Made by a program: the position numbers and the translations under genes
Sequence record: OR067834.1
Length of the DNA stretch: 64,000 bases
Direction: 5' to 3' (one strand)
Source: Escherichia phage KKP 3715
In this document: positions 1-64,000 of the stretch, piece by piece
Layout of the letters: every line of letters begins with the position of its first letter
Position numbering within the stretch: position 1 is the stretch's first letter
Notes under the pieces: generated by a model
Told to the model about the DNA's origin: nothing
Databases searched by the model: none
What the model saw: only the letters and a program-made list of their open reading frames with translations

Positions 1-1185
1 TCTGGTAATGGTCAGTTGATGACCCTCAGTAATTGTGTTCGAGCAAAAGTTGAAGGTACTCATTTCACTAAATCACCGAATGATGGTATTCGTTTAGTTG
101 GCTGTTCCTACTCTAGTGTTCTGGATGTACATGCTTACAATAACTTGAGTGTTGGTGTACAAGACAGGGATGGGTTATCTAACTTAATTCATGGTTGCTA
201 CTGCAATTACAATGGCGATACAGGTACAGTTAGTAATACTGGTGGGCGTGGTATTCTTCTTTGGAGAACCAAGAAGTCACTGGTATCTGATTGTTACACC
301 TATAACAATACGGAGTACGGTTTCCGTAACTATTCTCAGACTGGTGATGCTAGTGCATCATATCAAAACGTTGTGACTAATCTCCGTTCCGGGGACAACC
401 TTAAAATTGATGTCTATTCTTATAATGAAGAAGGCAGCATGGCTGAGATTGTATTTAGTAACTGTACTGTACGCAGAACAACGCAGCCTCAGGGTACTTG
501 TGTATCTATTCAGGGTAAAAATACTAATTACATTGGGGGCACTATTAAGAAAGAGGGTGACCGTCTTACTGTACCAGTGTTTTCTATTTATCAGACGACT
601 CGTGCTTCTGTACGAAATGTCACTATTGATAACGCTGGTCAACTTATTAGTTTGTCTTCTGATGTGGCTACTCAGTTGTCAGGGTTAGTAGCTGAATGCT
701 CTACCATTAGTAATGGGGGCAATGCTACTTACACAAACTGTTACTTTACCCATGGTGGTTCTGGTACTACAGATATTGGTATTGATGCAGGTACTGTGTC
801 TACCCCAGTCATTCAAGCTTGCACCTTTGATGGGTTTTATCGTTGTGTATCGTGGACAGCACAGAAAATGGTATTGGTTAATAACGTTAGTATTAATACT
901 ACTGATGTATCCCTTCGTATGTTTGGGGATGGTATTGCTAACTATTGGGCATCTGGTAACTGCTGGGATAAAGAAGGTAATCCGGATGTTATTAGTAATT
1001 TTACCAAACAAGGTGGACCAACTGCTAAACCAGTTATTTATGTTAACAACGCAGCACCTACTACTCTTACGTGGCCTGTAGGTGCTATTGCAATTAACAA
1101 GACACCTGTGGTTGGGCAACCTAAAGATTGGCGTTGTACTGTAGCGGGAACCCCCGGTACATGGGTTTCTGGTGGTAATCTGTAA
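1..1185 (+). CDS. tailspike / tail fibre-like protein, 5'-partial (frame open to window start)
   Basis: Frame is open from nt 1, so the gene likely starts upstream of the window. Repetitive Gly/Asn/Thr/Ser-rich segments typical of beta-helix receptor-binding proteins; sits in the late module and is followed by a second such gene. Confidence 0.4.
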   Translation, partial: SGNGQLMTLSNCVRAKVEGTHFTKSPNDGIRLVGCSYSSVLDVHAYNNLSVGVQDRDGLSNLIHGCYCNYNGDTGTVSNTGGRGILLWRTKKSLVSDCYTYNNTEYGFRNYSQTGDASASYQNVVTNLRSGDNLKIDVYSYNEEGSMAEIVFSNCTVRRTTQPQGTCVSIQGKNTNYIGGTIKKEGDRLTVPVFSIYQTTRASVRNVTIDNAGQLISLSSDVATQLSGLVAECSTISNGGNATYTNCYFTHGGSGTTDIGIDAGTVSTPVIQACTFDGFYRCVSWTAQKMVLVNNVSINTTDVSLRMFGDGIANYWASGNCWDKEGNPDVISNFTKQGGPTAKPVIYVNNAAPTTLTWPVGAIAINKTPVVGQPKDWRCTVAGTPGTWVSGGNL

Positions 1186-1235
1186 TACTTAGCCCCTCTT
1201 TGGAGGGGCATTACTTAGAATAAAACGAGGTATAT

Positions 1236-3224
1236 ATGAAAGACATGTTTGCTCAAGGTGGTTCTGGTTCTGCTGGAATCAAGACCAATAAACAAGCAAT
1301 TGCTCGTGCTTGTAACGTTAAAGTAAGTGAAGTCATTTATAGCAATGACACCATCACTACTCTTGATGGTAAAAAGGTTATCTATGATAAACCTAATCAG
1401 TATATCTGGGGCTTACCTTCTGGTATCCCATCTGGGGCTACCGTTGTAACTGTGACTGGGGCTACTCTGGTTTATAACCCTGGCAATATCTCAGTTACAT
1501 TGGAATTAGTTCCTAATTCTTCTGTTAACCAATTAAAACAAGATTTACTATCTTCAAACGGTTTTTCTTTAGTTGGTGGAATTAGGGGTATTGTTAAAAC
1601 CTCTGAAGTAGCTAACTTAGAAGATGCTATTACGTTAGCATTAGAAAATGATGCTGATGTTCTAGTAGATAATATTCAGAACATTACAGTACCAATCCGT
1701 AAATCCTTGAATGGAAAAGATATTAAAATAATTTCTACACCTAGTGGTTGGATTAACTTTACCCCAACGGATGCTAACACTTACTATCAGGTTCTGACTT
1801 TTGACGGAACTGGGGTGGAAAGCGTAACCACTAAAGTGAAGATAGATGGTGGTAAAGTTCGCGGCGTAGGTCGGGCTGTTGTAGGGATTACGGTAAATAA
1901 CGTTTACGCACATTATGAAAGCTCAGAGATGAGGAACATCAGCGCATGTGTAAACACAGTTACCGCCCAGATTCACCTGTGTTATGGGGCTAAATATTAT
2001 AACGTATTTCAACAACTTGCTTCTCAAGACTGGAGTGCTGGAGTGTATGGCTATGGTACTGTACCAATTGATTGTGAAACTGTATTAGTAGAAGCCAATA
2101 CATTTGGTTTGTCCGGTCAACCATTAGACCGTCATGCAGTTTATTGTTCTAGTCAAGCTGATGGAACAGGTGTAGTTCGTAATGCATTTGTCTGTAATAA
2201 CACAGCAGTAATGCGTGACTACACCACGGAAACAGCAGAGACAACAAGTGAACGCTGCTTTAAATTCATTGGTACAAACCGGGTACATCTTCACCATAAT
2301 ACATTACGTGGGGGATATGGGTTCTGTCTGATAACACTTCATAAATTCCAAACCATGGAAAACATCCGCATCGATAACAATAGAGCAAGAACTTACGCAA
2401 GCGGAATTATTATCGCAGGACAGAACGAAGCCTCGGCAGAACCTGATGCAACATGGTACGTTGATGAATTACAGATGGCTAATAACCATTTCCGTATGAG
2501 AGCTACGGTAGCTGGAACAAGTAATGGGGCTGAGTGGCGCAACACGTATCGTGTTAGTGACGTTGGCAGTTCGTATGTAAACGAGGCATTTGCAACGGTG
2601 AATGCGTTAACTGTTTACTACCCAAAAACAGACCGCATACGAACTGAGAGTTTCCGTTCCGAATCTTGCTACTATCAAGGGTTCCAAAATATCACCCGAG
2701 AAATGGCCCCCACTTACACCTATATAGATATTACATGCCGTAATGCTGTTAACACTCAGAATCCCCTGAATGCATCCGGCGCTACTGTCCAGAATGTAAA
2801 AGTACGGAGTCTTGATAACACGGCGATGTGGAAGGATTACACGGCTACCGCAATTGTAGGGTTCTCATACTACGACCCTAGCTTTCTTAAATTCATAAGA
2901 TGTGCAGGAGCTGGATTGTGGGAAGATGAAGATGGGTATCCAGTAGTTGGATTATCTACTGGCAGGCCCACTAGACTTCGTGAAGGTCTTAAATTCTACC
3001 AAACAGATTTAGCCACAATGATTACTTGGACCGGTTCTAACTGGGTTCTCCAGTCAGCAGGATATACTGGGATAATTAAATCAGGAACAACTCCACAAAT
3101 AAACTCTGTGAACAAGGCATTACTTGGTTATGGACATGTTATATATAACACCGACACCAAAAAACCGGCTTTCTTTGATCAATTAGCTCAGTCATGGAAG
3201 TACGCAGACGGTAGCGCAATGTAA
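1236..3224 (+). CDS. tailspike / tail fibre protein (beta-helix-like, possible depolymerase)
   Basis: 662 aa; ATG with GAGGT RBS about 6 nt upstream; beta-helix-like repeat composition; followed by an intrinsic terminator. Confidence 0.45.
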   Translation: MKDMFAQGGSGSAGIKTNKQAIARACNVKVSEVIYSNDTITTLDGKKVIYDKPNQYIWGLPSGIPSGATVVTVTGATLVYNPGNISVTLELVPNSSVNQLKQDLLSSNGFSLVGGIRGIVKTSEVANLEDAITLALENDADVLVDNIQNITVPIRKSLNGKDIKIISTPSGWINFTPTDANTYYQVLTFDGTGVESVTTKVKIDGGKVRGVGRAVVGITVNNVYAHYESSEMRNISACVNTVTAQIHLCYGAKYYNVFQQLASQDWSAGVYGYGTVPIDCETVLVEANTFGLSGQPLDRHAVYCSSQADGTGVVRNAFVCNNTAVMRDYTTETAETTSERCFKFIGTNRVHLHHNTLRGGYGFCLITLHKFQTMENIRIDNNRARTYASGIIIAGQNEASAEPDATWYVDELQMANNHFRMRATVAGTSNGAEWRNTYRVSDVGSSYVNEAFATVNALTVYYPKTDRIRTESFRSESCYYQGFQNITREMAPTYTYIDITCRNAVNTQNPLNASGATVQNVKVRSLDNTAMWKDYTATAIVGFSYYDPSFLKFIRCAGAGLWEDEDGYPVVGLSTGRPTRLREGLKFYQTDLATMITWTGSNWVLQSAGYTGIIKSGTTPQINSVNKALLGYGHVIYNTDTKKPAFFDQLAQSWKYADGSAM

Positions 3225-3230
3225 AACTAA

Positions 3231-3255
3231 CCCCGCTCAGGCGGGGTTTTTTGTT
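3231..3255 (+). terminator. Rho-independent terminator after tail fibre genes
   Basis: Hairpin ccccgc-tcag-gcgggg followed by tttttt. Confidence 0.6.
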
Positions 3256-3324
3256 GTGCCACAAACAAATCATTGGGTAGACTGTTTCAGTCAATTACGA
3301 CTTAACCAACCTGAGAAAGTCCCT

Positions 3325-3657
3325 ATGGGAAATGAACCAGATAACGTAACTCTAGCCAGACTCGAAGAGAGACTGAGAAACATTTTCGAAAACCAAACCC
3401 GTGAATCGAGGGAAAGGGAGAAAATGGAAGAGTCTATTAAAAAGCTAAGTGAGTCTATGGGCGACCTTAGTACCCGACTTAAACGGGTAGAAGAGAGCAT
3501 CACTAAGTCTGAACCTACCATCGAAGAGTTCATCACTATTAAACATAAGGTTGCTGGTGCTGGAATTTTTGGTAAGTGGGTGTGGGCTGGAGCAGGTGCA
3601 ATCATTGGTGTATTGGCTGCTGCAAGACGGGAGATATTCGCATGGTTTGCAGGCTAA
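3325..3657 (+). CDS. small membrane protein (holin/antiholin-like), N-terminal coiled coil and C-terminal glycine-zipper TMD
   Basis: ATG at 3325 with gagaaag RBS; the track start at 3256 is a GTG inside the terminator and was moved. C-terminus AGAGIFGKWVWAGAGAIIGVLAAA is hydrophobic; sits immediately upstream of the endolysin. Confidence 0.35.
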   Translation: MGNEPDNVTLARLEERLRNIFENQTRESREREKMEESIKKLSESMGDLSTRLKRVEESITKSEPTIEEFITIKHKVAGAGIFGKWVWAGAGAIIGVLAAARREIFAWFAG

Positions 3658-3902
3658 AAAGAAAGATAGGACTAGTACCTAACTGGAAGAAGTCCTGGAA
3701 GTGGGCATCTGTTCAGATTAGCACGTTTGGATTAATTCTGTTTTCCGTCGTAGATATTATCCAACCAATGCTAACAGGGCTACCTCGCCACATCCTGGAA
3801 GATATTCCACATGGTTCCAGCATTACAATCGCACTATTTGCCTTAAACATTGTAGGCAGACTAATACGATTCCATCCAAAGGAAGATTCTCATGAAAGCT
3901 AA
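3642..3902 (+). CDS. putative holin / pinholin (two predicted TMDs)
   Basis: 86 aa from the in-frame ATG at 3642; two hydrophobic helices (ISTFGLILFSVVDIIQPML, ITIALFALNIVGRLI); overlaps both neighbours as lysis genes often do. Confidence 0.4.
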   Translation: MVCRLKRKIGLVPNWKKSWKWASVQISTFGLILFSVVDIIQPMLTGLPRHILEDIPHGSSITIALFALNIVGRLIRFHPKEDSHES

Positions 3903-4527
3903 ACAGAAACTTGCTGCAAAAGGTGGTGCAGTGGGAGGAGTTGTCGCTGCTATTCTGGGGGCAGTGTTCTATATGGAAGGGGGGTACGTAAACAATCCTC
4001 GTGACCCAGGTGGGGAAACTAATCATGGTATTACTCAATCAGTAGCTAAGTCTCACAAAGAAGTTCTGGCTACTGAGTATGGTTGGGATGGTTCCATGAA
4101 GGGTTTATCTAAAGAGATGGCTGCTGAGATATACATAGATGACTACGTACTTAAGCCTAACTTCGTAGCTTTCGCTGATATATCTCCTGCTGTAACACAC
4201 AAACTGGTTGATGCTGGTGTTAACACAGGTGTAACCAGACCAGCTAAGTGGTTGCAGCAATCTCTTAATGAAATGTCCCGTGATGGCAAAGACTACCCTA
4301 AAATACAAGTTGATGGTAAAGTCGGTGCAGGTACTGTTAATGCATATAAAGCATTACAGAAAAAACGAGGCAAAGTTGCAGCATGTCAGGTAATGATTAA
4401 GTTACTTGATGCTAAACAACTGAACCACTACACCTCATTGAACATGCCAGACTTTACGTATGGTTGGGTAGCTAACCGAATTGGTAATGTACCACTGGAG
4501 GCATGTAATGAAGATGCTAATCTCTAA
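3892..4527 (+). CDS. signal-anchor-release (SAR) endolysin, GH108-type N-acetylmuramidase with peptidoglycan-binding C-terminus
   Basis: Motif EGGYVNNPRDPGGETNHGIT matches the GH108 signature EGGY..DPGG.T..GIT; N-terminal hydrophobic Gly/Ala-rich stretch KGGAVGGVVAAILGAVF consistent with a SAR domain. Confidence 0.75.
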   Translation: MKAKQKLAAKGGAVGGVVAAILGAVFYMEGGYVNNPRDPGGETNHGITQSVAKSHKEVLATEYGWDGSMKGLSKEMAAEIYIDDYVLKPNFVAFADISPAVTHKLVDAGVNTGVTRPAKWLQQSLNEMSRDGKDYPKIQVDGKVGAGTVNAYKALQKKRGKVAACQVMIKLLDAKQLNHYTSLNMPDFTYGWVANRIGNVPLEACNEDANL

Positions 4528-5008
4528 AGGTTGGCCTTATCTTCTGGTGGTGGTCCTCGGGGCCACCATTTACTTTTGGGGCAATTCCAATGGGCAGTCT
4601 ACTGTTCAAAAGAGGTGGGATGCCCAAAAGGTTGAAGACCTGAAGGCAACACAAAAACTACAGGACAAATACAATGCTCTCCAAAGAAACCATAGTTATG
4701 AAGTCGGGTTACTTACTTCCCGGTTGCAGACGGCTGAGAGTAATTACGCAAGCGAGCTTGCTCGCGTTAGCAGTGATTACGACAGCCGGATGCAACAGTC
4801 TGAAAGACGAGCATCGGTATATAAACGTCAAGCCGAAACCGGAACCCTTGAGTGCAGAAGTCTTGCAAGCCATGCAGCCAGACTCGACAACAGTCTTGAA
4901 GAAGGCAGACGTTTGGTTGAAGAACTCCGGGCAACTGTTAGACTCCGTGACAACCAACTAATTGAGTTGGGTAAGCAAATTCAGGCTGACCGTAAACTTT
5001 TTGAATAG
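4508..5008 (+). CDS. i-spanin (Rz-like)
   Basis: N-terminal TMD ([16 protein letters not shown]) then a long charged helical periplasmic domain; overlaps the endolysin stop; contains an embedded +1-frame lipoprotein ORF. Confidence 0.6.
4698..4961 (+). CDS. o-spanin (Rz1-like lipoprotein) embedded in the i-spanin gene
   Basis: MKSGYLLPG...LAVITTAGC: signal peptide ending in a lipobox-like TAGC, then a short Pro-containing periplasmic tail; lies entirely inside 4508-5008 in another frame. Confidence 0.55.
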   Translation: MKSGYLLPGCRRLRVITQASLLALAVITTAGCNSLKDEHRYINVKPKPEPLSAEVLQAMQPDSTTVLKKADVWLKNSGQLLDSVTTN

Positions 5009-5016
5009 GATTAACT

Positions 5017-7287
5017 ATGGAACACCAAGACACTTTTAAGCCTTTACCAGACCCGGCTCAATCAGAGAAGTTAACGGACTGGAAGAAGGAACCAAGTATC
5101 CAATTACTGAAGGGTGATTTGGAATCAGCTAAACCGGCTCACGATGCGATTATGGCACAGATTCGTGAGTGGAATGACCTGATGGAAGTCAAGGGTAAAG
5201 CTAAACCCCCAAAGGTTAAGGGACGCTCACAAGTCCAACCCAGACTGGTTCGCCGTCAGGCAGAGTGGCGATATGCTCCATTGTCTGAGCCGTTCCTCTC
5301 ATCTAATAAACTCTTTAAAGTAACTCCGGTTACCTTTGAAGATGAGTTAGCTGCACGTCAGAATGAATTAGTTCTTAACTACCAATTCCGTACCCAGCTT
5401 AATAAAGTAAAACTGGTAGATGATTACGTACACAGTGTCGTAGATGACGGTACTGGTATTGCTCGTATTGGTTGGGAACGTAAGACTGTTAAGATTAAAA
5501 CAGAAACTCCTGTATTTCAGTTGTATCCAATTGAGAACCAGGAACAGGCCGATGTTCTCCAGCAGGCTTTACAGCTTCAGGCAGAGAATCCTCGTGAGTA
5601 TGATGAAACAATGCCGGAAGATATTAAGGAAGCTGTTAACTACTTCAATGAAACTGGGGAAGCTACCTATGCAATCCAGACTGGGGTTACTGAAGTAGAA
5701 GTAGAGAAGGCACTGGTTAACAGACCTACTGTTGAAATGCTTAACCCTAATAACGTAGTTATTGACCCAAGCTGTAATGGTGATTTGGATAAGGCTCTTT
5801 ATGCAGTTATCTCGTTCGAGACATGCAAAGCAGACCTCATGAAGAACAAAGACCGTTACCACAATTTAGATAAGATTGACTGGGAAAGCTCCAGCCCTAT
5901 GACTGACCCAGACCATGAGAGTAAAACCCCTAGTGACTTCCAGTTTAAGGATGCACTTCGTAAGAAAGTTGTTGCTTATGAATACTGGGGATTTTACGAC
6001 ATTAATGATGACGGTTCTCTGGAACCCATTGTTGCTACCTGGATTGGTTCTACCCTTATTCGTATGGAGAAGAACCCATTCCCGGATGGTAAATTACCTT
6101 TAGTAGTTGTTCCTTACATGCCACGTAAACGAGAACTATTCGGTGAAGCTGATGCTGAACTGTTAGGAGATAACCAAGCAATTCTTGGTGCAACTATGCG
6201 TGGGATGATTGACCTGTTAGGTCGAAGTGCAAACGGTCAACGTGGCTATCCTAAAGGGATGTTGGATACACTGAACCGTCGTCGGTATGACGATGGGCAA
6301 GACTATGAATATAACCCAATGCAGGGCAATCCTAGTCAGGCCATTATGGAACATAAGTTCCCTGAGTTACCACAGTCGGCAATAATAATGACCCAGATGC
6401 AAAACCAGGAAGCAGAATCCCTAACTGGTGTTAAAGCATTCTCTGGTGGTGTAACTGGTTCAGCTTATGGAGATGTGGCTGCTGGTATTCGTGGTGCACT
6501 TGATGCAGCATCCAAACGTGAGATGGCAATCCTTCGTCGATTAGCTAAGGGTATGGCAGACATTGGTACTAAGATTTGTGCAATGAATGCCGTGTTCTTA
6601 TCAGAGAAGGAAGTAGTACGTATTACTAACGAGCAGTATGTAGAGATTAACCGTGAAGACCTTAAAGGTAACTTCGATATTGAGGTTGATATTAATACTG
6701 CCGAAATTGATAACCAGAAGTCTCAGGATTTGAGTTTCATGGTTCAAACATTGGGTAATACGGTTGACCAGACTATTACGTTATCTCTTGTAGCTAAGAT
6801 TGCAGAACTTAAACGTATGCCTGACCTGGCTCATGAGTTACGTACTTGGCAACCACAGCCAGACCCTATGGAAGAGCAGCTTAAGCAATTGGCGATTCAG
6901 AAAGCACAGCTTGAGAATGAAGAGTTACAAAGTAAGATTGCACTCAATATGGCTAAGGCTAAAGAGGCTGCTTCTAGTGGTGACCTTAAAGACCTGGATT
7001 ATCTGGAACAGGAATCTGGTACTAAACATGCCCGTGATATGGAAAAACAAAAAGCACAATCTCAAGGAAACCAGAACCTTCAGATAACTAAGGCATTGAC
7101 AACACCTATTAAAGAAGGGGAAACTACCCCCAACATATCTGCAGCTGTTGGATATAATACTTTGACTAACGGGAACTCTATACCAGAACGTGATTTAGCT
7201 GCTCAACAAGACCCGGCTTATTCACTCAGTTCCCAATACTATGACCCTAGCCAAGACCCAGCATCGGCTCTTGGCATGAACCTGTAA
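5017..7287 (+). CDS. portal protein
   Basis: 756 aa; AGGA RBS; size and position (three genes upstream of the capsid gene) match the N4 portal as recalled; acidic C-terminal tail. Confidence 0.55.
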
Positions 7288-7300
7288 GGCAGACCTTCAC

Positions 7301-7645
7301 ATGAGTAAAGAATCAACAATCGCTGGACTGGAACATCGACTGGAAGCTGCTAAAGGTGCAGTTGCACATGCAGAAGATGTACGTAAACTTCTGGAGAATC
7401 CACTGTTCCGTAAAGTAATCCTTCGCCAGTTCTGTACGGAAGATTGTGCACGTTACGTGCAAGAGTCTGGTGACCCACTGCTTGAAGCTAATAACCGTGC
7501 AGATGCATTGAACATGGCTCAAGCTGCTGGTCACTTACGTCGTTGGCTTGACCTCGCTATTCGTATGGGCGAAAACGAAGCTGACGTTATTCTACAGGTA
7601 GAAGAAGAACTCGACGCAGTTCGTGCTGAACCTGAAGACGAATAA
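7301..7645 (+). CDS. hypothetical protein (head module)
   Basis: 114 aa ORF packed between portal and putative scaffold. Confidence 0.45.
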   Translation: MSKESTIAGLEHRLEAAKGAVAHAEDVRKLLENPLFRKVILRQFCTEDCARYVQESGDPLLEANNRADALNMAQAAGHLRRWLDLAIRMGENEADVILQVEEELDAVRAEPEDE

Positions 7646-7664
7646 TTAACCGGAGATATTTCCT

Positions 7665-8885
7665 ATGACTACGGAAGCTGCAACCACAGCTTCCGACATT
7701 CTCGCAATGTCGGATGATGAGATTCTGAATATGGAAGCCCCAGCAATTATCGCTGAGGAAGATACTTCCACTCAGAACAACCCAGAAACCAACGGCGTAC
7801 AGACTCCTGATGAAGAAGTTGACACCCCTGCTGTTGAAGACCTACCAACCGAAGAAACCTCCCCTGAAGCCAAACCAGATGAAGAAGATTCAGCAAATCC
7901 TTTAACTTCTGATAAAGTTGATGATAAAGTTGTTGACACAGAAGTTGATAGTAACGGCGAGCCGATTACTAAAGCTGAACCTTCTACTACTGAACCAGGC
8001 CAGGAACAGAAAGAAGAAGGCAAACAGTCTGAAGGTCTGCCTGCTGACTTCAACTATAAGGAAAGTTACGAAAAGTTGATGGCTCCTTTTAAAGCTAACG
8101 GCAAAGTGATTACTCCCCGTTCACCGGAGGAGGCCATTAGCCTGATGCAGATGGGTGCTAACTATACTCGTAAGATGCAAGAACTAAAGCCTTACCGTAA
8201 GGTAATGCTGATGTTACAGAACAACGGTTTAATGGATGAGGATAAACTTTCTTTCCTGATTGACCTGGATAAAAAGAATCCTGAAGCCATTAAGAAGTTG
8301 CTCAAAGACTCTGGTACAGATCCCCTGGACTTTAATCCAGATGAGGAAATTAACTACCAGGGTGGCAATCACCGTGTTACCGACACCGAAGCAGATTTTG
8401 CAACCGAAATTGACGACTTAAAGTCTACTCAAGAAGGACAAGCTACATTAGGTGTTATCGGCTCGACATGGGATGCTGCCAGTAAAGATGCTCTTTACCA
8501 GAATCGTGGCCTACTCCAGACTATTCATGAACAACGTGAGAATGGTATTTATGACACCATTGCAAACGAAGTGAACCGTCTTCAGATGTTAGGCCAGATT
8601 CCGGTAGGTACTCCGTTTATTCAGGCTTATAACCACGTCGGTAACCTCCTTGCACAGCAAGGGGCATTTAACCGAGTGACTAAGCCTGAACCGGTACAAG
8701 CAGTTAAACCAGTAGTTCAGCCGGTAGTGCGTGTAGCACAACCTAAGCAGACTCTGGCTAACAGTGAGCAAGCTAAAGCAGCTTCCCTTAATCGGGCTGC
8801 TACACGTAAAGCTACACCTATTGTAAACCCACTCGCTATGAGTGATGAAGATTTCGCTAAACTCCCAGTACCGGGTAGTCTTTAA
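7665..8885 (+). CDS. putative scaffolding / head assembly protein
   Basis: 406 aa with a highly acidic, low-complexity N-terminal third (D/E/T/P-rich) and helical remainder; directly upstream of the capsid gene. Confidence 0.35.
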   Translation: MTTEAATTASDILAMSDDEILNMEAPAIIAEEDTSTQNNPETNGVQTPDEEVDTPAVEDLPTEETSPEAKPDEEDSANPLTSDKVDDKVVDTEVDSNGEPITKAEPSTTEPGQEQKEEGKQSEGLPADFNYKESYEKLMAPFKANGKVITPRSPEEAISLMQMGANYTRKMQELKPYRKVMLMLQNNGLMDEDKLSFLIDLDKKNPEAIKKLLKDSGTDPLDFNPDEEINYQGGNHRVTDTEADFATEIDDLKSTQEGQATLGVIGSTWDAASKDALYQNRGLLQTIHEQRENGIYDTIANEVNRLQMLGQIPVGTPFIQAYNHVGNLLAQQGAFNRVTKPEPVQAVKPVVQPVVRVAQPKQTLANSEQAKAASLNRAATRKATPIVNPLAMSDEDFAKLPVPGSL

Positions 8886-8901
8886 ACAGGAATAAGATGA
8901 T

Positions 8902-10104
8902 ATGTTAAACTATAACGCCCCAATTGACGGCCAGAAATCTAGCATTGATGGTGCTGGTTCCGACCAGATGAATACCTATTACTGGCTGAAGAAAGCTATT
9001 ATTCAGTCCCGTAAAGACCAGTACTTCATGCCACTGGCTAACACCATTAACATGCCGAAGAACTACGGTAAAACTGTTAAGGTGTATGAGTACGTTCCAC
9101 TGCTTGATGATAAGAATATTAACGATCAGGGTATTGATGCTAATGGTGCTACCATCGTTAATGGTAACCTGTATGGTTCTTCCCGAGACGTTGGTAACAT
9201 CACTTCTAAACTGCCTCTGCTGACAGAGAACGGTGGTCGTGTTAACCGTGTAGGCTTTACTCGTCTGTCTCGTGAAGGTTCCATCCATAAGTTCGGTTTC
9301 TTCTACGAATTTACTCAAGAGTCTCTGGACTTTGATTCTGATGACCAACTGAAAGAACACCTGTCTCGTGAACTGATGAACGGTGCTGTACAGTTGACTG
9401 AAGCTGTTCTCCAGAAAGACCTGTTGGCTGCTGCCGGTACTGTACTGTATGCAGGTGCTGCTACTTCTGATGCTACCATCACTGGTGAAGGTTCTACCCC
9501 GTCCGTAGTTTCTTATAAGAACCTGATGCGTCTTGACCAGATTCTTACTGAGAACCGTACTCCGACCCAGACTACTATCATCACTGGTTCTAAACTCACT
9601 GACACCAAAGTACTTGGTGGTACTCGTGTAATGTACGTTGGTTCTGAACTGGTTCCTGAGCTGAAAGCGATGAAAGACCTGTTCGGTAACAAAGCATTCA
9701 TCGAGGTTCAGCACTATGCTGATGCTGGTACTCTGATGAATGGTGAGATTGGTTGTATCGACAAGTTCCGTATTATCCAGGTTCCTGAGATGCTGCATTG
9801 GGCAGGTGCTGGTGCTCAGGTTACTACTAACCCAGGTTATCGTTCTTCTATGGTTAGTGGTCAGGAACACTACGACGTATTCCCGATGCTGGTAGTTGGT
9901 GATGACTCCTTCTCTACCATTGGCTTCCAGACTGATGGTAAGTCTGTTAAGTTCTCCATCATGACTAAGATGCCTGGTCGAGAAACTGCTGACCGTAATG
10001 ACCCGTATGGTGAGACTGGTTTCAGTTCCATCAAGTGGTACTACGGTATCCTGGTTAAACGTCCAGAACGTCTGGCTCTGATTAAGACTGTTGCTCCTCT
10101 GTAA
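8902..10104 (+). CDS. major capsid protein
   Basis: 400 aa (N4 major coat protein is about 400 aa as recalled); strong AGGA RBS; highly biased codon usage producing a long spurious antisense ORF; followed by hairpins/terminator. Confidence 0.65.
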
Positions 10105-10171
10105 TAGTCCTAAATAAAACAAGGGGGACTTATGTCCCCCTCTTAATAAAACTAGTTGAACCACAGGAAAT

Positions 10172-10813
10172 ATGAACATGAGCATTAACGATAAACCGAC
10201 CACTGACGTAGAACTGGACGTACAGGGCAACGAAGATACCGTTAACGATATTGCAATGCCTAGCGAACTTGAAGTTCTTAAGCAACGTGCAACGTTGATG
10301 AATATTAAGTTCTCTAACAACATCTCCGTTGAGAAGCTCCGTGAGAAGATTGAAGCTGCACAAGCAAAAGATGAACCAGAAGTAAAAGAATCAGCAGTTA
10401 ATCCTTTGGGTGAAAAACAGGAAGCTGGTGTTAAGAAAATGACCCTGGGTCAGAAGATTCGTGCAGAACAGACTCGACTGATTCGTGTACGTATCCAGAA
10501 CCTAGACCCTAAGAAGAAAGACCTGCCGGGTGAGATTATCACCGTAGCTAACGAATATATGGGTACTGTACGTAAGTTTGTTCCATTCGGTGAAGTCACC
10601 GACAATGGTTATCATATTCCGTACTGTATCTATGAGTTCCTTAAAGAGCGTAAGTTCATCAACATTACGACTCGTAAAGGTAAGAATGGCTTACCGGATA
10701 TCCGTGCAACAGAGGCACGTGAGTTCTCCATTGAAGTATTGCCTCCGCTGACTGAAGCAGAATTGACTCAACTGGCTCAAGCACAGATTGCTGCTGGTAG
10801 CCTGAACGATTAA
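10172..10813 (+). CDS. hypothetical virion-module protein
   Basis: 213 aa; AGGAAA RBS; followed by an intrinsic terminator. Confidence 0.45.
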   Translation: MNMSINDKPTTDVELDVQGNEDTVNDIAMPSELEVLKQRATLMNIKFSNNISVEKLREKIEAAQAKDEPEVKESAVNPLGEKQEAGVKKMTLGQKIRAEQTRLIRVRIQNLDPKKKDLPGEIITVANEYMGTVRKFVPFGEVTDNGYHIPYCIYEFLKERKFINITTRKGKNGLPDIRATEAREFSIEVLPPLTEAELTQLAQAQIAAGSLND

Positions 10814-10833
10814 CGTATAAGCTACAGTTCAAC

Positions 10834-10872
10834 ACGGCTCACTGGGGTAACTCCGTGGGCCGTTTCTTTTTG
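10834..10872 (+). terminator. Rho-independent terminator
   Basis: acggctcac...gtgggccgt stem (one mismatch) followed by ttctttttg. Confidence 0.5.
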
Positions 10873-10883
10873 AACCAAGAGGA

Positions 10884-11726
10884 ATGATTATGTCTTGTTC
10901 TGCTGAGGTAGAAGCTAACCGACTCCTAGAAGAGTTAACTAAGGGGGATGACTTTACCCTCCCTGACATTGATATGTCTGGTCCTGAATGGGATATCCCT
11001 GGTGGTGATGAATCCCCAATCTTTGGTGCCATTAGCAAAGTAACTAACGAATCGCTTACTACACGTGAAGTAGGTGGTAGTGGTACGTTTGATGCATTAA
11101 TGGAATCTGCACACAATCACCTTAGAGCTGAGTATAAAGCTAACCGTATTACCGGTGGTGAATACACCAAAGCCTATATTGCCATGATGGAATCATGCAT
11201 GAGTAATGCTGTTCAGTTCTTACTTGGTCGTGACCAAGCATACTGGGCTGCTGCTATGGCACAGATTCAGGCAGTTACTGCACGAGTGCAACTGGCAACG
11301 TCTAAGGCACAGTTTGTACTGGCTAAGATTCAGGCACTGTCTGCTAAGAGTGAATATGCTCTTACTAAGATGAAGATTGCTACTGAGTCTGAAACATACT
11401 GTGCTGCATTGTTTAATGTGAATAAAATTCTTCCTGCACAAGAACGTTTGATACAGGAACAATATGAAGTACAACGTGCACAGACCCAAGAAACTCGTTC
11501 TGATGCATTACCTATTCTTGGTTCTATTGGTAAACAGAAAGAGTTGTATTCCCAACAGATTACTTCTTATCAGCGAGATGCAGAAGTTAAAGCGGCTAAG
11601 CTGTTTACTGATGCATGGATTACACAGAAGACTATTGATGAAGGCTTGAACCCACCTAATGGTTTCACTAACGCAAGTATTGATACCATTCTGACCAAGC
11701 TGAAGTCTAACAACGGGCTGAACTAA
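10884..11726 (+). CDS. virion structural protein (hypothetical)
   Basis: 280 aa; AAGAGGAA RBS; in the block of virion genes upstream of the giant polymerase gene. Confidence 0.45.
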
Positions 11727-11727
11727 T

Positions 11728-14370
11728 ATGGGCTTATTCAGTGGGAAGACCAAAGTATACGTAGCATCCTCTGTCTATAACATGGCAGGGGATATACATA
11801 AGCGCCCAAACTATATGAAGACTGTAGTCATCGGTAAGATTGTTGCTGATACAGGATTCACTATGGCAGACACTATCTCTGATAGTTATCTGAATGGACC
11901 GGGTATTCGTATGCGACTGTTCTCCAGCTGGAGTAAGAACCACTATGATTCAGAAGTTGGTATGGCAGGAGCTTCATTAGGTGTGCTGGCTAAGATTGAC
12001 CCTACTATTATAGAGGGTCAAATTACCCCACCTGCTGGGGAGACTGTCTATGTTCAGGCAGCAGAGATTGGCTTTGCTGACTTTGAGCAATGGTGTGACC
12101 AGTATCTTTATGAGAATGCCCCAAGTCGAATAATGGAGCGATTCGACGTAGACATTGATGAAGATACTAATGAAATTACTATGACCTCCCTTGATGGTGG
12201 TTCTACCATTACATTCACACCTACTAACTTTGAACCAGGTGCTTTGTATCTCTATGCTGATTACACTTTCTATAAGTCCCCAGCTACCAATCCACCGGTA
12301 GTAGGGCCGACTACTGTCTATGATAATGAAGGCGACTTACCATCTACCCTGCTATGGACTACCATCTCAAGTGATACGACAGCTAATACAACCAATCTTA
12401 CTAAGACTATACAGACTCATTCTGTTTACTCTGATGGTAGACCGGATGAAGACAGTACTGTTACTGAACCAAGTGTGGATAACTGGAATTCTTACGTTAA
12501 GGTTTACCGTAGAGGATTTACTGAGAAACCTGATGATGTAACTGTGGTTGTATCTGACAGGGTAATGACTCATACAAAGTTTGGTGAGGTTCAATCTAGC
12601 ACTACTGTAACTACCAATGTTGTTGATTTAGGTGGTGGTGTTACTCGCACAGATACAATCACTACAACTACAGAGACACTGGTTCGTAAGTACTCATCCC
12701 AGACTACCCGTACTGATACTGAGATGACTGCTGTTGGTACACCTAAGATGCTTATCTATAAGCAGAACTCAGGCAACGTTGCACTTGATTCACTGTTTGA
12801 GACTGAAGCTACCGATAACCGATTCTACCCATTCATTCCAATCAGGAATGATAAGCAATGGGTAGAGAATGACCCAATCTACCCCCACTGTAAGAAGGCA
12901 CTCTATAAAGCTACCGGTGGTAAACTCAATAAAGTAGTGACTGAGCTTAAGAAGAATGACGACATAGATGATATCCAATACATCTATGGCACATTCGGTG
13001 TATCTCTTAATACTCCAGAGGATACTGCTAAGGAATACATCTACCGTTTCTTTCAGATGGCTACTGAAGCATTCCCACCTGACCCAACCTACCCTACACT
13101 GGAAGCAGTGATTGCAGGTTATCAGGCAGCAAATGATGCAGTTGATGCATACGTAGAATGGTGGAACAGGCAGGAAGGTCAGGTAGTTGGAACACCTCCT
13201 CCACTACCGGAATACCCTGTCATACCTAAGCGAGAGTTTAGGGTACATAGTAATAAGCAGTACAAGTATGACATGACTATTGGTTGGAACTATGTGTCTG
13301 AAACTACTCATTCTGGTGAAGCATGGTCTGGTGCTAAACAAGGACAACTTCGAGCCAGATATGCAGGGGATATAACTCTTACACGTAAGAACATACGTAC
13401 AGGTGCTAACAAAAAGCTGGAAGTTACCACTACGTTTTATTCTATGCAGGAGTATGAATTGCTTTGGCAGGATGGTAATGACACCTACCGTAAACTTAGG
13501 GTACTGGGTCTGAACCACAACAACAGGGTATATAAAAATAAGTCAGTGAGCATTGATGTTGCCGAAGCAATGGGTGATGCAGAAGAGAGTGGATTCATTA
13601 TTCCACTACACACTAACATCTACCGTTCAATGTCACTGACTCGTAGTACTCAACTGTCTACTGCTTGTTCCTACTTAGTGATGAACTCATATAAGAAGGT
13701 TAAGCAGAAGTGGTATACGACATCTGCCTTTAAGATTGTGGTTGTTGTAGTTGCTGTGGTTGTATCCGTATTCACTATGGGTGCTGGTGGTGCAGGTATT
13801 CTTGGGGCATACGGTGCAGTTGGTGCATCACTTGGTTTTGTTGGATTAGCTGCTGTAATAGTAGGTGCTGTAGCAAACGCTATTGCTGCAATGATTCTGG
13901 TATCTATTATCACTAAAGTATCCACTTCTCTGTTTGGTGATAAGCTAGGCTTTATCATTGCTGCTGTTGCTTCAATGGTAGCTATGAACGTTGGCACTGC
14001 TATGTCTACCGGTACATCCTTATCTACCTTAGCCAGTGAAATGATGAATGCCCAAAACATCATGCAGCTTACCAGTTCAGTAGGTAACGGTATTAGCCAG
14101 TATATTAATGCATCCACGGCTGCTACTATTCAGAAAGCAGAGAATGTAATGCAGCAGTACAATACTGATATGATGGCAATCAATAAGCAGTATGAAGAAA
14201 TGTTTGGTACTGCTGGACAGGGTGTAATTGACCCTATGCAATTTGTGTCAATTGAGTCGATGGATTCTTTCCTCTCACGTACTCTTATGACTGGTTCGGA
14301 TATAGCTGACATGTCTTTAAATATGATTGGAAGCTACTCTGATATGACTCTTAATACAGACCTTGTTTAA
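11728..14370 (+). CDS. large virion protein with C-terminal glycine-rich hydrophobic segments (possible ejection / membrane-insertion protein)
   Basis: 880 aa; the C-terminal ~130 aa contains VVVVVAVVVSVFTMGAGGAGILGAYGAVGASLGFVGLAAVIVGAVANAIAAMILVSI and further hydrophobic stretches. Confidence 0.45.
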   Translation: MGLFSGKTKVYVASSVYNMAGDIHKRPNYMKTVVIGKIVADTGFTMADTISDSYLNGPGIRMRLFSSWSKNHYDSEVGMAGASLGVLAKIDPTIIEGQITPPAGETVYVQAAEIGFADFEQWCDQYLYENAPSRIMERFDVDIDEDTNEITMTSLDGGSTITFTPTNFEPGALYLYADYTFYKSPATNPPVVGPTTVYDNEGDLPSTLLWTTISSDTTANTTNLTKTIQTHSVYSDGRPDEDSTVTEPSVDNWNSYVKVYRRGFTEKPDDVTVVVSDRVMTHTKFGEVQSSTTVTTNVVDLGGGVTRTDTITTTTETLVRKYSSQTTRTDTEMTAVGTPKMLIYKQNSGNVALDSLFETEATDNRFYPFIPIRNDKQWVENDPIYPHCKKALYKATGGKLNKVVTELKKNDDIDDIQYIYGTFGVSLNTPEDTAKEYIYRFFQMATEAFPPDPTYPTLEAVIAGYQAANDAVDAYVEWWNRQEGQVVGTPPPLPEYPVIPKREFRVHSNKQYKYDMTIGWNYVSETTHSGEAWSGAKQGQLRARYAGDITLTRKNIRTGANKKLEVTTTFYSMQEYELLWQDGNDTYRKLRVLGLNHNNRVYKNKSVSIDVAEAMGDAEESGFIIPLHTNIYRSMSLTRSTQLSTACSYLVMNSYKKVKQKWYTTSAFKIVVVVVAVVVSVFTMGAGGAGILGAYGAVGASLGFVGLAAVIVGAVANAIAAMILVSIITKVSTSLFGDKLGFIIAAVASMVAMNVGTAMSTGTSLSTLASEMMNAQNIMQLTSSVGNGISQYINASTAATIQKAENVMQQYNTDMMAINKQYEEMFGTAGQGVIDPMQFVSIESMDSFLSRTLMTGSDIADMSLNMIGSYSDMTLNTDLV

Positions 14371-14383
14371 CAGGAGAATCCCC

Positions 14384-14827
14384 ATGGATTTGTCATTCTT
14401 AACAGGCAACCAAACCCCACAGCCAGCTGCTATGTCTTGGATGTCTAATAACAATCAGAACTTTAATACCCCAGCTATGAACTATAACCCTGGTGCAGCT
14501 ATTGGTATGAATGCAGGTACAGGGTTAACTACACCTACATCTTTCTTATCTGGTTCAGCTAATCAGTTAGGTATGAACGTACCTACCTTCCAACTAGGAC
14601 TTGGTGCACTTGGTTCCTTAGCAGGTATCTATAGTGGTTTCCAGGCTAACAAACTAGCCAAAGACCAGTTGAACTTTACTAAGAGTGTTACTAACACTAA
14701 CCTGAATAACCAGATTAAGTCTTATAACACTGCACTGGAAGACCGTGCTCGTAGCCGTGCTACAGCAGAGAACCGTGATCAGTCTTCGGCTGATGCTTAC
14801 ATTGCAGCTAATAAACTAACTCGTTAA
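14384..14827 (+). CDS. small virion protein (hypothetical)
   Basis: ATG at 14384 with caggaga RBS (the track start at 14363 is a TTG overlapping the upstream stop); Asn/Gly/Thr-rich. Confidence 0.4.
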   Translation: MDLSFLTGNQTPQPAAMSWMSNNNQNFNTPAMNYNPGAAIGMNAGTGLTTPTSFLSGSANQLGMNVPTFQLGLGALGSLAGIYSGFQANKLAKDQLNFTKSVTNTNLNNQIKSYNTALEDRARSRATAENRDQSSADAYIAANKLTR

Positions 14828-14839
14828 TAGGAAACCATC

Positions 14840-16804
14840 ATGGCTCAAATTACATGGCGTAATGTTGATGCACCTAACTTCTCTGGAGTTGGTGACAGCA
14901 TTCGCACATTTGGCAGCATGATTGGTAACGCCACCTCCGGCTTAAGTGATGCACTGGGTAATTTCCAGAACGCTGCCAAGCAGGAGGCTGGCAATGCCGT
15001 CATGATGAATGCTATGCAGTACCAAGACCCGAATGAATACCGAAATGCTTTGGCATCCGGTGCATTGTTTCAGGGGGTTGACCCTTCACTGGTAAACCAA
15101 CGTACCCTTCAAAACCTGGATGAGCGAGCAGGAACACTACTGACTCAGCAGGGGCAGCAGGGAACCAATGACTACAATGCATATCGCTTTGGTCGTTTAC
15201 AGGATACTAACTCTGCATTAGATAATGCTTCCCCGGCTATTCGTTTACTATCTGAGGCTTATCAGTCCGGTGACCAGAACCGTATTAATGCTGCATTAAG
15301 TCAGACCCGTGATGCACTGTCTGCACTCCCTGCTGACCAGCAATTGGACATGCTTGGTCGTCTTCAAGGTCAGGGTGGTCAGGCTATTAATCAGGCACAG
15401 AACCGTTTTGACTTGGGTGTGGCTCAACGTAATGATGCCGATAGTCAGGCAGCTATGGGTGTAATGTCACAGATTACCCGTGGTGCTGAGAACCCCAATG
15501 ATGCCCGTCTGTTGGCTGAAGCATATAGTAAGAACCTGTCCCCGGTTGCACAGGCACGTTTGCAGGGATTACTGGCTAATGCTTACCCGGGTGTGTACGG
15601 TAACAATGTTGGTGCTACGTCTGCTCCGGGTACTGCTGGTACTCGTCAGGGTTCCCCTTACGATGTTACTTACCAGTTTGCTGGTACATCTACTCCTATT
15701 ACTCAAATGAGTATTGGTGATGTAATTAAACACCAGGATGGTATGAAGACGAACCAGGGTGCTTCACCTGTTGGTGCATTCCAGATTAACCAAGCTACTC
15801 TGAAAGACTTCGCTCCCAAAGTTCTTGGTTCAGATTGGCAAAGCCAGCCACTTTCTCCCGAGAACCAGGATAAGATTGGTAAGGCTATCTTTGAGGCCCG
15901 TAAGAATGGCAACCTTAAAGATACCTGGGCTGCTCTGCCTAACTCTACCCCAGGTGCTTATAAGGATATGACTTGGGAACAGATTAAACCTGTTATTGCC
16001 CAAGCTGAGGTGGGGGCTGACCCACTTGCTATGGTTCAGAATAATCAAGGTAATCAGGCAGTATCTACTCTGGCTCAGGGTATGATTGGTACTCGTTCTA
16101 TGCAGGATAACACCGGTAGTCTTAACACCGACTTCCTTGGTACTGTCACTGATAATACCCCAGTAGGTGAGATTGCTAACCGTCTGTTGGAAGGTGATTT
16201 TAAAGGTGCTGACCGTAACTGGGTACTGAACCGACTGAATGATATTTCTCAACGAGGGAATATGTCACCAGCTATGGCTGCTGCTGTTATGCAACGTGCA
16301 CAGACGGGTGTACCGGAAGGTTACATTAGCCGTGCTATTGATGCAGTTAACCCATTCATTACCAATGAAGCCGGTAATGGTATGCGTCTTAATGACCGTC
16401 AGGTAGAACAGTTAATCGAGGGTGTGAAACGGGGAGAGCCACTGGAAGGTAGTGTACGTAACCTTGGTCGTGCTCAGGCTATGCAGAACATTCAGGCAGC
16501 ACAGACTGCATATGATGCTGCTGTAGCTGCACTGACAAATACCCAGAATAAGATTAACACCGGACAAACTGGTCTTACTGCACTGTTACCTGCACGACAG
16601 GAGGCTGTTACTAAAGCTGCTGCAATGCTCCAAGCTGCACAGGCACAAGTACAGGCTGACCCAGCTAACCTGGCTCCAAGAGGTTTCCAGTCACAGTCTA
16701 GTGTGGACAGGGCACGAGCTAAGGAAGATGAAGAACGTGCTGCACGATACTTACGTCAGGCACAAGGACTGCCTGAGTATATGCAACCCAGACAAAATCG
16801 GTAA
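14840..16804 (+). CDS. virion protein with lytic-transglycosylase-like (SLT-like) segment
   Basis: 654 aa; internal segment VIKHQDGMKTNQGASPVGAFQINQATL resembles the SLT family pattern around the catalytic Glu-Ser and the GLMQ motif; rest is Gln/Ala/Asn-rich. Confidence 0.45.
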   Translation: MAQITWRNVDAPNFSGVGDSIRTFGSMIGNATSGLSDALGNFQNAAKQEAGNAVMMNAMQYQDPNEYRNALASGALFQGVDPSLVNQRTLQNLDERAGTLLTQQGQQGTNDYNAYRFGRLQDTNSALDNASPAIRLLSEAYQSGDQNRINAALSQTRDALSALPADQQLDMLGRLQGQGGQAINQAQNRFDLGVAQRNDADSQAAMGVMSQITRGAENPNDARLLAEAYSKNLSPVAQARLQGLLANAYPGVYGNNVGATSAPGTAGTRQGSPYDVTYQFAGTSTPITQMSIGDVIKHQDGMKTNQGASPVGAFQINQATLKDFAPKVLGSDWQSQPLSPENQDKIGKAIFEARKNGNLKDTWAALPNSTPGAYKDMTWEQIKPVIAQAEVGADPLAMVQNNQGNQAVSTLAQGMIGTRSMQDNTGSLNTDFLGTVTDNTPVGEIANRLLEGDFKGADRNWVLNRLNDISQRGNMSPAMAAAVMQRAQTGVPEGYISRAIDAVNPFITNEAGNGMRLNDRQVEQLIEGVKRGEPLEGSVRNLGRAQAMQNIQAAQTAYDAAVAALTNTQNKINTGQTGLTALLPARQEAVTKAAAMLQAAQAQVQADPANLAPRGFQSQSSVDRARAKEDEERAARYLRQAQGLPEYMQPRQNR

Positions 16805-16814
16805 TACTAATAAA

Positions 16815-16837
16815 AGCCCTACGGGGCTTTTTTCTTT
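16815..16837 (+). terminator. Rho-independent terminator
   Basis: agccc-tacg-gggct hairpin followed by tttttcttt. Confidence 0.6.
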
Positions 16838-16898
16838 AACTGGCTTACTGTAGAGTAAGTTACCTATATACGATATAAGTTTGAACAGGAAACATGCT

Positions 16899-19800
16899 AT
16901 GTCAACATTTGACCGTCTGGCAGGTTTCGCAGACAGCATCACTAATGCTAAGCAAGTCGATGTCTCTACTGCAACCTCTCAGAAGCAAGCTGCACAAGGG
17001 CAAAGCCCTTTCCAATTAACCCCAGAGAATGCTTACAATCTCCAGACTGGACGAGTAGGTAATCTTGGAATCGGTGCATTCGAACCAGATTCACTTCAGG
17101 CAGATTTCACTCAAGCCTCCCCATTAGAAATCATTAATAAATACGGTAATGAGCAAGGTTTACAGATTCTTAATAGCCGAGCTAATGCTGCTGATGTTGT
17201 ACGTCAGGACTTATCTAAACAGCGTACTAACGCAGAAGCATTTGGCGATACTCTTTCTGGTGTTGGTCTTGGTGTTGCTAATACCCTTGGGGGCATTGCT
17301 GCTCTTGGCACAGGTCTGGTCAATGATAATGCCGGGGCAACCATTGCTTCCGGGATGGATTGGTTGAATGAAGGCGTACACAATCTCCAGTCTGATGCAC
17401 TGAATGCTACCCGTAAAGTTGTTCAGAATCAGAACCAGATTTCTGCTCAAAAGAACCAGAAACTCTATGAAGAAGACATCAAAAATGGGGAGAGCGATTT
17501 GGTTGCCTCCTTGTCTCGCATTGGTCGTGACGCTTTCGATTCTGTTGCTAATACACTTGATAATGGTATGGCTGCTTCCGACGGACTGAGTGAAGGGGTT
17601 GGTTCCCTCTTTACTGGTGGTCCACTTATTCGTGGTGTATCTGCACTTGGTAAAGTAATGGTAGGTGGTGATAAAGCTGTTAAGGGTATTACCTTAGCTG
17701 CTGGGTTAGGTTCACGCCCTGCACAGGTTGCATTGTCTGCTGGTCGTGTTGCTGCACCTGCTATTGCAATCGGTGGTATGGAAGCTGGTGGTGCATACCA
17801 ACAGACTGCTTCTGAAATCATGAAGATGTCCCATCAAGAATTGGCAAGCAAGTCTCCTGTTTACCAACAACATATTGCTGATGGATTATCCCCTGATGAA
17901 GCACGTCGTCAGACTGCATCTGAAACAGGTATCATTGCTGCTGGCTTAACTGCTCCAGTTGCTGCTGCTACCGGCCCATTGGTATCTCGCTTTGAACTTA
18001 ATCCACTTAAGGTAGGTTCACTTGCAGGTGCTGGTTCTAATATGCTGCGTGAGACTGTAGAGGAAGGTATTCAGTCAGGCTTTGGTCAATATGCCCAGAA
18101 CCGTGCAATCAAGGAAAATGTTGATGCATCCCGTGACGTTCTCAAAGGAGTCGGTGAGCAAGCAGGTCTGGGTGCACTTTATGGCTTCGGTAGTGCTGGT
18201 GTTGCTCAAGCTCCTGGTGCAACTGTTAAAGCTGCCGGTGCTGCTGCTGGACCTGCTCTTCGTACTACTCTGGCTGGTGCTTCTCTGGTTGGTAAAACAT
18301 TAGCAAAAGCTGCATCTCCTCTTACTAATATCCTGGTTCAACGTGGTGAAGAAGTTGCTAAGCGTAATGAACAAGCATCCCCTGTAGCTGATGCTACGGT
18401 TAATGCTGCTGCACAGGAAGCTGCTGCTCAGGCAGAGCAAGCACAGGCAACTGTACAGGAAGCAGTAGATGCAATGGATATCTCTCCAGAAGAGAAAGCT
18501 GCTGCTACCCAATATGCTGCTGACTTAACTCAGGCAATGAAGTTTGATCCAGTAGAATTGGAACAAGCTAATCCAACAATCCGTGAAGCTGTTTCTGGTT
18601 CCACTAACCGTGTAGAAGCTATTCAGAAGATGGCTGACCTGGTTAATACTGCCGAAGACCCTAACGTTCAAATGGAAGCAGCAATCCAGATGTATGACAA
18701 TATCATGTCCATGGATAGCTTCATTAACCGTGACCCGGGTGCTCTGGCTAATCTGGAACAGGGTTCCCCTGCTGCTGCAATTGTAGACCAGTTCTCTGGC
18801 CTGATGGCTAACGTACAGAATACCCCTAAAGTACTTCGTGCATTCCGTGCTATTCATTCCATGATTCAGGAACAGGCTGAAGCAGGTAAGCTGAAAGCTA
18901 CTGAAGAAGCTAACCAAGCCCAGGCAAATAACATTGCTATGGCTGCTGATGTATCTCCAGAAGTGCTGGATGCAGATTCAGTGAACATGGTTCTGAAACA
19001 TGCAAGTGAAGGTAAGATTACATTAGGGAATCGTCAACGTGCTGCCCTGCAATCTGCTGCTGCCTTGTTACAGGGTGCACGTGAGTTCGACGCTAAAGCA
19101 GAAGAACTAGGCTTACGTCCTCAAGACATTGTTAGTAAACAGATTAAAACCGATGAGTCTCGTTCTAATGAAGGACAGTACTCTGCGTTGCAACATGCGA
19201 AACGCATTCGTTCTGCGTATAACTCTGGTAACTTCGATTTGGCCTCCGCTTATCTGAGCGACTTTATGAAGTTCGCCCAGCACATGCAGAATAAGGTCGG
19301 AGCGTTGAATGAGCATTTGATTTCGGGGAATGCGGATAAGAATAAGTCTGTTCATTATCAGGCTCTCTCGCCTTCCCGTGAATGGGTACGTAGTCGTACT
19401 GGCCTCGGTGTCAATCCTTACGATACCAAGTCTGTTAAGTTTGCCCAGCAAGTAGGACTGGAGGCCAAAACCGTAGCTGATATTGCTAATGCACTTGCTA
19501 CGGCTTACCCGGAGCTTAATGTTTCTCATGTGAAAGTTACCTCGTTGGATTCACGTCTGAACAAGCCAGCTGCCCAGGTAGTTAAAGAGTTCCGTCAAGG
19601 TGGTCTTGATGCCACTCAGTCTCAACAGACTAATGAACCAGTGAATCAGGTTGATGAATCTCCTGCACCAGTGCAAGAGGACACTACTACTGTACAGCCT
19701 AAAGCTAAACCAGTGGTAGAAAATAAGACTGCTCCTACTAAGGAGACTAGTCCAAAAACAGAAGAAGTCTCTACTACTAAGTCTGAAACAGTAGAAGCTA

Positions 19801-22800
19801 CCCCCACTAATGAGGATACCATCCAGGAAGTAGCCAAAACCAAAACAGAAATGGAAACAGTGTTCCCTGTCTATAACAATGAAAAGACACCGAACCAGTT
19901 CCTGAAAGCATTTACCTTACCAGAGGAACCTAAGTCTCGTACCGTTGGTTCTGAATCTCCTTTGGCTGATATTAAGCAAGCACTGTCTTCTGTTGCTCGC
20001 TTTGAGGCATTTACTCAAAAAGAAAATAACGTTCTCACAGGTGATGTGATTAAGCGTTATCAGGACTTAATGGACTTTGGGGAAACTCTGAAGACTACTT
20101 TGTCTGAACGATTGGCTAAGTTCCTTGCTAATAAGAACGTTGGTAAACGTTTTGCAGAAGGTACTGAAGCTAACCGTTGGGTAGGTGGCAAACTACTTAA
20201 TATCGTTGAACGAGATGGTGACACCTTTAAGTTTAATGACCAGTTGTTAGAGACTGCTGTACTTGCTGGTCTGCAATGGCGACTGACTGCTACACAGAAT
20301 GCTGCCATTAAAGACATGAAAGATGTGGCTGCTATTACTGGTGTAGAAGCATCTTTGTTACCAGAAGGTATTCTGGCTGAGTTTGAGAATGCCCAGACTC
20401 TGGTAGAAGCTACTAACTCACTGGCTCAGAAGATTGAATCCTACTGGGGTTTAAACCGTAATCCTAATGCACCACTTGGGTATACAAAAGGCATCCCAAT
20501 GGCAATGGCTACAGAGATTCTGTCTTCCCTCATTGAGATGGGTGAAGTTAAAGAATCTATGCTGGATGTGTCCGAGATTGACCCAGACTCCAATAAGACT
20601 GTCGGTCTGTATACTATTGAGAAGCTGGATGACAACGATGCCATTAACAAATTCCCTACTGCTATTGAGGAAGCTGTCCTCTTAGAACCAGAAGAGAAAA
20701 TGTATTTTGATGATGATATTCCTTCTGTGGCTCAAACTCAGTTGCGTAACCCTGCTGTTAAGAATACCCCAGAACAGAAAGCTGCACTTAAAGCTGAACA
20801 GGCTACTGAGTTCCGTGTACATATGCCGATGGTTAACTTCTATGAAGCATTAGGCCGTGACAACATTCTGGAACTGATGGGTGCTGGTACTCTTAATCCT
20901 GATTTGCTGAATAAAAACACTGCCAAATCTTTGGAAGGTAAAAACCTGTCCGTATCCATGGCATATGATTCTCTGTTCGGTGTAATTAATCAGATACGAG
21001 AACAAGAGAATGGTCTGGATACTCCTATTCACTACGGTTACAACATGACTCGTGTAGGTCGTATGCAGATGCTTGGTAAGAACAACCCACAATCCAGTAA
21101 ACTGGTTCGTGAAGCAATTCTGCCGACCTTCTCTACTATCGACTTGAGTAATGAAAACAGCCAAGCATTCTCTGACTTCCAGCTAGGACTGGCTCAGGCA
21201 TTAGGCATCAAGGTACATAAAATGTCACGTGAAGCTATGTCTGAAAATCTGACCAAAGCTCTGGAAGGCAATCTGAAGCCTGCTGTTGATATGATGGTTG
21301 AGTTTGATAAGGCTGGTTACTTACCTACTGATGCAGTAGATATTCTGAAGACTTCTCTGGGTGATAACAAATCCTTCGTGGCTCTCATGGCTCTGATGGA
21401 ATATGCCCGTTACCTGAACAGTGATGACCGTGCTAATTTTACTACTCCCTTGTACGTTGAAGCTGATGGTGTAACCAACGGCCCAATCAACGCAATGGTA
21501 TTAATGACTGGTGGTAAGTTCACGCCCGACTGGATTAAGAACACTGCCAAAGGTGGTTTGTTCTTTGGTCGTGCTGGTAAAACGATGAACGAACACTGTT
21601 CTATCGACGATAATGTTGACTTGTATGAAGCATCTACCAATGGTCTGCAACAAGCACTGAATGAGTTACGTACTACTTACCGTAACAACGTTCCGGTTAT
21701 GAGCCAGATGAATCATCTCCAGAAGTTAATGGACTTGTTCATTAAAGACTTTAATCTGAACGAAGACGGTACTCTGGACCTGAAACGTGGTATCGCTAAA
21801 AACCCACTGACCATTACCATCTATGGTTCTGGTGCACGTGGTATTGCTGGCAAGATGGTTAGTGCAATTACTGACACCATCTACGAACGCTTCAGTGACG
21901 TTCTGCAAGCACGGGCTGCTGACCCTAGCATTTCCCCAGCTATGGCAATGTTTGGTAAGGAGGCTGCGTCTGAGGCTGATGCTCAGGCTATGCTGGATAC
22001 TTTCCTTACTTCTATGGAAGCACTGACTGGCAATGTTCCAGTTATGCGTAAAGGTGAATTGTCTATTCAGCAAGTAGATGGTGCTCTGACTGGTAAGTTA
22101 GACCCTCAGAAGTTTACCGTATCCGGTAATGCTCTGAAGAACTTACAAGAGAACATGCTCCACCTGTTCGTTGAACCAATGCGTACCGGTATCCGGAATA
22201 CTGTTGGTGAAGGTCTGATGCACTCTACTGAGAATTTGCAGAAGGCTACCCAGATTCAATCTCTGGTATTGCAGGATATGTTCCAGCAAGCAGTACAGGC
22301 TAAGCTGGCAGAAAAAGAAAAAGACCCAACCTGGAAGAAGGGTGATTTCTTAACGCAGAAAGAACTGAATGAAATCCAGGAATCATTATCTCCACTGGCT
22401 CCAATGATTGAGACTGGCTCACAGACTTTCTACATTGCTGGCAGTGAGAATACTGATGTTGCTAACCAAGTACTGGCTACTAACTTAGATGATCGTATGC
22501 GTGTGCCAATGAGCATCTATGCTCCTTCACAGGCAGGTGTTGCAGGTATTCCATTTATGACCATCGGTACTGGTGATGGCATGATGATGCAGACCCTTTC
22601 TACTATGAAGGGTGCTCCGAAGAATACCCTGAAAATCTTTGATGGTATGAACATTGGTATCAGTGACATTACTGATGCAAGTCGTAAAGCTAACGAGGCT
22701 GTATACACTTCCTGGCAGGGGAACCCTATCAAGAATGTTTATGACTCCTACGCTAAGTTCATGAAGAATGTAGACTTCAGCAAACTGTCTGATGAAACCA

Positions 22801-25800
22801 AACAGGCTATCGCTAAATCTGCTCTGGAATATGACCTGCGTGAGGGTGCTACCGATGACCTGTTACGTGCAGGTGCTGAACAGATTGAACGTAACCTACG
22901 TAACATTGCTCTGGGTGTAGATATTCGTCACAAAGTGATGAACCAGGTACAGACCACTGTTGACCAGATGGCTGCTGTAGGTGCTCCTTATGTGAACAAC
23001 GGTAAAATCTCTCTGGAAGGTCTGACTGTAGACCAGCAAGTAGCTAAGCTAAACGAACTATTTGATGCTGAATTAAATAAGCGTCGTGATGCAGTACGTG
23101 CTGCTAAAGCAGAACCTGTTAAAGAAGTGCCAGCTATGGAACAAGTTGGTCGTGTACTGAAGTCTGGTGTACGTCTGTTGTCTAATACTGCTATCACTAA
23201 GCTGGCTAAAGAGATGACTTCTGAACAGCAAGCAGTATTGAAAGAAGTACAGAAATCCCTTGCTGCTAAAGACTACAAGGTTGTTTACGGTACTCCTGCT
23301 CAACTGGATGCTTATGCTATTGAGAAGAACATTACTCGCCCAGCACCGGAAGATATTGAAGCTGCCGAAGCTGGTAATGCATATGGCTGGACTAACTTTG
23401 ATGATAAAACCATCTACTTAGTTACCCCTTCCTTAGAGACTCTGGTTCATGAATTAGTACATGCTTCTACTTTTGAATCTGTACTGGCTCACTATGAGGG
23501 TACTCCTAACGAAGCAGTCCAGAACATCGAAGATCTTATGAACCAGTTCCGTACTCTGGATGTTAAGAACGAATCCCCGGCAGTACGTGAAGCATATGCT
23601 GATGCACTCAATACCATTAACGGTCACTTGTCTAATGGCTTTATTGAACCTGCAATGGCTAAAGCTGCTGCACTGAATGAGTACATGGCATGGGGCTTAA
23701 CCAATCGTGAACTGATTGGTAAGCAGAAGAAGACCACTGCACTGAAAACTATGGTTCAGTCTGTGTATGAAGCAATCAAGCGTCTGGTATTTGGTCGCAA
23801 GAAAGCACCTGCTAATGCAGATGATATGTTCTCCGGATTACTGTTTAACTCTTCAGTAGTTATGCGTGGGCAGGCTCCTACTGCTGCTGTATCCAAAGAC
23901 ACTACCTTGTTCCATAACAAAGCATATGGAGATAATACCCGTCTTGAAGAATTGGGGCAGACCTTTGATAAGCTGATTACTAACTACATTGGTTCTGAAC
24001 CAGTGCAGCAAGTAATTCGTAAAGGTAAGTTCTCTGATGCAGTAGTGAATGCAACTAAAGTAACTCGTGATGTTCAGGCTTATGGCTTTACCATGAATAT
24101 GCAGGAACAGCGATTGTTCACTAATATCGTTGCTGCTTTGGCTACTGAAGCTGCTATTAGTCCGGCTGCTCTTTCTCGTGCACAGGAATACTATGCACAC
24201 GTTACTAAGAACCTGACCGTTGAATCATTCATGGCTGACCCGGATAGTACTAACCCTGCTGACCGTTACTATGCTCAACAGAAGTTCGATACCATCATGG
24301 GTGCTAACAATATTGAGTTTGATGCACAAGGTCGTTCTTCCTTACTGCCTACCTTTGTTGGTCTGGCAATGGTAAGTGAAGAGGTGCGTAACGTACTGGC
24401 TAACATTCCTGTTATGAAAGCAGATAAGAAATCTGGTAATACCGTTGATGCAATGCTGACTAACATTGGTACTGCTGCAATGTCTAGCCTGAACGCTCGT
24501 GTAGCAGGTGATACCAAAGCTACTAACGTACAGGAAGGTATGGATGCACTGGCTCAGACAATCATGCAGACAAGTCTTAATGCACAGTCATTCTATGATT
24601 CCGTTGCTACTCCTAGTGGTAATGCTATTGACCGTGCTAACCAGTATCTGGTGGATTCTATTGATGCACTGTCTACTCGTGCTTTAGAAAGTGCTCGTGA
24701 AGTTGCAGCTAATACCAAGAACCCATTGGTTAAGGGTGCTGCTCATGCTGCACAATTGGTGGCTGCTATTGCTACTGAGAAGAACGGTGCAATCGTGGCA
24801 GAAGGTGTTATGGCTGCAATGAACCAGGGCAAGGTATGGCAACCTTTCCACGACTTGGTTAATGACTTAACTGGTCGTACTAAGAGCAATGCTTCTGTAT
24901 ACGATTTGATTAAAGCAGTTCGTGCACAGGTACAGGCTGACCGTCAGCAGTTCCGTGAACATCTGCCTACCACTATCGCATCTAAGTTCAGCCGTAAGCT
25001 GACTAACGATGAGTGGAAAGCAATGCACACCGGTATGGGTAAAACTGACTTAGCTGTTCTGCGTGACACTATGTCTCTGGCTGAAATCCGTGACCTGCTG
25101 TCTGACCAGAAGATTGTTGACCGTGAAGTGAATAAGCTGGAAGCAGATTTGCAGAAACAAGCTGGTCGTAACTGGCCTCTGATTAACCGTAAATCTAAGC
25201 AACTGGCTCAGTACATGATTAACGGTACGGTCGGTAATAACCTGCTGCGTAATGCTACTGCAATCTCCCGTATGCTGGGTGAACGTCAGGCTGCTCGCTC
25301 TACTGTAGATGTAGCTCAACTGGATAAACTGATTACCCTGTATGCACTGGAAGCAATGAACAAGTCCGACCGTGAGACGTTATCTTCACTGGCTCAGACA
25401 GAAGTTGAGGGAATGGACTTTGCTACTTCTTACCTGGTTGGACAACGTAAAGATGAAATGGCTAAAGCCAAGTCTGATATGCGTGCAACCCTGAACCAGT
25501 ACAAAGGGCATATTCCTAGTGAGACTAAACAGGGTGTTAATCTGATTGTTGCTGAAGATAGCCAGTTTGCTGATTTGATTGAGAAGTCCTATGTACGTCT
25601 GGGTACTTATCAAGGTAGCTCTGCTAACCGTGGTCCGGCACGTAGCTATTACTTTGCACCAGTACAGGCACAGGCTCCTTTCTCACAGGGTATCCTACAG
25701 AACGTTCGTAATACTGCTGGTGGTGTAGACCTCGGCACAGGCTTTACGATGGGTTCCATGGTAGCTGGTCGTATTACTGACAAGCCTTCCGTAGACCGTA

Positions 25801-27251
25801 TCACTAAAGCACTGGCTCGTGGCGAACGTGGTAATGAACCACTGCTGCCTGTATATGACGATAAAGGTAATGTAGTTGCCTATGAGCAATCCATTGACCC
25901 TAATATGCTGAAGCACATTGAGGGTGAGAACCATCTTGCCCGTGCAATCGGCGTATGGCGTGGTCGTCAGGTGGAAGAAGCTAAGGCTCAGCGTTTCAAC
26001 GATATGCTGATTGAGAACCTGCATAGCATGTATGAGAACGACATTAAGATGTCTGCCTCTAATAAGTCCCAGTACGTTAACCTTCTTGGTTCTAAATTGG
26101 ACCCAGTAACTGCTGATGCTCTTAAGCTAATGAATAGTGAAACCCGTCAGAAAGCAGAGAGTTTGTTCGGTGAGGGTGAACTGTGGGTACGTCGTGACAT
26201 GCTTAATGATGCACTTGGTTATCGTGCAGCTTCTGTAGGTGATGCCTGGTCTGGTAATTCTCGTTGGTCTCCGGAAACATTGGATACCTTTAAGAAAGCT
26301 ATGCTGGGTGTATTTGGTAACCGTGCCTATAAGTACACAATGGGTGGTGAGAACCTGGTTCAAAACTTAGTTAAAGAAGCTAAGACTCTGATTGTAGTTA
26401 AGTCAGTAGTCGTACCTGCTGTTAACTTCTTAGCTAACCTTTACCAGATGGTTGCCCGTGGTGTACCGGTTAAGAACATTGCTAAGAGCATTCCACAGAA
26501 GACTGCTGAGATTAACCAGTACCTTAAATCACGTCTGCGTCAGGTAGATGCAGAAGCAGAATTACGTGCAGCTACTAACCCGAACCAGATTCGTAAACTT
26601 AAGGCTGAGATTCAGTCCATTACTGATAGCCATAAGCGTATGAGTATCTGGCCTCTGTTGGAAGCCGGTGAGTTCTCTTCAATTGCAGACGCTGGTATTG
26701 GTCGTGATGACATCCTGATTACTGAAGGCAAACTCCACGAATACATGGATAAGCTGGCAGATAAGTTACCTAAGTCTGTGCGTACTGCCGGTCGTTATGC
26801 ACTTATTACTAAGGATACTGCTCTGTTCCAGGGTATCCAGAAGACGGTTGAGTACTCTGACTTTATCGCTAAAGCAATCATCTATGATGAACTGACTCAG
26901 CGTAAAGGTAAGACTCGTGAAGAAGCACTTGGGCGTGTAACGGAAGAGTTCGTTAACTATGACCGTTTACCTGGTCGCTTCCGTGGGTACATGGAAAGTG
27001 TTGGTTTAATGTGGTTCTACAACTTTAAGATTCGTTCAGCTAAGGTTGCTGTGTCCATGATTCGTAATAACCCTGTACATGCAACAATGGCGATGCTGGC
27101 TCCAACTCCTACCATGTTTGGTAACGTTGGCTTACCTATTCAGGACAACATCTTTAGTATTGCTGCTAAGGGTAGTCTGGATTACTCATGGGGCTTTGGT
27201 CAGGGTCTTCGTGCTCACAACCTGAACCCTTGGATGAACCTGGTAAACTAA
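16899..27251 (+). CDS. virion-encapsidated RNA polymerase (N4 vRNAP-like giant protein)
   Basis: About 3450 codons from the first ATG (AGGAAA RBS). Contains a single-subunit RNAP motif B-like RGIAKNPLTITIYGSG (Rx3Kx7YG) and a motif A-like EADGVTNGPINA; T/E/P/K-rich low-complexity linker near codons 910-990. Size and position match N4 vRNAP as recalled. Confidence 0.7.
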   Translation: MSTFDRLAGFADSITNAKQVDVSTATSQKQAAQGQSPFQLTPENAYNLQTGRVGNLGIGAFEPDSLQADFTQASPLEIINKYGNEQGLQILNSRANAADVVRQDLSKQRTNAEAFGDTLSGVGLGVANTLGGIAALGTGLVNDNAGATIASGMDWLNEGVHNLQSDALNATRKVVQNQNQISAQKNQKLYEEDIKNGESDLVASLSRIGRDAFDSVANTLDNGMAASDGLSEGVGSLFTGGPLIRGVSALGKVMVGGDKAVKGITLAAGLGSRPAQVALSAGRVAAPAIAIGGMEAGGAYQQTASEIMKMSHQELASKSPVYQQHIADGLSPDEARRQTASETGIIAAGLTAPVAAATGPLVSRFELNPLKVGSLAGAGSNMLRETVEEGIQSGFGQYAQNRAIKENVDASRDVLKGVGEQAGLGALYGFGSAGVAQAPGATVKAAGAAAGPALRTTLAGASLVGKTLAKAASPLTNILVQRGEEVAKRNEQASPVADATVNAAAQEAAAQAEQAQATVQEAVDAMDISPEEKAAATQYAADLTQAMKFDPVELEQANPTIREAVSGSTNRVEAIQKMADLVNTAEDPNVQMEAAIQMYDNIMSMDSFINRDPGALANLEQGSPAAAIVDQFSGLMANVQNTPKVLRAFRAIHSMIQEQAEAGKLKATEEANQAQANNIAMAADVSPEVLDADSVNMVLKHASEGKITLGNRQRAALQSAAALLQGAREFDAKAEELGLRPQDIVSKQIKTDESRSNEGQYSALQHAKRIRSAYNSGNFDLASAYLSDFMKFAQHMQNKVGALNEHLISGNADKNKSVHYQALSPSREWVRSRTGLGVNPYDTKSVKFAQQVGLEAKTVADIANALATAYPELNVSHVKVTSLDSRLNKPAAQVVKEFRQGGLDATQSQQTNEPVNQVDESPAPVQEDTTTVQPKAKPVVENKTAPTKETSPKTEEVSTTKSETVEATPTNEDTIQEVAKTKTEMETVFPVYNNEKTPNQFLKAFTLPEEPKSRTVGSESPLADIKQALSSVARFEAFTQKENNVLTGDVIKRYQDLMDFGETLKTTLSERLAKFLANKNVGKRFAEGTEANRWVGGKLLNIVERDGDTFKFNDQLLETAVLAGLQWRLTATQNAAIKDMKDVAAITGVEASLLPEGILAEFENAQTLVEATNSLAQKIESYWGLNRNPNAPLGYTKGIPMAMATEILSSLIEMGEVKESMLDVSEIDPDSNKTVGLYTIEKLDDNDAINKFPTAIEEAVLLEPEEKMYFDDDIPSVAQTQLRNPAVKNTPEQKAALKAEQATEFRVHMPMVNFYEALGRDNILELMGAGTLNPDLLNKNTAKSLEGKNLSVSMAYDSLFGVINQIREQENGLDTPIHYGYNMTRVGRMQMLGKNNPQSSKLVREAILPTFSTIDLSNENSQAFSDFQLGLAQALGIKVHKMSREAMSENLTKALEGNLKPAVDMMVEFDKAGYLPTDAVDILKTSLGDNKSFVALMALMEYARYLNSDDRANFTTPLYVEADGVTNGPINAMVLMTGGKFTPDWIKNTAKGGLFFGRAGKTMNEHCSIDDNVDLYEASTNGLQQALNELRTTYRNNVPVMSQMNHLQKLMDLFIKDFNLNEDGTLDLKRGIAKNPLTITIYGSGARGIAGKMVSAITDTIYERFSDVLQARAADPSISPAMAMFGKEAASEADAQAMLDTFLTSMEALTGNVPVMRKGELSIQQVDGALTGKLDPQKFTVSGNALKNLQENMLHLFVEPMRTGIRNTVGEGLMHSTENLQKATQIQSLVLQDMFQQAVQAKLAEKEKDPTWKKGDFLTQKELNEIQESLSPLAPMIETGSQTFYIAGSENTDVANQVLATNLDDRMRVPMSIYAPSQAGVAGIPFMTIGTGDGMMMQTLSTMKGAPKNTLKIFDGMNIGISDITDASRKANEAVYTSWQGNPIKNVYDSYAKFMKNVDFSKLSDETKQAIAKSALEYDLREGATDDLLRAGAEQIERNLRNIALGVDIRHKVMNQVQTTVDQMAAVGAPYVNNGKISLEGLTVDQQVAKLNELFDAELNKRRDAVRAAKAEPVKEVPAMEQVGRVLKSGVRLLSNTAITKLAKEMTSEQQAVLKEVQKSLAAKDYKVVYGTPAQLDAYAIEKNITRPAPEDIEAAEAGNAYGWTNFDDKTIYLVTPSLETLVHELVHASTFESVLAHYEGTPNEAVQNIEDLMNQFRTLDVKNESPAVREAYADALNTINGHLSNGFIEPAMAKAAALNEYMAWGLTNRELIGKQKKTTALKTMVQSVYEAIKRLVFGRKKAPANADDMFSGLLFNSSVVMRGQAPTAAVSKDTTLFHNKAYGDNTRLEELGQTFDKLITNYIGSEPVQQVIRKGKFSDAVVNATKVTRDVQAYGFTMNMQEQRLFTNIVAALATEAAISPAALSRAQEYYAHVTKNLTVESFMADPDSTNPADRYYAQQKFDTIMGANNIEFDAQGRSSLLPTFVGLAMVSEEVRNVLANIPVMKADKKSGNTVDAMLTNIGTAAMSSLNARVAGDTKATNVQEGMDALAQTIMQTSLNAQSFYDSVATPSGNAIDRANQYLVDSIDALSTRALESAREVAANTKNPLVKGAAHAAQLVAAIATEKNGAIVAEGVMAAMNQGKVWQPFHDLVNDLTGRTKSNASVYDLIKAVRAQVQADRQQFREHLPTTIASKFSRKLTNDEWKAMHTGMGKTDLAVLRDTMSLAEIRDLLSDQKIVDREVNKLEADLQKQAGRNWPLINRKSKQLAQYMINGTVGNNLLRNATAISRMLGERQAARSTVDVAQLDKLITLYALEAMNKSDRETLSSLAQTEVEGMDFATSYLVGQRKDEMAKAKSDMRATLNQYKGHIPSETKQGVNLIVAEDSQFADLIEKSYVRLGTYQGSSANRGPARSYYFAPVQAQAPFSQGILQNVRNTAGGVDLGTGFTMGSMVAGRITDKPSVDRITKALARGERGNEPLLPVYDDKGNVVAYEQSIDPNMLKHIEGENHLARAIGVWRGRQVEEAKAQRFNDMLIENLHSMYENDIKMSASNKSQYVNLLGSKLDPVTADALKLMNSETRQKAESLFGEGELWVRRDMLNDALGYRAASVGDAWSGNSRWSPETLDTFKKAMLGVFGNRAYKYTMGGENLVQNLVKEAKTLIVVKSVVVPAVNFLANLYQMVARGVPVKNIAKSIPQKTAEINQYLKSRLRQVDAEAELRAATNPNQIRKLKAEIQSITDSHKRMSIWPLLEAGEFSSIADAGIGRDDILITEGKLHEYMDKLADKLPKSVRTAGRYALITKDTALFQGIQKTVEYSDFIAKAIIYDELTQRKGKTREEALGRVTEEFVNYDRLPGRFRGYMESVGLMWFYNFKIRSAKVAVSMIRNNPVHATMAMLAPTPTMFGNVGLPIQDNIFSIAAKGSLDYSWGFGQGLRAHNLNPWMNLVN

Positions 27252-27289
27252 AATAAAAAAGCCCCTCTAATGAGGGGCTTCTATTTTAC
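27252..27289. terminator. bidirectional intrinsic terminator at the convergent junction
   Basis: Hairpin gcccctc-taat-gaggggc flanked by an A-run on the left and ttctatttta on the right, so both strands see a stem followed by a U-tract. Confidence 0.6.
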
Positions 27290-27618
27290 TTCTTAGCTAC
27301 AAGAATTTTTTTACCAGTCTTGATTACATAATCAATCTTGTTGGCTTCAAAATGAATATCTACAAAATCAGCATGTACACTTTGATAAGTACCATTGTTT
27401 CTACGAATACCTAACTTCTTACAGAGAACCATTGCAATTCCTGTATCTGGTACGGCAATCCAATTACTACCATCAATTTGTACATCACAGCCAAAGGTTA
27501 AACGGTGTCTTGCTTTACGATGTACATGCAATCCACCAATACGCTTTGGTATAAGCTGACCTTTCTTAAAGAGTTCCATAGTGCCCCTAGAATCTTTTGA
27601 TTCATTTAGTAAGAACAT
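27286..27618 (-). CDS. hypothetical protein
   Basis: 110 aa ORF; an internal ATG (MELFKKG...) with AGGGG RBS may be the real start; bracketed by hairpins. Confidence 0.35.
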   Translation of the reverse strand: MFLLNESKDSRGTMELFKKGQLIPKRIGGLHVHRKARHRLTFGCDVQIDGSNWIAVPDTGIAMVLCKKLGIRRNNGTYQSVHADFVDIHFEANKIDYVIKTGKKILVAKK

Positions 27619-27731
27619 ACAGATATGATAAAGCCCTCACTAGGAGGGCTTGTTTTGTTTTGGCTTCTAGAGCCTTACCACATGTCGGGTAGTTCTGTAC
27701 CTTTCGGTAAAAACTACCTTACCCTTATTTG

Positions 27732-28112
27732 TTAAATGGTACAACCACCACCATCACAGGTGTTGATTTCTGCAAAGGAAGCCAGAGCCTTAGCAGTTTC
27801 CTCTTTCTCATGCAGTACCTGCCGTAGCAGGTAACCCTCTTTTTCCCAAATCTTATCGAATGCTTTTTCATATGCATACTGACGGCCTTTCTGCTCATCA
27901 TAGATAGCCGGGTCAACACAGGCAGATACACCTTCAACTTTGAAGCCGTTTTCCAGGATGATAATACAATGGGTTGTCAGACCCAGATTAGCCAAATCAT
28001 CTGCTGGAATTGCAGATGGGTCAACGAATGCAGACTTCACTGCATCTGCACCATTGAAATAGTAGACGCTCTTAATTTTAGCTTCGATTGATTCTTTACT
28101 TACTGTTGCCAT
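27732..28112 (-). CDS. hypothetical protein
   Basis: 126 aa; GAGGCT RBS about 8 nt upstream; C-terminal CDGGGC. Confidence 0.45.
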   Translation of the reverse strand: MATVSKESIEAKIKSVYYFNGADAVKSAFVDPSAIPADDLANLGLTTHCIIILENGFKVEGVSACVDPAIYDEQKGRQYAYEKAFDKIWEKEGYLLRQVLHEKEETAKALASFAEINTCDGGGCTI

Positions 28113-28280
28113 TATTAGCCTCGTAGAGTGGTTTGAGTTTGTATTTAAACATGACTGCGTTGTTATAGGCTACGCTACCTGCAAACACCAAAGACTTACG
28201 TCCCCGGTTATCCGTTACCTCATAGGCATACGGGGTTAAGATTAGGTCAATCATATGAATCGTCCTATAAGTAGTTCTCA

Positions 28281-28319
28281 AATAAAAAAGTCCCCCAGAG
28301 TGACGGCTCTGAGGGACTT
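28281..28319 (-). terminator. Rho-independent terminator closing the tRNA-containing transcript
   Basis: On the - strand: imperfect GC-rich hairpin (GTCCCTCAGAG...CTCTGGGGGAC) followed by TTTTTTATTT. Confidence 0.5.
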
Positions 28320-28551
28320 AGTGACTTTAACGCAGTCAACGAGGCAGGCCGTCAAACTACTATCACTACAGGGTTAAGCGACCATGGGTTGATAGCCCGA
28401 TAGTAGTAAGACGTAGGTTTGGATTTCTAAGTGTTACCTTCACTAGCGAAATTCCCGTCGAGGGGAATAACAATACATTAGCAGCCACTGGACTGTCTTA
28501 CCAGTGTTGTCTTTAGAGTGCTGTGCAATCAGGACTATGTTACTGCTGAAT

Positions 28552-28628
28552 GGGTGTCCACTACTGGATTTGAACCAGTGACCTTCTGATTATTAGTCAG
28601 TTGCTTTCCCAGTCTAAGCTAAGTGGAC
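28552..28628 (-). tRNA. tRNA gene, isotype undetermined (anticodon loop reads CUAAUAA)
   Basis: Hand-folded on the - strand: 7-bp acceptor stem GTCCACT/AGTGGAC, D-stem GCTT/AAGC, perfect T-arm ACTGG-TTCAAAT-CCAGT, discriminator A, then CCCA. Anticodon stem has 4 bp plus an A-A mismatch. Confidence 0.5.
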
Positions 28629-28637
28629 ATAATATGA

Positions 28638-28710
28638 TTACCCGGGCAGGAATCGAACCTGCGTCCTAGTTAGTTTACTAGTGGGGCTTTACCACTAAGC
28701 CTACCGGGTA
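28638..28710 (-). tRNA. tRNA gene, isotype undetermined (anticodon loop of 6 or 8 nt, not 7)
   Basis: Hand-folded: 7-bp acceptor stem TACCCGG/CCGGGTA, D-stem GGCT/AGCC, T-arm GCAGG-TTCGATT-CCTGC at canonical positions 49-65, no encoded CCA; lies 9 nt from the previous tRNA. Confidence 0.45.
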
Positions 28711-29524
28711 TTAATGGAAGGGTAGTGCAGCCTTACACTGCCACAGATTGACTGCCTCGTAACTAGTACGAGCTACCCATAATAGGGTGAGGCTGTACCT
28801 CTGGGTGTAGCAGCCCAGTGTTGTGCACCTACTGTAGAACATAAGTACAGCCTCAATTAGGTGAGTCATGCCAGGCTCTAACTGGCTCCTTCTTCGCAAT
28901 CCTTACATACCCCTACATAATTATTGCGTTAAGCTTTTTTTGTTTAAGTTTAAGTGAAGGCGTTCTTGCTGACTCATTGTTTGGTTTCCTGATTACATGG
29001 GCTTCCACCATATCATGACGAGTTTGAGTCTGTGGAGCGACTTCCTCAATGCAGTTACCTGCCACCAGTAAACTGGCGTTCTTTGGTCCATCGTCTTCAA
29101 CCATACTGTCTTAACCATATAGGGATTCAGGCAGTTTTGGCGGTAATCAGGAAATCTGGTTTGAGATGGGAGTCCGAGTCCTGTACAGCCTTACCGTCTC
29201 CACATTGGCAGCGTATCTAGAATAGCACTTCCGGGTACGGATTTAACTGTTACATCTCAAATAGGGTAGGGGCGTCCAGAGGTTTCATCTAGTACTTACG
29301 CCGTCGTATTTACGACTTACCCCCATAATTCCTTTAATCCAAAGAAATAATCTTTAAATATTCTCTTGTTAGATGAGGAGTTTGACGAATGACTAGTTCG
29401 TTACTACCTCGTTGTTTGCCATAAGTACCTGGCGACTTCTATTTGGTTTTACCAATTCAGAGTAACACTCACACAAGAATGTGTCTTTGAATACCGGGAA
29501 GTATAAACGAGTGCTACTTTGAAT

Positions 29525-29648
29525 TGGTTACCAGTGAAGGATTCGAACCTCCGGTTGGAGTCTATAGCTTACCGCAGCAGCCCTCCAATCTAGCGGTGTC
29601 ACACTTAGTCCAAACTTGAACATGTCAAGCCATCTCGTGCAACTGGCA
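29525..29648 (-). ncRNA. tRNA-like element, about 121 nt (T-arm, acceptor stem and encoded CCA; over-long body)
   Basis: 3' end GGAGG-TTCGAAT-CCTTC then ACTGGTA-A-CCA; the only good 5' partner (TGCCAGT) lies about 120 nt upstream; internal hairpins (CTTGA/TCAAG, TTGGAG/CTCCAA) sit where D and variable arms would be. Confidence 0.3.
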
Positions 29649-29650
29649 AT

Positions 29651-29716
29651 TGGTTCCGGCGTCTGGACTCGAACCAGAACACTCATGTCGTGCACGACAC
29701 TAGTACCTACACCGGA
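29651..29716 (-). ncRNA. tRNA-like element, about 63 nt plus CCA (no D-arm, palindromic central hairpin)
   Basis: T-arm TCTGG-TTCGAGT-CCAGA, acceptor TCCGGTG/CGCCGGA with one G-U, encoded CCA; the centre is the palindrome TGTCGTGCACGACA rather than an anticodon arm; abuts the previous element with a 2-nt spacer. Confidence 0.3.
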
Positions 29717-29779
29717 ATAGTTGCCAGGGATTCCACCTGGCTCCATCTGTTTTTATAGTCACTCAGATATCGTCTGGAC

Positions 29780-29860
29780 TATGACCATCTGGGGATTCGA
29801 ACCCTCATCTCGGTGGCCAACCGTGCATTTGCCTCATGCTACTCTGGTCATAGTTGGTCC
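29780..29860 (-). ncRNA. degenerate tRNA-like element
   Basis: Contains GGGTTCGAATCCCC (a T-loop with GC stem) and a D-arm-like GCAT-GAGGCAA-ATGC, but acceptor and anticodon stems pair poorly by hand. Confidence 0.2.
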
Positions 29861-30530
29861 CCCGTTTCTAATACATGGACGGGAGAACTCCACGATCGTT
29901 TGTTAATCAGGACGACTCACTCCTGACTGAGGTTACGCTGTTAGGCGACCATCAGATACGCTTCTTCGTTTGCATTTATGTTATTGGTTCGTTTCTAAAA
30001 AACCGCATAATCGCTACGAAAACTATCAATGAGTACACTCTGTGGATTCATTTTACAGGGACTTCATTTCATTCCCTGACCTCAATCAAATGTACTCATT
30101 GATAGCCCATAATAGGAGGGAGGGGACGAATCCTCCCTTTATACCCTATGTTGCATGTAAGATCTAACAGTTCGGTGTTGTAGACGGATGGGCTTATGCT
30201 TACCGGCATTAAACTCCCGCCCCCTTATTGGGCTGGGTTAATTAATATACTCAACATTGAGCAGTTAGTTTGATAAGGGATCTGAAGCCTTATCCCAAAG
30301 ATACTAACCTTTGGGATATAGCCTAAGATTCAGAAATGGCCCCTATAGGAGAGGCCATTGATTAACCCGAATGTTGCTTTACATTTTCTGAGGTAACCAA
30401 TTCTTAAAATAGTCTGTCTGACGGATGGGGGGCCACCCCTAGCGTCAGTGCCATACGGCAAAGATTAAGTTAAGAAAGGTTATGATAGGAGTTCCTATCT
30501 CAAAGGATTCTGACAGAACCCTTCACGATA

Positions 30531-30701
30531 TTAACTACTCTTTTTCAATGCTTCAACTTCACCATCTTTATACCAAGTATAAGGTATTAAGATTTTGCAG
30601 CCTTCTGAATCAATGTGGAATGCTTTGTTTCCTTCAGCGGGTTCTCCACCCATGAAAGAACTAACCTTTCCATTGAGCCAGTGAATAGTAAATTTGTTCA
30701 T
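30531..30701 (-). CDS. hypothetical small protein
   Basis: Track ORF 30531-30797; an internal ATG at 30701 (MNKFTIHW...) with a GGGG RBS is more plausible. Weak call. Confidence 0.25.
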   Translation of the reverse strand: MNKFTIHWLNGKVSSFMGGEPAEGNKAFHIDSEGCKILIPYTWYKDGEVEALKKSS

Positions 30702-30932
30702 ATTAACCCCGATTGAACCAATGGACTGGGGAGAGTATTCCAATCCACTGGTTCGGTTGTTGTTATTCTGGCGGCTTGTCACCACCGTGTTTACCACTGC
30801 ATTTCCACAGGATAATGACAGTGATGATAAAAGCTATGTATGGAGCCGACACGTCTATAATCCTGACTAGTAGTAGCATCAGGACTATAAACACTACCAC
30901 ACCTAGCAGCAGCTTCTGAGCCACCTACCAGA

Positions 30933-31382
30933 TTAACTACGTTTTAGGCCAGCGAACAGTGAAGGCTTCGCAGCAGGTTTCTCTGCTGGTTCTTCTGCCT
31001 TAACTTCCTCCTGCACAACTTCTTCTTGTGCTTCTGGTTCAGCTACTGCTTCTTCAGGTTCCGGCGTAGAACTCCCGTTCGGTCCACCAGTAGAGGTCTG
31101 GATTTCTTCCTCCTTTACCTCTTCTTCAGCTTCATCCTCAACAACCGGTTCCGGTTCTACCGGACGGTGTTTGGCTTCTTGGGGGTTCTTACGAGGACGG
31201 CGAGTCTTCTTCTCTACCACGGGGGGAGTGTCATCACTATGACCGACCTCTTCATTGATACCAATGGTGGCAGTACCATCTGCATTCACCAGGATATTAA
31301 TGTCCCCGGCAAGGTTAACTTGTTCATTTACATAAGCTTCAATAGCAGCTTCTACTTCAGACTGGTTCAGAACGATTTGCAT
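30933..31382 (-). CDS. acidic low-complexity protein (hypothetical)
   Basis: 149 aa: ~50-aa N-terminal domain, basic patch KKTRRPRKNPQEAKHRP, then an E/P/V/A-rich acidic tail. Confidence 0.45.
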   Translation of the reverse strand: MQIVLNQSEVEAAIEAYVNEQVNLAGDINILVNADGTATIGINEEVGHSDDTPPVVEKKTRRPRKNPQEAKHRPVEPEPVVEDEAEEEVKEEEIQTSTGGPNGSSTPEPEEAVAEPEAQEEVVQEEVKAEEPAEKPAAKPSLFAGLKRS

Positions 31383-31383
31383 A

Positions 31384-31938
31384 TTATGCCTTTATTAATT
31401 TAATGAGATTCTGGAAAGCTGGGAGATTTACCCCAGCGTGGATTGCACCGATTGCATCAGCTAAGTGCTCATTTTTATTCAGAAGTTTACCCTTCTTATC
31501 CGTGAGCCAGTTGGCTTCAGGATAGATGGCATGAGCAGCACGAATCATCGTGTCTTTGGATGCAGTTTTATCACCGACCAGTGCAAGTTTGTTTTCAATT
31601 GGGGATACTTCAAAGATTGGGCAACCCAATGCACGGAATGCACCGATTAGTCCTACGCATACACCATAGGACTTCATACCGTTAGCAGACTGAGAGCCTA
31701 CTGGTACTTCTACAAATACTGCTTTAGCAGACCGTAACCATTCCTCACAACCAAGAAACAAATCATGGGCAGCTTGTATATCTTTGGAGTTGGTTCGAAC
31801 TTGTTTGTTGTGGTCAACTTCAGTTTGAACCAGTTTAAGTTCGACCTGCTCAAAGACACCAGACTCAATGTCCAGCATCCCACGAGCTAATCCCCAATTG
31901 CGGAGGCTAATGTCTGCACCGACAATTGGGATTTTCAT
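31384..31938 (-). CDS. RuvC-like Holliday junction resolvase
   Basis: 184 aa; N-terminal KIPIVGADISLRNWG (acidic residue in a beta-strand) and C-terminal HLADAIGAIHAG resemble the RuvC/YqgF catalytic strands; start overlaps the upstream stop (TAATG). Confidence 0.5.
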   Translation of the reverse strand: MKIPIVGADISLRNWGLARGMLDIESGVFEQVELKLVQTEVDHNKQVRTNSKDIQAAHDLFLGCEEWLRSAKAVFVEVPVGSQSANGMKSYGVCVGLIGAFRALGCPIFEVSPIENKLALVGDKTASKDTMIRAAHAIYPEANWLTDKKGKLLNKNEHLADAIGAIHAGVNLPAFQNLIKLIKA

Positions 31939-32741
31939 TAACGTTTACCGAACAGAGATTTACCACCGGCTGGAGTAGTACCTGTGCCAGCACCTGCACC
32001 CGGTTTAGGAGGCAAGCCACCTTTACCATTACCACCAGCAGAACCCTTGGTCTTATCGCGGGTTTTACCTTTGTTCTTTTCCAGCCATGCTGCATAGAAT
32101 ACAGCCAGCTCTGGAGTCAGTTCTTTCTCAGCCTTCTCTGCTTCCTGAGCCTCGACGACTGTGACCAGCAGTTCCGGATGAAACACTTTCTGAATCTCGT
32201 TTACTTCACGAGTTTCGCCGGAGTCAACATAACCGTTGTCACCTTTAACCTGCTTAGCTTCCAGAACCTTTTCCAGAGCGAAGGTAACAGTCTGACCAAC
32301 CAGGTCAACTGGAACCATGACAGACTTATTGGTTTCAGCTTTCAGATCGAAGTCATAGACTTTAACAATCTTCTCTTCGAAGTCTGCATCCGGCAGTTCA
32401 CAACCAGTAGCCATAAGCATCATGTCATTAATGACAGTGTAACCAGGCAGGAAGTATTCTTTACCATTCTTCTCGTAAGTAGGCTTATTGCCTTTAGCAT
32501 TACCAGAGGTAAAGTACACCTGAGCACGGAACTCACCAGCATCATTGCCGTCAGAACCTTTCAGGTTTTCAATGATTAACTGCATCCAGTCTGCACCAGA
32601 GTCAGCTTTACCTACGTAAGCTACTTTTACAGTACCGGTGTAGATATCAGATTCTTTTGCACCGAAGCCACCACCACCAAGGGTGTCTTTTGCAGCTTCA
32701 ACGTTTTTGGTCTTTTCTTTCAAGTTACCGAACAGTGACAT
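31938..32741 (-). CDS. putative single-stranded DNA-binding protein (N4 SSB-like)
   Basis: 267 aa, Gly-rich N- and C-terminal tails, AGGAAA RBS; size and position next to the resolvase and ATPase match N4 SSB as recalled. Confidence 0.4.
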   Translation of the reverse strand: MSLFGNLKEKTKNVEAAKDTLGGGGFGAKESDIYTGTVKVAYVGKADSGADWMQLIIENLKGSDGNDAGEFRAQVYFTSGNAKGNKPTYEKNGKEYFLPGYTVINDMMLMATGCELPDADFEEKIVKVYDFDLKAETNKSVMVPVDLVGQTVTFALEKVLEAKQVKGDNGYVDSGETREVNEIQKVFHPELLVTVVEAQEAEKAEKELTPELAVFYAAWLEKNKGKTRDKTKGSAGGNGKGGLPPKPGAGAGTGTTPAGGKSLFGKR

Positions 32742-32781
32742 AATATTTTTCCTAATAAGTGATTAACAACCAGGCAAACGC

Positions 32782-33534
32782 TTAAGCGTAGTATTCAGCC
32801 AGATGGTCTAAGAGTTTCTGGGCATCATTGTCGATATAAGTCTGTGACTTATCAAACATACCCATCGGTGAGCGAAGACGTTTACCAACAGACTTCTTGG
32901 TTGGACGAGTCTGGAATACGTGCTTATAGCCTAAGTCACGTTCTTCTTCCGTAATATCAAGCATCTTGTTGCCATACTTCTCCAGTTCCTTAATGTCTAC
33001 ACGTTCTGCGTAAACCACTGTAGAGAAGTAAGCCTCAAGGCCATTGTTCTTCAGGGAACCCTTAACTGGGATGAATGTTTTCATCACACCAGCAGCTTCG
33101 TCGAGTTCATCTTTGGCATGAGCAGTAATGATTACTGGTTTACCAAACTTAACGACTTTCTGTTGCAACAGTATTTTAAAGAACTGTGCAAAGTCTCCCC
33201 AGGCTTTCTGGGTATTAGCAGAAGGCAATACATACTGGGATTCCAGCATGTCCATCATGAAGGTAGCAGAGTCGATAATGATGCCATCAACATCGTCTGC
33301 CATTTCACCACCAGGAGATGCAACATCAAATGCTTCCCAAATCTGATATGGGTCTTCAATGTTGTAGGTGTTGAACTTATTACGGAAAGGTAGACGCTTG
33401 CCTGCTTCTGTATTCAGATACAGCCATCGTTCCTGGTTCCGGATATTGCGCAGTGATGCTGATTTACCACTCGCTGAAAATCCTGCAATCAGGATTAGCT
33501 GAGTGTTCATATCGTTGGAGATTTCTTCGGACAT
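32782..33534 (-). CDS. P-loop ATPase (replication-associated, hypothetical)
   Basis: Walker A-like LILIAGFSASGKSAS near the N-terminus; 250 aa. Confidence 0.45.
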   Translation of the reverse strand: MSEEISNDMNTQLILIAGFSASGKSASLRNIRNQERWLYLNTEAGKRLPFRNKFNTYNIEDPYQIWEAFDVASPGGEMADDVDGIIIDSATFMMDMLESQYVLPSANTQKAWGDFAQFFKILLQQKVVKFGKPVIITAHAKDELDEAAGVMKTFIPVKGSLKNNGLEAYFSTVVYAERVDIKELEKYGNKMLDITEEERDLGYKHVFQTRPTKKSVGKRLRSPMGMFDKSQTYIDNDAQKLLDHLAEYYA

Positions 33535-33591
33535 TATTTTTTCCTCGTTTAGTTTAGGAGTCCTTCAAACCAAAGAAAGACTCCTGTTTTC

Positions 33592-35745
33592 TTACTTGCC
33601 AGCGAAGCGTTTAGCCACGGTGACCATTACGGTTGAATTCAATTCATCATCTGGTAATGGATTAGCCAGTTTCTTATTGAATGAGTAGACGGCTTGCTGT
33701 ACTTGAGCAAAGTCCCAACCACTGTCTACTAATGCCAGTGCGTACTTAATCATTTGATTATTACGATTACCGGAGGCAATACGACCAGCGAACCAACGCT
33801 CCAGATTGTCTAACGACTGTACTTCCTTCATCTGGTTCTGGAACTGCTCGTTCTTACTGGTACGAGGAATAAAGTCACGTACATCCAACAGATTCGCATC
33901 AAGGTTGTAATGATAGGAACCAGTCTCACAGGACATCCACTTCTTGGCTCGTTGGTTAGCAGACTCATCCGTTTCGAATGGTAGCCAAGCCATAACGTTA
34001 TTCATGAACTCTTTGTATTCCTCTGTGTCGAGGTGTAACTCATAGTTCATTGGAATAATCAGACGGAAGCGGTTCTCTTCGTCGGTATGACGCTTAGTGG
34101 TATAGGTCATGAACTTATATTCCTTCATTAGTTCATGGCACGTATGCAGAGGTACTCCACCGTCACAGTCAATAACAATCATGTTAAATCCTGGAATAAC
34201 GTTCTCTTCAGAACGATGTCCATTCTTCATGTGATGGTTTACCCAGTGCATACCGGGAGCTTGGGTTAATACATGTAGCTGGTCAAACGGTACACGTTCA
34301 CCAACATAGTCATAAGCAAAGCTATCACTATATGCCACTATCATCTCATTGGTGTCAGTCTCTTTCAGAGTCTCACCACGAAAGAACTCAATGCCCTCAT
34401 TGAAGGTTTTCTTAATAATGATGTGCTGTTTGTAACCCCATGCTGTAGCAAGAGTCATCATCTCATTACGAGCTGCATTACCACTCTTATAGAACGGTAA
34501 TGACTCCAGCAAGTCAGCATGAGTAACTTCTTTGCCCACAGAGGCAATGTACTTAGCCAGTTTCACATAGGCTTTCTCGCGATTGAGAATACCCTGGAAT
34601 GCTGCCCCGGATTCTTCTACGAGCAGGATTGCTTGTTTAAGGTGAGACATCTCAATGAATGAACTCTGATCAACAAACGCCAGTGCACCTGCCAGCTTAA
34701 GAGCCTTGAAGTAACGGTGAGAGATTTCAGCCTTACGAATTTCTTCATGGTCAGCCATAGCTTCTGCTTGTTTCTCACAATCAATTTTGTAAGTAATCAG
34801 AGCAATACCCACTGCATCTTCCACAATCATCTTAAAGCCAAACAGGTTTGGGTCAGCCAGACTATGGAAGTGGTTAGCCCACTTACCAAGAGACTGAACG
34901 TTATCCTGCTTAATAAGGTTACGGTAGATTTCTTCCGGGGTCATCGTTGCATGTGCTCGCTTGTCTAAGTGCCCAATGGCAAACAGACAACGACGTGCAT
35001 ACCCTGTATCAAGGAAGTCATAGAACTGGTCTTCAGTCTGCCCACCATCCAGCAACTTACTCGGAGTACCGAACAGCAGCAGGTTAGCAGGAGTCTTACC
35101 ATCCAGTTCTTCACCACGAATACTTTCAGCAGTGTTCTTGGTTAACTTCTGTTTTACTTTCCCCTGGTCATATAACTCAAGGAACAGGTTAAGCACTTCA
35201 ACGTTGGCAATGAGGTTGGAACCAATCTCATCAATCTGTAAGTTAATAGCACCACAACCAGCCATTAGCAGCTTGTGACGTAGCTGTTTTACAGCAGGTG
35301 CTGTACCAGAGTCGAATGTGAATGGGAATGCCCCAGCACGTTTATACTCTGCTTCAACTTTGTCGAACTCATCATTCTGGTCCGTACCCTGACGAGCAGC
35401 CCGTTCGTTAGCAATCTTCCATAAACGGTCATTTGCAATAACGGGCATGGTGTCTTCCATAAAACGCTTACGGAAGCCAGTCATAAACCCGTCTTCAATG
35501 ATATTTACCGAGTGACCTTTACCGAAACCAGATGTAGCCAACGCCATAGCGTAGATGTTTACCGGCAGGTCACCACGGTCTTTAGTTACGATGGTTGCAC
35601 CCATGCAGGATGCCATTTTAGCCAAGAAGTAGGCTACTTCGACACGGAAAAATCCCCGGTCGTTATTCTGGGTTTTATTGCAGAGCACATCTACGATTTC
35701 TTCAATCGCTGGATGGTGCACTACTCCGGTAAGGTCAATACTCAT
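33592..35745 (-). CDS. putative DNA primase / replication initiation protein
   Basis: 717 aa from the ATG at 35745, which overlaps the upstream stop as ATGA; large protein between nuclease and ATPase in the replication module. Primase function is inferred from position, not from a recognised motif. Confidence 0.35.
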   Translation of the reverse strand: MSIDLTGVVHHPAIEEIVDVLCNKTQNNDRGFFRVEVAYFLAKMASCMGATIVTKDRGDLPVNIYAMALATSGFGKGHSVNIIEDGFMTGFRKRFMEDTMPVIANDRLWKIANERAARQGTDQNDEFDKVEAEYKRAGAFPFTFDSGTAPAVKQLRHKLLMAGCGAINLQIDEIGSNLIANVEVLNLFLELYDQGKVKQKLTKNTAESIRGEELDGKTPANLLLFGTPSKLLDGGQTEDQFYDFLDTGYARRCLFAIGHLDKRAHATMTPEEIYRNLIKQDNVQSLGKWANHFHSLADPNLFGFKMIVEDAVGIALITYKIDCEKQAEAMADHEEIRKAEISHRYFKALKLAGALAFVDQSSFIEMSHLKQAILLVEESGAAFQGILNREKAYVKLAKYIASVGKEVTHADLLESLPFYKSGNAARNEMMTLATAWGYKQHIIIKKTFNEGIEFFRGETLKETDTNEMIVAYSDSFAYDYVGERVPFDQLHVLTQAPGMHWVNHHMKNGHRSEENVIPGFNMIVIDCDGGVPLHTCHELMKEYKFMTYTTKRHTDEENRFRLIIPMNYELHLDTEEYKEFMNNVMAWLPFETDESANQRAKKWMSCETGSYHYNLDANLLDVRDFIPRTSKNEQFQNQMKEVQSLDNLERWFAGRIASGNRNNQMIKYALALVDSGWDFAQVQQAVYSFNKKLANPLPDDELNSTVMVTVAKRFAGK

Positions 35746-36722
35746 GATGGAAAATATCTCTCTCTTTGTTTGCAAATAGATGCGACAGGGCAGTAAAGAC
35801 ATCTTTTAACCTGTCCCTCCACGACCTTGATAGCACCCTTGCCACCTTTTTCAGCCATGAAGATACGGGCAGATGCCATATCGTCAAAGTTTTTGGTACT
35901 TCTGGCTCCAGGTACATCTACCTTAGAAGCATCAGAGAAGTATTTGAACTGTGGCTCTGTTCGCCACAACTCCTCGTCAGTACATTCAGGGATTTCCTCT
36001 TCAGGTGCATCCCAGTACTTTTCGATTAGATGAATCTTCTCCTCTACCCAACGCTCAGTCTTCTCGACAGACAGTAACGGAATATCCTTATGCATAATAC
36101 GATTAGCAGGATAGTTCGGATTGCTGTTAGCCATGTGTTTCATGAAGTCGGTGAAGATGTAGTTAATACGAATTACATCCTCAGTAATGATGTCGTTGTG
36201 AATCCAACGGTATAAGCTGCCTTGCATCTTGTGTTCATCATCACGAGAACCAGCAACCCAGGAATAGGTTGAGGTAGACTTGAAGTCTTGCAACAGACCT
36301 TCTGTTACGATGTCGAATTTACCACCAATAGTCCATCCCCTAACCTGCTTGGTTCCACGTTGTTCAATGTAGATTGGGATAAGGTCAGGATTAGCAGCAA
36401 AGTCTGCTTTGGTTGGGTTAATGACTACTGCATCAATTACTCGCTGAGGATAACCCAGCTTCTTCAATGCAGTTTTATGACCTAGCTTCCAGGCTTTCTC
36501 GATAGAATCATGTAAGCCAGTACCCATTGATGTGGATACAAAATCCATAACATCAATAGACTGGTCACTAAAATCTACACGATGTTTCATGACGATTTGC
36601 TTAATGGGCTTAAGCAATGTAGTAGCAGACAGGTACTTAGGATTGTCTACGTAATCATACTCGTCATGTAATAGCCATACAGCCAGGGCTAGTGAGACAT
36701 CATGGTTGTTGGTTATTTTCAT
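35742..36722 (-). CDS. PD-(D/E)xK-type nuclease with C-terminal cysteine cluster (Cas4/RecB-like exonuclease)
   Basis: 326 aa; central GGKFDIVTEGLLQDFK (D...E.K-like) and C-terminal CLYCPVASIC typical of Fe-S nucleases; start overlaps the previous gene's stop. Confidence 0.35.
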   Translation of the reverse strand: MKITNNHDVSLALAVWLLHDEYDYVDNPKYLSATTLLKPIKQIVMKHRVDFSDQSIDVMDFVSTSMGTGLHDSIEKAWKLGHKTALKKLGYPQRVIDAVVINPTKADFAANPDLIPIYIEQRGTKQVRGWTIGGKFDIVTEGLLQDFKSTSTYSWVAGSRDDEHKMQGSLYRWIHNDIITEDVIRINYIFTDFMKHMANSNPNYPANRIMHKDIPLLSVEKTERWVEEKIHLIEKYWDAPEEEIPECTDEELWRTEPQFKYFSDASKVDVPGARSTKNFDDMASARIFMAEKGGKGAIKVVEGQVKRCLYCPVASICKQRERYFPS

Positions 36723-37216
36723 TAGTAGAAAATCCTATAACGGTAAACATCTGCCCAATCGATATGTAGTTCTCCCGGAAAGCATGTGTATGTTTTACAA
36801 TGGTTTTTGTACTCATACTCAATCTTCTTCCACTTACGCATGAAGGATGGTCTTTCATTACTGTAAACCCAATCGGTACAGGATTCTTCCAACGCAACTA
36901 CTTCACCACTACACACAGAGTTAAGGACATCTTTGACTACTGGATCCTCTGCTAACCTTTCTTTAGCGAGAATACGATTAGCGTAATGAACCAGCTTCTC
37001 ACATTCATACAGGGCTTTGTTACCTGGTTTACCATTACCCATACGGGCAGCAGCATTTCGCCATAGAGCTTTAAAGGCACAACCTTCATCGAAGGTCATG
37101 CCTAGTGCTTGGATAATATCCTCACACTCTGCTTGATATGGCTCTTGCTCTTTCCGTTGGGGATTCTTAATTGAAACTACATAGTAGTTATTAAGACCAC
37201 CGGAGAGCTTAGTCAT
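36722..37216 (-). CDS. hypothetical protein (Cys-rich)
   Basis: 164 aa; translationally coupled to neighbours. Confidence 0.4.
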   Translation of the reverse strand: MTKLSGGLNNYYVVSIKNPQRKEQEPYQAECEDIIQALGMTFDEGCAFKALWRNAAARMGNGKPGNKALYECEKLVHYANRILAKERLAEDPVVKDVLNSVCSGEVVALEESCTDWVYSNERPSFMRKWKKIEYEYKNHCKTYTCFPGELHIDWADVYRYRIFY

Positions 37217-37521
37217 TATTCCCCCTTGGGAATCATGTTTGCCTGGAACTCCGGTTCAGACATCAGACCCAGGTTGTTAATAGACAGATAAACAATGTCT
37301 TTCAGGTCAACCGAGGTGTCGAAACGCTGGTCCAGACTAATCTTCAGGGAATGATTGACACGGGCCAAATCTTTATAAGTCACATGAGGTTCGTCAGTGA
37401 GCAGCATTGTGTTCATGGTAAGCAGGGAACCATCATCGGCTTTAGGAAGCTGGAAGATTACCTGTGCTGCCACCATCCAATGATATTTTTTGACGACGGT
37501 TTCTTTAGTACTTTTAGTCAT
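37216..37521 (-). CDS. hypothetical protein
   Basis: 101 aa ORF directly downstream of the DNA polymerase gene. Confidence 0.4.
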   Translation of the reverse strand: MTKSTKETVVKKYHWMVAAQVIFQLPKADDGSLLTMNTMLLTDEPHVTYKDLARVNHSLKISLDQRFDTSVDLKDIVYLSINNLGLMSEPEFQANMIPKGE

Positions 37522-40097
37522 GCGAATGCCTTTTGAATTATTTGATGAACTTCTTCTGGGGTAGCGTGATTTGGAATCTCAATCTCGTTAGCCCACGTTG
37601 GGTAAAACAAGGATAGTTCCCCACCCAAACCAACTTCTGGATGAGCAATATCAGGATGGTCTTGCCAGTTAACGGCTTCAACCAAGTGCTTGTTCGTGTA
37701 CTGCAAGGTATCCATGTTGTCACGAATCATGAAGTACTGAGCATCATGAATGTGAATACTAGGACGTATATCTAACCTGAACTCACTGGCTCTGACTTTA
37801 CGCATAAATTCTGAACCAGCACGGTTATTCAGTAGACACCAGCTTTGCCCCAAGGCATTACCAGCAGTTCTACCTTCTGCTTCTGCTTCATATGGAGTCT
37901 TACATGTCCCACGTAATACCTGAGCCAGTAAAGGAGTACGCACTCTCAAACCAAATGCAGCAGTTACATAACCAGTCTTAGCAGCTTCGTCTAGTTTAGC
38001 CTGAACCCACATATCACTAACTACATAAAGGTCGTGATAACGTTTCTCTGTTGTCTTAGCTTTCTCTTCCGAGAAGCCACAGTTTTTCATCAAGCCCATA
38101 TACGTGCCACCATAGGTAAGCAAGAATGTTGGGGCTTTAGAATCACTACGCAAGTGCTTGTACTTTGTCTGAATAGAATTAATTGACTCAACCGTATCTA
38201 CAATGTCTGGCATCTGCTCACCAAAGTAAGCATACGCACGGAGACTATGCCCATCATAACCATCGGTATACACCTTAAGTTTCTGAGGGTCTTTCGTAGT
38301 CAATGCAGATATTCTGTCTTCCAGCGAGGCGAAGTCCAAACCGCAAAATATCCAGCCAGGAGGGGCTTCGAAGCATTTCTTAATCTTCTTGGCATATTTA
38401 GAACCGGATGGAATTGTTTGTAGATTTGGCTCTGAAGCCGATAGCCTACCGGAGACTGTGCCTCCCAGATTGAGGTTGCCGAATAGGTAGTGCCAGCCAT
38501 CTGGCCCCGGTTGGGCATTCCTGAAAGCTGGTATAAAACTAGTGATAATCTTATCCACGAGTTTATAGTCGATAAGTGCATTGAGCAGTTCCTTAACATC
38601 TTCACTCTGCGTATGTGTACGCAGTGCTTTAATAGTGTCACCGTCAGTAGCAGGTTGCTTGCTCTTAGTAAGACCAAGAACCGGTAAGCCAATATAATCA
38701 AATAACAGTTTCTGTAATTGTGGACCGGAGTTAGGATTAAACTCGATGTCACAATCAGCCAGAGTTACCTGCTTCTTCTTTAGCTTAGCATTCTTATCGT
38801 CTACCCATTCTTGACGAAGCATCAGGGTGAAGTTTTTCATGAGCTTAGACTCACGAATAGTTTTCAGAGCCTGGTTCCTGTCAGTTTCCATCTCTTCAGC
38901 TACTTGGTTAACGGTTTCCATATTCATGGGCATACCGGTTAACTGCATCTGAATAATGTCTTCACAGGCTGGTTTAAAGATGTTGTTGTAAACATCCAAT
39001 TGGTTATCAGCAATGAGAGTATCCCAGTGCTTCTCGTAGGTGTACCACGTACACAAACCATCAATGAGGTTGTAGCGTAGCAGTTGCTCATTAGGAATAA
39101 GACGAATGTCTTTAATATCATCCTGAGCATAGTTACCAGCATATTCCTGAGCCTGATCTTTCAGGCTAAGGTGATTGCCAGCACAACTGTTAGTAGCCAG
39201 GTAGGTGATTAACTTAGTACAGTCCCAATTACGTAGCATGATTTCCATGCCATGCAGTAAGCCTTCTGTATCAATCAGGTTATCCATGAATAACTGATAG
39301 ATAAGTATGTACACGTCATAGCTAATGTTGTGATACATCTGCCGTTGAGTGTACTTAATGAAGAACTCACGTAACAGGTTACGAACAACATCATTCCTGT
39401 TAATACGCCCATAAGGAGCTTCAGTAGCCCCCTTAATCGGCTCGTAGTCCACATTAAAGGCTATGCCTTGTGTCTTACTCCAACAGAACGTAATCGTTCC
39501 TATGCCTGCGTTATAGTGCTTTAAACCGAATGATTCGATGTCTATAGCCAGAGGCTTATTCATCTCAAGCAACTGGTCTAGCCAGGCTTTAATTTTTTCG
39601 GGTGTATCTGGATAGGCTTCAAACTCAATGATTCCCTGACCTGGTTCAGCATACTGTCCACGGATGTGGTTAAGTAATGCAACCATACCCTGAGCAATCT
39701 TGGCTTTTACTACAGGTGGGTCATAAAAGACCTGTCTGTAACTAGGTGTATAGATAACCTTCTGTTTACCCCATACTGAATCACAAACATAGCCGAGGTT
39801 AGCCTCTGCTTTAGCTTCTTTAGTCAGTATTTTAAAGTAGTCAGAATCGGTACAGATAATGTACTGAGTTTCTGCATCATCCAGTACTTGTTGCAGTTCC
39901 TGCTGTATGAACTCTTTAATCTCCCTTGCAGGAGTTTTCTTCTTACCTGGGGCAGAATGAAGTTCAAGGAAGATGAAGTCTTCCATGCTTAGGTCATAAG
40001 GCAGCAGGTAGGTTTTAATCATCTCCTCCCTTCGGATTTGATGACCGAGGATAGCAATAGGATACTTGCCAGTATCCTGAGAGGTGATGTAACGCAT
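37518..40097 (-). CDS. DNA polymerase, family A (Pol I-like) with 3'-5' exonuclease domain
   Basis: 859 aa; exo motif DIESFG; polymerase motif A DFASLEDRI, motif B RSDSKAPTFLLTYGG (K...YG), motif C IHIHDAQ; AAGG RBS. Confidence 0.85.
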   Translation of the reverse strand: MRYITSQDTGKYPIAILGHQIRREEMIKTYLLPYDLSMEDFIFLELHSAPGKKKTPAREIKEFIQQELQQVLDDAETQYIICTDSDYFKILTKEAKAEANLGYVCDSVWGKQKVIYTPSYRQVFYDPPVVKAKIAQGMVALLNHIRGQYAEPGQGIIEFEAYPDTPEKIKAWLDQLLEMNKPLAIDIESFGLKHYNAGIGTITFCWSKTQGIAFNVDYEPIKGATEAPYGRINRNDVVRNLLREFFIKYTQRQMYHNISYDVYILIYQLFMDNLIDTEGLLHGMEIMLRNWDCTKLITYLATNSCAGNHLSLKDQAQEYAGNYAQDDIKDIRLIPNEQLLRYNLIDGLCTWYTYEKHWDTLIADNQLDVYNNIFKPACEDIIQMQLTGMPMNMETVNQVAEEMETDRNQALKTIRESKLMKNFTLMLRQEWVDDKNAKLKKKQVTLADCDIEFNPNSGPQLQKLLFDYIGLPVLGLTKSKQPATDGDTIKALRTHTQSEDVKELLNALIDYKLVDKIITSFIPAFRNAQPGPDGWHYLFGNLNLGGTVSGRLSASEPNLQTIPSGSKYAKKIKKCFEAPPGWIFCGLDFASLEDRISALTTKDPQKLKVYTDGYDGHSLRAYAYFGEQMPDIVDTVESINSIQTKYKHLRSDSKAPTFLLTYGGTYMGLMKNCGFSEEKAKTTEKRYHDLYVVSDMWVQAKLDEAAKTGYVTAAFGLRVRTPLLAQVLRGTCKTPYEAEAEGRTAGNALGQSWCLLNNRAGSEFMRKVRASEFRLDIRPSIHIHDAQYFMIRDNMDTLQYTNKHLVEAVNWQDHPDIAHPEVGLGGELSLFYPTWANEIEIPNHATPEEVHQIIQKAFA

Positions 40098-40106
40098 AGC
40101 TTTACC

Positions 40107-40637
40107 TTAGAAAATCAGATGGGAAGCTGCATAGTACTCAATAGAAGGTAGAATCTTCTCATACTGTTTAATTGCCATAGCATCACCAGCAAGAGTCCAT
40201 GCTGCTTCACGAGTACGTGGTAGTCCTTTGTACTGACCAGTCTGGTCTTGTGCTACCAGACATTCAGGTAAAGCATCACGTACATCCTGATAGGACATAC
40301 AACCACGAACCAGGCGATATACAGTCTGGTTCACAAGGTGTACTTCCATAATCAGACGGCTGGAGGCTTTCAGATACTTGTCCATTGCAGGCCAAAGTTC
40401 TGGGTTAAGTGTTAATCGTTCACCGTAGGTTGGGGGTCTGGTAGCATTAGAACGCTGATAGAATTCCCCTTGGTGAAGGAATCCAGCCGATACATCCACA
40501 CCATTGATACGGTCATTCTTATCAATGATACCGTTTAACACACCATCAAGACGAACCAGTTCTGCTAAGAACAGATGCTTGACTATCTCACTGCTATTGG
40601 CAACTTGACCAATAGTCGCTGAACCAATCTGAGGCAT
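40107..40637 (-). CDS. hypothetical protein
   Basis: 176 aa ORF between helicase and polymerase. Confidence 0.4.
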   Translation of the reverse strand: MPQIGSATIGQVANSSEIVKHLFLAELVRLDGVLNGIIDKNDRINGVDVSAGFLHQGEFYQRSNATRPPTYGERLTLNPELWPAMDKYLKASSRLIMEVHLVNQTVYRLVRGCMSYQDVRDALPECLVAQDQTGQYKGLPRTREAAWTLAGDAMAIKQYEKILPSIEYYAASHLIF

Positions 40638-40647
40638 ATACCCTCCC

Positions 40648-41958
40648 TTAGAAAGTTAGACCACCGTACTTACTGGCAAGATTGCCATAGAACACCACAC
40701 GCTTACGGGCACGAGACACAGCGACGTAAAGCAGACGGGCAACCATATCAGGTTGGCGACAGCTTGAGAGGTCATTTGCATCAATAAAGATTGTGTCGTA
40801 AGTAGAGCCTTGTGATTTATGAACAGTACATGCATGAGTAGCACGCAGGTCTGGAATGGTTTCTTTAAGACGGAAGTAAGGTTCCCAATTCTTCTCTTTA
40901 CCCAACCACTTAACCAAACGGTTGAAGTAGTCCGGGTCGGTAGGAATTGGAACTTCACTAACAATACCACCATAACCAAGGTCTAGCGTACTATCACGGA
41001 CTTCCAGTTCCAGGTCACCTGTAACTTTAATCATGCGAGTACTACTATCCTGGTCGATAAGTTTTACGTCCTGCTCGATAGACAGACGGTCATCCACACC
41101 TAAGCGAACGGCTGAGTTAGAAACAAGCTGTTCACCTATGGAGTATTCACCTACGTAGCCGTTAGCTTCACGAATGTAGTTATTATAATTAATAACTTGG
41201 TCATTTGTGTAAGCGACAATACGACTGTTGGTGGGTTGAGTGAAATGACTGAGAACCAGTTTCTCCATTTCTTCCTCCTGCACCCAGTCAATAATGCCCG
41301 GGATACATTTAATAGGCAGGAAGCCTGTCTTACCTTCCACCGTATCACGCAATTGCTGGTGCAATGCTTTGAGTTCCGGTGTATCAGTACGCATCTGTTC
41401 AGTCAGATAGTGTGTTGGGATATTACCTGCATACACTGGAGACTTACTCTCTTTAACAGGCAGAAGCTGACAAGCATCACCTACGAATACCAGTTTGCAC
41501 TGGTGAGTACCTTCACGAGCATACTTAAGTAACTGACGGTCAATCATGGATGCTTCATCTACGAAGATAATTTTGTTCTTCTTAATAGTGAATGATTTAG
41601 AAGGTACGACATTAGCCTCACCAGTTTTAAAGTCATTCTTAACAATCAGTCCCTGGAAGGAATGATAGGTAGACGTTGGACGTCCTGTAGCTTGAGCCAG
41701 AACTTCAGCAGCTTTGTTCGTGGTCGCTGTCATGACAACTTCGTTATACAGAGGCTTGGTTCCCATCAGAGAACAGGTTTCCATATATGCAGGCATAGTG
41801 TCATCAATCAGGTGCGACATCAGGAATGTCTTACCAGTTCCCCCAGGTCCACTAATATTGAATTCTGAGGCATTAGGGTCGAGCAGGAAGTCGAAGAACT
41901 CCTTCGCAACCGCTTCTTGCCCCTGGTTCAATGGGGCTTTGGTAGGTTTGGAAAACAT
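40648..41958 (-). CDS. SF1 DNA helicase (Dda/RecD-like)
   Basis: Walker A GPGGTGKT, Walker B IIFVDEASM, and C-terminal TVHKSQGSTYD typical of SF1 helicases; GGAG RBS. Confidence 0.8.
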   Translation of the reverse strand: MFSKPTKAPLNQGQEAVAKEFFDFLLDPNASEFNISGPGGTGKTFLMSHLIDDTMPAYMETCSLMGTKPLYNEVVMTATTNKAAEVLAQATGRPTSTYHSFQGLIVKNDFKTGEANVVPSKSFTIKKNKIIFVDEASMIDRQLLKYAREGTHQCKLVFVGDACQLLPVKESKSPVYAGNIPTHYLTEQMRTDTPELKALHQQLRDTVEGKTGFLPIKCIPGIIDWVQEEEMEKLVLSHFTQPTNSRIVAYTNDQVINYNNYIREANGYVGEYSIGEQLVSNSAVRLGVDDRLSIEQDVKLIDQDSSTRMIKVTGDLELEVRDSTLDLGYGGIVSEVPIPTDPDYFNRLVKWLGKEKNWEPYFRLKETIPDLRATHACTVHKSQGSTYDTIFIDANDLSSCRQPDMVARLLYVAVSRARKRVVFYGNLASKYGGLTF

Positions 41959-41991
41959 TTAAATCTCCAGTAAAAAACCCTCCGTAGAGGG

Positions 41992-42450
41992 TTAGATGTA
42001 AGGGGTTAAATCTGGGGGAGTGTAGTCTTTCCCCTTCATGACTTTCTTGTTCTCGTTGAAGATAGGTTCCCCATCTTCGAACTTGGAATAGTTTGAGCGA
42101 TTGACTTCAGCCAATGCTCCGGGGACATTCATCCCAAGGAAAGTACCGACGCCAGTTGCTGTAACAATCTGGTCAGCAATGCTGTCCAAAAGTCCGATAC
42201 GGTCTTTCGCAACAATACCACCGTTTTGTTTAATACGGTCTGCTACGTAGTTAATAGCATCATGTAAGGAAGCAAGTATTTTAGCGTCATCTTTATTGAC
42301 ACTACTAATTGTCTCCAGCATTTCAGCTACTTCTTCCAGATGGCATCCAACTTGTGTACTGATGTTTTTACTCGTCGGATTCGGTACGGCTTTTAGAAAC
42401 CATTGCCGTGTGCTTTCCAGCGTACAAACGGATGAACTTGTCATGCTCAC
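41992..42450 (-). CDS. MazG-like nucleotide pyrophosphohydrolase (tentative)
   Basis: 152 aa; CHLEEVAEMLE and LLDSIADQIVTATGVG resemble the MazG/HisE helical core, with a C-terminal NRSNYSKF...KGKDYTPPDL tail. Overlaps the upstream HTH gene by about 80 nt. Confidence 0.35.
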   Translation of the reverse strand: MSMTSSSVCTLESTRQWFLKAVPNPTSKNISTQVGCHLEEVAEMLETISSVNKDDAKILASLHDAINYVADRIKQNGGIVAKDRIGLLDSIADQIVTATGVGTFLGMNVPGALAEVNRSNYSKFEDGEPIFNENKKVMKGKDYTPPDLTPYI

Positions 42451-42763
42451 TCTCTTGGTTAAGGTGGCGATTATTATATGCCTCCAGAATCAAGTCCCTT
42501 ACGTATGAACGAATCTCATAAGCAGGACCAACTTGCTCTGATAGCCAATCTGCCACATGGGTTGGTAATGGACGGAGTACATTCTCCATGAACGTCCGAC
42601 GTGTATCGGCTGGTTCAATGTTTAAAGAACGCAATCGCAAAGTAACCGTAGTGGGGTGAACCCCCAACGTCTTAGCGATAGTTGCGAGGGACAGACCAAC
42701 AGCATTCATACGAATGATGTCTTCATCAGTTGCTTTGCGATTAACTCTGTAAACTTTACTCAT
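42368..42763 (-). CDS. helix-turn-helix DNA-binding protein
   Basis: Start moved to the ATG at 42763 with GAGGAAA RBS (track start is a GTG inside a palindrome); HTH-like GLSLATIAKTLGVHPTTV. Confidence 0.45.
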   Translation of the reverse strand: MSKVYRVNRKATDEDIIRMNAVGLSLATIAKTLGVHPTTVTLRLRSLNIEPADTRRTFMENVLRPLPTHVADWLSEQVGPAYEIRSYVRDLILEAYNNRHLNQESEHDKFIRLYAGKHTAMVSKSRTESDE

Positions 42764-42785
42764 AGTACATTTCCTCTTCAAATTT

Positions 42786-42811
42786 ACCCTCACTTTATTA
42801 TAAGTGAGGGT
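42786..42811. promoter_or_regulatory. perfect 10-bp inverted repeat between rIIB-like and HTH genes (operator or RNA hairpin)
   Basis: accctcactt-tattat-aagtgagggt, about 23 nt upstream of the HTH gene start; no U-tract on either side. Confidence 0.3.
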
Positions 42812-42825
42812 ATTTGAACAGGCTA

Positions 42826-44874
42826 TTACTTAACGGCTTTGACCAGTTTGGTAGCTAACTTAGCTTCTTCTTCAGTCAGGCCCATTGCAGTGAATGACTT
42901 CTTAGCATGACGCTTATAGTCTTGCAGAGCATGACCTTTCTGATAGTCGGAGTAGGACGTATCATTCAGGATGCTACGCAGGTTATCGGCGTGTGTTCCA
43001 TTAATTGGTTTAGGGGCAGCTTTAGTAACCTTAGCTTTCTTCACTGGTTTTGGTTTGCCGATAGGTTTAGCTGTGTAAGTTGTACGTACATCAGCAATCT
43101 TAGCCACCACATCGGAACCAACACCTAAAGCAGCCCATGGCTTACGAGCCTTACCTCGCATTTCCACAAGTAAGTCAGCAGCAGCTAATTTATCTTCCGG
43201 AGTAGTAGCGTTAAGGAACTCTTTAATTAGTTCCTGGATTTGTTCTTTCACGGTAGGAGCCTTATTAACAATAGGTTTAAGGTCAGTAGCCTTCACTGGT
43301 TCAGCAGCTACAGCTTCATTCAGTGACTCTTCCATATTCAGTGCTTCTTTATTAGCAACTGTACGGAACTGTTCTACAGAACCAGACGAGAGATTAGTGT
43401 ATTTGAGGTTAGTACCACGATGCCCACCAACCATAACAAGTGTGGTAGGTGAACTATGGTTCCCAACGATGGCATCATTAAGTAATTTCTTACCTACTTC
43501 TGTCTTAGACAGATAGATGCCATTGTTAACGTTGCAACGTTCCTCTTCTGGTAGTTCAGCAATAATGTGATACGCAGCTACACGCATCTTATTAGTGTTG
43601 TACTCAGGAACAGCAAATACATCTTCTGGTGCTACTTTACCAAGGATAGTTACGTTACCACCGAAGGTACGGATGTAACTCATGGATGCTACGTGCAGAC
43701 CATTAGAGCAGTCCTGACGACGGTCAGGGTCTACCAGGTCTTCTCGTACCTGTACTTTACAGCCTACCCACTGACGGATGTTGCCTGAGTGACAGTCAAC
43801 AAATACACGTTTACCATTTTCTTCACCTCTGAACTTAAGGCGTTTCAGGAACAGGATAGAACCATCATCAGCGATAGGCAGTTCAGCAGTTTCCATGAAC
43901 TTCATCAGGTCTTCCACTGAGTGCAGACGGTCTTTAATAACCGGAGCCAGACGCTCAAGGAACTTGGTAAAGCCCTTATAGTCTTTTAGCTGGGCAGACT
44001 GACGTAGGTGACGTTGTAGGTTCTCAATTCCAGGGATAACCCCATTGTTGGTAACAGCAACAACCACTTCATCCTCCTTCACATCAGTGTGGAAGTTAGC
44101 ATCATCGGTACTGATAGCACCTAATGCAGCCAGCTTCTCTGAAGCAGCAGCCAGCTTATCCTGGTTCGTAGTTTTAACCACTTCCACATAAGGCAGTGGT
44201 GTTACCCCACTCCCACGGTTGGTAAATACAACATGTACACCCTTGATGTTCTGAGCTTGTTTAGTAAACTCCCCCATTTCATCATCAGATACTGCACGAA
44301 TTGCAATAGGCCATTCCTGTCTAAGTACGATGTCGGTGAGGTCAGTACTCATCCATAGTACGTCGTTAATAAAACGAACCAGTGCAGGATGGTTATGGTC
44401 TTTATCCCAGCCAGTAACCCACATCAGATTGTCACGTTTGTCGTAGTAACCATCTGCTACTGTTACCTCTGGTTCATTAGCCTGAACAGCCAAGAAGGTA
44501 TCCATAGCTTTGGATACTAATGTCTTAGTAGGATTACCCAGCTTAATATCTGAAACAATACGGACTGGTGAAACACCTGTACCATCCTCGAAGAACTCTT
44601 TAAGTTTAGCCTTAGCTACCTTGAAGAAACGGACGAATCCGTTGGTGTTCTTCTCTGCTTCTAGGTATTCAGTACGCAGTTCTACTTCTGGTGCAATGTT
44701 TACTTCTATTTGGTCTTGGGTAGTACCAAGACCTTTGGTCTGTGCTTCAGATACAATACGAGCAACCCGTGGGTCGCTCTGAGGATATACAACCGTGGAG
44801 CCATCAGGCTTCCACAGTGTGAGGTTTCGACTGTCAACTGCCAGTGCGATGATAGAAATCAATTCGATTTTCAT
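42826..44874 (-). CDS. rIIB-like protein (tentative, by pairing with the rIIA-like gene)
   Basis: 682 aa directly downstream of the rIIA-like gene; Lys/Pro/Ala-rich C-terminal tail; no diagnostic motif recognised. Confidence 0.3.
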   Translation of the reverse strand: MKIELISIIALAVDSRNLTLWKPDGSTVVYPQSDPRVARIVSEAQTKGLGTTQDQIEVNIAPEVELRTEYLEAEKNTNGFVRFFKVAKAKLKEFFEDGTGVSPVRIVSDIKLGNPTKTLVSKAMDTFLAVQANEPEVTVADGYYDKRDNLMWVTGWDKDHNHPALVRFINDVLWMSTDLTDIVLRQEWPIAIRAVSDDEMGEFTKQAQNIKGVHVVFTNRGSGVTPLPYVEVVKTTNQDKLAAASEKLAALGAISTDDANFHTDVKEDEVVVAVTNNGVIPGIENLQRHLRQSAQLKDYKGFTKFLERLAPVIKDRLHSVEDLMKFMETAELPIADDGSILFLKRLKFRGEENGKRVFVDCHSGNIRQWVGCKVQVREDLVDPDRRQDCSNGLHVASMSYIRTFGGNVTILGKVAPEDVFAVPEYNTNKMRVAAYHIIAELPEEERCNVNNGIYLSKTEVGKKLLNDAIVGNHSSPTTLVMVGGHRGTNLKYTNLSSGSVEQFRTVANKEALNMEESLNEAVAAEPVKATDLKPIVNKAPTVKEQIQELIKEFLNATTPEDKLAAADLLVEMRGKARKPWAALGVGSDVVAKIADVRTTYTAKPIGKPKPVKKAKVTKAAPKPINGTHADNLRSILNDTSYSDYQKGHALQDYKRHAKKSFTAMGLTEEEAKLATKLVKAVK

Positions 44875-44878
44875 CAGA

Positions 44879-47443
44879 TTATTTACCTTTCAGTTTATTT
44901 AGACGATTACGGTAGAGGGACTTAAACCCAGGAATATCCTCTGGATTCTTCTTGAGATGTTTAACTAAATTACCCAAGTCCAGGCTCTGTAGGATGTCAC
45001 CAGCACTCCAGCTATAACAGAATAGTTCTTTGTACTTTTTAAGTACTTCGTAATGCTTATGCATACGAGGATTAACCATGCATTTATACGGCTCTAGGTC
45101 ATACATCGACTTAATGAGGCCCATTTCAATGAGTCTATCCTTGCTACTTGATTGGTTTCTTAAGAAGACGCATGCCCATTCATACTCTGGTTTAAAAACC
45201 AGACTCTGCAATGGTTTGAATGTCAGACCCAGAATATCGAGGATTTCCCAATATTCTCTGTCATCCAGTCCTACGTATTCCAGAACACCGATACGCTGTT
45301 CAGTGGCATACTTCTTGAATCCCTTACTGGTAATAACAGACATCAATTCATTAAGACGAATATCGTCAATGTGAATAGCACCACGACGTTTGGCTTTGTT
45401 AACTTCGATTTGATTACGACAGACAACAGTCTCTGCTTTCATCTCATCAGACAACTCCCACCATTTCCACATGGTTCCAATCTTGGCAGTTTCTGGTCTA
45501 TCAGAACCAACCTGATTGGCTGGTACGTAGTACTTAGGCAATTCTACTTCAACGAATCTAGGTTCCTCATGGAATCTCGGGTCAGCAAAATCCTTGTCAA
45601 TGTGTGGTTTAGATACCAAATCTCCATTTTTATCTCGTACAGGGGTAGTACCAAGTACTGCATTCAATGAAACCAGTGCATTAGTTTTACCACCTGCTTT
45701 GGTTTTATTGGCAGCTATTGTCTTAGCACGTTTCTCAGCAGCTATCTTAGCCTGTTCTCTGCGGAAGTTAGTTGGTTTGTCCCACTCATTATATTGAGTA
45801 AGGTCAATAACCCGATAACCCATAGCAGTGAACTTAGCTACAGCTTCTGCCGCTTCCCCTTTCTTAGGACCAACGACGTGAACAAAAGCAGTACGCTCCA
45901 GGTCACCTCGGTTGTACTCAGGGAAGTATGAGAAAGAGTCTGCACAGTCAGATAAACGTCTTGTAACTACAACGTTCTTGGTAGTGAAAATACCAATACC
46001 CAAATGGTTGTTATAGCCCATCTTAAAGTAGTCAGTAAGTTTACCTTTCACCAAGTCAACACGGTTACCCCGGTTCATTATGTAACCAGACCACTTAGCA
46101 CCAGTAGCTTTTAAAGCAGCAAGCTGAGGTAGGTGCAGATGACGGTATACTAAATCCTGGAATGAGTAACTATTATCACCTACACGAGTATTCTTAAGAG
46201 CACGCATAGCCTTACTATACAGTTTCTTAAGACCTGCATACTCAGGACGAGCTAACAATGCCTTATTGGATAGATTACGCCAGTGCTTAATATGATGTTT
46301 ACGTTGCTTAGCCCACAAGCTAGAGGACATATAGCGTTGAACAGTTCTGTCTGTAACAGCACCCAGGAAAGATGGGTATTCCCAGTAACGAGTAGAAGAT
46401 TCAGAGGCATATTCTTCAATCTGCTTAATAGCTTCAGGAATCTTAGCCTTAATCTCTTTCTCCATACGGTCTACTAAATCTACGCATAGAGTAGTAATAC
46501 CATCGTCAGTTAACTTCTGGTTAGACAGTGTTTCGCGACTAGGGGCAATAGCTAAGGTATCTGGTGCAGCCTGAACTACTAGAGTGTCAGCACCAATGAT
46601 ATTCATGAAGTTGAGGATAAGACCCACAGCCTCTTCACTAGCAGGACTAGATACTATTGGGTACATTACGTTACCGTAGCGAACAAAGATGTTACTGTTA
46701 CCCATATAGCCTTGATACCAGCTATCAGACATATCATATGAACCAGGTTCAAATGACATACCTAGGGTATTCAGTAGAGTGAAGTCACCCTGCTGAATAC
46801 TATTGCCTGTTTCTTCACGAATTAATTTGGGAATACTAAGCTCAGCCTTAATTTCACCGTTAAACACAATTGATGTGATGTAGTGTACAAAGGTATTTAC
46901 ATCATGTTTACCTAACTGGAATTTAACTTCCAGTCCAGATTCCTCAGTAGGAATATTGGTAACAATAGGAACAATACCCGGTTTACCATCATTCTCAATC
47001 GCAGCCTTAGCTACGTTATATACCGACATCTTTCCTTGGTTCCATGAAGTAACCTGGAAGCTATCTGTATAGGCGAATGGGGACTTACATCCCAGACCAA
47101 AGCCACCAGTAACACTACTGTTGGACTTCTTAGTAGATGCACCATAGACGCCATAAATGGAACCAATGAGTTCATCCGGGATTCCGTTACCAAAGTCACG
47201 GAAGGTAATAAAGTTGTCGGTATCAATAGTAATACGGATAGGAGTATCAGTCTTACCTGCTTCAATATGAGCATCCCAACTGTTACAGATAGTCTCACGG
47301 ACTACTGCTAGAGTAGGGTTGTTATACAAGGAAGTACTTAATACGTGAAAGAATGCCGGGTCATCAGAGATGCCAAAGGCGATTGCTTCTTTGCCACCCA
47401 GTGTCGCTGAAGTAGCTGATTGATTGGTATCTGCAACTAACAT
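44879..47443 (-). CDS. rIIA: rIIA-like protein with N-terminal GHKL (histidine-kinase-like) ATPase domain
   Basis: 854 aa; N-box-like RETICNSWDAH, G1-like RDFGNGI, G2-like GGFGLGCKS near the N-terminus; GGAGAG RBS. Confidence 0.55.
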   Translation of the reverse strand: MLVADTNQSATSATLGGKEAIAFGISDDPAFFHVLSTSLYNNPTLAVVRETICNSWDAHIEAGKTDTPIRITIDTDNFITFRDFGNGIPDELIGSIYGVYGASTKKSNSSVTGGFGLGCKSPFAYTDSFQVTSWNQGKMSVYNVAKAAIENDGKPGIVPIVTNIPTEESGLEVKFQLGKHDVNTFVHYITSIVFNGEIKAELSIPKLIREETGNSIQQGDFTLLNTLGMSFEPGSYDMSDSWYQGYMGNSNIFVRYGNVMYPIVSSPASEEAVGLILNFMNIIGADTLVVQAAPDTLAIAPSRETLSNQKLTDDGITTLCVDLVDRMEKEIKAKIPEAIKQIEEYASESSTRYWEYPSFLGAVTDRTVQRYMSSSLWAKQRKHHIKHWRNLSNKALLARPEYAGLKKLYSKAMRALKNTRVGDNSYSFQDLVYRHLHLPQLAALKATGAKWSGYIMNRGNRVDLVKGKLTDYFKMGYNNHLGIGIFTTKNVVVTRRLSDCADSFSYFPEYNRGDLERTAFVHVVGPKKGEAAEAVAKFTAMGYRVIDLTQYNEWDKPTNFRREQAKIAAEKRAKTIAANKTKAGGKTNALVSLNAVLGTTPVRDKNGDLVSKPHIDKDFADPRFHEEPRFVEVELPKYYVPANQVGSDRPETAKIGTMWKWWELSDEMKAETVVCRNQIEVNKAKRRGAIHIDDIRLNELMSVITSKGFKKYATEQRIGVLEYVGLDDREYWEILDILGLTFKPLQSLVFKPEYEWACVFLRNQSSSKDRLIEMGLIKSMYDLEPYKCMVNPRMHKHYEVLKKYKELFCYSWSAGDILQSLDLGNLVKHLKKNPEDIPGFKSLYRNRLNKLKGK

Positions 47444-47576
47444 TTATTTACTCTCCAGTTTAAATGTTGCTTATAGGAAAAGACTGAACACAACTACGGA
47501 AATACCTATGGCTGTTCCGTATGTACCCAATAGCTCGTTAAGTATGTAGGGTAGAGCCATGAAATAGTTGAATACT

Positions 47577-47903
47577 TCAACCATTGCGTTTACCTGCCAT
47601 TGCTTGAAGAACGAATACAGCCATATCAGATGCCATATCATCAGTAATATCATTAACCGTTCCGTAAGGTAACGGACCATTATCTTCCCAGTTATCAAGC
47701 ACATTCTGCACTTCAGCTAAACCAGCCTGAATCATCTCTTTGCTTGGTTCCAACCATAATTTACGTTCTTCTGCCAGTGCAGCAATGCACATACACAGGG
47801 AAGCGATATTAGCTGGGCAAGCAGCAATATCACCAGTAACTGCAATATCACTAAGTGGAACAGCCTTACCAGTTTTACTATGAATAACTTCAGGATTAAT
47901 CAT
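47577..47903 (-). CDS. hypothetical protein
   Basis: Start moved to the internal ATG at 47903 with GGAG RBS. Confidence 0.3.
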   Translation of the reverse strand: MINPEVIHSKTGKAVPLSDIAVTGDIAACPANIASLCMCIAALAEERKLWLEPSKEMIQAGLAEVQNVLDNWEDNGPLPYGTVNDITDDMASDMAVFVLQAMAGKRNG

Positions 47904-48138
47904 GGATTTGCTCCAGGTTATGGGCAGGAATTGGGAAGCATGGATAGTCACCGGTAGGGTCCAGTGTTACAGATACATGCAGTGTATTTGTCATTTGAGT
48001 TAACATCAGAGCAGCATTGAAATCATCCTGGATACAGGCATATACAATGTCACCTTTCCCACCCTCACACATTAGTGGTGTGTCTTTGATACGGTATTTA
48101 GCAGGCATATGCCCTCCCAAAAGAGTTAATAGATTCAA
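47896..48138 (-). CDS. hypothetical protein
   Basis: 80 aa ORF with a TTG start in the track. Weak call. Confidence 0.25.
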   Translation of the reverse strand: MNLLTLLGGHMPAKYRIKDTPLMCEGGKGDIVYACIQDDFNAALMLTQMTNTLHVSVTLDPTGDYPCFPIPAHNLEQIHD

Positions 48139-48167
48139 AAAAAGACCTCCCGGAGGAGGTCTTAGGT

Positions 48168-48404
48168 TTACTTACGATTCCGTCCTACGAATTGTAATAG
48201 ACGTTCCTTAGCAACATCCTGTTCCTTGATAGCTACATAGTCGCGTGCATAGTAATACACACACCATAAGCCAATAGAACATGCAGAATATCGAGCCACT
48301 ACGAAGAACATCTCTTCCAGGCTCTGTGCACCATGCAGTGCAAATACAAATTCCAGAACCAGGATGATACTTATAATCATTGCTTGGATAGCTAAACGTT
48401 TCAT
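48168..48404 (-). CDS. small membrane protein (hypothetical)
   Basis: 78 aa with two hydrophobic helices. Confidence 0.35.
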   Translation of the reverse strand: MKRLAIQAMIISIILVLEFVFALHGAQSLEEMFFVVARYSACSIGLWCVYYYARDYVAIKEQDVAKERLLQFVGRNRK

Positions 48405-49345
48405 TCTTTAATTGTTTCTCCGGGGATTAGTTTACGGAATTGGATGAAATCCAGTAAGTTACCTGAATACAGCTTACCTTCACGATCCATTGAAGTAACA
48501 CCCTGTTCCCAGGTTAATGGGTTCTGGTTGTTAATGAACTTATCACCGAACAGCATAGGAGTTGCCTGGTGTTCGGTAGGGGACGCATGAATAGGTTGGT
48601 TCTCAACTAACTTAGCAAACAATCCTAAGTCTTCTTCAATAGTAGAAGGACGGCCCTCGAAGTTGTTGTAAGAAGCACGAGCACAACGAGCAGCACTTAC
48701 TTTAAGAAGTAAGCCATACACTTCTGCATCACTTGGTTCATCGCGAGTAATTCGTTGATGTTTGCAGAAATCATAAGCAACATAAAGATCATTATCAGTG
48801 ATATACGGCATATGCCAATGCCCTTGCATGAGTTTTGATGGAACACTTTCATTATGAGCCTTACGCATTGCTTGAGCCAGTTCACGAATCTCTGGTTGAG
48901 CATCTTCATGGTCACGTAAGCCATAGAAGTTAGCCCAGCTAGTTGAAGTTACCACTACACGGATATGTGTGAATGGTTCCAGAATACGGTTAACAATCTG
49001 CTTATGTACTTGTCCACGACGCAGTTGTTCAGCATAAACAGCAGCAGCAGATGCAGCGTTATCCCAGATAAACTTAGCATCCTCAATCTCCATAGGAGTG
49101 AGTTCTTCCTCTGCTTGCATACCTTTCTGGTTCTTGCCCCAGTGACTTGGCATCACTGGTTCATTACGAACCTGTTCGATGAGCTTAGAAGTAGGGATAG
49201 CACGACTACTTGAAGCATTTCTGTTGAATACACGGTGGGTCATAAACTCACTGTGGATGAATCGGGGATAGACCAATTCAAAGGTAGTAATACGAGTACC
49301 CGTTGCATGATGAACGGAATCTGCAATGACAGTTGCCTTAATCAT
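48401..49345 (-). CDS. flavin-dependent thymidylate synthase-like protein (ThyX-like, tentative)
   Basis: 314 aa; segment FMTHRVFNRNASSSRA resembles the ThyX RHRx7-8S signature but with THR instead of RHR. Confidence 0.35.
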   Translation of the reverse strand: MIKATVIADSVHHATGTRITTFELVYPRFIHSEFMTHRVFNRNASSSRAIPTSKLIEQVRNEPVMPSHWGKNQKGMQAEEELTPMEIEDAKFIWDNAASAAAVYAEQLRRGQVHKQIVNRILEPFTHIRVVVTSTSWANFYGLRDHEDAQPEIRELAQAMRKAHNESVPSKLMQGHWHMPYITDNDLYVAYDFCKHQRITRDEPSDAEVYGLLLKVSAARCARASYNNFEGRPSTIEEDLGLFAKLVENQPIHASPTEHQATPMLFGDKFINNQNPLTWEQGVTSMDREGKLYSGNLLDFIQFRKLIPGETIKE

Positions 49346-49788
49346 TAGAATGACCTTAGATAGTTGGTAATACCACTACGGTTTTCTGTAATCCTCTTGG
49401 CCTGAACATATACCAGCTTAAACTCACTACGGGGTAGTTCCTGTAATACTGCTATACCTTCAGTAAGGGCCACAGAACACGCTACAGCGGTTTCTTTTTT
49501 AAAGGAGTACAAGTCTTCATACATGAGGGCTTCATACTCTTTACGGAGCATACAGAGAGCATCTCTTGCCTTATCACTTACTTCTTGTGAACCAGCAGAC
49601 ATAGCTAAGCTGTATATGATAAAGACTTGTTCGAAAACAAAGTCCAGTAATCTATCAGGGTTGCTAGTCCCCATGAACAATTTTGTTATATAGGAACGAG
49701 CTTTACGGTTGAGTTCGTACTCATCCTCTATGCCTTTATTATAAAGAACAGGATTTCGCTCCCTTTTTCTTAGGAATGGAATACGCAT
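49345..49788 (-). CDS. hypothetical protein
   Basis: 147 aa ORF, translationally coupled to neighbours. Confidence 0.4.
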   Translation of the reverse strand: MRIPFLRKRERNPVLYNKGIEDEYELNRKARSYITKLFMGTSNPDRLLDFVFEQVFIIYSLAMSAGSQEVSDKARDALCMLRKEYEALMYEDLYSFKKETAVACSVALTEGIAVLQELPRSEFKLVYVQAKRITENRSGITNYLRSF

Positions 49789-50276
49789 TAGTATTTACTA
49801 CCTCTTCTATACCAAGGGTAATGGTGGGTAGTGCTCTTGCCTTTGAACACATCCTTGGTATAAGGATTCTTTTGTATTTGAGCCAGGTAAAGATGCATGT
49901 CGTCATAGCAAGGACTAAGCCAGAACTTATCTATGATACGATCTACCTTAGCTTTCAGATGAGGTTCAGGAGGGATGTATGGGAAAACATTAAATGATCT
50001 ACTAGTCCATCCTTTCTGAATAGCAGCTTGCATTGCTGCGTAAACATCGGGACCAATTCCATTTTCTTCTACTTGGTCATGTATAGTTTTACCTAAAGTA
50101 AGCATTGCAGTTTGTTCCAGTTTACTTAAGTCCAGTCCATATAAGATAGACTTACCATTTTGTCTGTTTGACATAAGAGTACCTGTAATTAAAAAAGCCC
50201 ACTGGTTAGGTGGGCTTGGATTAGGAGATGGATAAGCAATGAGCTGGAAGTAACTTCCACAAGCATCACTATACAA
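49788..50276 (-). CDS. hypothetical protein
   Basis: 162 aa ORF. Confidence 0.4.
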   Translation of the reverse strand: MYSDACGSYFQLIAYPSPNPSPPNQWAFLITGTLMSNRQNGKSILYGLDLSKLEQTAMLTLGKTIHDQVEENGIGPDVYAAMQAAIQKGWTSRSFNVFPYIPPEPHLKAKVDRIIDKFWLSPCYDDMHLYLAQIQKNPYTKDVFKGKSTTHHYPWYRRGSKY

Positions 50277-50291
50277 TGATGCTTAGGTTAG

Positions 50292-50534
50292 TTACTCTGC
50301 TTTACTGCCACCATTGGTTTGAACAACAGTTACATTTGTAACTTGGTTCTGACCTTTGTTGGACAGTGACCAAATCAGTGCTACTACCCAGAAGACTAAA
50401 GACCAGCCTAATACGATATTGAGTACACCAATGCCCCACTTAGAGGCATGGCCTCGTGCAAAAGCAATAATGGTAGGGATAAGGTATACAGCTAGTGCAA
50501 ATAACAGAACAAGGATTGCTGCTAAAGATTCCAT
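50292..50534 (-). CDS. superinfection-immunity-like small membrane protein
   Basis: Start moved to the ATG at 50534 (AGGAAC RBS). YLIPTIIAFARGH...NIVLGWSLVFWVVALIWSL matches the pattern of the Imm-type superinfection immunity family as recalled (two TMDs with a conserved GW). Confidence 0.45.
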   Translation of the reverse strand: MESLAAILVLLFALAVYLIPTIIAFARGHASKWGIGVLNIVLGWSLVFWVVALIWSLSNKGQNQVTNVTVVQTNGGSKAE

Positions 50535-50607
50535 GATGGTTCCTATGTGGGGTTGAGTTAGTTTCTTCACAAATAGCCCAACTATGCTGGGCTATTTAGG
50601 CAGCTAC

Positions 50608-50817
50608 TTACTCAGCATCTTTGCTTGCAGGAGCAAGAGCTTTCTTCAGGTAATTACGTACCGAACGATAGGTTTCTTTGGTGTCCATAGCGCTATCATT
50701 TACAAATACGATACGTGCACAGTCAGACAGCGGAATCTGTTCTACTGCAATTACATTTGCAGCATTAATGGTTAAGCGTACATCTGAGGTTGCATGAGTT
50801 ACTTGAAATACTGACAT
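50608..50817 (-). CDS. hypothetical protein
   Basis: 69 aa ORF. Confidence 0.3.
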   Translation of the reverse strand: MSVFQVTHATSDVRLTINAANVIAVEQIPLSDCARIVFVNDSAMDTKETYRSVRNYLKKALAPASKDAE

Positions 50818-50847
50818 ACTGTTTCCTTGATTAATCTGGATAGCCTT

Positions 50848-51300
50848 TTATTTTGAAGGTCTAGCAGATACTGGTTTGTTTGGTTGACACTGGTACTTAC
50901 CTTCATAACGACAATGCTCTGCTATCTCTTCGAAGATAACCTGAGCTATGCCAGTACCAGCTTTTATTGTAACAGGCAAAACACCCGAATAACGAAGCTC
51001 AAGAGTAAGGAAACCTTTCCACCCTGGTTCGATATTGGTTGTCATGCTTGCATCAATCCCCTTTCTGGCCCATGTACTCTTATTAAGTACACGGCCCATA
51101 AGGTTTGGTGGTACGTCAAACTCTTCTATGGCTGACGCTAGTACGAATCGACGCCCCAAGAACATAGTCACATCCTGCTTAATACGAATATCGTATCCGC
51201 ATTCTGTAAGACCCCAAGAGAAACCATTACTGGTTTGCTTAGAGTCCACCATGTTCTTTATAGGAGCCAGTTCTAATAAACGACTGCGGTTAATAATCAT
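50848..51300 (-). CDS. dCTP deaminase / dUTPase-superfamily protein
   Basis: 150 aa; NIEPGWKGFLTLELRYSG resembles the dCTP deaminase active-site region (G..G.LTLE). Confidence 0.45.
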   Translation of the reverse strand: MIINRSRLLELAPIKNMVDSKQTSNGFSWGLTECGYDIRIKQDVTMFLGRRFVLASAIEEFDVPPNLMGRVLNKSTWARKGIDASMTTNIEPGWKGFLTLELRYSGVLPVTIKAGTGIAQVIFEEIAEHCRYEGKYQCQPNKPVSARPSK

Positions 51301-52472
51301 TTCATTCCTTTAGGGATATGAACTACCTCCCCAAAAGGTACGGTAGCATTGGGATTATTCAGAACACACCATATGATAGGAATATCAAATGGTAATTCTT
51401 CCATAGGGCGAACATACATATCAGAGAATATGATTGCAGCGGTTGGCTTATTCTTAATAATCCAATCACGTACCGGTACAAGGTTTGTACCACCACGACC
51501 GGTAATCTTAATCTCTTCAAAAGTATCTTCTTCAGTGATGTCTATTTCTTCTTGGATAATATCGTCGAAGGTAATAAGAGTCATCTTCTTAGGATTGAAC
51601 TGGCTCTTGACGTAGGCAACCTCTGAGTTAAAACGCAGAGAGTCAGCACTACTAATAGAACCGGATACATCTTCAAAGTAGGCTAAGTGCCGTAAACGTC
51701 CTTCATCATCTTCCAGTGATGGTAGATAGATGTCAGTGAATCGACGATTAGGTCTGGCCCACGTATAGTGTGTATCATCAATGTCGGTAAAGAAATTCAG
51801 CAGGACTTCCTGCCATGGAACCACTGGTTTTAGGAATTGGGTAATAACCTCTTCCATACGACCAGCACCTTTACCGGGCATCATTCCACCAGCCATCTTC
51901 TGGCTTTGCATTGCACGTACTACGTTGTTGACAACAGCACCCTGGGACTGCCCCGAAGAGGGAGCTTTCATGTCGCCAGCAAGACCTGCTCCAGCACCCC
52001 CTGACGGCTTCTGCCTTTTCTGAGGGTTCTTCATCAGGTCATCGTAGATGTCTTCTTCGACCCATCCTTTATATTGAGGGTCTTTGCAAATGCCTTCGTC
52101 GATACCAGTGAACTTGTAACCATCTTCCTCTAACTGAAGGTTGATGAAGTGGTCACATGCTTGGTTCCATACTTCCGGGTCACGGCTTCCACAACGGATG
52201 CCATGCAGATATGCTACATGCCAGAGTTCGTGCATTAGCACTGTTTCTCTTGCATCAGGGCACATCCAAATAAAGAAGTCTGGGTTGAAATGGAGTTCTA
52301 TCCCATCGGTACATGCAGTGGGACAGTCTTCACGTTTCCATGAGAACTTAAGGCTACACAGCAATGAACCAAAAAACGCAGCAGACTTGCCTAGAAAGGC
52401 TTGGGCCTGAATACGGTCATACTCACGCATGAGTTGTTCATCACTGAGTGTGTGCTGAGGTATCTGGTTCAT
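51297..52472 (-). CDS. vWA-domain protein with N-terminal HExxH metallopeptidase-like domain (MoxR partner)
   Basis: Start moved to the ATG at 52472, just past the upstream stop; zincin-like MHELWHVAYLHG, Gly-rich linker, then a vWA-like C-terminal region; directly downstream of the AAA+ ATPase. Confidence 0.45.
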   Translation of the reverse strand: MNQIPQHTLSDEQLMREYDRIQAQAFLGKSAAFFGSLLCSLKFSWKREDCPTACTDGIELHFNPDFFIWMCPDARETVLMHELWHVAYLHGIRCGSRDPEVWNQACDHFINLQLEEDGYKFTGIDEGICKDPQYKGWVEEDIYDDLMKNPQKRQKPSGGAGAGLAGDMKAPSSGQSQGAVVNNVVRAMQSQKMAGGMMPGKGAGRMEEVITQFLKPVVPWQEVLLNFFTDIDDTHYTWARPNRRFTDIYLPSLEDDEGRLRHLAYFEDVSGSISSADSLRFNSEVAYVKSQFNPKKMTLITFDDIIQEEIDITEEDTFEEIKITGRGGTNLVPVRDWIIKNKPTAAIIFSDMYVRPMEELPFDIPIIWCVLNNPNATVPFGEVVHIPKGMK

Positions 52473-52479
52473 GTTGTGA

Positions 52480-53532
52480 TTATCCGTGAATGTAACGAGA
52501 GATGTTGGCAGCAGCCTTACGCCATTCAGGGGTAGCCTGAATTTCTGGTAATGCTTTGCCCACTGTACGGAAGTACAGAATCTTATGAGTGAACGTTTTA
52601 AAGCGTTCAATGTACTGAAGTACATCAACGAAATTATCTTCAGTGGTCTTGTTAGCCAGATGGTTAACGGTAGCCCAGCACAGGTTATTATCTTCCGGCA
52701 GTGCACAGCCCAAAGGGTCTTTGACTACCTTCTCAATCGTAATCATACGATTATATACCTGGGTGAACTGAACAAACTCTACAGCCTTACCTGGTGTAAC
52801 GAAACCACTGTAGTACAGGGAATCCTCGTCAGGCAAAGCACCTTCTGGTTGGTTCTTGAGGTCTTTATTAATGAAGTCCCAAGTACGAGGGCAACAGAAT
52901 GTTTTGTTCTTATGAGCAGGATCGAAGTCGTGCAAATAACCCGGGTTAGCATGTAAGAATGCAACCAGACGCTCATCCCATTCTTGTGGAATCATTACGT
53001 CTTCAACAAAGATGTCGAAGTTAAGTTCCATTTCGAAGTGGACGACACGGGACTGCATTGCAGTACCCAGTGGGTTAACGATAGCACGGTCAGTAGCTTT
53101 GTTACCGGCACAGATAATCATCACATTAGGGTGAAGTTTCTTCTGACCAGTCATACGGTCGAGAATCAGTTTGTATGCAGCAGCTACTACTTCTTTCTTA
53201 GCTGAGTTGAACTCATCAAGGAACAGGAGCCAGCCATTATAACCTTCTGGTACTTCATCTCCCTCAATAGGGAATAAGTCAGCGAAAGGGATAAACTCTG
53301 CTCGGTCACCATTACGGAATGGTAGACCAGACAAGTCTTCCGGGGCAGAAGTAGACAGACGATGGTCAATCAGCTTCATACCAAATTCTTCTGCAACAGA
53401 ACGAATAATTGCAGACTTACCCATGCCAGGTGATGAAGTCAGGAACGGTACGTTACCTGCTTGCAAGGCACGGATAATAAAGTTACGGGCTTGGCGTGTA
53501 TTACATACAGTCAAGGAGTCAATGCTCGCCAT
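52480..53532 (-). CDS. MoxR-like AAA+ ATPase
   Basis: 350 aa; Walker A SSPGMGKSAI, Walker B LLFLDEFNSAK; paired with a vWA gene as in MoxR-vWA chaperone systems. Confidence 0.6.
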   Translation of the reverse strand: MASIDSLTVCNTRQARNFIIRALQAGNVPFLTSSPGMGKSAIIRSVAEEFGMKLIDHRLSTSAPEDLSGLPFRNGDRAEFIPFADLFPIEGDEVPEGYNGWLLFLDEFNSAKKEVVAAAYKLILDRMTGQKKLHPNVMIICAGNKATDRAIVNPLGTAMQSRVVHFEMELNFDIFVEDVMIPQEWDERLVAFLHANPGYLHDFDPAHKNKTFCCPRTWDFINKDLKNQPEGALPDEDSLYYSGFVTPGKAVEFVQFTQVYNRMITIEKVVKDPLGCALPEDNNLCWATVNHLANKTTEDNFVDVLQYIERFKTFTHKILYFRTVGKALPEIQATPEWRKAAANISRYIHG

Positions 53533-53566
53533 TTACTTACTCTCCTAAAGTTAATGGAATTACTAA

Positions 53567-53893
53567 TTAAGATTTAACGCATGGATACGCTGTATCAATC
53601 GCTAACAGAACCATGTCTGATGGTATTTTTACTGCATTAACCTTTCGGTCATACAGAATAATAGAGGCCACTCTGTCAAAAATGTGCCCTAACTTCATAT
53701 CGTCAGGTACACAGTTCTTTCCTGCTTCCACCCCCATAGTAACCATGCCCATGAAGTAACCCTGATTCACAAAGTTTGCATTATTGGCTTTGTAGTCAGC
53801 AGCAGCTTCCAGCAAGGTTGCACGACTAGATGCTTGAGCACCGAATGACAGAACTGATAAAGCTACTACAGCAACAGTAATTAAAGTTTTCAT
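53567..53893 (-). CDS. secreted small protein with cleavable signal peptide (hypothetical)
   Basis: N-terminus MKTLITVAVVALSVLSFGAQA looks like a Sec signal peptide with an AxA site; two Cys. Confidence 0.4.
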   Translation of the reverse strand: MKTLITVAVVALSVLSFGAQASSRATLLEAAADYKANNANFVNQGYFMGMVTMGVEAGKNCVPDDMKLGHIFDRVASIILYDRKVNAVKIPSDMVLLAIDTAYPCVKS

Positions 53894-54079
53894 TTAGTTA
53901 CCTTTTAACTCATTGAGTTGAAGTACTCCGGTAGGGGTTAATGACCACCCAAGACCAGCATTGAACTGTACTAAGCCCAGCTTCTTAAGAGACTGTGCGG
54001 TTTTATTATTACGGTTGCTGGTGGCAGAACCACCTTGAACCATGCGAAGGAAAATTGCTTGGGACTGAGTAAGTTTCAT
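53894..54079 (-). CDS. hypothetical small protein
   Basis: 61 aa ORF coupled to neighbours. Confidence 0.3.
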   Translation of the reverse strand: MKLTQSQAIFLRMVQGGSATSNRNNKTAQSLKKLGLVQFNAGLGWSLTPTGVLQLNELKGN

Positions 54080-54297
54080 TTCTTCTCCGGTACGAACTGC
54101 ATTACACAGTTTTGATTACGAGGGATATTCAATTCACATTCATGCTTGAGGGTTTGGGTTACAGAGTTTGGAGTAGAACCAAAGTAGGTATTAGAAATAG
54201 CTACAATTCCTGCACCAAAGAACCCTCCTAACACGAACGAGAAGAATGCAATCTCTTTATACATTTCCTGGCTCCAGATGTGAAAAACCCCAGTCAA
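54076..54297 (-). CDS. small membrane protein (hypothetical)
   Basis: 73 aa, one strong hydrophobic helix (IAFFSFVLGGFFGAGIVAI). Confidence 0.35.
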   Translation of the reverse strand: MTGVFHIWSQEMYKEIAFFSFVLGGFFGAGIVAISNTYFGSTPNSVTQTLKHECELNIPRNQNCVMQFVPEKK

Positions 54298-54325
54298 TGC
54301 TGGGGTTTATCTATCAGTTTATACT

Positions 54326-54586
54326 TTACAGACCATGAGGTCGGCATAGACTACCTGAACCAAAGGAACGGTGTCCAAGTCGGCCCAGGATTAGATTGCT
54401 TACTTCAGCAGCAGCACGGCTGAATGCTTTAAAGTCAAAGACTACGACACCAAATAGCGGGGCTGCGATAGCAGCTACCATGACCGGTGTCAGGTCATTT
54501 AGTGACATACCCAAGATTACGTGGGCAGCATAAGCAATAAGGCCCATAACAGCACTACAACCGAATCCAATAGCAATTTTACGCAT
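54326..54586 (-). CDS. small membrane protein (hypothetical)
   Basis: 86 aa, two hydrophobic helices. Confidence 0.35.
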   Translation of the reverse strand: MRKIAIGFGCSAVMGLIAYAAHVILGMSLNDLTPVMVAAIAAPLFGVVVFDFKAFSRAAAEVSNLILGRLGHRSFGSGSLCRPHGL

Positions 54587-54643
54587 AGTTACCTTCTTAG
54601 TTAGTAGATTGATACATATTCATATAACAGACAAACAATAGTC

Positions 54644-54672
54644 AAAAAAAGACCCCCCTTCAATAGGGAGGT
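54644..54672 (-). terminator. Rho-independent terminator after the decoration-protein gene
   Basis: On the - strand: GACCTCCC-TATTGAA-GGGGGGTC followed by TTTTTTT. Confidence 0.6.
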
Positions 54673-54723
54673 CAATCTTGAGGGTTTCCTTTCGGGGTTT
54701 ATAACCCCAAATAAGGGATACCC

Positions 54724-55557
54724 TTACTCTGCAACAGTAACAGCGATGGTTACGTCTACAGTACCATTGGTAACTACTACAGAAGTAGCATCACCAGCAG
54801 CCACTGGTTTAACTGTCAGTACGTTACCAGCAATGGTAGCTGTAGCACGGGCGGAATCCGGAGCAGTCTTGATAGATAAAGTACCAACAGACGCTCCAAC
54901 AGGCATAGCAGTAATGGTTACAGTCTTACCATCTGTGGTATCGTCAGCAACGGACAGAGCCAGTGAAGCAGGAGTAGCTACCAGTGAGCTTGCTTCGTAG
55001 TAGCCTACAGCCAGCAGTGAGGTATCTTCTACCGTGGTTCCATTAGCATCAGTAACAATCACTTTATAAGTACCAGCAGAAGCAGCTGTTACGTTACTAA
55101 GGGTCAGTGTTGCAGTAGCAGCAGATGCGTTATCACCAGAATCAATATCAGCGAATACTGCACCAGCAGTGTTAGCTTTGTATTGCCACTTATAAGTAAA
55201 TGGTGCTTTACCGCCTGCTACATCAATGTGCCAGTTAATATCTTCACCTTCGATAGTGGAGATTACACGAGGCAGTTTGGTAGCAATAGTTAGTCGTGGA
55301 GTAGCTTGCATGTCGATAGTGACCGACTGCATATCCACGATGTTGTCAGGCCAGAAGCCTTCTTCAGCAGGGTTTTTAGCAGAGCGTTTATACAACAGGT
55401 CACGAACACCGTGAAAGATAACTAAGCTATCGGGGTAAGTGGCATCTGGATGTACAAAAGTACCTACTTCCACAGAACCACCTGGAACACTACCACCTGA
55501 ATCAAGCACGGTAGCAACGTTGGTAGTTTTATTAAACGCAATCTTTAAGGTTGGCAT
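54724..55557 (-). CDS. Ig-like capsid decoration protein (N4 gp17-like, tentative)
   Basis: 277 aa, Thr/Ala/Val/Ser-rich beta-type composition with repeated xTVxV patterns; followed by a strong terminator; position just downstream of the split RNAP genes matches N4 gene order as recalled. Confidence 0.4.
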   Translation of the reverse strand: MPTLKIAFNKTTNVATVLDSGGSVPGGSVEVGTFVHPDATYPDSLVIFHGVRDLLYKRSAKNPAEEGFWPDNIVDMQSVTIDMQATPRLTIATKLPRVISTIEGEDINWHIDVAGGKAPFTYKWQYKANTAGAVFADIDSGDNASAATATLTLSNVTAASAGTYKVIVTDANGTTVEDTSLLAVGYYEASSLVATPASLALSVADDTTDGKTVTITAMPVGASVGTLSIKTAPDSARATATIAGNVLTVKPVAAGDATSVVVTNGTVDVTIAVTVAE

Positions 55558-55603
55558 GCATGTATCCTCTTGAGTAAATATGCCTAATCATTATGAAGGC
55601 TGA

Positions 55604-55633
55604 TAAAAAAGAAAGCCACCCTCAAGGGTGGCT
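55604..55633 (-). terminator. Rho-independent terminator
   Basis: On the - strand: AGCCACCC-TTGA-GGGTGGCT followed by TTCTTTTTTATC. Confidence 0.55.
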
Positions 55634-55814
55634 AGTTGTTGATGTGGTAAATCCAGTAAGCTATCCAACCGGCTAATACAAAACATCCGGCAGAGTACGC
55701 TCCATAGTAGCAATAAGCAAACTTGGATTTGTGGGCGTTAACTATAGTGAGTATCACAATAGCAGATAAAACTATCAGTACGGTTTTAGTAATAACATCA
55801 TAGATGTCTGGCAT
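55632..55814 (-). CDS. small membrane protein (hypothetical)
   Basis: Start moved to the ATG at 55814 with GGAGGT RBS (track start lies inside the upstream terminator); two hydrophobic helices. Confidence 0.4.
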   Translation of the reverse strand: MPDIYDVITKTVLIVLSAIVILTIVNAHKSKFAYCYYGAYSAGCFVLAGWIAYWIYHINN

Positions 55815-55831
55815 GTTGACTACCTCCAAGC

Positions 55832-55868
55832 AAAAAATAAAAAGCCCCATACCCGAAGGTATGAGGCC
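55832..55868 (-). terminator. Rho-independent terminator after RNAP subunit gene
   Basis: On the - strand: GCCTCATACC-TTCG-GGTATGGGGC followed by TTTTTATTTTTTG. Confidence 0.55.
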
Positions 55869-55874
55869 AGTTTA

Positions 55875-57092
55875 TTAACTTAATGCATAATCCGTTTCAA
55901 GAATGTCCTGCCAGAGGCTGTCATCCAGCTTACCAGCAGAAAACTCTTGTCCCAGTACCTGAGACAGAATGAAGCCCAGCAAATCACTCTTAGCAATGTC
56001 AGACAGAATCTGATTGTACTGACGACGCAGGTCATTGCCATAGTTAGGGTGACAACGGAAGCAGTCATGTACGGTCATTACAGGGAATGGTTTCTTAGGC
56101 ATGGTATTGATCATAGCCATGATTACATCTGTATCAACCAATGCAATCGTTTCTGAGTCCAGATAGTCAAAGATACGGGTAGACAGGAATCCCGACTTCT
56201 CATAGCTAGCCCATAGTGTGTTAACCATTTCATGGTTAGCATCAGGAACAACTATGTATTCACTGGTTCCTTCACAGAGGGACTTAATATAGTTCACCTG
56301 GTTCATGTTGAAGTTACAACGACGCAGCATCTCACGTACCACCATCCCATCAATAGAGTGGGTGATGTTAGCAGAGAGCATACGAGTCTTCTCTTCAGTA
56401 CCCTGAACCATACGAGTGATGTCGAATGGTTTACCTAAGAAGTTAACGGTCTGTACTTCTGGAACCATGACCTTAATGACAGCATGGTAGTTGTCAGGCA
56501 ATACCCATACGTAACGGTTAGCATCCGGGTTACCACATTGCAGTAAGAACTTGTTCAGTGCCCAAGGTCCACTAGCAACAGTTTCCATTACATTCTCAAA
56601 AGTCTTGAGACGGATACCTTCACCGAATACTTCTTTAGGCTTAGCTTCTGAACCGTAGAACGCAGTCATAACTGCCTGCTTGGTGTCACTACGTTTAATA
56701 CGAGATGCTTCACCAAGGATGTCCAGCATCTTGTGATAGATAACTGTATAAGCATCACGACGTAATGGCTTACCATTCTCTCCCATGTAGTTAACTACGT
56801 TACACAGTTCAGCAGCAGAACGGTCACCAGTCAGGCAAGCCAGTAACTGTAAGCCAGATGATGTAGCATCCAGAGCTACGGCATAGCCAATAGGCTTACC
56901 AGCTTTCATGTCTTTCCATGCGTTTATACCTGCATAGAACAGTGCAGATTCTTCAGCTTCATCTACCAGATTGAGCAGGTTAGCTTCGTTCTCATCGAAC
57001 CAGCTAATACGTTCATCCCATGTCTTCTTGTCTAAGCCATAGTTGTTAGCGATATCTACTTTCAGGTATTCACGGGCAGTTAACAGTTGCAT
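55875..57092 (-). CDS. T7-like single-subunit RNA polymerase, C-terminal catalytic part (N4 RNAP II large subunit-like)
   Basis: 405 aa; motif A-like DATSSGLQLLA (T7 DGSCSGIQH), motif B-like RSDTKQAVMTAFYGS (T7 RSVTKRSVMTLAYGS), motif C-like VHDCF (T7 HDSF). Confidence 0.65.
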   Translation of the reverse strand: MQLLTAREYLKVDIANNYGLDKKTWDERISWFDENEANLLNLVDEAEESALFYAGINAWKDMKAGKPIGYAVALDATSSGLQLLACLTGDRSAAELCNVVNYMGENGKPLRRDAYTVIYHKMLDILGEASRIKRSDTKQAVMTAFYGSEAKPKEVFGEGIRLKTFENVMETVASGPWALNKFLLQCGNPDANRYVWVLPDNYHAVIKVMVPEVQTVNFLGKPFDITRMVQGTEEKTRMLSANITHSIDGMVVREMLRRCNFNMNQVNYIKSLCEGTSEYIVVPDANHEMVNTLWASYEKSGFLSTRIFDYLDSETIALVDTDVIMAMINTMPKKPFPVMTVHDCFRCHPNYGNDLRRQYNQILSDIAKSDLLGFILSQVLGQEFSAGKLDDSLWQDILETDYALS

Positions 57093-57148
57093 TTTATATT
57101 CCTTTTGCTTCTTGGCTCCCCACTATGGAGAGCCTGCTTATTGGATGA

Positions 57149-57391
57149 TTAACCAGCATTAAAAGATGACAATACTATTCCTGGCTCTACGCCTTCGGTG
57201 GCAATACCAAGGTACTCAACATGTACTTTATCTGGGGAAGAACACCAAGCTGAGTATGTACTCCATTCCCCATCTGGGCTAATAAGACGAGCCTCTTCAG
57301 CAGTTTTAGCTGCTACCACAACAGAATCGAATGTATCCCACCCCTTACGCTCATTCTGGCTAATAAGCCATAGCTTTAATATCTCACTCAT
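57149..57391 (-). CDS. hypothetical protein between the two RNAP genes
   Basis: 80 aa ORF overlapping the upstream gene by 8 nt. Confidence 0.35.
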   Translation of the reverse strand: MSEILKLWLISQNERKGWDTFDSVVVAAKTAEEARLISPDGEWSTYSAWCSSPDKVHVEYLGIATEGVEPGIVLSSFNAG

Positions 57392-58202
57392 CGTTTACTA
57401 ACTCCTTATCAGCGAACTCCAGTACAGCTTTGTTGTAGCTGGTTCCCTGATAGTTGATGTGATAGCCCTGAGCGTAAGTACGCCCACGTTTGTCATATTT
57501 GTGACCCAGTGAGAAGTTATTACCTTCCTGAGTCACTAACTCCATTACTTCCTTAGCAGTACGGCTGTACTTCTCAAAGGCTTTAACACGTTTCTCATAT
57601 TCCTGACGGGTTTCACCCTCTTTGGGTTTATCCATGTTAGGACGAGAGTCTTTTACATAGTTAGCAACGTCCCAGTTAATACAGAGACGTTGGTTGTTCA
57701 TACGGTTGATGTGGTCAAGGCAGACATCCATCTCATGATGGTTCTTCTTGAGGATAATGCTTCCTTTGGTCTGGTAGTATCCAGTATCCCTGTTAGTTCT
57801 GACAGGATTAGGAGCACTTACGATAGGTAATGGATACTGGAATGCTTCCAGTTCCATCTGAACATCTTCACTAATCTCATAGATAACACCGAATTTGTCG
57901 ATGGTAGGGTCATAGTTGAAGCAGTCATTCTCTGCCATCTTATACAGACAGTCGGCGATGTACTGAGCATCATCTGAATGGCTCATGAGAGAGCCAATCA
58001 TAGTCTGGATGTCAGCACGTTTATGTAGGGCAATCTGCACCATTGCATCAATGAGCAGCTTATAATCAATTTCTAAATAGGCAGCGAATGCCTTAAAGTC
58101 AATTTCTTTGGAGTCCTCGAATTCCTTCCTCATGCGAGGCAGTAATTGATTTTTATTAAATAGGACTTCAAGCTGCTTCTGATGTTCAATAGATGAGTAC
58201 AT
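57384..58202 (-). CDS. T7-like RNA polymerase, N-terminal part (N4 RNAP II small subunit-like)
   Basis: 272 aa; HKYDKRGRTYAQGYHINYQGTSYNKA resembles the T7 RNAP segment around DWRGRVYA; separate ORF from the catalytic part. Confidence 0.5.
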   Translation of the reverse strand: MYSSIEHQKQLEVLFNKNQLLPRMRKEFEDSKEIDFKAFAAYLEIDYKLLIDAMVQIALHKRADIQTMIGSLMSHSDDAQYIADCLYKMAENDCFNYDPTIDKFGVIYEISEDVQMELEAFQYPLPIVSAPNPVRTNRDTGYYQTKGSIILKKNHHEMDVCLDHINRMNNQRLCINWDVANYVKDSRPNMDKPKEGETRQEYEKRVKAFEKYSRTAKEVMELVTQEGNNFSLGHKYDKRGRTYAQGYHINYQGTSYNKAVLEFADKELVNDE

Positions 58203-58250
58203 CGCATATTCTCCAATTAGTTAATTACCACAAGGTGCGGAGCACCCTTC

Positions 58251-58598
58251 TTATGACCAGTAGTTGTAAGCATCACCTAAGTGCTTTCTCCACTGTTCAG
58301 GGAGCAGTACATTACCGGTGACATTAACGAATTGATGTGGAAGTAGGTCTTCCGAGATTGCTACTTTGAAATCCCATTGTGGTTTCATAGAAGCATAGGC
58401 AATAAATCCATTAATAAACTTCTGTGTATATTCCTGGCTCAATAATCCATCTGGTCCTTTAGTAGGAATAGCAAAGCTATTGCCATATTGACCATAAGCC
58501 ATACCCCAGCGAGCACCGTGTTTCTTATAAGCTAACTTAGCAGCTCCCTTAGTGTGCTGACCTAAGGTGTTAGTAGTGAATATGAAGATTTCTTTCAT
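58251..58598 (-). CDS. hypothetical early protein
   Basis: 115 aa; Gly-rich motif TKGAAKLAYKKHGARWGMAYGQYGNSFAIPTKG; function not recognised. Confidence 0.4.
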   Translation of the reverse strand: MKEIFIFTTNTLGQHTKGAAKLAYKKHGARWGMAYGQYGNSFAIPTKGPDGLLSQEYTQKFINGFIAYASMKPQWDFKVAISEDLLPHQFVNVTGNVLLPEQWRKHLGDAYNYWS

Positions 58599-58601
58599 GG
58601 G

Positions 58602-58991
58602 CTATCCTTTTGGATTTTCTACAAAATATTTATACATAGCTTTTACTAGCTTCTCTTTAATAACCTCACCATGACATGGTTTCGGATAACAGAAGCACTG
58701 TAAGGCTAGTCCTTTCTCGTCAATGGCTTTATTACCCAGACGATTAAGTTCATCCAGTACAACTGGATTTCCTTTATCAATCTGTTCTTGCAGCCAGACC
58801 TTATACTTAGCAATTACTTGCTCTCTGGTTCCATGTTTACCAATGACGAATGGATTGCCTAATGGTGAGCCACGTCCAATATACTCACCGGATTTACCGT
58901 GATGTTTATTAACAATGATAATTGGACGTGCGGATACACCCAGCAAAGCATTGGTGTTATCACCTAATGCGTTAGTGATTATCTCTTTCAT
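58602..58991 (-). CDS. DUF4326-like protein (tentative)
   Basis: 129 aa; YIGRGSPLGNPF and CFCYPKPCHGEVI match the motif pattern recalled for the DUF4326 family. Confidence 0.35.
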   Translation of the reverse strand: MKEIITNALGDNTNALLGVSARPIIIVNKHHGKSGEYIGRGSPLGNPFVIGKHGTREQVIAKYKVWLQEQIDKGNPVVLDELNRLGNKAIDEKGLALQCFCYPKPCHGEVIKEKLVKAMYKYFVENPKG

Positions 58992-58992
58992 G

Positions 58993-59217
58993 TTATTTAC
59001 CTTGAATTACTAGGTGAGATTCAAATAATTCAACTTTTGCTGAACTTACTACAGGTATTATTTCATCCGTCTTACAAATACGCATAGCAGAGCATCCAAT
59101 TTTCATCCATAAGTATGTGTTAGAGTCCTCGTTCAGGAAACGGAATACATCACCGTTTGACAGGTCTTGAAATTGGAGCACAGGCAACGGTTTCTTATTA
59201 ATTACTTTAACTTTCAT
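58993..59217 (-). CDS. hypothetical early protein
   Basis: Start moved to the ATG at 59217 with AAGGA RBS. Confidence 0.3.
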   Translation of the reverse strand: MKVKVINKKPLPVLQFQDLSNGDVFRFLNEDSNTYLWMKIGCSAMRICKTDEIIPVVSSAKVELFESHLVIQGK

Positions 59218-59221
59218 TTGA

Positions 59222-59542
59222 TTAATCCTTTGGTTTAAGTACCTGGAAGGCATATACAGGACGTTTACTACGCCATTGGTTCATAGCCAGTTCACTGGCA
59301 GGAGAGCCATCATGTAAGTCATATATGAATGTAATTATATACTCTGGTTCCTCTGGGAAGTTCTCTGTAGAGAATGGTAGACCAGCTTCCTTTAATACAG
59401 GAACCAGTGGTGATTCTGGTTCACAGTAAATAGTGAACTCTTCGTTGAATGCTTTACTGGTCTGAGATACATAATCAATATTACGCATCATCTTATCTAC
59501 ATCTTTAAATGTATTATCATGTACTACTACGATGTTATTCAC
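59222..59542 (-). CDS. hypothetical early protein
   Basis: 106 aa ORF. Confidence 0.35.
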   Translation of the reverse strand: MNNIVVVHDNTFKDVDKMMRNIDYVSQTSKAFNEEFTIYCEPESPLVPVLKEAGLPFSTENFPEEPEYIITFIYDLHDGSPASELAMNQWRSKRPVYAFQVLKPKD

Positions 59543-59796
59543 TCTACTTTCTCCAGGGTTAGGTATACTGTATTTGGTTGAGGTACATAATCACAAAAAC
59601 CAATTTCCTCTTGTCTACCGCTAGACTTCCAAATACAGTTTTCGGTTAGCTTAGGCTTTCTACTAAATCCAATTAGTGATGCATTCTTACTCTTCTGAGG
59701 ACGAGGTAATAAGGCTACATATTTAACCCATAATGGGACTTCAATAGTTTGTCCCATATAGTTAAATGATTTAGTTACAGGGAATGTAATAATCAC
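59539..59796 (-). CDS. hypothetical early protein
   Basis: 85 aa ORF coupled to neighbours. Confidence 0.3.
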   Translation of the reverse strand: MIITFPVTKSFNYMGQTIEVPLWVKYVALLPRPQKSKNASLIGFSRKPKLTENCIWKSSGRQEEIGFCDYVPQPNTVYLTLEKVE

Positions 59797-60156
59797 TTAG
59801 TACCTCACCACTATTACTTTCTTATTATTGAACCGTGTCATAATATCAATCATGTGCTTGGTTCCTTTGGAATTACCATCCCAGAATGCTACAAGAACAT
59901 CTGCGAATTTAGCCATTTCAATATTACGTACATAACCTGCACGCTTACCTAGTCTGTCCCAGTCAGCATGGAACTCATGTATTACCATTCCTGCTTCATT
60001 CCAGAGATTATATGCTGTAAGGTCTGCTCCTCTAGCCATACCACATACAAGTTCAGGTGAATCAGTTATTTCACCTGATTCTACTAGCTTCTGTAATTCA
60101 GCAATCATACGATTGGTGTCAGTGAAGTCACGTCCACCAGCTACAATCAGTTTCAT
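59797..60156 (-). CDS. SLOG/DUF2493-like Rossmann-fold protein (tentative)
   Basis: 119 aa; KLIVAGGRDF...CGMARGADL...AGYVRNIEM follows the pattern recalled for the YspA/DprA-like SLOG family. Confidence 0.35.
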   Translation of the reverse strand: MKLIVAGGRDFTDTNRMIAELQKLVESGEITDSPELVCGMARGADLTAYNLWNEAGMVIHEFHADWDRLGKRAGYVRNIEMAKFADVLVAFWDGNSKGTKHMIDIMTRFNNKKVIVVRY

Positions 60157-60374
60157 TTCTGATACCCCTGTATATAGTTAATACGGCGAATACGCTGAGT
60201 AGATGCCTTAACAGCCATCTGTTGATTCTCTTCTTTGTGCTGATTATTTAACAACTTATCCCATTCTTCCTGGTTCCGTTGTTTCTGCAATATACGTCTA
60301 CAACGTTTATGATTGGCAACTCCACGTCCTTTCTTACAGACTGGGCATATACCATAATCGTTCGTGTACATCAT
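60153..60374 (-). CDS. small basic protein with CxxC (zinc-ribbon-like)
   Basis: 73 aa; GICPVCKKGRG then a Lys/Arg/Gln-rich tail. Confidence 0.3.
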   Translation of the reverse strand: MMYTNDYGICPVCKKGRGVANHKRCRRILQKQRNQEEWDKLLNNQHKEENQQMAVKASTQRIRRINYIQGYQK

Positions 60375-60685
60375 TGGCTTAAAGCCTCCATTAATATTTT
60401 ACGAATAACGTTAACATCAGATTCAGTACCAATTAAACCAACAGGTTTCTTAGTACTATCTGTGACAAAGGATGCAATCCTCTCCATCTCTGCTGTAATT
60501 AATTTGTCACCACTAATAAGACGATTACGAAGGTAAGCCTCATAAGCTACCTCTATATCTTCTACAGTGGTTCTTTCATTACGAGTGAATGGATTACTTA
60601 ATGGGAAGGGTAGATGTACCCGTATATTCCTGTCAGCTACTTTAGCTAAGTGAGGAAGAATACATACTATTTCATTTAGACTCAT
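60371..60685 (-). CDS. hypothetical early protein
   Basis: 104 aa ORF. Confidence 0.35.
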   Translation of the reverse strand: MSLNEIVCILPHLAKVADRNIRVHLPFPLSNPFTRNERTTVEDIEVAYEAYLRNRLISGDKLITAEMERIASFVTDSTKKPVGLIGTESDVNVIRKILMEALSQ

Positions 60686-60893
60686 CGACTAACCTTAATA
60701 CGTGTGACAGTTTCATTAACATAACTGCATCGGATAACTTGCTAGCATCACTATGGATGATAGCTCCATGATTACCTAGTGAATGATATTCTTCACTGGT
60801 TTCTTTAGCGTAATTACTAATAGCCTTAGTTACTTCATACGCACCATACATACGACACATATACTGTAATTGCTCAATGTGTTCTTGTTCCAT
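60672..60893 (-). CDS. hypothetical early protein
   Basis: 73 aa ORF. Confidence 0.3.
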   Translation of the reverse strand: MEQEHIEQLQYMCRMYGAYEVTKAISNYAKETSEEYHSLGNHGAIIHSDASKLSDAVMLMKLSHVLRLVDESK

Positions 60894-60931
60894 TATCCAC
60901 TCCTATTTAAATACATATCTAACTATTCAAG

Positions 60932-60966
60932 AATAAAAAATAGGAGCCTCCTATTGGAGGACTCCT
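60932..60966 (-). terminator. Rho-independent terminator (early region)
   Basis: On the - strand: AGGAGTCCTCC-AAT-AGGAGGCTCCT followed by TTTTTTATTC. Confidence 0.55.
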
Positions 60967-61024
60967 AGTTCTACTAATGCACCGTAGGTTAACAGTGCAC
61001 ACATAATTAATGTTATAGGCCAAT

Positions 61025-61237
61025 TCATATAAATGGATATAGGTAGTTGACTACACAATAGTATATGAACCATAAGCTATAGCCTATGCTCAATCCCTTA
61101 GTTAATGCAGTAACATAACCAAATATTGCAAAACCTCTGGCATCATTATTAGTAACAAAGGTTTTAGTGATATTACCGGCTACATTAGTGAGCCATACGT
61201 TCAGGTACAGTAATACTATAAAGATTATAAAATACAT
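61025..61237 (-). CDS. small membrane protein (hypothetical)
   Basis: 70 aa, two hydrophobic helices. Confidence 0.35.
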   Translation of the reverse strand: MYFIIFIVLLYLNVWLTNVAGNITKTFVTNNDARGFAIFGYVTALTKGLSIGYSLWFIYYCVVNYLYPFI

Positions 61238-61239
61238 GG

Positions 61240-61371
61240 TTAGTTTCCTAAGATTGGATGATTGAAGGTAACAATCTTACGTACTGGTTCAGATGTCTGT
61301 TGCTTAGCAGCTAGACGCTCTTTCATCTTTTGTACGTCAGCTTTGGTTCCCATGATTAATGACTTACGCAT
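61240..61371 (-). CDS. unannotated 43-codon ORF (basic small protein), not in the supplied ORF track
   Basis: ATG at 61371 with GGAG about 9 nt upstream; MRKSLIMGTKADVQKMKERLAAKQQTSEPVRKIVTFNHPILGN; stop lies 2 nt before the next gene's ATG; fills an otherwise empty ~300-nt gap. Confidence 0.3.
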   Translation of the reverse strand: MRKSLIMGTKADVQKMKERLAAKQQTSEPVRKIVTFNHPILGN

Positions 61372-61533
61372 GTTTAGTACTCCACATAAAGTTAAAAGGT
61401 TTATTGTTACGTACAATTCTTACAGCCATTTGATAACCATTGAGTTGCACTACACCATAGTGTCTTTTCTGTACTCCAGTGTGATATCTACGGAAGATAC
61501 ATTCTTCAATGGCATCCTCAATGTTAGTGAATA

Positions 61534-61752
61534 TCACTGGTTCCTCTTTGTGAACTCTTCTGCTTCTTTAGCCCAGAGTTGCTTACGAACTTCTTTAGCT
61601 ACTATGGAAGCAAACAGACACTTAACGAATACAACTGGTAACTTACAGATAAGTACCAGCTTAGTTCTTACCCACTTGGCTCCATTGAGAATGTAACCAC
61701 GCAGGCGATACAGTACATAGCAGAGTATTACAAACGCAATGAAGTCCAACAT
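61534..61752 (-). CDS. small membrane protein (hypothetical)
   Basis: 72 aa, N-terminal hydrophobic helix. Confidence 0.35.
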   Translation of the reverse strand: MLDFIAFVILCYVLYRLRGYILNGAKWVRTKLVLICKLPVVFVKCLFASIVAKEVRKQLWAKEAEEFTKRNQ

Positions 61753-61756
61753 AGTC

Positions 61757-62071
61757 TTATCCTTTCAGGCAGTTAGTATGTGCATAGTTTAAGTTATCCA
61801 AGGTAAATTCTTTACCTAGTTCTATTCTCTTACCACACTCATAGCATTTTTGTGATAGGTAATGTTTTTGCACATTGTGCAGTTTACGGATTTGTTTACG
61901 AGTAGGCTTAGCTACAAAGAAGTAGTCATAAGTACGTTCCCTGTTATCAGCTACAGATACCTGCCAACGAGCATCTAACGACATACCACAGGTGAAACCT
62001 CTAGATGCCATATGCCTTTCTAATGTTTCTACTAATTTCTGAGAGTTATAACGGTTACATAGTACACGCAT
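61757..62071 (-). CDS. early protein, paralog family member 1 (KPTxKQIR motif; C-terminal CxxC...C)
   Basis: 104 aa; AAGGAG RBS; shares W...Y.F.AKPTRKQIRKL with two other early ORFs; ends with CYECGKRIE...NC. Confidence 0.45.
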   Translation of the reverse strand: MRVLCNRYNSQKLVETLERHMASRGFTCGMSLDARWQVSVADNRERTYDYFFVAKPTRKQIRKLHNVQKHYLSQKCYECGKRIELGKEFTLDNLNYAHTNCLKG

Positions 62072-62176
62072 CTTGATTACTCCTTACTCTAAGTTATCTG
62101 CTTCTGTTTACATTTAAGTTTTAGTGACTCTTCGTCGAAAAGCCCCTAAAAGTTAAACTTAGTTTATCGCTGAGTT

Positions 62177-62208
62177 AAAAATAAAAGGACTACCCGAAGG
62201 TAGTCCCT
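62177..62208 (-). terminator. Rho-independent terminator (early region)
   Basis: On the - strand: perfect 8-bp GGACTACC-TTCG-GGTAGTCC followed by TTTTATTTTT. Confidence 0.6.
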
Positions 62209-62215
62209 TAGTTGA

Positions 62216-62512
62216 TTAGAAAGTCAGTTTACGAGCATATTTATTCTCGTCTGCTGGGATGTCAGCAGCCTCTGCTTTCACACGACGAAGTTGAACTTGC
62301 AGGTTAATGATACCTTCTTCACCTGGTTCCAGGTTCTGAGCATATTCGATTAACTGTTCCAGCAAATCGTTCTGTGCACAACGCATAGCACGGAAGTCAG
62401 CATTGCTGCTGTTAGTAGGCAGTGGTTCCTGAGTATCCAGTGGAATACCAGTAGGCAGAGAGATGAATTTCTCATCCTCAGAGCCTTCATTAGCAATATA
62501 ACCAATGTTCAA
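62216..62512 (-). CDS. hypothetical acidic early protein (TTG start in track)
   Basis: 98 aa, strongly acidic; no ATG near the 5' end, only a TTG with weak RBS, so the start is uncertain. Confidence 0.3.
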
Positions 62513-62534
62513 CCAGAACTGAGCCTTAGGCTTA

Positions 62535-62600
62535 GCAGTTTTTAGTTTCAGTGGTAGCAGCAGCGTTAGATTGACCGAAAGTGAATTTTTGAATAGACAT
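62535..62600 (-). CDS. unannotated 22-codon ORF with strong RBS
   Basis: ATG at 62600 preceded by GGAGAG; [22 protein letters not shown]; first ORF downstream of the 62711-62725 hairpin. Confidence 0.25.
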
Positions 62601-62710
62601 TTTGTACTCTCCAGATAAATGATTGTTTGATTTATGGGTTTGTCCGTCGGTGACTAAACCCAAGAAAAGACTTAAGATTTCAATGATTAGTGGATGCATT
62701 TACATCCTTT

Positions 62711-62725
62711 AGACGCGGAGCGTCT
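62711..62725 (-). promoter_or_regulatory. candidate virion-RNAP hairpin promoter (AGACGC-GGA-GCGTCT)
   Basis: 6-bp stem, 3-nt GGA loop, no U-tract; same core as the hairpins at 63045 and 63907; upstream of leftward early ORFs. Confidence 0.45.
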
Positions 62726-62731
62726 TGATAT

Positions 62732-63010
62732 TTACTTGAAGAAATGTGGATAGTCTTCTATGAATTGAGCTAAGTCATGTACATGCTCAATGACAGCTTT
62801 ACGCTTGCACTGGCGTACTTGTTTAGCCGTAGGCTTAGATGTGAAAGCATACTGATGTACAGATGCAGACATAGGGTTATCATCAACTGATATCTCTACA
62901 TCTACGGCCCAGTGTGCAGGATTAGAAGTGTACATCATTTGAGATTTAGTAAATGTAGTTGAATGATTAAATGGTGGTACATAGTGGATTGAGGTATGAA
63001 TAGTACGCAT
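62732..63010 (-). CDS. early protein, paralog family member 2 (KPTxKQVR motif)
   Basis: 92 aa; GGAGAT RBS; HWAVDV...YAFTSKPTAKQVRQ aligns with the other two paralogs. Confidence 0.45.
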   Translation of the reverse strand: MRTIHTSIHYVPPFNHSTTFTKSQMMYTSNPAHWAVDVEISVDDNPMSASVHQYAFTSKPTAKQVRQCKRKAVIEHVHDLAQFIEDYPHFFK

Positions 63011-63044
63011 AGCTTAATCTCCAATAGTTGAATGATATCCAATA

Positions 63045-63057
63045 GACGCGGAGCGTC
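63045..63057 (-). promoter_or_regulatory. candidate virion-RNAP hairpin promoter (GACGC-GGA-GCGTC)
   Basis: 5-bp stem, GGA loop, about 35 nt upstream of the ORF starting at 63010. Confidence 0.45.
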
Positions 63058-63091
63058 GTTACCTTACAGGCAACGCCTGCGGTCTGGTTTT

Positions 63092-63454
63092 TTAAGCATA
63101 CTGTGCAGTTTCTTTACGGAATGCACGTCGTAGTTTACGGATTTGTTTCTTTGTAGGTTTAGCATGGAATGTATGACATTCAATAATACGTAGTCTGTAC
63201 TTGATGACACCCTCTTCAGTGAACCATAGTTTCCAGCAAGCAAGGCTATGACCACCAAAGGTTATTCCTGGTTTTACGTAGTAAACATCAGTATTGAATC
63301 GCATTTTTACTTCTCCGTTAGCAGGATGGATTTTACTTTTTTGACCATTACCATAGTCAGTATTTACCAGAGGTTTTCCCATATGTACGGAAACCATAAC
63401 AACAAGTGCAAGGGCAATAACAATTGTGATTAGTGCATCTATTACTTTGCTCAT
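63092..63454 (-). CDS. early protein, paralog family member 3 (N-terminal membrane anchor, KPTKKQIRKL motif)
   Basis: Start moved to the ATG at 63454 (track start is TTG); N-terminal hydrophobic helix IDALITIVIALALVVMV; C-terminal CWKLW...HTFHAKPTKKQIRKL. Confidence 0.4.
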   Translation of the reverse strand: MSKVIDALITIVIALALVVMVSVHMGKPLVNTDYGNGQKSKIHPANGEVKMRFNTDVYYVKPGITFGGHSLACWKLWFTEEGVIKYRLRIIECHTFHAKPTKKQIRKLRRAFRKETAQYA

Positions 63455-63504
63455 AGTAGGATTCTCTTTTAACTTTTTATGCAAACTAGACTATCTATCT
63501 AATG

Positions 63505-63533
63505 TTTATAAAAGGAGACTCCGAAGAGCCTCC
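63505..63533 (-). terminator. Rho-independent terminator (early region)
   Basis: On the - strand: AGGAGGCTC-TTCG-GAGTCTCCT (one mismatch) followed by TTTTATAAAC. Confidence 0.45.
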
Positions 63534-63540
63534 TATTGAT

Positions 63541-63864
63541 TTAGTCTTTAGTCAGGATGTCAATTACTTTTGAATATTCTGCATTATAGATACGAGCGTT
63601 CTCTGAATCTTTGCAGAATTCTTCAATACTTTTCTTACGCATAGTCTCGTTCATAGCTGTTTCTTCAGCTAATTTGTTTACGAATGTATGCATTTCTAAT
63701 TTAGTACGAATGGCTTGTTTCTCTGCCATAGTAGATACATATGAGTTAAGCATACCTACTGCTTTAGTAGCTGTGCCAAATGTATCTGCAACAGTAGTAG
63801 CAGCAGAGTTAACAGTACCCAGTAAAGTTCCTGCGGTCATACGTACAGTAGCGGTAGTAGTCAT
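63541..63864 (-). CDS. hypothetical early protein
   Basis: 107 aa; first ORF downstream of the hairpin at 63907-63921. Confidence 0.4.
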   Translation of the reverse strand: MTTTATVRMTAGTLLGTVNSAATTVADTFGTATKAVGMLNSYVSTMAEKQAIRTKLEMHTFVNKLAEETAMNETMRKKSIEEFCKDSENARIYNAEYSKVIDILTKD

Positions 63865-63906
63865 GATGATAGCTCCAATAGTTGATGATAGGACGACATG
63901 TCCATA

Positions 63907-63921
63907 ACATGCGGAGCATGT
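63907..63921 (-). promoter_or_regulatory. candidate virion-RNAP hairpin promoter (ACATGC-GGA-GCATGT)
   Basis: 6-bp stem, GGA loop, about 45 nt upstream of the ORF starting at 63864. Confidence 0.4.
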
Positions 63922-64000
63922 GTAACGTGTAAGGTGGGGTAGGGTAGTGGCTACAGGGTCAACATACCGGGGGGGATGGTTGAGTGTAAGGGTGTAGCCC

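Follow-up and report, generated by a model that had tools for sequence, protein, structure and literature searches.

Comparative evidence that a 77-nucleotide overlap of the gp35 and gp36 genes in an N4-like Escherichia phage is inherited

The stretch of DNA analyzed (the window: 64,000 nucleotides of Escherichia phage KKP 3715, sequence record OR067834.1) is that of a Gamaleyavirus-type N4-like phage; the region considered here is 91% identical to Escherichia phage Bas96, its closest annotated relative, and 74% identical to phage N4, and its genes follow the order rIIB, gp35, gp36, Dda-like helicase. Two of these genes, on the minus strand as are the other features of the window described below, share part of their coding sequence. 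The homologue of N4 gp35, a small HTH-like protein of 131 amino acids, is encoded at 42368..42763 (ATG at 42763, stop codon TAA at 42370-42368), and the homologue of N4 gp36, a nucleotide pyrophosphohydrolase-like protein of 150 amino acids, at 41992..42444 (ATG at 42444). The 77 nt that they have in common from the conserved ATG (42368..42444) encode gp35 residues 107-131 plus the stop and gp36 residues 1-26 in different frames, with the gp36 ATG beginning one base into a gp35 codon (77 = 3 x 25 + 2, a 'phase 1' overlap). Maximal open reading frames run further upstream for both genes, to a GTG in each case (42368..42793, 141 amino acids, for gp35; 41992..42450, 152 amino acids, for gp36), and share 83 nt (42368..42450). 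The two ATG codons are the likely starts. The GTG at 42793 sits within a strong hairpin between rIIB and gp35, and a gp36 start at the GTG at 42450 was rejected as non-conserved (the codon is not a start codon in the aligned sequence of N4 or of Klebsiella phage KP8) and as almost devoid of Shine-Dalgarno (SD) complementarity (only -0.7 kcal/mol). An earlier reading of this DNA from its letters alone (the sequence-only reading) had described an overlap of about 80 nt between an HTH-regulator gene and a MazG-like gene, which agrees with the 77 nt (83 nt with the GTG) found here. It had also contrasted this overlap with couplings of 1-8 nt elsewhere in the genome; the overlap is indeed an outlier, but that range is a slight understatement, in that the other head-to-tail same-strand overlaps of Bas96 span 1-36 nt, with a nested spanin pair as the sole exception.

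Two hairpins bracket gp35 and gp36 as a two-gene unit. One of them, an intrinsic-terminator-like hairpin with a T-run (41976..41993), immediately follows the gp36 stop, ahead of the helicase gene, at the same place as a terminator annotated in PhAPEC5 and JWAlpha. The other lies in the 62-nt spacer between rIIB and gp35 (core 42785-42812, extended 42777-42818; UACCCUCACUU-AUAAUA-AAGUGAGGGUA) and is very stable (z -8.5, with -30.5 kcal/mol over an 81-nt context). Because no T-run follows it, it does not qualify as a canonical intrinsic terminator; it may mark an RNA end or a processing site, or be an element of a promoter. Upstream of the gp36 ATG, in a poorly conserved linker of gp35 (codons 102-106), is a purine-rich SD-like stretch, AAGAGAGTGAG (42446..42456), whose anti-SD duplex energy of -4.2 kcal/mol is matched by 19% of coding positions; the corresponding values are -6.2 kcal/mol for AAGGAA before N4 gp36, -6.0 kcal/mol for GAGGAA before the gp35 ATG in the window and -6.4 kcal/mol for the helicase gene. 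A comparable purine-rich stretch precedes the gp36 ATG in all of the lineages examined. Folding of the overlap region as a single sequence was not better than that of shuffled sequences (z -0.34), and 11 relatives, folded jointly over the region of the gp36 start, gave three pairs (-0.95 kcal/mol) and no covariation; a model in which RNA structure couples the two genes was dropped on these grounds.

The gp35 protein matches PHROG 6377, a family without an assigned function, from end to end (E = 5e-74), and its residues 1-100 are 90% identical to those of N4 gp35. Its AF2 model consists of a helical core (residues 10-100, pLDDT about 90), a low-confidence helix (residues 106-115, pLDDT 50-65) and a final segment that is predicted to be disordered (residues 116-131, pLDDT below 50); the predicted translation of the tail reads ...YAGKHTAMVSK / SRTESDE. 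A Foldseek search of this model against the PDB returned no match at E <= 0.001 and a weak local likeness to HTH domains, and the Pfam scores remain below the gathering cut-offs (HTH_38, 21.1 bits for a cut-off of 27; HTH_23, 20.2 bits for a cut-off of 24.6). The gp36 protein is 80% identical to N4 gp36 and matches PHROG 671, 'nucleotide pyrophosphohydrolase', over residues 8-150 (E = 3.5e-33), and PHROG 2144 and 12019, 'MazG-like', at E values of about 2e-4. It has no match in Pfam (E up to 1) or NCBIfam, and searches of PDB sequences, with gp36 alone or with profile A1, gave chance or very weak matches (the MazG-like DR2231 at E 0.2-0.8). The gp36 AF2 model is helical (H8-19, H25-44, H51-72 and H82-97) and was used for helix positions only, given its mean pLDDT of 61; with Foldseek, this low-confidence model had no match in the PDB at E <= 0.001. 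All-alpha NTP pyrophosphohydrolases carry a metal-binding EExxE motif and a later D/ExxD motif on helices. Five acidic residues of gp36 (E37, E38, E41, D87 and D91) do not vary in alignment A1 or A3, and the first three make up an E37-E38-x-x-E41 motif (42322..42336) that adjoins the overlap on its downstream side. These residues fit the acidic motifs of the all-alpha NTP pyrophosphohydrolases, and gp36 is a putative enzyme of this kind. The labels 'HTH' and 'MazG-like' are both plausible, then, and only partly backed: the first falls short of the Pfam cut-offs, and the second draws on PHROG names and the acidic motifs.

If gp36 in truth started downstream, at M42 (42321) or at a non-canonical codon, there would be no true overlap, and a non-ATG start further in was one of the explanations offered by the sequence-only reading. 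Public automated annotation often leans this way, with calls of 109 or 131 amino acids: the 109-residue proteins of clusters P0190-P0229 (window 41992-42321) start at the internal ATG of M42 (42319..42321; product MLETISS...), which gene callers favor, those of clusters P0215/P0240 (131 amino acids, start near window 42387) have non-ATG starts, and gp36 of KP8 (NC_048700) is annotated with an overlap of 20 nt because a non-conserved GTG was chosen over the conserved ATG upstream of it. Such calls run against the conservation of the residues that they omit. The gp36 ATG at 42444 is present in all of the relatives aligned, and the peptide that follows it (predicted translation, MTSSSVCTLESTR) belongs to a consensus encoded within the overlap, M-x-x-x-T-L-x-x-T-x-x-W-F-x-K-A-x-P-N-P-T-x-K-N, that is kept across the family; M1, W15, F16, A19 and P21 are invariant among the N4-like phages and a non-N4 Vibrio phage (alignment A1). 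Residues 8-26 are conserved even where nothing overlaps them, both in phages whose gp35 ends at the gp36 start and in Vibrio phage 1.135.O (42 kb), which keeps the gp36 N-terminus although it has no gp35. Moreover, from the gp35 stop to the EExxE motif the gp36 frame holds no ATG, GTG or TTG, and a start at M42 would delete the three invariant glutamates of that motif. Because the overlap-encoded N-terminus is conserved everywhere and the EExxE motif follows directly after it, a start further in is refuted for non-ATG codons and very unlikely for any codon; on the evidence of the alignments, the ATG at 42444 and the N-terminal residues are ancestral. The main value of the present analysis lies in annotation quality, given that gene callers penalize long overlaps and often truncate gp36, with loss of the EExxE motif in the 109-residue forms.

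The suspicion that so long an overlap might be an artifact was reasonable, because no real co-directional overlap above 60 bp was found in a study of 338 prokaryotic genomes (Palleja et al. 2008, PMC2478687), in which holD/rimI, at 32-56 bp, was the longest real case. An indel from sequencing or assembly that artificially extended one of the two frames would account for the unusual length, and among prokaryotic annotations long overlaps of co-directional genes are for the most part errors (PMC2478687). Comparison with related phages, which the sequence-only reading had proposed, speaks decisively to this point, in that the same overlap, with both frames homologous, occurs in many independent genomes. 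The annotation of N4 (EF056009) places gp35 at 20143-20538 and gp36 at 20462-20914, which is an overlap of 77 nt; Bas96, PhAPEC5 and AlfredRasser are annotated with the same 77 nt, and about 15 IMG/VR contigs have an identical arrangement. The pairs of N4, of other Gamaleyavirus phages and of Kaypoctavirus are orthologues of the pair in the window, with the same order, the same phase-1 overlap and the same stop, and the N4 pair differs from it in sequence divergence only. A sequencing frameshift is excluded, because the arrangement is identical in these independently sequenced genomes (N4, Bas96, PhAPEC5, AlfredRasser, KP8 and the IMG/VR contigs); the same frames and stop recur in dozens of genomes at 1-30% nucleotide divergence, and each protein aligns with its orthologues over the full length, so that we give an indel of any kind a vanishingly small chance. 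What establishes the overlap as real is this recurrence, with an unchanged stop position, in three genera whose genomes were sequenced independently, and the comparison shows it to be a genuine, ordinary, inherited feature that the public records of N4 and its relatives already annotate. Searches of the literature on N4 gp35/gp36, or on their overlap, returned nothing relevant, and no proteomic or ribosome-profiling data on the two proteins came to light in them. The nearest cellular likeness is holD/rimI, which is also a conserved head-to-tail overlap, with an exact length that is specific to the genus, and was also validated by a comparison of each protein with its orthologues; it differs in its length (32-56 bp, as against the 77 nt seen here and a maximum of 269 nt among GC-rich relatives of the window) and in its setting, long overlaps being commoner in phages than in cells.

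We surveyed 50 loci from GenBank and IMG/VR in which both genes were located. In the N4, Gamaleyavirus and KP8-type (Kaypoctavirus) loci (three genera), gp35 stops at the same position and overlaps gp36 by 77 nt, with two kinds of exception: the overlap lengthens to 86 nt in one lineage (L014/16/17), owing to a CAG at the codon that contributes the T of the TAA, and one allele is disrupted by an HNH gene. Further afield, the overlap is 131 nt in Burkholderia phage HN04 and 185-269 nt in Achromobacter phages, and most other N4-like phages (Schitoviridae) have 4-26 nt or a small gap. All of the overlaps of at least 8 nt (8, 11, 17, 26, 77, 86, 131, 185, 209 and 269 nt) are in the same phase, and the longest belong to GC-rich genomes. 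It is gp35 whose length varies. Among 424 homologues it is mostly about 100-114 amino acids long, with 130-134 amino acids only in close relatives of the window, 141 in Burkholderia phages and 152-195 in Achromobacter phages; in the Enquatrovirinae (the N4/G7C/KP8 subfamily) it has 131 amino acids and its stop lies 77 nt inside gp36, and in most N4-like phages, with about 100-110 amino acids, it ends at the gp36 start or no more than a few bases from it. Where gp35 is short, its stop falls 4-26 nt beyond the gp36 ATG or immediately ahead of it. The gp36 protein has about 150 amino acids in all close relatives. To judge from these lengths, the extended gene is gp35, and the pattern is that expected of 3' elongation, in which the end is set by the first stop in frame.

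This assignment places the gp35/gp36 pair beside several described classes of overlap. Without invoking selection, Fonseca et al. (2013, PMC3887535) modeled 3' elongation, and in their neutral model overlaps arise most often when the upstream gene is lengthened in this way, and long ones are mostly in phase 1. The pair resembles overlaps of this class (class iii of Palleja et al.; the neutral model of Fonseca et al.) in that gp35 is longer than most of its orthologues, gp36 is unchanged, the phase is 1, and the length is set by the first stop in frame and is greater in GC-rich genomes. Palleja et al., however, treated class iii as consisting of errors, whereas the gp35 extension has become fixed and is passed on throughout a subfamily, and its proximal motif may be under selection. 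Viral overprinting (reviewed in PMC8227390) offers a second likeness, in that 25 extra gp35 residues lie in an alternative frame of the older gp36 sequence and the younger gp35 segment is largely disordered (by prediction) and poorly conserved; the difference is that the gp35 case concerns a short C-terminal tail and not a new protein or domain. Classical coupling by an overlap of 1, 4 or 8 nt (ATGA-type) is the state of gp35/gp36 in Pseudomonas phage Arace01 (4 nt) and Erwinia phage Tellus (8 nt); in the window the junction is not of this termination-reinitiation type, the stop lying 77 nt past the gp36 start.

The length expected by chance was estimated by replacing gp36 codons with random synonymous ones, leaving the protein unchanged, and measuring how far the gp35 frame stays open. 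For the window, 23-25% of the trials left it open over 77 nt or more, and for N4, KP8 and L014 it was open as far as observed in 4-15% of the trials. In a single genome, the length of the overlap is unremarkable. Across genomes, the lineages with long overlaps each fall in the upper quartile of the simulation (P 0.04-0.25 each), those with short overlaps have the shortest possible ones, and the lengths are bimodal. This bimodality, the identical stop in three genera and the conservative replacements in the proximal part of the extension (described next) make some selection on the extension plausible.

How the two frames share the constraint was examined by comparing 15 distinct Enquatrovirinae sequences between clades, which provides few independent contrasts. 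The overlap falls into two parts. In the distal part (42368..42411), gp36 residues 12-26 (T-x-x-W-F-x-K-A-V-P-N-P-T-S-K) lie over gp35 residues 118-131, and divergence at gp36-frame positions 1, 2 and 3 (gp36 codons 12-25) is 0.17, 0.18 and 0.53; the wobble position is not suppressed, at 0.53 as compared with 0.54 in the gp35 core. The gp35 tail encoded there has 39% identity and a variable length, and natural gp35 forms of 118-123 amino acids truncate it. These data indicate that the distal 45 nt or so evolve under gp36 selection only, with the gp35 residues as a variable passenger that is predicted to be disordered. In the proximal part (42412..42444), gp35 H-D-K-F-I-R-L-Y-A-G-K lies over the variable gp36 leader (residues 1-11), and neither frame shows codon periodicity (gp36 codons 2-11). 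Replacements there are conservative for gp35 (mean BLOSUM62 +0.63, near the +0.74 of the gp35 core) and radical for gp36 (-0.79). The gp35 residues form a semi-conserved, ERFLKRY-type motif, E/D-R/K-F-L/I-x-x-Y-x-G, with a helix predicted at residues 106-115. Achromobacter phages have this motif as well, and so do variants in which gp35 stops shortly beyond it; the wobble T on which gp35 Y114 depends is retained although gp36 codon 7 is Cys or Asp in different Enquatrovirinae clades. Resting as it does on few independent contrasts, this evidence suggests, short of proof, that the first 11 or so added gp35 residues are functional.

A natural replacement of part of the overlap is found in L020 (IMGVR_UViG_2700988792_000001, of the Shigella phage pSb-1 type), in which an ORF for a 174-residue HNH homing endonuclease (L020:980-1504) lies within the gp35/gp36 overlap and uses the old gp36 ATG and first 12 codons. 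The gp35 of L020 retains ...EHDKFIRLYAGK and then ends early, at 123 amino acids, and its gp36 restarts with a different, shorter leader (MSDIITQTKKWF...); the HNH insertion is not found in the window. Because this allele replaces both of them, the last 13 residues of gp35 and the first 10 or so of gp36 are replaceable. The MSDIITQTKKWF... leader is common in public assemblies (P0129-P0139, P0232), and Mimir124 and NAN33P5 appear to resemble L020, with BLAST matches spread over about 1700 nt.

What this division of constraint implies for the origin of the overlap was weighed against three further readings. Selection for the overlap as a regulatory device, in which ribosomes translating gp35 couple or damp gp36 initiation and/or the gp35 tail is itself functional, would sit well with a stop position conserved across three genera, with the place of the long overlaps in the upper tail of the neutral simulations while the others are minimal, and with the proximal motif, whose conservative replacements, recurrence in the Achromobacter phages and shorter variants, and kept T of Y114 are described above. 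The unsuppressed gp36 wobble of the distal 45 nt and the variable, replaceable gp35 tail over it, predicted to be disordered, point the other way, as do the lack of conserved RNA structure at the gp36 start and the many N4-like phages that do without the extension; the contrasts that favor such a device come from few independent lineages, and we consider it unlikely. Of the sequence-only reading's third suggestion, a genuine regulatory arrangement, the word 'genuine' is upheld and the word 'regulatory' is not, most of the overlap evolving as it would under gp36 selection only. A programmed +1 ribosomal frameshift is the second reading: gp36 is in the +1 frame relative to gp35, and a shift would fuse the two proteins. 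By eye, however, the alignment contains no conserved slippery or stimulatory sequence, the region has no conserved RNA structure, gp36 keeps its own invariant ATG, and many relatives have other phases, stops or gaps between the genes, such that a fusion is not a feature of the family; we judge this extremely unlikely.

The third reading is narrower. The 11 or so proximal gp35 codons (H-D/E-K/R-F-I/L-x-x-Y-x-G) might encode a functional C-terminal helix, overprinted on a dispensable gp36 leader and selected in the N4/G7C/KP8 and Achromobacter-phage clades, and read-through might also tune the gp35:gp36 ratio; we hold this to be possible, if on balance doubtful. If true, it would make the proximal segment a small, datable case of coding sequence that arose de novo within a gene of the core replication module in a dsDNA phage, and the overlap would be among the longest validated co-directional overlaps outside small viruses. 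Our preferred reading, which we hold as a whole to be very probable, is that the gp35 3' extension is a genuine inherited overlap and probably, if less securely, for the most part a tolerated by-product of where the first stop falls, as opposed to a dedicated regulatory device. Under this preferred reading, gp35 and gp36 would probably be co-transcribed between the hairpin after rIIB and the terminator after gp36, and ribosomes on gp35 would pass over the ribosome-binding site of gp36 before terminating at the TAA at 42370-42368. A stop 77 nt past the start would be too far away for simple termination-reinitiation, so that gp36 would have to use its own initiation site; initiation would be independent, at the weak SD-like stretch and ATG of gp36. 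The length of the overlap would be set by the position of the first stop in the gp35 frame. That the gp35 tail is translated, and where exactly gp36 begins, are points that we infer from sequence. The pair is a clean, well-sampled case of a long same-strand overlap that arose by 3' extension and has a divided constraint, and it opens no new question.

Two features of Bas96 were noted in passing. An extra hypothetical ORF of 168 nt (Bas96_0051, L001:575-742) lies between rIIB and gp35 in Bas96 and is absent from the window (42764-42825), and it is because of this ORF that the BLAST match between the window and Bas96 comes in two pieces. Elsewhere in Bas96 (Bas96_0040/0041, L091:38380-39928), a gene for a Sak4-like annealing protein is annotated as two joined pieces with an endonuclease gene inside, an interruption that looks like an intron-like or intein-like insertion.

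What the first reader, a model, noticed from the sequence alone, without database searches (positions are those of the whole stretch)
50292..50534. Superinfection-immunity-like small membrane protein
The two-TMD product (YLIPTIIAFARGH...NIVLGWSLVFWVVALIWSL) matches the pattern recalled for Imm-type superinfection immunity proteins, better known from T4-like phages, suggesting exclusion of secondary infection.
Basis: partly seen in the sequence, partly recalled or inferred. Interest (0 to 1): 0.4.

Follow-up and report, generated by a model that had tools for sequence, protein, structure and literature searches.

The report
Imm-family membrane protein of N4-like phage
This is a real gene for an 80-residue, two-helix membrane protein of an N4-like E. 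coli phage that belongs to the phage T4 Imm ("superinfection immunity") family; close relatives already carry that annotation, so the finding is correct but ordinary, and the exclusion function is still untested.

Summary
Pfam PF14373 Imm_superinfect scores 61.9 bits against a cut-off of 27.9 (E 5e-17) and the whole profile is covered. PHROG 1039 "immunity to superinfection" gives E 3e-30. T4 Imm aligns end to end at 30% identity (pairwise E 8e-11).

The window is a Gamaleyavirus, an N4-like podovirus of the Schitoviridae. The PhAPEC7 orthologue is 98.8% identical and is already named "putative superinfection immunity protein". About 54 sequenced relatives carry the gene, and it is under purifying selection (dN/dS 0.02-0.23). 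Relative to N4, it is a roughly 330-nt cassette inserted between the gp27-like and gp28-like genes.

The function is inferred, not shown. A 2026 preprint reports that T4 Imm binds the tape-measure protein gp29. This phage has no detectable gp29 homologue, so its target must be something else, or a foreign phage. The family is also very large (about 13,000 clusters) and includes bacterial genes in housekeeping neighbourhoods. The family name therefore predicts function less firmly than it suggests.

Verdict: already known, low interest.

The parts
50292..50534 (-). Coding sequence for an 80-aa Imm_superinfect (T4 Imm family) protein with two hydrophobic helices. The family core is residues 16-57, and the polar tail 61-80 is variable.
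   Evidence: ORF; Pfam PF14373 at 61.9 bits, E 5.3e-17; PHROG 1039, E 3e-30; 30% identity to T4 Imm over the full length; hydropathy; AF2 helices 2-26 and 32-60; dN/dS 0.02-0.23.
50541..50544 (-). Shine-Dalgarno AGGA, 6 nt upstream of the ATG at 50534.
   Evidence: Read directly from the sequence. It is identical in all nine Gamaleyavirus orthologous loci aligned.
50571..50597 (-). Hairpin AAAUAGCCCAGC-AUA-GUUGGGCUAUUU (12-13 bp stem, 3-nt loop) between the stop of the gp27-like gene (50608) and the imm start. It belongs to the inserted cassette. Its role (terminator, insulator or RNA-stability element) is not established.
   Evidence: RNA fold z-score -3.85 for 50530-50620. Conserved in Gamaleyavirus relatives. 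It has no counterpart at this position in the N4 spacer.
50260..50285 (-). Hairpin just after the stop codon (UAAGCAUCAUU-GUAU-AGUGAUGCUUG). An outer stem extends it to 50250-50295.
   Evidence: RNA fold of 50175-50295, z-score -4.83. Locus L021 carries different bases on both arms that still pair. The hairpin aligns with the hairpin after N4 gp27.
50187..50217 (-). Intrinsic terminator AAGCCCAC-CUAACCA-GUGGGCUU followed by UUUUUAAUU. It ends the imm transcript 13 nt before the gp28-like gene starts at 50174.
   Evidence: Terminator scan and fold. The same element is annotated as a terminator in PhAPEC7. It is homologous to the terminator in the N4 gp27-gp28 spacer.
50608..50817 (-). Upstream neighbour (context): a 69-aa homologue of N4 gp27. 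It marks the 5' edge of the insertion.
   Evidence: 33% identity to N4 gp27, pairwise E 4e-7; PHROG 7594.
49788..50174 (-). Downstream neighbour (context): a 128-aa homologue of N4 gp28. It marks the 3' edge of the insertion.
   Evidence: tblastn to N4 gp28, E 1.6e-9. PHROG 12812 matches the full length from the ATG at 50174.

Best explanation
The gene encodes a genuine member of the T4 Imm family. Shown: the protein is small, has two hydrophobic helices joined by a short basic loop (R27-G-H-A-S-K32), and has a polar, variable C-terminal tail. Inferred from the positive-inside rule and from what is reported for T4 Imm: it sits in the inner membrane with its N-terminus, and probably its tail, in the periplasm. 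Shown by synteny with N4, with timing inferred: the gene lies in the replication and nucleotide-metabolism block that corresponds to the middle genes of N4, as a self-contained cassette with its own ribosome-binding site, flanking hairpins and a terminator. It should therefore be made within minutes of infection. Most likely mechanism, inferred by homology only: once in the membrane of the infected cell, it stops the genome of a later-arriving phage from crossing the inner membrane. It would do this by binding the membrane-inserting part of that phage's DNA-delivery apparatus, as T4 Imm is reported to bind the helical-bundle domain of tape-measure protein gp29. This podovirus has no gp29-like protein. 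For exclusion of its own kind, the partner would have to be the N4-type ejectosome at the inner membrane, namely the hydrophobic C-terminus of the gp51 homologue and/or the N-terminal domain of the virion RNA polymerase gp50. Which phages are excluded is unknown. The confidence given (0.6) is for the exclusion function; family membership alone I put at about 0.97.
For: Family membership: Pfam PF14373 at 61.9 bits against a cut-off of 27.9, full profile; PHROG 1039 'immunity to superinfection', E 3e-30; end-to-end alignment with T4 Imm, 30% identity, E 8e-11. The two T4 residues whose mutation weakens exclusion, R33 and W50 (preprint 10.64898/2026.03.06.709160), correspond to R27 (invariant) and W44 (nearly invariant). 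Architecture: two hydrophobic peaks, with the basic residues in the loop; a helix-loop-helix model. Real and selected: present in about 54 of about 55 Gamaleyavirus records and 83 protein clusters, mostly on contigs of about 72 kb; dN/dS 0.02-0.23; base composition like its neighbours. Cassette structure and insertion relative to N4. [quoted passage not shown]
Against: No exclusion phenotype has been reported for any Gamaleyavirus Imm homologue in the literature held. The only mechanism described for the family, binding to the T4 tape-measure protein, cannot operate against this phage's own kind. No gp29 homologue is detectable in the window or in the complete PhAPEC7 genome; the best phmmer E is 0.37, on a helicase. 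The family is huge: 13,101 cluster representatives at E<=1e-3. It includes bacterial genes in plainly non-phage neighbourhoods, after dnaN-gyrB in Helicobacter cholecystus and beside a LysR-type regulator gene, a GPR1/FUN34/YaaH-family gene and an Hsp70 (DnaK-type) gene in an Orbaceae chromosome. Those bacterial proteins keep the same PTIIAFxRGH and GW..W..W motifs. Conservation of R27 and W44 is therefore family-wide and says nothing specific about exclusion. The window protein is nearer in sequence to some of those bacterial proteins (42-61% identity) than to T4 Imm (30%). N4 itself manages without the gene.
Confidence: 0.6

Rival explanations
1. Cross-family exclusion. The protein keeps the T4-type mechanism and binds tape-measure proteins of T-even or other myoviruses. 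A cell infected by the podovirus would then be closed to these unrelated competitors rather than to the podovirus itself.
For: The only partner reported for an Imm protein is a tape-measure protein. The phage has none of its own. The residues implicated in T4 are conserved. All other close phage homologues found are in myoviruses, which do have tape-measure proteins. T-even phages share the E. coli host.
Against: Identity to T4 Imm is only 30%. The conserved residues are family-wide, including in bacterial members. There are no binding or plating data.
Confidence: 0.15
2. The protein is not an exclusion factor. It would be a general small membrane protein that protects or conditions the inner membrane, for example resistance to damage from secondary adsorption or support of lysis inhibition. 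N4-type phages show lysis inhibition, and T4 imm mutants are partly defective in it.
For: Family members occur in housekeeping contexts in bacteria, and the family is very large. The Abedon review (PMC6832632) lists resistance to secondary traumatization and to premature collapse of lysis inhibition among T4 Imm roles. N4 shows lysis inhibition, proposed to respond to superinfection (preprint 10.1101/2025.11.12.688109). The phage also carries rIIA and rIIB homologues.
Against: N4, the phage in which this lysis inhibition was described, lacks the gene. The lysis cassette lies elsewhere in the genome. No holin or antiholin family matches.
Confidence: 0.2
3. Chance ORF or mis-called gene: a hydrophobic reading frame with no product.
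For: Short ORFs of this size are common in the window.
Against: Pfam E 5e-17, a Shine-Dalgarno at the right distance, conservation in all relatives and dN/dS well below 1.
Confidence: 0.01

Closest known systems
Phage T4 Imm (NP_049660, 83 aa), founder of Pfam PF14373 Imm_superinfect
   Same: Same length class and the same order of parts: ME-start, hydrophobic helix with a conserved Y..P, an RG basic loop, a second hydrophobic helix with GW..W..W, and a polar tail. It aligns end to end at 30% identity. Both proteins match the whole Pfam profile. R33/R27 and W50/W44 are conserved. Both genes sit among nucleotide-metabolism and replication genes.
   Different: The host phage is a short-tailed N4-like podovirus without a gp29-type tape-measure protein, so the T4 partner is missing. 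Expression is probably middle rather than immediate-early (inferred from position). The function is untested here.
Annotated Gamaleyavirus orthologues, e.g. PhAPEC7 AHV82652.1 / YP_009056157.1 'putative superinfection immunity protein' and Bp4, St11Ph5 and Moo19 'membrane immunity protein'
   Same: 98.8% identity to the PhAPEC7 protein, with the same position between the gp27-like and gp28-like genes and the same downstream terminator.
   Different: Essentially nothing. The window protein carries the 80-aa tail allele (...NQVTNVTVVQTNGGSKAE). Many relatives carry an 86-aa allele (...SQTTIVNVGSGNQYNVSQTSQSDK).
[quoted passage not shown]
   Same: Small inner-membrane proteins proposed to block a membrane-inserting, pore-forming protein of the incoming agent. 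This is how the window protein is thought to work.
   Different: No sequence relationship was tested or claimed. These are analogues in mechanism, not family members.
Bacterial chromosomal PF14373 proteins (e.g. Helicobacter cholecystus tandem pair after gyrB; Orbaceae gene beside genes for a LysR-type regulator, a YaaH-family protein and an Hsp70)
   Same: The same core motifs, PTIIAFxRGH and GW..W..W, and similar size (63-69 aa). Identity to the window protein is 42-61%.
   Different: They are encoded among housekeeping genes, not in phages. Their function is unknown, and they show that the family name over-states what membership implies.

Membership tests
Pfam PF14373 Imm_superinfect / T4 Imm family | Match to the family profile above the curated gathering score, over the whole domain | tested here: met
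   61.9 bits against 27.9, E 5.3e-17, profile 1-42 of 42 = residues 16-57. T4 Imm scores 58.2 bits on the same model.
Pfam PF14373 Imm_superinfect / T4 Imm family | Direct similarity to the experimentally studied founder (T4 Imm) over the full length, not only the 42-residue core | tested here: met
   BLASTP gives 25 identities over 82 aligned columns (30%), covering residues 1-74 of 80 and 1-82 of 83, pairwise E 8e-11.
Pfam PF14373 Imm_superinfect / T4 Imm family | Small protein (about 80 aa) with two long hydrophobic segments separated by a short basic loop | tested here: met
   Kyte-Doolittle maxima of 2.78 and 2.26. R27, H29 and K32 lie in the loop. AF2 gives helices 2-26 and 32-60.
Pfam PF14373 Imm_superinfect / T4 Imm family | Residues needed for exclusion by T4 Imm (R33, W50) are present | tested here: met
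   R27 is invariant and W44 is present in at least 90% of sequences in the alignment with T4 Imm; mutant data are from the preprint. These residues are also conserved in bacterial members, so the feature does not discriminate function.
Pfam PF14373 Imm_superinfect / T4 Imm family | Location in the inner membrane with the N-terminus in the periplasm | not testable with these tools
   Only a prediction is possible. The charge distribution fits an N-out orientation with a cytoplasmic loop. The T4 topology is cited second-hand from the preprint, because the 1993 paper is not held.
Pfam PF14373 Imm_superinfect / T4 Imm family | Blocks genome entry of a superinfecting phage (exclusion phenotype) | not testable with these tools
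   No experimental report for Gamaleyavirus was found.
T4-type mechanism (Imm binds tape-measure protein gp29) | A gp29-like tape-measure protein exists in the phage that carries the gene, so that self-exclusion can use the same partner | tested here: not met
   phmmer and BLASTP of T4 gp29, whole and residues 205-518, against all ORFs of the window and the complete PhAPEC7 genome give nothing better than E 0.37 (phmmer) or 0.015 (BLASTP), both on the RecD-like helicase. The phage is a podovirus. This is a sequence-level test only.
PHROG 1039 'immunity to superinfection' | Match to the PHROG profile | tested here: met
   E 3.2e-30, 106 bits, residues 1-74.
Holins (class II, two transmembrane helices) | Match to a holin family and a position in the lysis cassette | tested here: not met
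   No holin family appears among Pfam hits at E<=1. In PhAPEC7 the holin, endolysin and spanin genes lie about 47 kb away.
Known anti-phage defence systems (PADLOC-DB) | Match to any defence-system protein model | tested here: not met
   No family at E<=0.1.

The most novel reading that the evidence does not exclude
An Imm-family protein fixed as a core gene in a tape-measure-less podovirus genus must act on something other than its own tape measure. Two readings remain open. It may block the N4-type ejectosome at the inner membrane (gp51 C-terminus and/or gp50 N-terminal domain), which would be a new class of target for this family. Or it may serve as a weapon against unrelated T-even myoviruses competing for the same cell. 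Either reading would show that the Imm fold is a general plug for phage inner-membrane channels rather than a T4-specific device.
Probability: 0.45. Interest if true: 0.5.

Novelty: already known. Interest (0 to 1): 0.18.

Why it matters
As a gene call it adds nothing. The orthologue has been annotated this way since the first Gamaleyavirus genomes, and RefSeq names it "immunity to superinfection". There are two small points of value. First, a 2026 preprint ties T4 Imm to the tape-measure protein, and this homologue lives in a phage without one. That makes it a convenient test of whether the family recognises a general feature of phage inner-membrane channels. Second, Gamaleyaviruses are candidates for therapy against pathogenic E. 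coli. An active exclusion gene could affect how they behave in cocktails with T4-like phages.

Tried and rejected
- **Alternative GTG start at 50570 (92 aa):** rejected. It lies in the hairpin, has no Shine-Dalgarno, and no homologue uses it.
- **Structure route:** the AF2 model is only a helical hairpin (pLDDT 69). Foldseek against viral models gave no hit with E<=0.001; an Aeromonas phage "superinfection immunity protein" ranked third at E 1.1, which is not significant. No solved structure matches by sequence; the best hits were PsaM at E 0.43, which is noise. The T4 Imm-gp29 complex of the preprint is not in the PDB copy.
- **Known defence systems:** PADLOC gave no match.
- **NCBIfam:** nothing meaningful.
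- **Prophage or host origin:** no DNA match in 5,426 complete E. coli genomes. GC and GC3 match the neighbouring genes. There is therefore no sign of recent acquisition.
- **T4 gp29-like target in the phage:** none found. RefSeq labels the N4 gp57 homologue of PhAPEC7 "tail length tape measure protein", but it shows no similarity to gp29.
- **Hydrophobic virion proteins as candidate partners:** a crude hydropathy scan found a strongly hydrophobic stretch only in the gp53 homologue. The N4 literature describes gp53 as the tail plug, so I did not build on this.
- **Original T4 Imm papers:** Lu & Henning 1989 and Lu et al. 1993 are not held. Topology and host range of T4 Imm are therefore cited second-hand.
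- **Names for the nearest non-Gamaleyavirus homologues:** almost all are unnamed metagenome proteins.

Full report
**1. What is in the sequence**

On the minus strand an ORF runs from ATG 50534-50532 to TAA 50294-50292 and encodes 80 residues. An AGGA Shine-Dalgarno lies 6 nt upstream of the ATG.

The ORF lister also offers a GTG start at 50570 (92 aa). That start lies inside a hairpin and has no ribosome-binding site. All 83 close homologues are 72-86 aa and begin with ME.

A 19-residue Kyte-Doolittle scan gives two hydrophobic blocks with maxima of 2.78 and 2.26. Between them is a short loop carrying R27, H29 and K32. AlphaFold2 on a 25-sequence alignment gives helices 2-26 and 32-60 and a disordered tail, with mean pLDDT 69. 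The "two-TMD small membrane protein" description is correct.

**2. Is it more than chance?**

Yes, on three counts.
- Pfam PF14373 Imm_superinfect matches with E 5.3e-17 and 61.9 bits (gathering score 27.9), covering the full 42-position profile.
- PHROG 1039 "immunity to superinfection" matches with E 3.2e-30.
- Against nine orthologous genes, synonymous changes far outnumber non-synonymous ones in codons 1-61, giving dN/dS of 0.02-0.23.

**3. Which genome this is, and prior annotation**

The window is a Gamaleyavirus (Schitoviridae, Enquatrovirinae), a G7C-like relative of coliphage N4. It is about 94% identical over 24 kb to phages PhAPEC5 and PhAPEC7.

The PhAPEC7 orthologue (AHV82652.1) is 98.8% identical. 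GenBank already names it "putative superinfection immunity protein" and RefSeq names it "immunity to superinfection". Other records use "membrane immunity protein".

About 54 phage records carry a copy at 80% identity or more, out of about 55 that match the surrounding 3 kb. It is therefore a core gene of the genus. The core through residue 61 is nearly invariant. The tail comes in an 80-aa allele and an 86-aa allele.

**4. Relation to T4 Imm**

I fetched T4 imm and compared it directly.
- The two proteins align end to end, with 25 identities over 82 aligned columns and a pairwise E of 8e-11.
- T4 Imm scores 58.2 bits on the same Pfam model.
- In a 20-sequence alignment that includes T4 Imm, nine core positions are invariant: Y17, P20, I23, R27, G28, S31, I35, W49 and W55.

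A 2026 preprint (10.64898/2026.03.06.709160) reports three things about T4 Imm. It co-purifies with a fragment of tape-measure protein gp29. A cryo-EM map places an Imm loop against the hydrophobic patch of the gp29 helical-bundle domain. The mutations R33A and W50A weaken exclusion. These positions correspond to R27 and W44 in the window protein.

Family membership is therefore as well established as sequence analysis can make it.

**5. Local anatomy and comparison with N4**

The gene lies in the block co-directional with the AAA ATPase, VWA-domain protein, dCTP deaminase, ThyX, rIIA/rIIB and replication genes. This block corresponds to the middle genes of N4; the expression timing is my inference from established N4 biology.

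The upstream neighbour (50608-50817) is a homologue of N4 gp27 (33% identity, E 4e-7). The downstream neighbour (49788-50174, ATG at 50174) is a homologue of N4 gp28. In N4 these two genes are separated by only 113 nt.

Aligning the spacers shows that the entire N4 spacer corresponds to the stretch downstream of imm in the window. The shared elements are a hairpin with a UAUAG-type loop, a short GGAA..UUCC hairpin, the CATTGCTTA motif and the intrinsic terminator GCCCAC...GTGGGCTTTTTTAATTA.

So imm, its ribosome-binding site and an extra hairpin (50571-50597) form an insertion of about 330 nt directly after the gp27-like stop codon. Equally, it could be a deletion in the N4 lineage. tblastn finds no imm in the N4 gp20-gp34 region, and the PhAPEC7 authors found no N4 counterpart.

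Both hairpins fold far better than shuffled controls, with z-scores of -3.85 and -4.83. The terminator is detected independently. GC and GC3 match the neighbours, and no E. coli genome carries related DNA. There is thus no sign of recent acquisition.

**6. How it most likely works**

*Shown:* it is a T4 Imm-family protein, hydrophobic, conserved, and a self-contained cassette.

*Inferred:* it inserts in the inner membrane with the basic loop inside. Like T4 Imm, it prevents the DNA of a later phage from crossing that membrane.

*The step that cannot be transferred is the partner.* phmmer and BLASTP of T4 gp29, whole and residues 205-518, against every ORF of the window and the complete PhAPEC7 genome find nothing. 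The best E is 0.37, on a helicase. This is expected for a podovirus.

For N4, a 2026 study (PMC13434306) describes the ejectosome as follows:
- gp52 forms the outer-membrane channel.
- gp51 forms the periplasmic tunnel.
- The inner-membrane part is probably formed by the hydrophobic gp51 C-terminus together with the gp50 (virion RNA polymerase) N-terminal domain.

All three genes are conserved in Gamaleyavirus. If the protein excludes its own kind, that complex is the logical target. If it keeps the T4-type partner, it would act against T-even competitors instead. I cannot distinguish these two possibilities computationally.

**7. Reasons for caution about the function**

- An exhaustive profile search finds 13,101 cluster representatives at E<=1e-3 and 1,236 at E<=1e-10. 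Many are longer proteins that carry the domain at one end.
- A scan of species-representative bacterial genomes found relatives with 42-61% identity in Pseudomonadota, Campylobacterota, Verrucomicrobiota and other phyla.
- In the two loci I examined the neighbours are housekeeping genes. In Helicobacter cholecystus there are two tandem copies right after dnaN-gyrB and before plsY. In an Orbaceae chromosome the gene lies between a LysR-type regulator gene and a GPR1/FUN34/YaaH-family gene, near an Hsp70 (DnaK-type) gene and genes for ribose-5-phosphate isomerase A and a 2-hydroxyacid dehydrogenase.
- These bacterial proteins keep PTIIAFxRGH and GW..W..W. The residues that matter in T4 are therefore family-wide and probably structural.
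- The window protein is closer in sequence to some of these proteins, and to AP22-like Acinetobacter myovirus proteins (63% over the core), than to T4 Imm.
- T4 Imm has also been linked to resistance to secondary-adsorption damage and to maintenance of lysis inhibition (PMC6832632). N4-type phages show lysis inhibition that is proposed to respond to superinfection. However, N4 itself lacks this gene.
- I found no experimental test of any Gamaleyavirus Imm homologue.

**8. Verdict**

The finding is already known as an annotation and is of low interest in itself.

The only mildly interesting angle is the mismatch between the newly reported T4 mechanism (tape-measure binding) and a host phage that has no tape measure. 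That makes this gene a cheap experimental test of how general the Imm mechanism is.

Noticed in passing
window 50571-50597 (- strand); loci L019 and L023, about 60-35 nt upstream of their imm start: The central part of the upstream hairpin differs between relatives in a way that looks like a flip of the palindrome. The window has CCCAGC-ATA-GTTGGG, while L023 has CCCAAC-TAT-GCTGGG, which is its exact reverse complement. The G-U wobble therefore moves to the other strand. This could be an inversion or a set of compensatory changes. The function of the hairpin is unknown.
   Followed up: partly
window 11722-14367 (+), homologue of N4 gp53 (PHROG 2220, unknown function): This 882-aa virion protein has a Gly/Ala/Val-rich stretch of about 100 residues (about 663-762) that is strongly hydrophobic, with a Kyte-Doolittle maximum of 2.59. 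It was the only virion-module protein to show several candidate membrane helices in a crude scan. Pfam finds nothing. The N4 literature describes gp53 as the tail plug.
   Followed up: partly
PhAPEC7 RefSeq record NC_024790, 55020-56240 (L006:8021-9241), homologue of N4 gp57: This gene is annotated 'tail length tape measure protein' in a short-tailed podovirus, between the major head protein and portal genes. It shows no similarity to T4 gp29 and is probably a mis-transferred name.
   Followed up: partly
window 49788-50276 (- strand): The mechanical ORF list gives a 162-aa TTG-start ORF that would run through the intrinsic terminator at 50195-50217. The real gene starts at ATG 50174 (128 aa), which matches PHROG 12812 over its full length and N4 gp28.
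   Followed up: yes
window 50608-50817 (- strand): The PhAPEC7 GenBank note says the orthologue of this gene has no similarity to any N4 protein. It is in fact a homologue of N4 gp27, with 33% identity, pairwise E 4e-7, and the same position after the dCTP deaminase gene.
   Followed up: yes
L009:4974-5376 (Helicobacter cholecystus) and L016:4950-5156 (Orbaceae chromosome): Bacterial Imm_superinfect genes sit in housekeeping neighbourhoods. There are two tandem copies directly after gyrB in H. cholecystus, and a single copy between a LysR-type regulator gene and a GPR1/FUN34/YaaH-family gene, near an Hsp70 (DnaK-type) gene, in Orbaceae. What this domain does in bacteria appears to be unknown.
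   Followed up: partly
L026 (IMG/VR contig of 52 kb), 1201-1455: A 58%-identical Imm homologue lies in a different viral contig whose flanks show no similarity to the gp26, gp27, gp28 or gp29 homologues of the window. The gene has evidently moved between phage backbones.
   Followed up: no
PhAPEC7 L004:22837-26122 and 30078-31626 (relatives of window genes): In PhAPEC7 the DNA polymerase gene and the gp44-like ATPase gene are annotated as split by introns that carry an HNH endonuclease and a restriction-endonuclease-like ORF. I did not check whether the window has the same interruptions.
   Followed up: no

Follow-up and report, generated by a model that had tools for sequence, protein, structure and literature searches.

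What does a pair of adjacent genes coding for an AAA+ ATPase and for a protein with both peptidase-like and vWA domains do during infection by a coliphage? The question is raised by a 64,000-nucleotide stretch of Escherichia phage KKP 3715 (OR067834.1), referred to here as the window, which represents a G7C-like coliphage (Gamaleyavirus, Schitoviridae) with 92-95% nucleotide identity to Gamaleyavirus genomes. An initial annotation made from the sequence alone described the locus as a MoxR-like ATPase coupled to a vWA protein, overlooking both its identity with the long-known gp24/gp25 core pair of phage N4 and a prior phage description of the MoxR plus peptidase-vWA architecture. N4 gp24 and gp25 are among the few core N4-like phage genes with no assigned function; identification of their substrate would fill a gap in N4-like biology, in which capsid assembly is poorly understood, and would also define the role of this type of MoxR-vWA-peptidase machine.

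Both open reading frames are present on the minus strand at the limits originally given to them (Table 1). The 350-aa ATPase reading frame runs from an ATG at 53532 to a TAA at 52482-52480, as read directly from the sequence, and the spacer that follows is 7 nt long rather than 8 nt as first described. The longest reading frame for the gp25-like protein extends 5' to a GTG at 52706, but this extension overlaps the ATPase gene, and the homologues begin at the ATG at 52472. Both genes are under purifying selection; comparison with phage G7C gives 57 synonymous and 12 non-synonymous codon differences in the ATPase gene, and 58 and 14 respectively in its partner, corresponding to 12/351 and 14/392 amino acid differences. 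A scan for sigma-70 promoters returned 6 sites against 11.5 in shuffled sequences, i.e. fewer, and is not informative, although the low count fits N4 middle genes, which do not use host-type promoters.

Table 1. Coordinates of the gp24/gp25-like gene pair, its signals, domains and motifs in the window.
Feature	Position	Strand	Remarks
AGGAG Shine-Dalgarno of ATPase gene	53542..53546	(-)	direct reading; 9 nt 5' of ATG 53532
gp24-like AAA+ ATPase gene	52480..53532	(-)	350 aa, TAA stop included
Walker A, residues 33-40 SSPGMGKS	53413..53436	(-)	P35, G38, K39, S40 invariant
Loop D56-HRLSTSxPxDxxGLP-71	53320..53367	(-)	invariant; begins ~40-residue insert between strand 2 and Walker B strand
Walker B, residues 102-107 LLFLDE	53212..53229	(-)	D106, E107 invariant
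Sensor 1 N144 to Arg finger R162	53047..53103	(-)	A142, G143, N144, Q160, S161, R162 invariant
Inter-gene spacer tcacaac	52473..52479	(-)	7 nt; no clear Shine-Dalgarno
gp25-like gene, zincin-like and vWA domains	51297..52472	(-)	391 aa; Pfam DUF2201_N and DUF2201
DUF2201_N putative metallopeptidase domain, residues 17-253	51714..52424	(-)	Pfam E 5.5e-55
Active-site segment H81-E-L-W-H85 ... H90 ... N103-x-A-C-D107	52152..52232	(-)	from alignments
Gly-rich variable linker, ~residues 155-180	51933..52010	(-)	gap-rich; pLDDT <50 at 158-164
Segment W238-x-RPNRR-x(4)-YLP, residues 234-256	51705..51773	(-)	directly before vWA domain
vWA (DUF2201) domain, residues 263-386	51315..51686	(-)	Pfam E 4.5e-34
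MIDAS motif D268-V-S-G-S272 (with T329, D351)	51657..51671	(-)	alignment of 38 sequences
ATGA overlap, gp25 stop / dCTP deaminase start	51297..51300	(-)	sequence reading
dCTP deaminase gene, downstream of gp25-like gene	50848-51300	(-)	Pfam DCD E 2.2e-18

Judged from sequence and from a gene order that is identical, the two genes are the orthologues of N4 gp24 (AAA+ ATPase) and gp25 (vWFA protein), and the feature is already known. The N4 and window pairs have dCTP deaminase, ThyX, rIIA and the RNAP2 subunits as common neighbours, the 93% identical copies of G7C bear the names gp24 and gp25 in its annotation, where they are described as 'similar to N4', and gp25 of the Enquatrovirus type has ~62% protein identity to the gp25-like protein of the window. 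The pair sits on one strand between RNAP2/gp17 and dCTP deaminase/ThyX/rIIA, in agreement with the gene tables of G7C and U1G, and small ORFs and a superinfection-immunity gene (Imm) are also found nearby; in DSS3phi2 and EE36phi1 a dCMP deaminase and other genes intervene. The N4 gp24/gp25 transcripts are classed as middle, and the virion mass-spectrometry table of RPP1/RLP1 names no product as a homologue of N4 gp24 or gp25. Nothing essential distinguishes the window copy from the N4 pair, and it is free of HNH, intron and intein insertions.

Profile searches of both proteins bear out the AAA+/vWA homology proposed for them, with matches to Pfam AAA (E 2.3e-6) for the ATPase and to DUF2201_N and DUF2201 for its partner, and to PHROG 1297 (E 3e-132) and PHROG 1314 (E 4e-144) for the pair, far beyond chance; NCBIfam has no match to either protein. 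The Walker A and Walker B motifs are where they had been placed, and in an alignment of 39 ATPase homologues with 50-87% identity their key residues G38, K39, S40, D106 and E107, as well as N144 and R162, are invariant. Assignment of the ATPase to the MoxR/AAA_5 type of AAA+ proteins, as initially suggested, is good but not airtight, since it is based on sub-threshold Pfam scores together with fold and context. The generic AAA model passes its cutoff, whereas AAA_5 (17.7 against a cutoff of 22 bits) and bpMoxR (13.7 against 27 bits) fall short; among the 39 relatives AAA_5 is matched by 37 (E<1; best 7.5e-5), bpMoxR by 10 and AAA_3 by 8, all weakly, and distant ATPase partners in two loci (L013 and L011) do pass the AAA_5 cutoff. 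Midasin is the best PDB sequence match, and dynein, midasin, CbbQ and NorQ are the best fold matches. Two features of the MoxR/dynein/midasin clade, a candidate helix-2 insert and a pre-sensor-1 beta-hairpin, are both present, the hairpin at residues 127-133 of the predicted model. The insert that begins with the D56-P71 loop is a candidate helix-2 insert or pore loop, and since the loop is invariant and yet pLDDT is <50 at residues 63-81, we infer that it becomes ordered upon partner binding.

In the gp25-like protein the HELWH segment (residues 81-85), described early on as zincin-like, falls within DUF2201_N, a domain whose profile matches only M48/minigluzincin peptidases in the PDB. All ten PDB matches to a profile of residues 1-150, built from phage and cellular homologues, are zincins, and all are weak, including MJ1213/selecase (the best, E 0.012), the M48 peptidase 3c37 (E 0.02), HtpX and BepA; a Foldseek search with the predicted model placed selecase 4qhi at rank 50 (E 0.12). 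A PDB search with the single sequence gave a lone low-complexity match, which we ascribe to chance. In the model, strands at residues 42-45, 53-55 and 59-62 are followed by a helix (72-87) bearing the HExxH motif. H81, E82, H85, R93, R97, N103, A105 and D107 are invariant even when cellular homologues at 24-34% identity are included, and the candidates for a third zinc ligand are H90 (at least 90% conserved in alignments) and D107 on helix 99-116. The Gly-rich linker and vWA-like C-terminus of the initial annotation are likewise present, the linker being modelled with low confidence and the vWA domain having an intact MIDAS motif, with D268, S270, S272, T329 and D351 invariant in 38/38 sequences. 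Its vWA (Rossmann-like) fold was confirmed, with NorD among the matches of the fold searches, and 8/38 homologues weakly match VWA_CoxE. W238, R243, R244, Y249 and P251, just ahead of this domain, are invariant, yet pLDDT is <50 at residues 234-242 and 247-256, and this segment may act as an ATPase-docking element.

One protein search recovered 993 gp25-like homologues, and a family profile matches 22,267 cluster representatives (~22,000 clusters at 50% identity) from phages, prophages, bacteria and archaea. In agreement with the initial annotation, which named no phage substrate, full-text searches (DUF2201; N4 gp24/gp25; MoxR with N4-like) yielded no functional study of this large family and no experiment on any member of it in the literature searched.

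The same two-gene architecture of MoxR AAA+ and metallopeptidase-vWA proteins occurs in jumbo phages of group 2.2 (Iyer et al. 2021, PMC7824862), which belong to a different phage lineage and for which a role in assembly is likewise just proposed, by analogy with the MoxR-vWA chaperone of Acidianus two-tailed virus (ATV). The ATV pair, p618 (MoxR) and p892 (vWA), is also virus-encoded and, as cited in PMC7824862 and PMC7159879, is a tail-development chaperone reported to be necessary for a virion assembly step; it differs from the window pair in having no peptidase domain, an archaeal host and virion-associated proteins. The bacterial MoxR-vWA remodelling pairs NorQ/NorD, CbbQ/CbbO and RavA/ViaA act on metabolic enzymes and have vWA partners with no HExxH motif, and the window ATPase has an additional helical C-terminal region of ~180 residues compared with NorQ, CbbQ and RavA. 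Midasin/Rea1 also combines an AAA ring with a MIDAS domain, but within one giant eukaryotic polypeptide that has six AAA modules and no peptidase. An AAA+ motor is joined to an HExxH zinc peptidase in FtsH and other AAA+ proteases, which provide an analogy for a possible working mode; FtsH, however, holds its motor, of the classic AAA clade, and an M41 peptidase in one membrane-anchored polypeptide, whereas the window pair divides its parts, a MoxR/AAA_5-type motor on the one hand and a MIDAS receptor with an M48/minigluzincin-like peptidase on the other, between two soluble proteins. The MoxR-vWA ternary conflict systems (Kaur et al. 2020) pair a MoxR ATPase with a vWA protein that carries a fused effector of the peptidase type, which in most cases resembles trypsin or a caspase, is only rarely a metallopeptidase and has frequently lost activity; a third component (VMAP, iSTAND or beta-propeller) completes them. 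Neither these third components nor FtsH were found among the neighbours of the pair in the window. A nearby 69-aa ORF (50608-50817) weakly matches Pfam bpX6, which is a domain of such ternary systems (E 0.0017, 18.6 bits), but homologues 49% and 37% identical to it (from G7C and locus L003) fail to reproduce the match, which is therefore judged to be chance.

Distant loci from bacteria, archaea, prophages and large phages likewise place the ATPase ahead of its partner, and the two genes adjoin in all of those examined, with one small gene intervening in two (L017 and L019). Jumbo phages of the 121Q and PA5oct types encode a gp25 homologue at 24-29% identity over >90% of its length (tblastn), and on a large-phage contig the pair adjoins HSP70 and DnaJ genes. 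The cellular homologues reside in WYL-regulated cassettes next to an integrase or transposase, with a conserved extra protein of about 540-620 aa encoded upstream, and the islands also carry WYL-WCX regulators, HipA, SbcC-like and IetA-like ATPases, methylases and a McrC-like nuclease; this context suggests conflict functions rather than assembly. One type of cassette (locus L016) encodes a 543-aa protein, the ATPase, the DUF2201 protein, a DUF7663 protein and a WYL regulator. Searches with PADLOC 2023 found no model for the gp25-like protein, nothing specific for the ATPase (only DolB, E 0.0044, a generic AAA similarity), and among the cellular partner proteins a sole match, that of a 715-aa double-AAA protein, which resembles IetA.

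The reading that we favour, and to which we give about an even chance, is that the pair constitutes a MoxR-vWA-type two-part remodelling machine with a built-in peptidase, acting mid-infection in the cytoplasm on a target in phage development. The gp24-like protein would assemble into an ATP-hydrolysing AAA+ ring and the gp25-like protein would bind this ring through its vWA domain and adjacent conserved segment; the MIDAS metal site would grip an acidic residue of the target protein, ATP hydrolysis would tug or loosen it, and the N-terminal M48/minigluzincin-like HExxH domain would cleave it. Both proteins would be produced mid-infection from a unit that also contains nucleotide-metabolism genes and would work in the cytoplasm rather than as virion components. 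The target would likely be one that the phage requires for its own development, for example when one of its protein complexes matures or is assembled, which is favoured over an accessory anti-host role because the pair is core in all N4-like phages. In support of such a machine, Walker A and B, sensor 1, the Arg finger, HExxH, D107 and MIDAS are invariant to ~50% identity, and the peptidase motif down to 24%; the two genes are also tightly linked to one another and to the next, as seen in the short spacer, the lack of a clear Shine-Dalgarno for gp25 and the ATGA overlap. Further in favour, N4 has no identified scaffolding protein (PMC11445570), and the pair of the large-phage contig has HSP70 and DnaJ as neighbours. 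Against this reading, three Schitoviridae structure papers give no protease, scaffold or cleavage data and report no proteolytic processing of N4-like proteins; the pair lies among middle, non-structural genes outside the late structural block; the cellular homologues have a conflict-like setting; the PDB profile matches to the peptidase domain are weak (E about 0.01); and the ATPase scores below the AAA_5 and bpMoxR thresholds. A CRISPRi-ART paper had no match to the N4 terms searched for. More speculatively, and with more doubt than confidence, the pair could exemplify in its simplest version a so far undescribed type of ATP-dependent protease with two components (MoxR motor, MIDAS receptor and M48/minigluzincin-like peptidase) needed mid-infection by all N4-like phages; bacteria would have incorporated this module, along with the ~600-aa protein and a WYL regulator, into a mobile cassette serving as an unrecognised defence or conflict system.

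The same machine could instead be turned against the host, destroying or disabling a host protein such as a defence protein or a replication-limiting factor in take-over or counter-defence, a possibility that we regard as real although doubtful. The company of WYL-WCX regulators, integrase, transposases, HipA and nuclease in the cellular islands points in this direction, as do middle-phase expression, the superinfection-immunity gene near the window pair and the prediction that MoxR-vWA-peptidase systems counter invaders (PMC7159879, PMC12839542). Counter-defence genes are, however, usually accessory and variable, whereas this pair is core across many host phyla, which would require a single host target conserved among them, and there is no PADLOC model for gp25 or its cellular partners. 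It is unlikely that the pair is a chaperone only, remodelling a complex while the HExxH domain serves a regulatory, auto-processing or structural metal-binding purpose: the characterised MoxR-vWA pairs, with RavA-ViaA, CbbQ-CbbO and ATV p618/p892 as models, are non-proteolytic, and the vWA-fused peptidase domains of ternary systems are often inactive (PMC7159879), but H81, E82, H85 and D107 show no variation among the phage homologues or the remote cellular ones, whereas loss of residues of this kind is the norm in peptidase domains that are inactive. Insertion of a metal cofactor into a phage or host enzyme, such as a neighbouring enzyme of nucleotide metabolism, in the manner of NorQ/NorD, CoxD/CoxE or CobS/CobT, is improbable. 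The known insertase partners have no HExxH peptidase domain, and other lineages keep the pair among wholly different neighbours, or with intervening genes as in DSS3phi2 and EE36phi1; in favour are the weak VWA_CoxE matches, the fold matches to NorQ and NorD, and the putative translational coupling of the gp25-like gene to dCTP deaminase with ThyX nearby.

That gp25 is an HNH endonuclease, as the description of PHROG 1314 and many GenBank/RefSeq records have it, is almost certainly wrong. DUF2201_N and DUF2201 account for its whole length, and 0/38 homologues match any Pfam HNH family even at E up to 5, which refutes the label at the sequence level. Its probable source is a set of separate, true HNH insertions at this locus, which is a target of selfish elements. 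G7C has a free-standing HNH gene, gp24.1, precisely at the spacer between gp24 and gp25, and U1G has an HNH/intron-like insertion of 882 bp that splits the ATPase gene exactly between codons 105 and 106, in Walker B; the latter insertion matches an Rfam group I intron at 23.7 bits against a gathering score of 50, so that an intron is a lead only. Inteins interrupt the gp25 homologues of P0364 and P0371 between A105 and C106. Placement of inteins and an intron-like element at active-site motifs is expected where genes are conserved and functionally important. The 'HNH endonuclease' label is carried by many phage records, and probably by at least one published table, and skews functional summaries.

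Both members of the gene pair at 51297-53532 are present within the coordinates of the initial annotation, on the minus strand, with a spacer that counts 7 nt rather than the 8 nt given there. The longest mechanical reading frame of the partner gene extends back to a GTG at 52706, overlapping the ATPase gene, but alignment shows that its homologues start at the position of the ATG at 52472. An ATGA joins the partner stop to the overlapping start codon of a dCTP deaminase gene, the next one along, and two of the terminator-like hairpins (54673-54651 and 50217-50195) flank a unit containing four small open reading frames, the pair, the dCTP deaminase gene, a 69-aa reading frame and a superinfection-immunity gene. 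Terminator-like hairpins are enriched in the region 50000-56000 (13 versus 4.3 expected), and sigma-70-like promoters are fewer than in shuffled sequences (6 versus 11.5).

Features of the gene pair and its surroundings (window coordinates for DNA, residue numbers for proteins)
Feature	Position	Strand	Evidence
ATPase gene, 350 aa	ATG 53532 to TAA stop 52482-52480	-	ORF reading
Shine-Dalgarno AGGAG	9 nt upstream of ATPase ATG	-	read in sequence
Spacer tcacaac, 7 nt	between ATPase and partner genes	-	
Partner gene, 391 aa	ATG 52472 to 51297	-	
Strong terminator-like hairpins	55868-55843; 55633-55614; 54673-54651; 50217-50195	-	
Walker A SSPGMGKS	ATPase 33-40		
Walker B LLFLDE	ATPase 102-107		
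DUF2201_N, 'putative metallopeptidase domain'	partner 17-253		Pfam E 5.5e-55
HELWH	partner 81-85		
Gly-rich variable stretch	partner ~155-180		
DUF2201, 'VWA-like domain'	partner 263-386		Pfam E 4.5e-34

Several small genes lie close to the pair. The superinfection-immunity gene (50292-50570, minus strand), inside the same transcription-unit-like block, encodes a 92-aa membrane protein matching Imm_superinfect (E 7.5e-17). Directly upstream of the ATPase gene is a 108-aa reading frame (53567-53893, minus strand) whose product begins with a hydrophobic stretch resembling a signal peptide and matches Rap1a immunity proteins below threshold (E 0.004). The 69-aa reading frame two genes downstream of the pair (50608-50817, minus strand) is fast-evolving, being 49% identical in phage G7C, versus more than 90% for flanking genes. 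Its product weakly matches Pfam bpX6, which occurs in MoxR-vWA ternary systems, at a score under the cutoff (E 0.0017); divergent homologues do not reproduce the match, which was treated as chance.

The pair is 92-95% identical over its full 2.2 kb to G7C-like coliphages (Gamaleyavirus, Schitoviridae) by megablast, and the G7C genes are annotated as gp24 and gp25, 'similar to N4 gp24/gp25'. The two proteins match PHROG 1297 and PHROG 1314 (E 3e-132 and 4e-144 for ATPase and partner respectively), and the two genes are orthologues of N4 gp24/gp25. Comparative papers place N4 gp24 (AAA+ ATPase) and gp25 (vWFA domain) in the N4-like core gene set and give their function as 'unknown' (PMC4193335, PMC2784036, PMC7650795); one of these papers calls them middle transcripts, and its virion mass-spectrometry table gives no product as a homologue of either. 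Since the pair is already catalogued as core genes, the feature is real and not new: literature and databases already cover the genes, their domains and even the role proposed for them.

The ATPase carries the Walker motifs assigned to it, and its match to the generic Pfam AAA family (E 2.3e-6) bears out the AAA+ homology; for AAA_5 and bpMoxR its scores do not reach the threshold, and the best PDB sequence match is midasin (E 5.6e-5). Among 39 aligned ATPases from metagenomic and isolate N4-like contigs (50-87% identity), G38, K39 and S40 of Walker A, D106 and E107 of Walker B, sensor-1 N144 and the arginine finger R162 are invariant, as is a loop, D56-HRLSTSxPxDxxGLP-71. In the structural model, some 40 residues are inserted between strand 2 and the strand bearing Walker B, and a hairpin stands ahead of the sensor-1 strand; both are characteristic of the clade that includes MoxR, dynein and midasin. 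Residues 63-81 of this insert have low model confidence, although its opening loop is invariant, and the D56-P71 loop may become ordered upon partner binding. Motifs, fold and context all place the protein in the MoxR/AAA_5 group, but it scores under the Pfam cutoffs. Codon differences from G7C are mostly synonymous in both genes (57 synonymous and 12 non-synonymous in the ATPase, 58 and 14 in the partner).

In the partner, 38 gp25-like proteins from metagenomic and isolate N4-like contigs (48-86% identity) share invariant H81, E82, H85 and D107 and the full MIDAS set (D268, S270, S272, T329 and D351); when cellular N-terminal domains are added (24-34% identity), H81, E82, H85, R93, R97, N103, A105 and D107 stay invariant. 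As judged from these alignments, strong constraint acts on the two enzymatic centres as well as on the metal-binding site, which speaks against a degenerate peptidase domain. Because the vWA domain swamped whole-model searches, a profile was built from residues 1-150; its ten PDB matches are all M48/minigluzincin-type zincin peptidases, with low scores, including selecase MJ1213 (E 0.012, the best), M48 3c37 (E 0.02), HtpX and BepA, and they cover the edge strand and the HExxH helix. Foldseek places selecase at rank 50. These low-scoring, consistent matches hint at a zincin identity for the N-terminus. A segment directly before the vWA domain, W238-x-RPNRR-x4-YLP, is conserved, has low model confidence and is a candidate docking element. 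The partner qualifies as a true vWA/MIDAS protein; it also carries a predicted zincin-type domain, with a putative third zinc ligand and putative peptidase activity. The zincin-like HELWH segment, Gly-rich linker and vWA-like C-terminus of the initial annotation are all present, and both its observation and its interpretation are supported.

In NorQ/NorD, the pore of a MoxR hexamer is plugged by one vWA protein, an arrangement that its authors propose to hold generally among MoxR/vWA pairs (PMC9976466). By analogy, gp24 would be a motor onto which gp25 docks; a client would be captured at the gp25 MIDAS site through an acidic residue and, once loosened, be cleaved by the zincin domain. Iyer et al. 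described the same MoxR and metallopeptidase-vWA pairing in jumbo phages and proposed that it helps to assemble virions and involves proteolytic processing, taking as precedent Acidianus two-tailed virus and its MoxR-vWA tail chaperone (PMC7824862). For N4, no scaffolding protein has been identified (PMC11445570).

That every N4-like phage has the pair among its core genes speaks for a client internal to the phage, to which we give an even chance. Two observations speak for a host target, a reading that is possible, if rather doubtful: the pair sits among middle genes, and its cellular homologues occur in a conflict-island setting. That the pair acts as a chaperone only is unlikely, and a metal insertase is very improbable. 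A ternary conflict system was rejected, since such systems have a third component whereas the window has none.

PHROG 1314 is described as 'HNH endonuclease', whereas its members are DUF2201_N plus DUF2201 proteins lacking an HNH domain, and as a result dozens of GenBank/RefSeq records of N4-like and jumbo phages name the gp25 homologue accordingly. HNH families match none of the 38 homologues, refuting this identity. In a published table for phage R7L, 'gp25 HNH endonuclease' stands as a nucleotide-metabolism gene; it is probably the gene of hit H51 and another instance of the wrong label.

The partner family is widespread. A profile search matches 22,267 representatives of clusters formed at 50% identity, of which 15,380 reach E ≤ 1e-10, and by tblastn 666 phage records contain the partner, including N4-like phages of many hosts, 121Q-type and PA5oct-type jumbo phages and a cyanophage, among others. 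In rV5-like coliphages only the peptidase part is matched (query residues 23-244 or less, 23-26% identity), and labels vary among 'putative metallopeptidase', 'putative anti-sigma factor' and 'HNH endonuclease'. A ~370-aa AAA_5-type gene lies upstream of the partner at each of the distant loci examined, which come from an archaeal MAG, bacterial chromosomes, large phage-like contigs and an HK97-like prophage; one small gene intervenes in the prophage (L017) and in one large phage-like contig (L019). Bacterial cassettes (L011, L015, L016, L018, L021) are ordered as a ~540-620-aa conserved protein of no known family, the ATPase and the DUF2201 protein, often with DUF7663 and a divergent WYL-WCX regulator, or an upstream IetA-like double-AAA ATPase. 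Neighbours include integrase, transposases, HipA, SbcC-like or IetA-like ATPases, methylases and a McrC-like nuclease, surroundings that look like a mobile conflict island. PADLOC 2023 has no model for the ATPase, the DUF2201 protein, the ~600-aa partner or DUF7663, and the 715-aa double-AAA protein is the only cassette protein with a PADLOC resemblance (IetA). These cellular loci are thus candidates for a conflict or defence cassette that is as yet uncharacterised.

Other homologous loci differ in setting. On a 166-kb phage-like contig (L020, 6850-14861) the pair is a few genes from HSP70, DnaJ and further VWA proteins, a chaperone-rich neighbourhood. A 69-kb contig in a MAG labelled 'archaeon' (L003) has 78% DNA identity to the window across the pair, with gp25 79% identical, and is very likely a misbinned N4-like coliphage-type contig. 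Contigs of Mesorhizobium yinganensis (L005, 727 kb) and a Roseococcus MAG (L004, 296 kb) carry N4-like gp25 homologues (46-51% identity), each directly preceded by a ~376-aa reading frame, presumably the ATPase; their location within large contigs fits reported integrated N4-like proviruses (PMC10654107).

The locus also draws selfish elements exactly at conserved motifs. In G7C (L002) a free-standing HNH endonuclease gene, gp24.1 (3674-4150), lies exactly in the gp24/gp25 spacer (window 52473-52479). In phage U1G (L001) an 882-bp insertion (4419-5300) splits the ATPase between codons 105 and 106 (window 53217/53218), directly preceding D106-E107 of Walker B; it contains an HNH reading frame annotated 'phage intron', and its Rfam group I intron match scores 23.7 bits versus a gathering score of 50. 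Split ATPase fragments stand as separate database proteins (P0142, P0143, P0193). Two metagenomic gp25 homologues, P0364 (519 aa) and P0371 (701 aa), contain inteins between A105 and C106 (window ~52155-52160), within the invariant N-x-A-C-D motif beside HExxH; they measure ~150 aa (a mini-intein) in one case and ~330 aa in the other, with N-terminal splice junctions A|CISGES... and A|CVAKGT... and, in both, the C-terminal junction ...VVHN|C.

Follow-up and report, generated by a model that had tools for sequence, protein, structure and literature searches.

Proteins of the Rap1a/Tai4a family (Pfam PF18602) are periplasmic immunity proteins against peptidoglycan DL-endopeptidases (Ssp1/Tae4) delivered by type VI secretion systems (T6SS). 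Two members with solved structures, Rap1a of Serratia marcescens (PDB 3ZFI, 4BI8) and Tai4 of Agrobacterium tumefaciens (6IJE/6IJF), share a cleavable signal peptide, which comprises 26 residues in Rap1a, and a mature domain of about 87-95 residues folded into five α-helices. A disulfide connects a cysteine in the α2-α3 loop with one in a C-terminal xPC motif (spacing 44), and helix α2 carries the conserved motif G-[YF]-x-x-G-x-V. So far, T6SS immunity proteins have been viewed as a means by which bacteria protect themselves or as "orphan" defences carried on their mobile elements, and it is well known for such immunity genes to occur without an effector. Protection of an infected cell is also known from phage T4, where Sp and Imm are small early periplasmic or inner-membrane proteins and Sp inhibits a peptidoglycan hydrolase, a lysozyme. 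In phage N4, the genes bounded by gp17 and gp24 (gp18-gp23) are rich in envelope proteins, including the membrane protein gp19, the lipoprotein gp20, and gp23 with 2 transmembrane helices.

Here, we analysed the same gp17/gp24-bounded position in Escherichia phage KKP 3715, a lytic Gamaleyavirus (G7C/N4-like), within a window of 64,000 nucleotides (the whole stretch analysed, from record OR067834.1). One of its genes, p108, encodes a protein with the Rap1a/Tai4 features listed above, its signal peptide, fold, and disulfide being predicted ones. It differs from Rap1a and Tai4 in its setting, a virulent phage in which neither a Tae4/Ssp1 effector nor T6SS genes lie nearby, and in its low identity to the solved structures (12-15%) and to the nearest bacterial members (about 25-30%).

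A coupled gene trio and an optional cassette lie between gp17 and gp24

The region 53567-54586 consists of exactly 4 successive ORFs, p86, p62, p61, and p108, all on the minus strand (Table 1). The first-pass annotation had described it as a cluster of four small secreted or membrane proteins downstream of a decoration gene. The gene upstream, gp17, is indeed a Hoc-like/Ig decoration gene, and p108, p62, and p86 carry export or membrane signals. Because p61 has neither a signal peptide nor a hydrophobic segment (maximum KD 0.78), the cluster comprises 3 envelope-directed proteins and 1 soluble protein.

Table 1. Features of the gp17-gp24 interval and its surroundings in the window
Feature	Coordinates	Strand	Description	Evidence
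Imm-like gene	50292-50570		Imm-like protein	PF14373
gp24	52480-53532	-	AAA+ ATPase, directly downstream of p108	phrog_1297, E 3e-132; Pfam AAA
p108 (G7C gp17.3)	53567-53893	-	Secreted Rap1a/Tai4a-family protein	phrog_11132, E 3e-55
p61 (G7C gp17.2)	53894-54079	-	61 aa; soluble, basic winged-helix protein (model)	AF2 + Foldseek
p62 (G7C gp17.1)	54076-54264	-	62 aa; one N-terminal hydrophobic anchor and Cys tail	phrog_7508
Terminator-like hairpin	54285-54308	-	Hairpin with T-run, closing the p86 cassette	RNA fold -13.5 kcal/mol, z -3.55
p86	54326-54586	-	Optional 86-aa inner-membrane protein, 2 predicted TM helices	phrog_26763, E 8e-50
Intrinsic terminator	54651-54673	-	Terminator after gp17	Terminator scan, 9 pairs + T7; fold -19.8 kcal/mol, z -3.16
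gp17	54724-55557	-	Hoc-like/Ig capsid decoration protein	phrog_2973, E 6e-100; Pfam Ig_3

All 4 ORFs match phage protein families (E 1e-33 to 1e-55) and are preceded by Shine-Dalgarno-like sequences, and they are conserved across dozens of Gamaleyavirus genomes. The dN/dS ratios of p62, p61, and p108 (0.14-0.16 by the Nei-Gojobori method; 0.14 for p62) point to purifying selection. Taken together, these observations identify the ORFs as genes and not chance reading frames. A TTG start of the p62 ORF (54297) sits within the terminator hairpin upstream. The match to phrog_7508 covers residues 12-73 of the TTG-started ORF, and this match, G7C gp17.1, and the ribosome-binding site GGAG all agree on the ATG at 54264, which we therefore take as the start. 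The start of p61 overlaps the stop of p62 (ATGA) and its stop codon abuts the start of p108, so that p62-p61-p108 form a translationally coupled trio, the constant core of an accessory island. From the co-orientation of the cluster with the replication genes, we infer middle-class expression.

The fourth gene, p86, is an optional single-gene cassette with its own terminator, placed before this core. It is inserted immediately 3' of the T-run of the gp17 terminator, for which the G7C, PhAPEC7, and SP5M records carry a stem_loop or terminator annotation. A segment of about 355 bp including the p86 hairpin is found in the window and in IME11 and is missing from G7C. The gene p86 is present in F22, IME11, Bp4, and Klebsiella N4-like phages and absent from G7C, SP5M, PhAPEC7, and Bas96. 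Scanning the minus strand for sigma-70 promoters gave no convincing candidate for the cassette. Insertions and deletions are concentrated in the gp17-gp24 interval, where at least 4 optional cassettes occur; in relatives, it also carries a "superinfection exclusion" gene resembling P22 gp17 (PF17420, E 3e-45). We regard the interval as a modular accessory island in this Gamaleyavirus. A Rap1a-like ORF was looked for in phage N4 and not found, and no N4 homologue was detected for any of the 4 window proteins; searches of NCBIfam returned no useful match for any of the 4.

p108 belongs to the Rap1a/Tai4a family

The first-pass annotation had noted one product with a clear Sec signal peptide and two cysteines, a description that fits p108. 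Its predicted signal peptide spans residues 1-21 (53831-53893) and contains K2, a hydrophobic core 15 residues long (KD19 1.88), and a cleavage site between AQA and SS (A19-Q20-A21/S22); this assignment, like those of signal peptides and transmembrane segments in all 4 proteins, is rule-based. In alignments, this N-terminal stretch matches the signal peptides found in bona fide members of the Rap1a family. The signal peptide contains no Cys, and a lipoprotein was therefore rejected. In the mature domain (residues 22-108), C61 and C105 are invariant in 18/18 aligned phage and bacterial sequences. Their spacing of 44 equals that of C78-C122 in Rap1a, and they occupy the same positions in the model, the α2-α3 loop and the C-terminus. 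By analogy with Rap1a, a C61-C105 disulfide is predicted.

The first-pass annotation had also proposed a structure-based homology search. The AF2 model of p108 (pLDDT 84.5) contains five helices (24-35, 41-57, 68-81, 83-86, and 91-102). The top five Foldseek matches in the PDB are Tai4 (6IJE/6IJF) and Rap1a (3ZFI), with TM 0.55-0.62 and probability 0.91-0.99, and the next, unrelated matches have TM of at most 0.33. The Foldseek E-values are weak (0.26-0.6), as expected with helical proteins of 90 residues.

Profile comparisons agree with the structural matches. By itself, p108 scores 18.1 bits (E 0.004) against Pfam Rap1a, under the gathering cutoff of 27.7. When the phage-family profile was aligned by hhalign to six Rap1a proteins, each of which scores 52-67 bits against the same cutoff, a probability of 99.1% (E 1.6e-18) was obtained, and mature domains compared without signal peptides gave 98.9% (E 3.9e-17). 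An exhaustive hmmsearch over 1.84 billion proteins reaches those six members at E about 1e-4. In the reciprocal direction, tblastn with an Enterobacter Rap1a protein (P0120) recovers Gamaleyavirus gp17.3 with 33% identity over 99% of the length (E 3e-4). Searching PDB sequences with the phage-only p108 profile gave nothing relevant and did not reach the Rap1a entries, and a widened profile reached Tai4 and Rap1a weakly (E 0.017-0.38). A PDB match to PmoD (E 2) was set aside as chance.

We conclude that p108 is a member of the Rap1a/Tai4a family. The label itself is not new: UniProt names p108 orthologues "Rap1a immunity protein domain-containing protein", and a Rap1a/Tai4 label also appears in some GenBank records. 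Our literature search for phage Tai4/Rap1a or phage-encoded T6SS immunity found no relevant study, and the G7C horse-phage preprint makes no mention of gp17.1-17.3.

p108 is an orphan member of the family

Neither the window nor G7C contains a Tae4/Ssp1 effector or T6SS gene. Pfam searches of the endolysin, four virion proteins, and two tail fibre/tailspike ORFs of the phage found no NlpC/P60 domain, the endolysin being a GH108 muramidase, and no NlpC/P60 enzyme is listed in the G7C annotation. With no effector or T6SS gene alongside, p108 is an orphan family member. The same holds for its homologues in bacteria and distant phages, where the adjacent proteins of 120-191 aa show no Tae4 or NlpC/P60 signal. 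The closest bacterial Rap1a/Tai relatives found are stand-alone genes beside integrases/invertases in Enterobacter roggenkampii/kobei, Pantoea dispersa, and E. coli. Like p108, these orphan genes on enterobacterial mobile elements have no adjoining effector. They are chromosomal or prophage-like, however, and can guard a lineage over the long term, whereas p108 would be expressed only in lytic infection. Enterobacter-type Rap1a queries gave no matches in two scans of genome contigs, the Enterobacter Rap1a locus had no match among complete E. coli genomes, and a search for related loci by alignment returned only 4 IMG/VR loci.

In the Gamaleyaviruses sampled (56 records), p108 is a constant part of its locus almost without exception. 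Such constancy is easier to reconcile with a housekeeping task in each infection than with sporadic encounters with a T6SS, and it raises the alternative that the target is a host enzyme. Tae4/Ssp1 effectors and the host Mep endopeptidases share the papain-like NlpC/P60 superfamily, so a Rap1a-type plug could be retargeted to a host enzyme. Inhibition of a periplasmic DL-endopeptidase of E. coli such as MepS or MepH might freeze wall remodelling and thereby stabilise the cell or tune the timing of lysis. The overall purifying selection is in line with this alternative, but a conserved target does not predict alleles diverging down to 37% identity at one locus, and the gene is missing from N4 and other relatives, so the infection programme does not depend on it. 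We regard a host target as improbable.

Divergence of p108 and its proposed role

Between phages, p108 identity ranges from 37% to 96%, whereas p62, p61, and gp24 of the same phages are 92-100% identical. Amino-acid variability in p108 is highest at positions 59, 64-66, and 70-71, which align with the Ssp1-contact residues 81-94 of Rap1a. The overlap of variable sites with contact residues reaches P = 0.044 for the α3-α4 set, but significance is lost when all 12 residues are considered (P = 0.18). The Nei-Gojobori method gave no indication of positive selection, dN/dS being 0.15 both overall and in the variable segment. Divergence of this kind between conserved flanks suggests an arms race.

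Considering the family assignment and the position of the variable sites, we propose that p108 acts in the periplasm to inhibit an incoming endopeptidase that cuts the cell wall, with T6SS attackers as the most likely source and rival phages as a less likely one; we assign this reading a probability of about 0.45. In such a mechanism, p108 would be exported via Sec, cut after AQA, oxidised to form the C61-C105 disulfide, and folded into the five-helix Rap1a/Tai4a structure. By analogy with Rap1a, it might dimerise through the conserved α2 helix (QGYFMGMV), and the variable α3/α4 face would plug the active site of a periplasmic Tae4/Ssp1 (NlpC/P60-like) DL-endopeptidase. No enzyme of this type was found among the phage proteins searched, which would make the target exogenous. 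The likeliest candidate is an amidase effector that nearby Enterobacteriaceae deliver through their T6SS, and the infected cell would thus be kept whole until the phage's own lysis. Dimerisation, target, and protective role are all inferred, and any gain from T6SS immunity during a short lytic cycle is hypothetical, which weighs against the proposal. Salmonella Tae4 has been reported to kill an enterobacterial commensal in the gut (PMC5464660). Other genes of the kind that protects infected cells occur nearby, namely the Imm-like gene in the window and the P22 gp17-like gene in relatives. Overall, the gene content suggests that the phage may shield the wall of the cell it grows in.

These neighbours also raise superinfection exclusion as an alternative. 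In a manner resembling T4 Spackle, p108 might inhibit the virion wall enzyme of a competing phage or a wall-degrading bacteriocin, with p62 and p86 blocking DNA entry at the inner membrane. The PF17420 gene in the same interval of relatives and the PF14373 protein encoded by this phage are in keeping with it, as are the predicted 2-TM, N-in/C-in topology of p86 and its size, both as in Imm-type proteins; the allele divergence of p108 would suit phage-phage conflict and T6SS conflict equally. T4 Sp and Imm resemble the role proposed for p108 in protecting the wall of the infected cell. On the other hand, no fold or sequence similarity was detected between them and p108 or p86, and Sp acts on a lysozyme rather than on a DL-endopeptidase. 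Among the top 50 Foldseek matches of p108 in the PDB, none is described as Spackle, the only specific ones being Tai4 and Rap1a, and p86 resembles neither the Imm-like protein of the window nor PF14373. Known coliphage virion wall hydrolases are mostly lysozymes or transglycosylases and not Tae4-like DL-endopeptidases, which also counts against exclusion, and the hydrolase of this phage is itself a muramidase. Exclusion is therefore considered unlikely. Superinfection exclusion, receptor masking, and inhibition of host envelope defences had been suggested initially for the cluster. The broader idea of envelope-targeted accessory proteins protecting the infected cell is consistent with these findings, p108 being a homologue of blockers of cell-wall hydrolases. 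It does not extend to p61, and the homology of p108 points to endopeptidase inhibition and away from receptor masking.

In its fullest form, the endopeptidase-inhibitor proposal describes a strictly virulent phage carrying an immunity protein that diversifies rapidly and counters T6SS peptidoglycan amidases, a "bodyguard" that would make the host cell resist contact-dependent killing during the latent period. This extension is possible but rather doubtful. If true, a lytic phage would have a stake in interbacterial warfare, since no progeny would come from a cell that a neighbour's T6SS destroys ahead of lysis. p108 would then represent a new class of auxiliary phage gene, relevant to phage therapy in dense gut communities, and its naturally diversified alleles would serve studies of the specificity of Tae4/Ssp1-type endopeptidases. 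Even with a rival-phage or host enzyme as the target, p108 would count as a defined inhibitor that acts in the periplasm and is encoded by a tractable phage of E. coli.

The companion proteins p61, p86, and p62

p61 is basic (7 K/R versus 1 D/E). Its AF2 model (pLDDT 89.9) is laid out as H-H-β-hairpin-H, the H-H-wing fold of winged-helix domains, and its best Foldseek matches are DNA-binding domains of the wHTH type from CggR, DtxR/MntR, and MarR (TMq 0.66-0.77, probability up to 0.99). Profile searches including Pfam and NCBIfam found no significant sequence family for it. Judging from the model, p61 is probably a nucleic-acid binder. In two other loci, L010 and L025, its gene keeps its place immediately upstream of the Rap1a-like one, even where p108 identity drops to 26% (L010); p62, p61, and p108 remain together in phage Jgk1, and on distant N4-like contigs the Rap1a-like gene is linked to an AAA ATPase.

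The inhibitor model leaves this conserved linkage with a winged-helix protein and an AAA ATPase unexplained. The adjacency, together with the coupled start and stop codons, would instead fit a Rap1a fold reused for an unrelated job, for example as a periplasmic partner for a host envelope protein or for the Cys-loop tail of p62, within a p62-p61-p108 module. Alternatively, four unrelated ORFans might have gathered in a recombination hotspot, as the optional cassettes of the interval would allow, and the lack of an effector near phage or bacterial homologues is compatible with either version. Against both, p108 retains the signal peptide, the disulfide cysteines, and the α2 motif with its invariant Gly, the part of its surface that varies corresponds to the face known to be inhibitory, and orphan immunity genes are common in T6SS immunity. 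We consider reuse or chance assembly to have a low probability, similar to that of a host target. Under the inhibitor reading, p61 and p62 could be further parts of a "bodyguard" module.

The other two products are predicted envelope proteins; the first-pass annotation had noted two small membrane proteins in the cluster. p86 has hydrophobic segments at residues 3-21 and 32-50 (KD 1.61 and 2.29), and its C-terminal tail is basic and invariant. The conserved core of its family reads FDFKAFSRAAA...RLGHRxFGxGSLCRPHGL. Homology to Imm was rejected, as p86 has no Pfam match to PF14373 and BLASTP gave no alignment with the 50292-50570 protein. A lipoprotein was likewise rejected under the lipobox criterion ([LVI][ASTVI][GAS]C after an adequate h-region): Cys10 is preceded by only about 3 hydrophobic residues and is missing in many family members. 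A weak Pfam match of p86 to PrgI (E 0.022) was set aside as chance. p62 has one hydrophobic segment at residues about 5-24 (maximum KD19 2.25), followed by a conserved, presumably periplasmic C-terminal tail with a Cys-X9-Cys arrangement (LKxECELNIPRNxxCVMQFVPEKK). This tail is nearly identical in phage Jgk1, although the overall identity of the two proteins is 48%.

A co-translated minus-strand cluster between gp17 and gp24

The phage belongs to the genus Gamaleyavirus (Schitoviridae, N4-like). The window region shares 96% identity with Escherichia phages E20 and vB_Eco_F22 and, counting common parts only, 91-96% with G7C, PhAPEC5/7, IME11, Bp4 and other Gamaleyavirus genomes. Four consecutive minus-strand ORFs, p86, p62, p61 and p108, occupy 53567-54586 between the decoration gene gp17 and the ATPase gene gp24. 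In the mechanical ORF list p62 starts at a TTG (54297) that falls within a hairpin. The start is better placed at the ATG at 54264, as indicated by the PHROG family match, a GGAG ribosome-binding site and the 62-aa length of gp17.1 in the G7C annotation. All four ORFs match phage protein families (E 1e-33 to 1e-55), and mean dN/dS over 12-13 genomes is 0.14 for p62, 0.16 for p61, 0.15 for p108 and 0.04 for gp24. The stop codon of p62 and the start codon of p61 overlap (ATGA), and the p61 stop abuts the p108 start. Together with the G7C counterparts, these matches, low ratios and junctions establish that the genes are real and co-translated. Co-orientation with the replication genes and N4 biology suggest that the cluster may be expressed from the middle phase on.

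Features of the window at and around the cluster
Feature	Coordinates	Strand	Basis or remark
p86	54326-54586	-	ORF listing
p62	54076-54264	-	ORF listing, start corrected to ATG; G7C gp17.1
p61	53894-54079	-	ORF listing; G7C gp17.2
p108	53567-53893	-	ORF listing; G7C gp17.3
gp17, Hoc-like/Ig decoration gene	54724-55557	-	flank of the four-ORF interval
gp24, AAA+ ATPase	52480-53532	-	other flank of the four-ORF interval
gp16.1, small 2-TM ORF	55632-55850	-	with hairpins, 55614-55868
Intrinsic-terminator hairpins of gp16.1	55868-55843; 55633-55614	-	either side of gp16.1
T4 Imm-like protein	50292-50570	-	PF14373; G7C gp27.1
78-aa ORF	48168-48404	-	hydrophobic N-terminal segment

Export and membrane signals

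p108 begins with MKTLITVAVVALSVLSFGAQA, followed by the cleavage site and SS. A lysine n-region precedes a hydrophobic core of 15 residues and an A-x-A site, and no lipobox was seen on hydropathy and signal inspection. Neither C61 nor C105 varies in the family alignment. p108 is the product to which the first-pass annotation had ascribed a Sec signal peptide and two cysteines. The two small membrane proteins it described are likewise recovered. p62 carries a single strongly hydrophobic N-terminal segment (Kyte-Doolittle 19-window 2.25) and a 38-residue tail with Cys-X9-Cys, and p86 carries two hydrophobic segments joined by an 8-residue loop. In p86, the N-terminus and the C-terminal tail of 34 residues both hold positive charges, a distribution suggestive of an N-in/C-in topology. 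p61 is strongly basic and has no hydrophobic segment (Kyte-Doolittle maximum 0.78); the description of all four products as secreted or membrane proteins thus holds for p108, p62 and p86 and fails for p61. The observation was largely correct, and the accompanying suggestion of superinfection exclusion, receptor masking or inhibition of host envelope defences was reasonable, if unspecific.

p108 as a probable orphan member of the Rap1a/Tai4a family

As a single sequence, p108 scores below threshold against Pfam Rap1a (PF18602; 18.1 bits, E 0.004, cutoff 27.7). A profile built from the p108 family alignment was then searched exhaustively against 1.84 billion representative proteins. Past the phage relatives, it reaches Rap1a members at E about 1e-4, and these proteins score 52-67 bits, well past the Pfam threshold. 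A profile-profile comparison between the phage family and six bona fide Rap1a members gave 99.1% probability (E 1.6e-18), and 98.9% (E 3.9e-17) with signal peptides removed. In the reverse direction, tblastn of Enterobacter Rap1a P0120 against the phage collection returned Gamaleyavirus gp17.3 (33% identity, 99% coverage, E 3e-4).

A structure-based homology search, proposed in the first-pass annotation as a check, was run on the AlphaFold model of p108 (pLDDT 84.5, five helices past the signal peptide). In the PDB the model most resembles A. tumefaciens Tai4 (6IJE/6IJF) and S. marcescens Rap1a (3ZFI, 4BI8), with TM 0.55-0.62 and probability 0.91-0.99, whereas unrelated entries give TM 0.33 or less. 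Only three columns are invariant in the joint p108/Rap1a alignment, the helix 2 glycine and the two cysteines. In Rap1a, whose signal peptide is cleaved, the disulfide C78-C122 ties the C-terminus to the alpha2-alpha3 loop and is required for folding (PMC3852654). p108 has C61 in the corresponding loop and C105 in the corresponding xPC motif, and the spacing is 44 in both proteins. On the profile, structure-model and cysteine-pattern evidence, p108 is very probably an orphan member of the Rap1a/Tai4a family, though its single sequence scores short of the threshold set by Pfam.

Databases already carry this assignment. In UniProt the SP5M and Bp4 orthologues are entered as 'Rap1a immunity protein domain-containing protein', and three GenBank records label the gene 'Tai4'; p108 is therefore another member of a known family rather than a novel kind. 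Our literature search found no paper discussing phage p108 as Rap1a/Tai4.

Proposed target of p108

Rap1a acts in the periplasm as a homodimer and neutralises Ssp1, a T6SS peptidoglycan DL-endopeptidase of the Tae4 family, covering its active site with helix 4 and the alpha4-alpha5 loop; the contacts chiefly involve residues 81-94, right after Cys78 (PMC3852654). Unlike T6SS Rap1a, p108 is carried by a virulent phage in which Pfam searches of candidate ORFs and the G7C annotation revealed no Tae4/Ssp1-type DL-endopeptidase. For its endolysin the phage has a GH108 muramidase that includes a PG-binding domain. Neither an NlpC/P60 nor a CHAP domain was found by Pfam in four virion proteins and two tail fibre/tailspike ORFs, and the G7C annotation likewise lists no NlpC/P60-type enzyme. 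The nearest bacterial relatives, from Enterobacter roggenkampii/kobei, Pantoea dispersa and E. coli, are named 'Rap1a/Tai family immunity protein' by NCBI. They adjoin integrases or invertases and are orphans too, with no Tae4 neighbour detected beside them.

We propose, with a probability of roughly 0.45, that p108 would be exported, cleaved and disulfide-bonded, and would act as a steric Rap1a-type inhibitor of a periplasmic peptidoglycan DL-endopeptidase of outside origin. The best candidate target would be a Tae4/Ssp1-family T6SS effector from neighbouring Enterobacteriaceae. Tae4-family effectors are used in the gut, e.g. Salmonella Tae4 (PMC5464660), and the host's relatives carry related orphan immunity genes. 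Inhibition of a wall hydrolase of a rival phage or bacteriocin, as in Spackle-type superinfection exclusion, is an unlikely alternative, and a host NlpC/P60 endopeptidase as target is quite improbable, as is a repurposed fold or a module function of an unrelated kind. An orphan, secreted Rap1a/Tai4a immunity homologue with strongly diverged alleles is present in a virulent phage, and its role there is easy to test.

An unannotated ORF of Cronobacter phage ENT47670 (NC_019927.1, 34295-34564) is 34% identical to Enterobacter Rap1a, which suggests that temperate enterobacterial phages may also carry Rap1a-type genes.

Allelic variation of p108

Across Gamaleyavirus genomes, p62, p61 and gp24 keep 92-100% identity to their window counterparts. 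p108 alleles at the same position range from 96% down to 58% (phi G17) and 37-39% (IME11, Bp4, St11Ph5). Jgk1 has an allele of 42%, and the Rap1a-like proteins encoded on more distant N4-like contigs are 26-28% identical. In alleles of the G7C type, the peaks of amino-acid entropy lie at 59, 64-66, 70-71 and 90, and helix 2 (QGYFMGMV) is invariant. By HMM alignment, helix 2 is the counterpart of the Rap1a dimer helix, and positions 64-77 are the counterparts of the Ssp1-contact residues. Of the eight alpha3/alpha4 contact equivalents, four fall among the 17 variable mature sites (P = 0.044); enrichment over all 12 contact residues is not significant (P = 0.18). dN/dS is far under 1 throughout. 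This pattern is suggestive of specificity divergence and does not prove positive selection.

In one distant contig (L010), the Rap1a-like gene lies directly upstream of gp24. In three metagenomic N4-like contigs (L004, L006, L009), it (26-28% identity) lies directly downstream of a 249-aa AAA/AAA_2 ATPase gene and is followed by a gene for a 159-163-aa protein. Adjacency to an AAA ATPase thus recurs, p108 being upstream of gp24 in Gamaleyavirus.

p61, p62 and p86

The p61 model (pLDDT 89.9, helix-helix-beta hairpin-helix) resembles the winged-helix DNA-binding domains of CggR, DtxR/MntR and MarR (TMq up to 0.77), and its sequence weakly matches the eS19 winged helix. In both Jgk1 and L010 the p61 gene immediately precedes the Rap1a-like gene, which has diverged to 26% in L010. 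The pair occupies L010 5790-6309 and L025 2016-2530, where Rap1a-like identity is only 26-42%. The inhibitor model for p108 does not explain this linkage.

In Jgk1 the hydrophobic segment of p62 has diverged but the p62 tail (LKxECELNIPRNxxCVMQFVPEKK) is nearly identical, which makes the tail the predicted functional part and the N-terminus a putative anchor or uncleaved signal. The p86 family occurs only on contigs some 70 kb long, belonging to N4-like Escherichia and Klebsiella phages. Its TM1 is variable, and TM2 and the basic tail are almost invariant (FDFKAFSRAAA...RLGHRxFGxGSLCRPHGL). A relationship of p86 to T4 Imm was rejected, as it resembles neither T4 Imm nor the window's Imm-like protein.

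A modular accessory hotspot

In a three-way alignment of the window, G7C and IME11, the gp17 terminator of G7C runs straight into the gp17.1 ribosome-binding site, whereas the window and IME11 have an extra segment of about 355 bp with p86 and a second hairpin. The window's two hairpins, at -19.8 and -13.5 kcal/mol, are far more stable than their shuffled controls (z -3.2 and -3.6). IME11 has an additional P22 gp17-like gene with its own further hairpin (4131-4445, minus strand; PF17420, E 3e-45; annotated 'superinfection exclusion'). This optional gene, also found in U1G, St11Ph5, PGN829.1, L010 and N4 (gp18), directly follows the decoration gene in some relatives and is missing from the window. 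Between gp17.1 and gp17.2, other relatives carry an inserted gene for an 86-aa soluble protein, an inserted 69-aa gene, or both. N4 differs in having unrelated genes at this site, among them a membrane protein, a lipoprotein and a 2-TM protein, and no Rap1a-like ORF was found in its interval. The gp17-gp24 interval is thus a modular accessory hotspot rich in envelope proteins, and the p62-p61-p108 trio is its constant core in Gamaleyavirus.

N4 gp20 (1257-2093 of the compared locus), annotated as a lipoprotein, occupies the equivalent interval. Contig L006 encodes a Band_7 (SPFH) protein near its Rap1a-like gene, and a recurrent SPFH-type envelope protein in the region is possible. In U1G an HNH homing endonuclease ('phage intron') interrupts the gp24 ATPase gene (2562-4496 of the compared locus), and in Bp4 the gene is split into two ORFs. 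Between gp24 and gp25, G7C carries the HNH gene gp24.1, which is missing from the window. In the window, gp16.1, gp17 and p86 are each bracketed by hairpins, forming a string of hairpin-separated single-gene units.

The T4 Imm-like superinfection immunity protein (E 7.5e-17) is a second envelope-located protection gene of the same phage. The 78-aa ORF has no Pfam match. Small membrane proteins are dispersed over the early/middle region, and the four-gene cluster is not the sole case.
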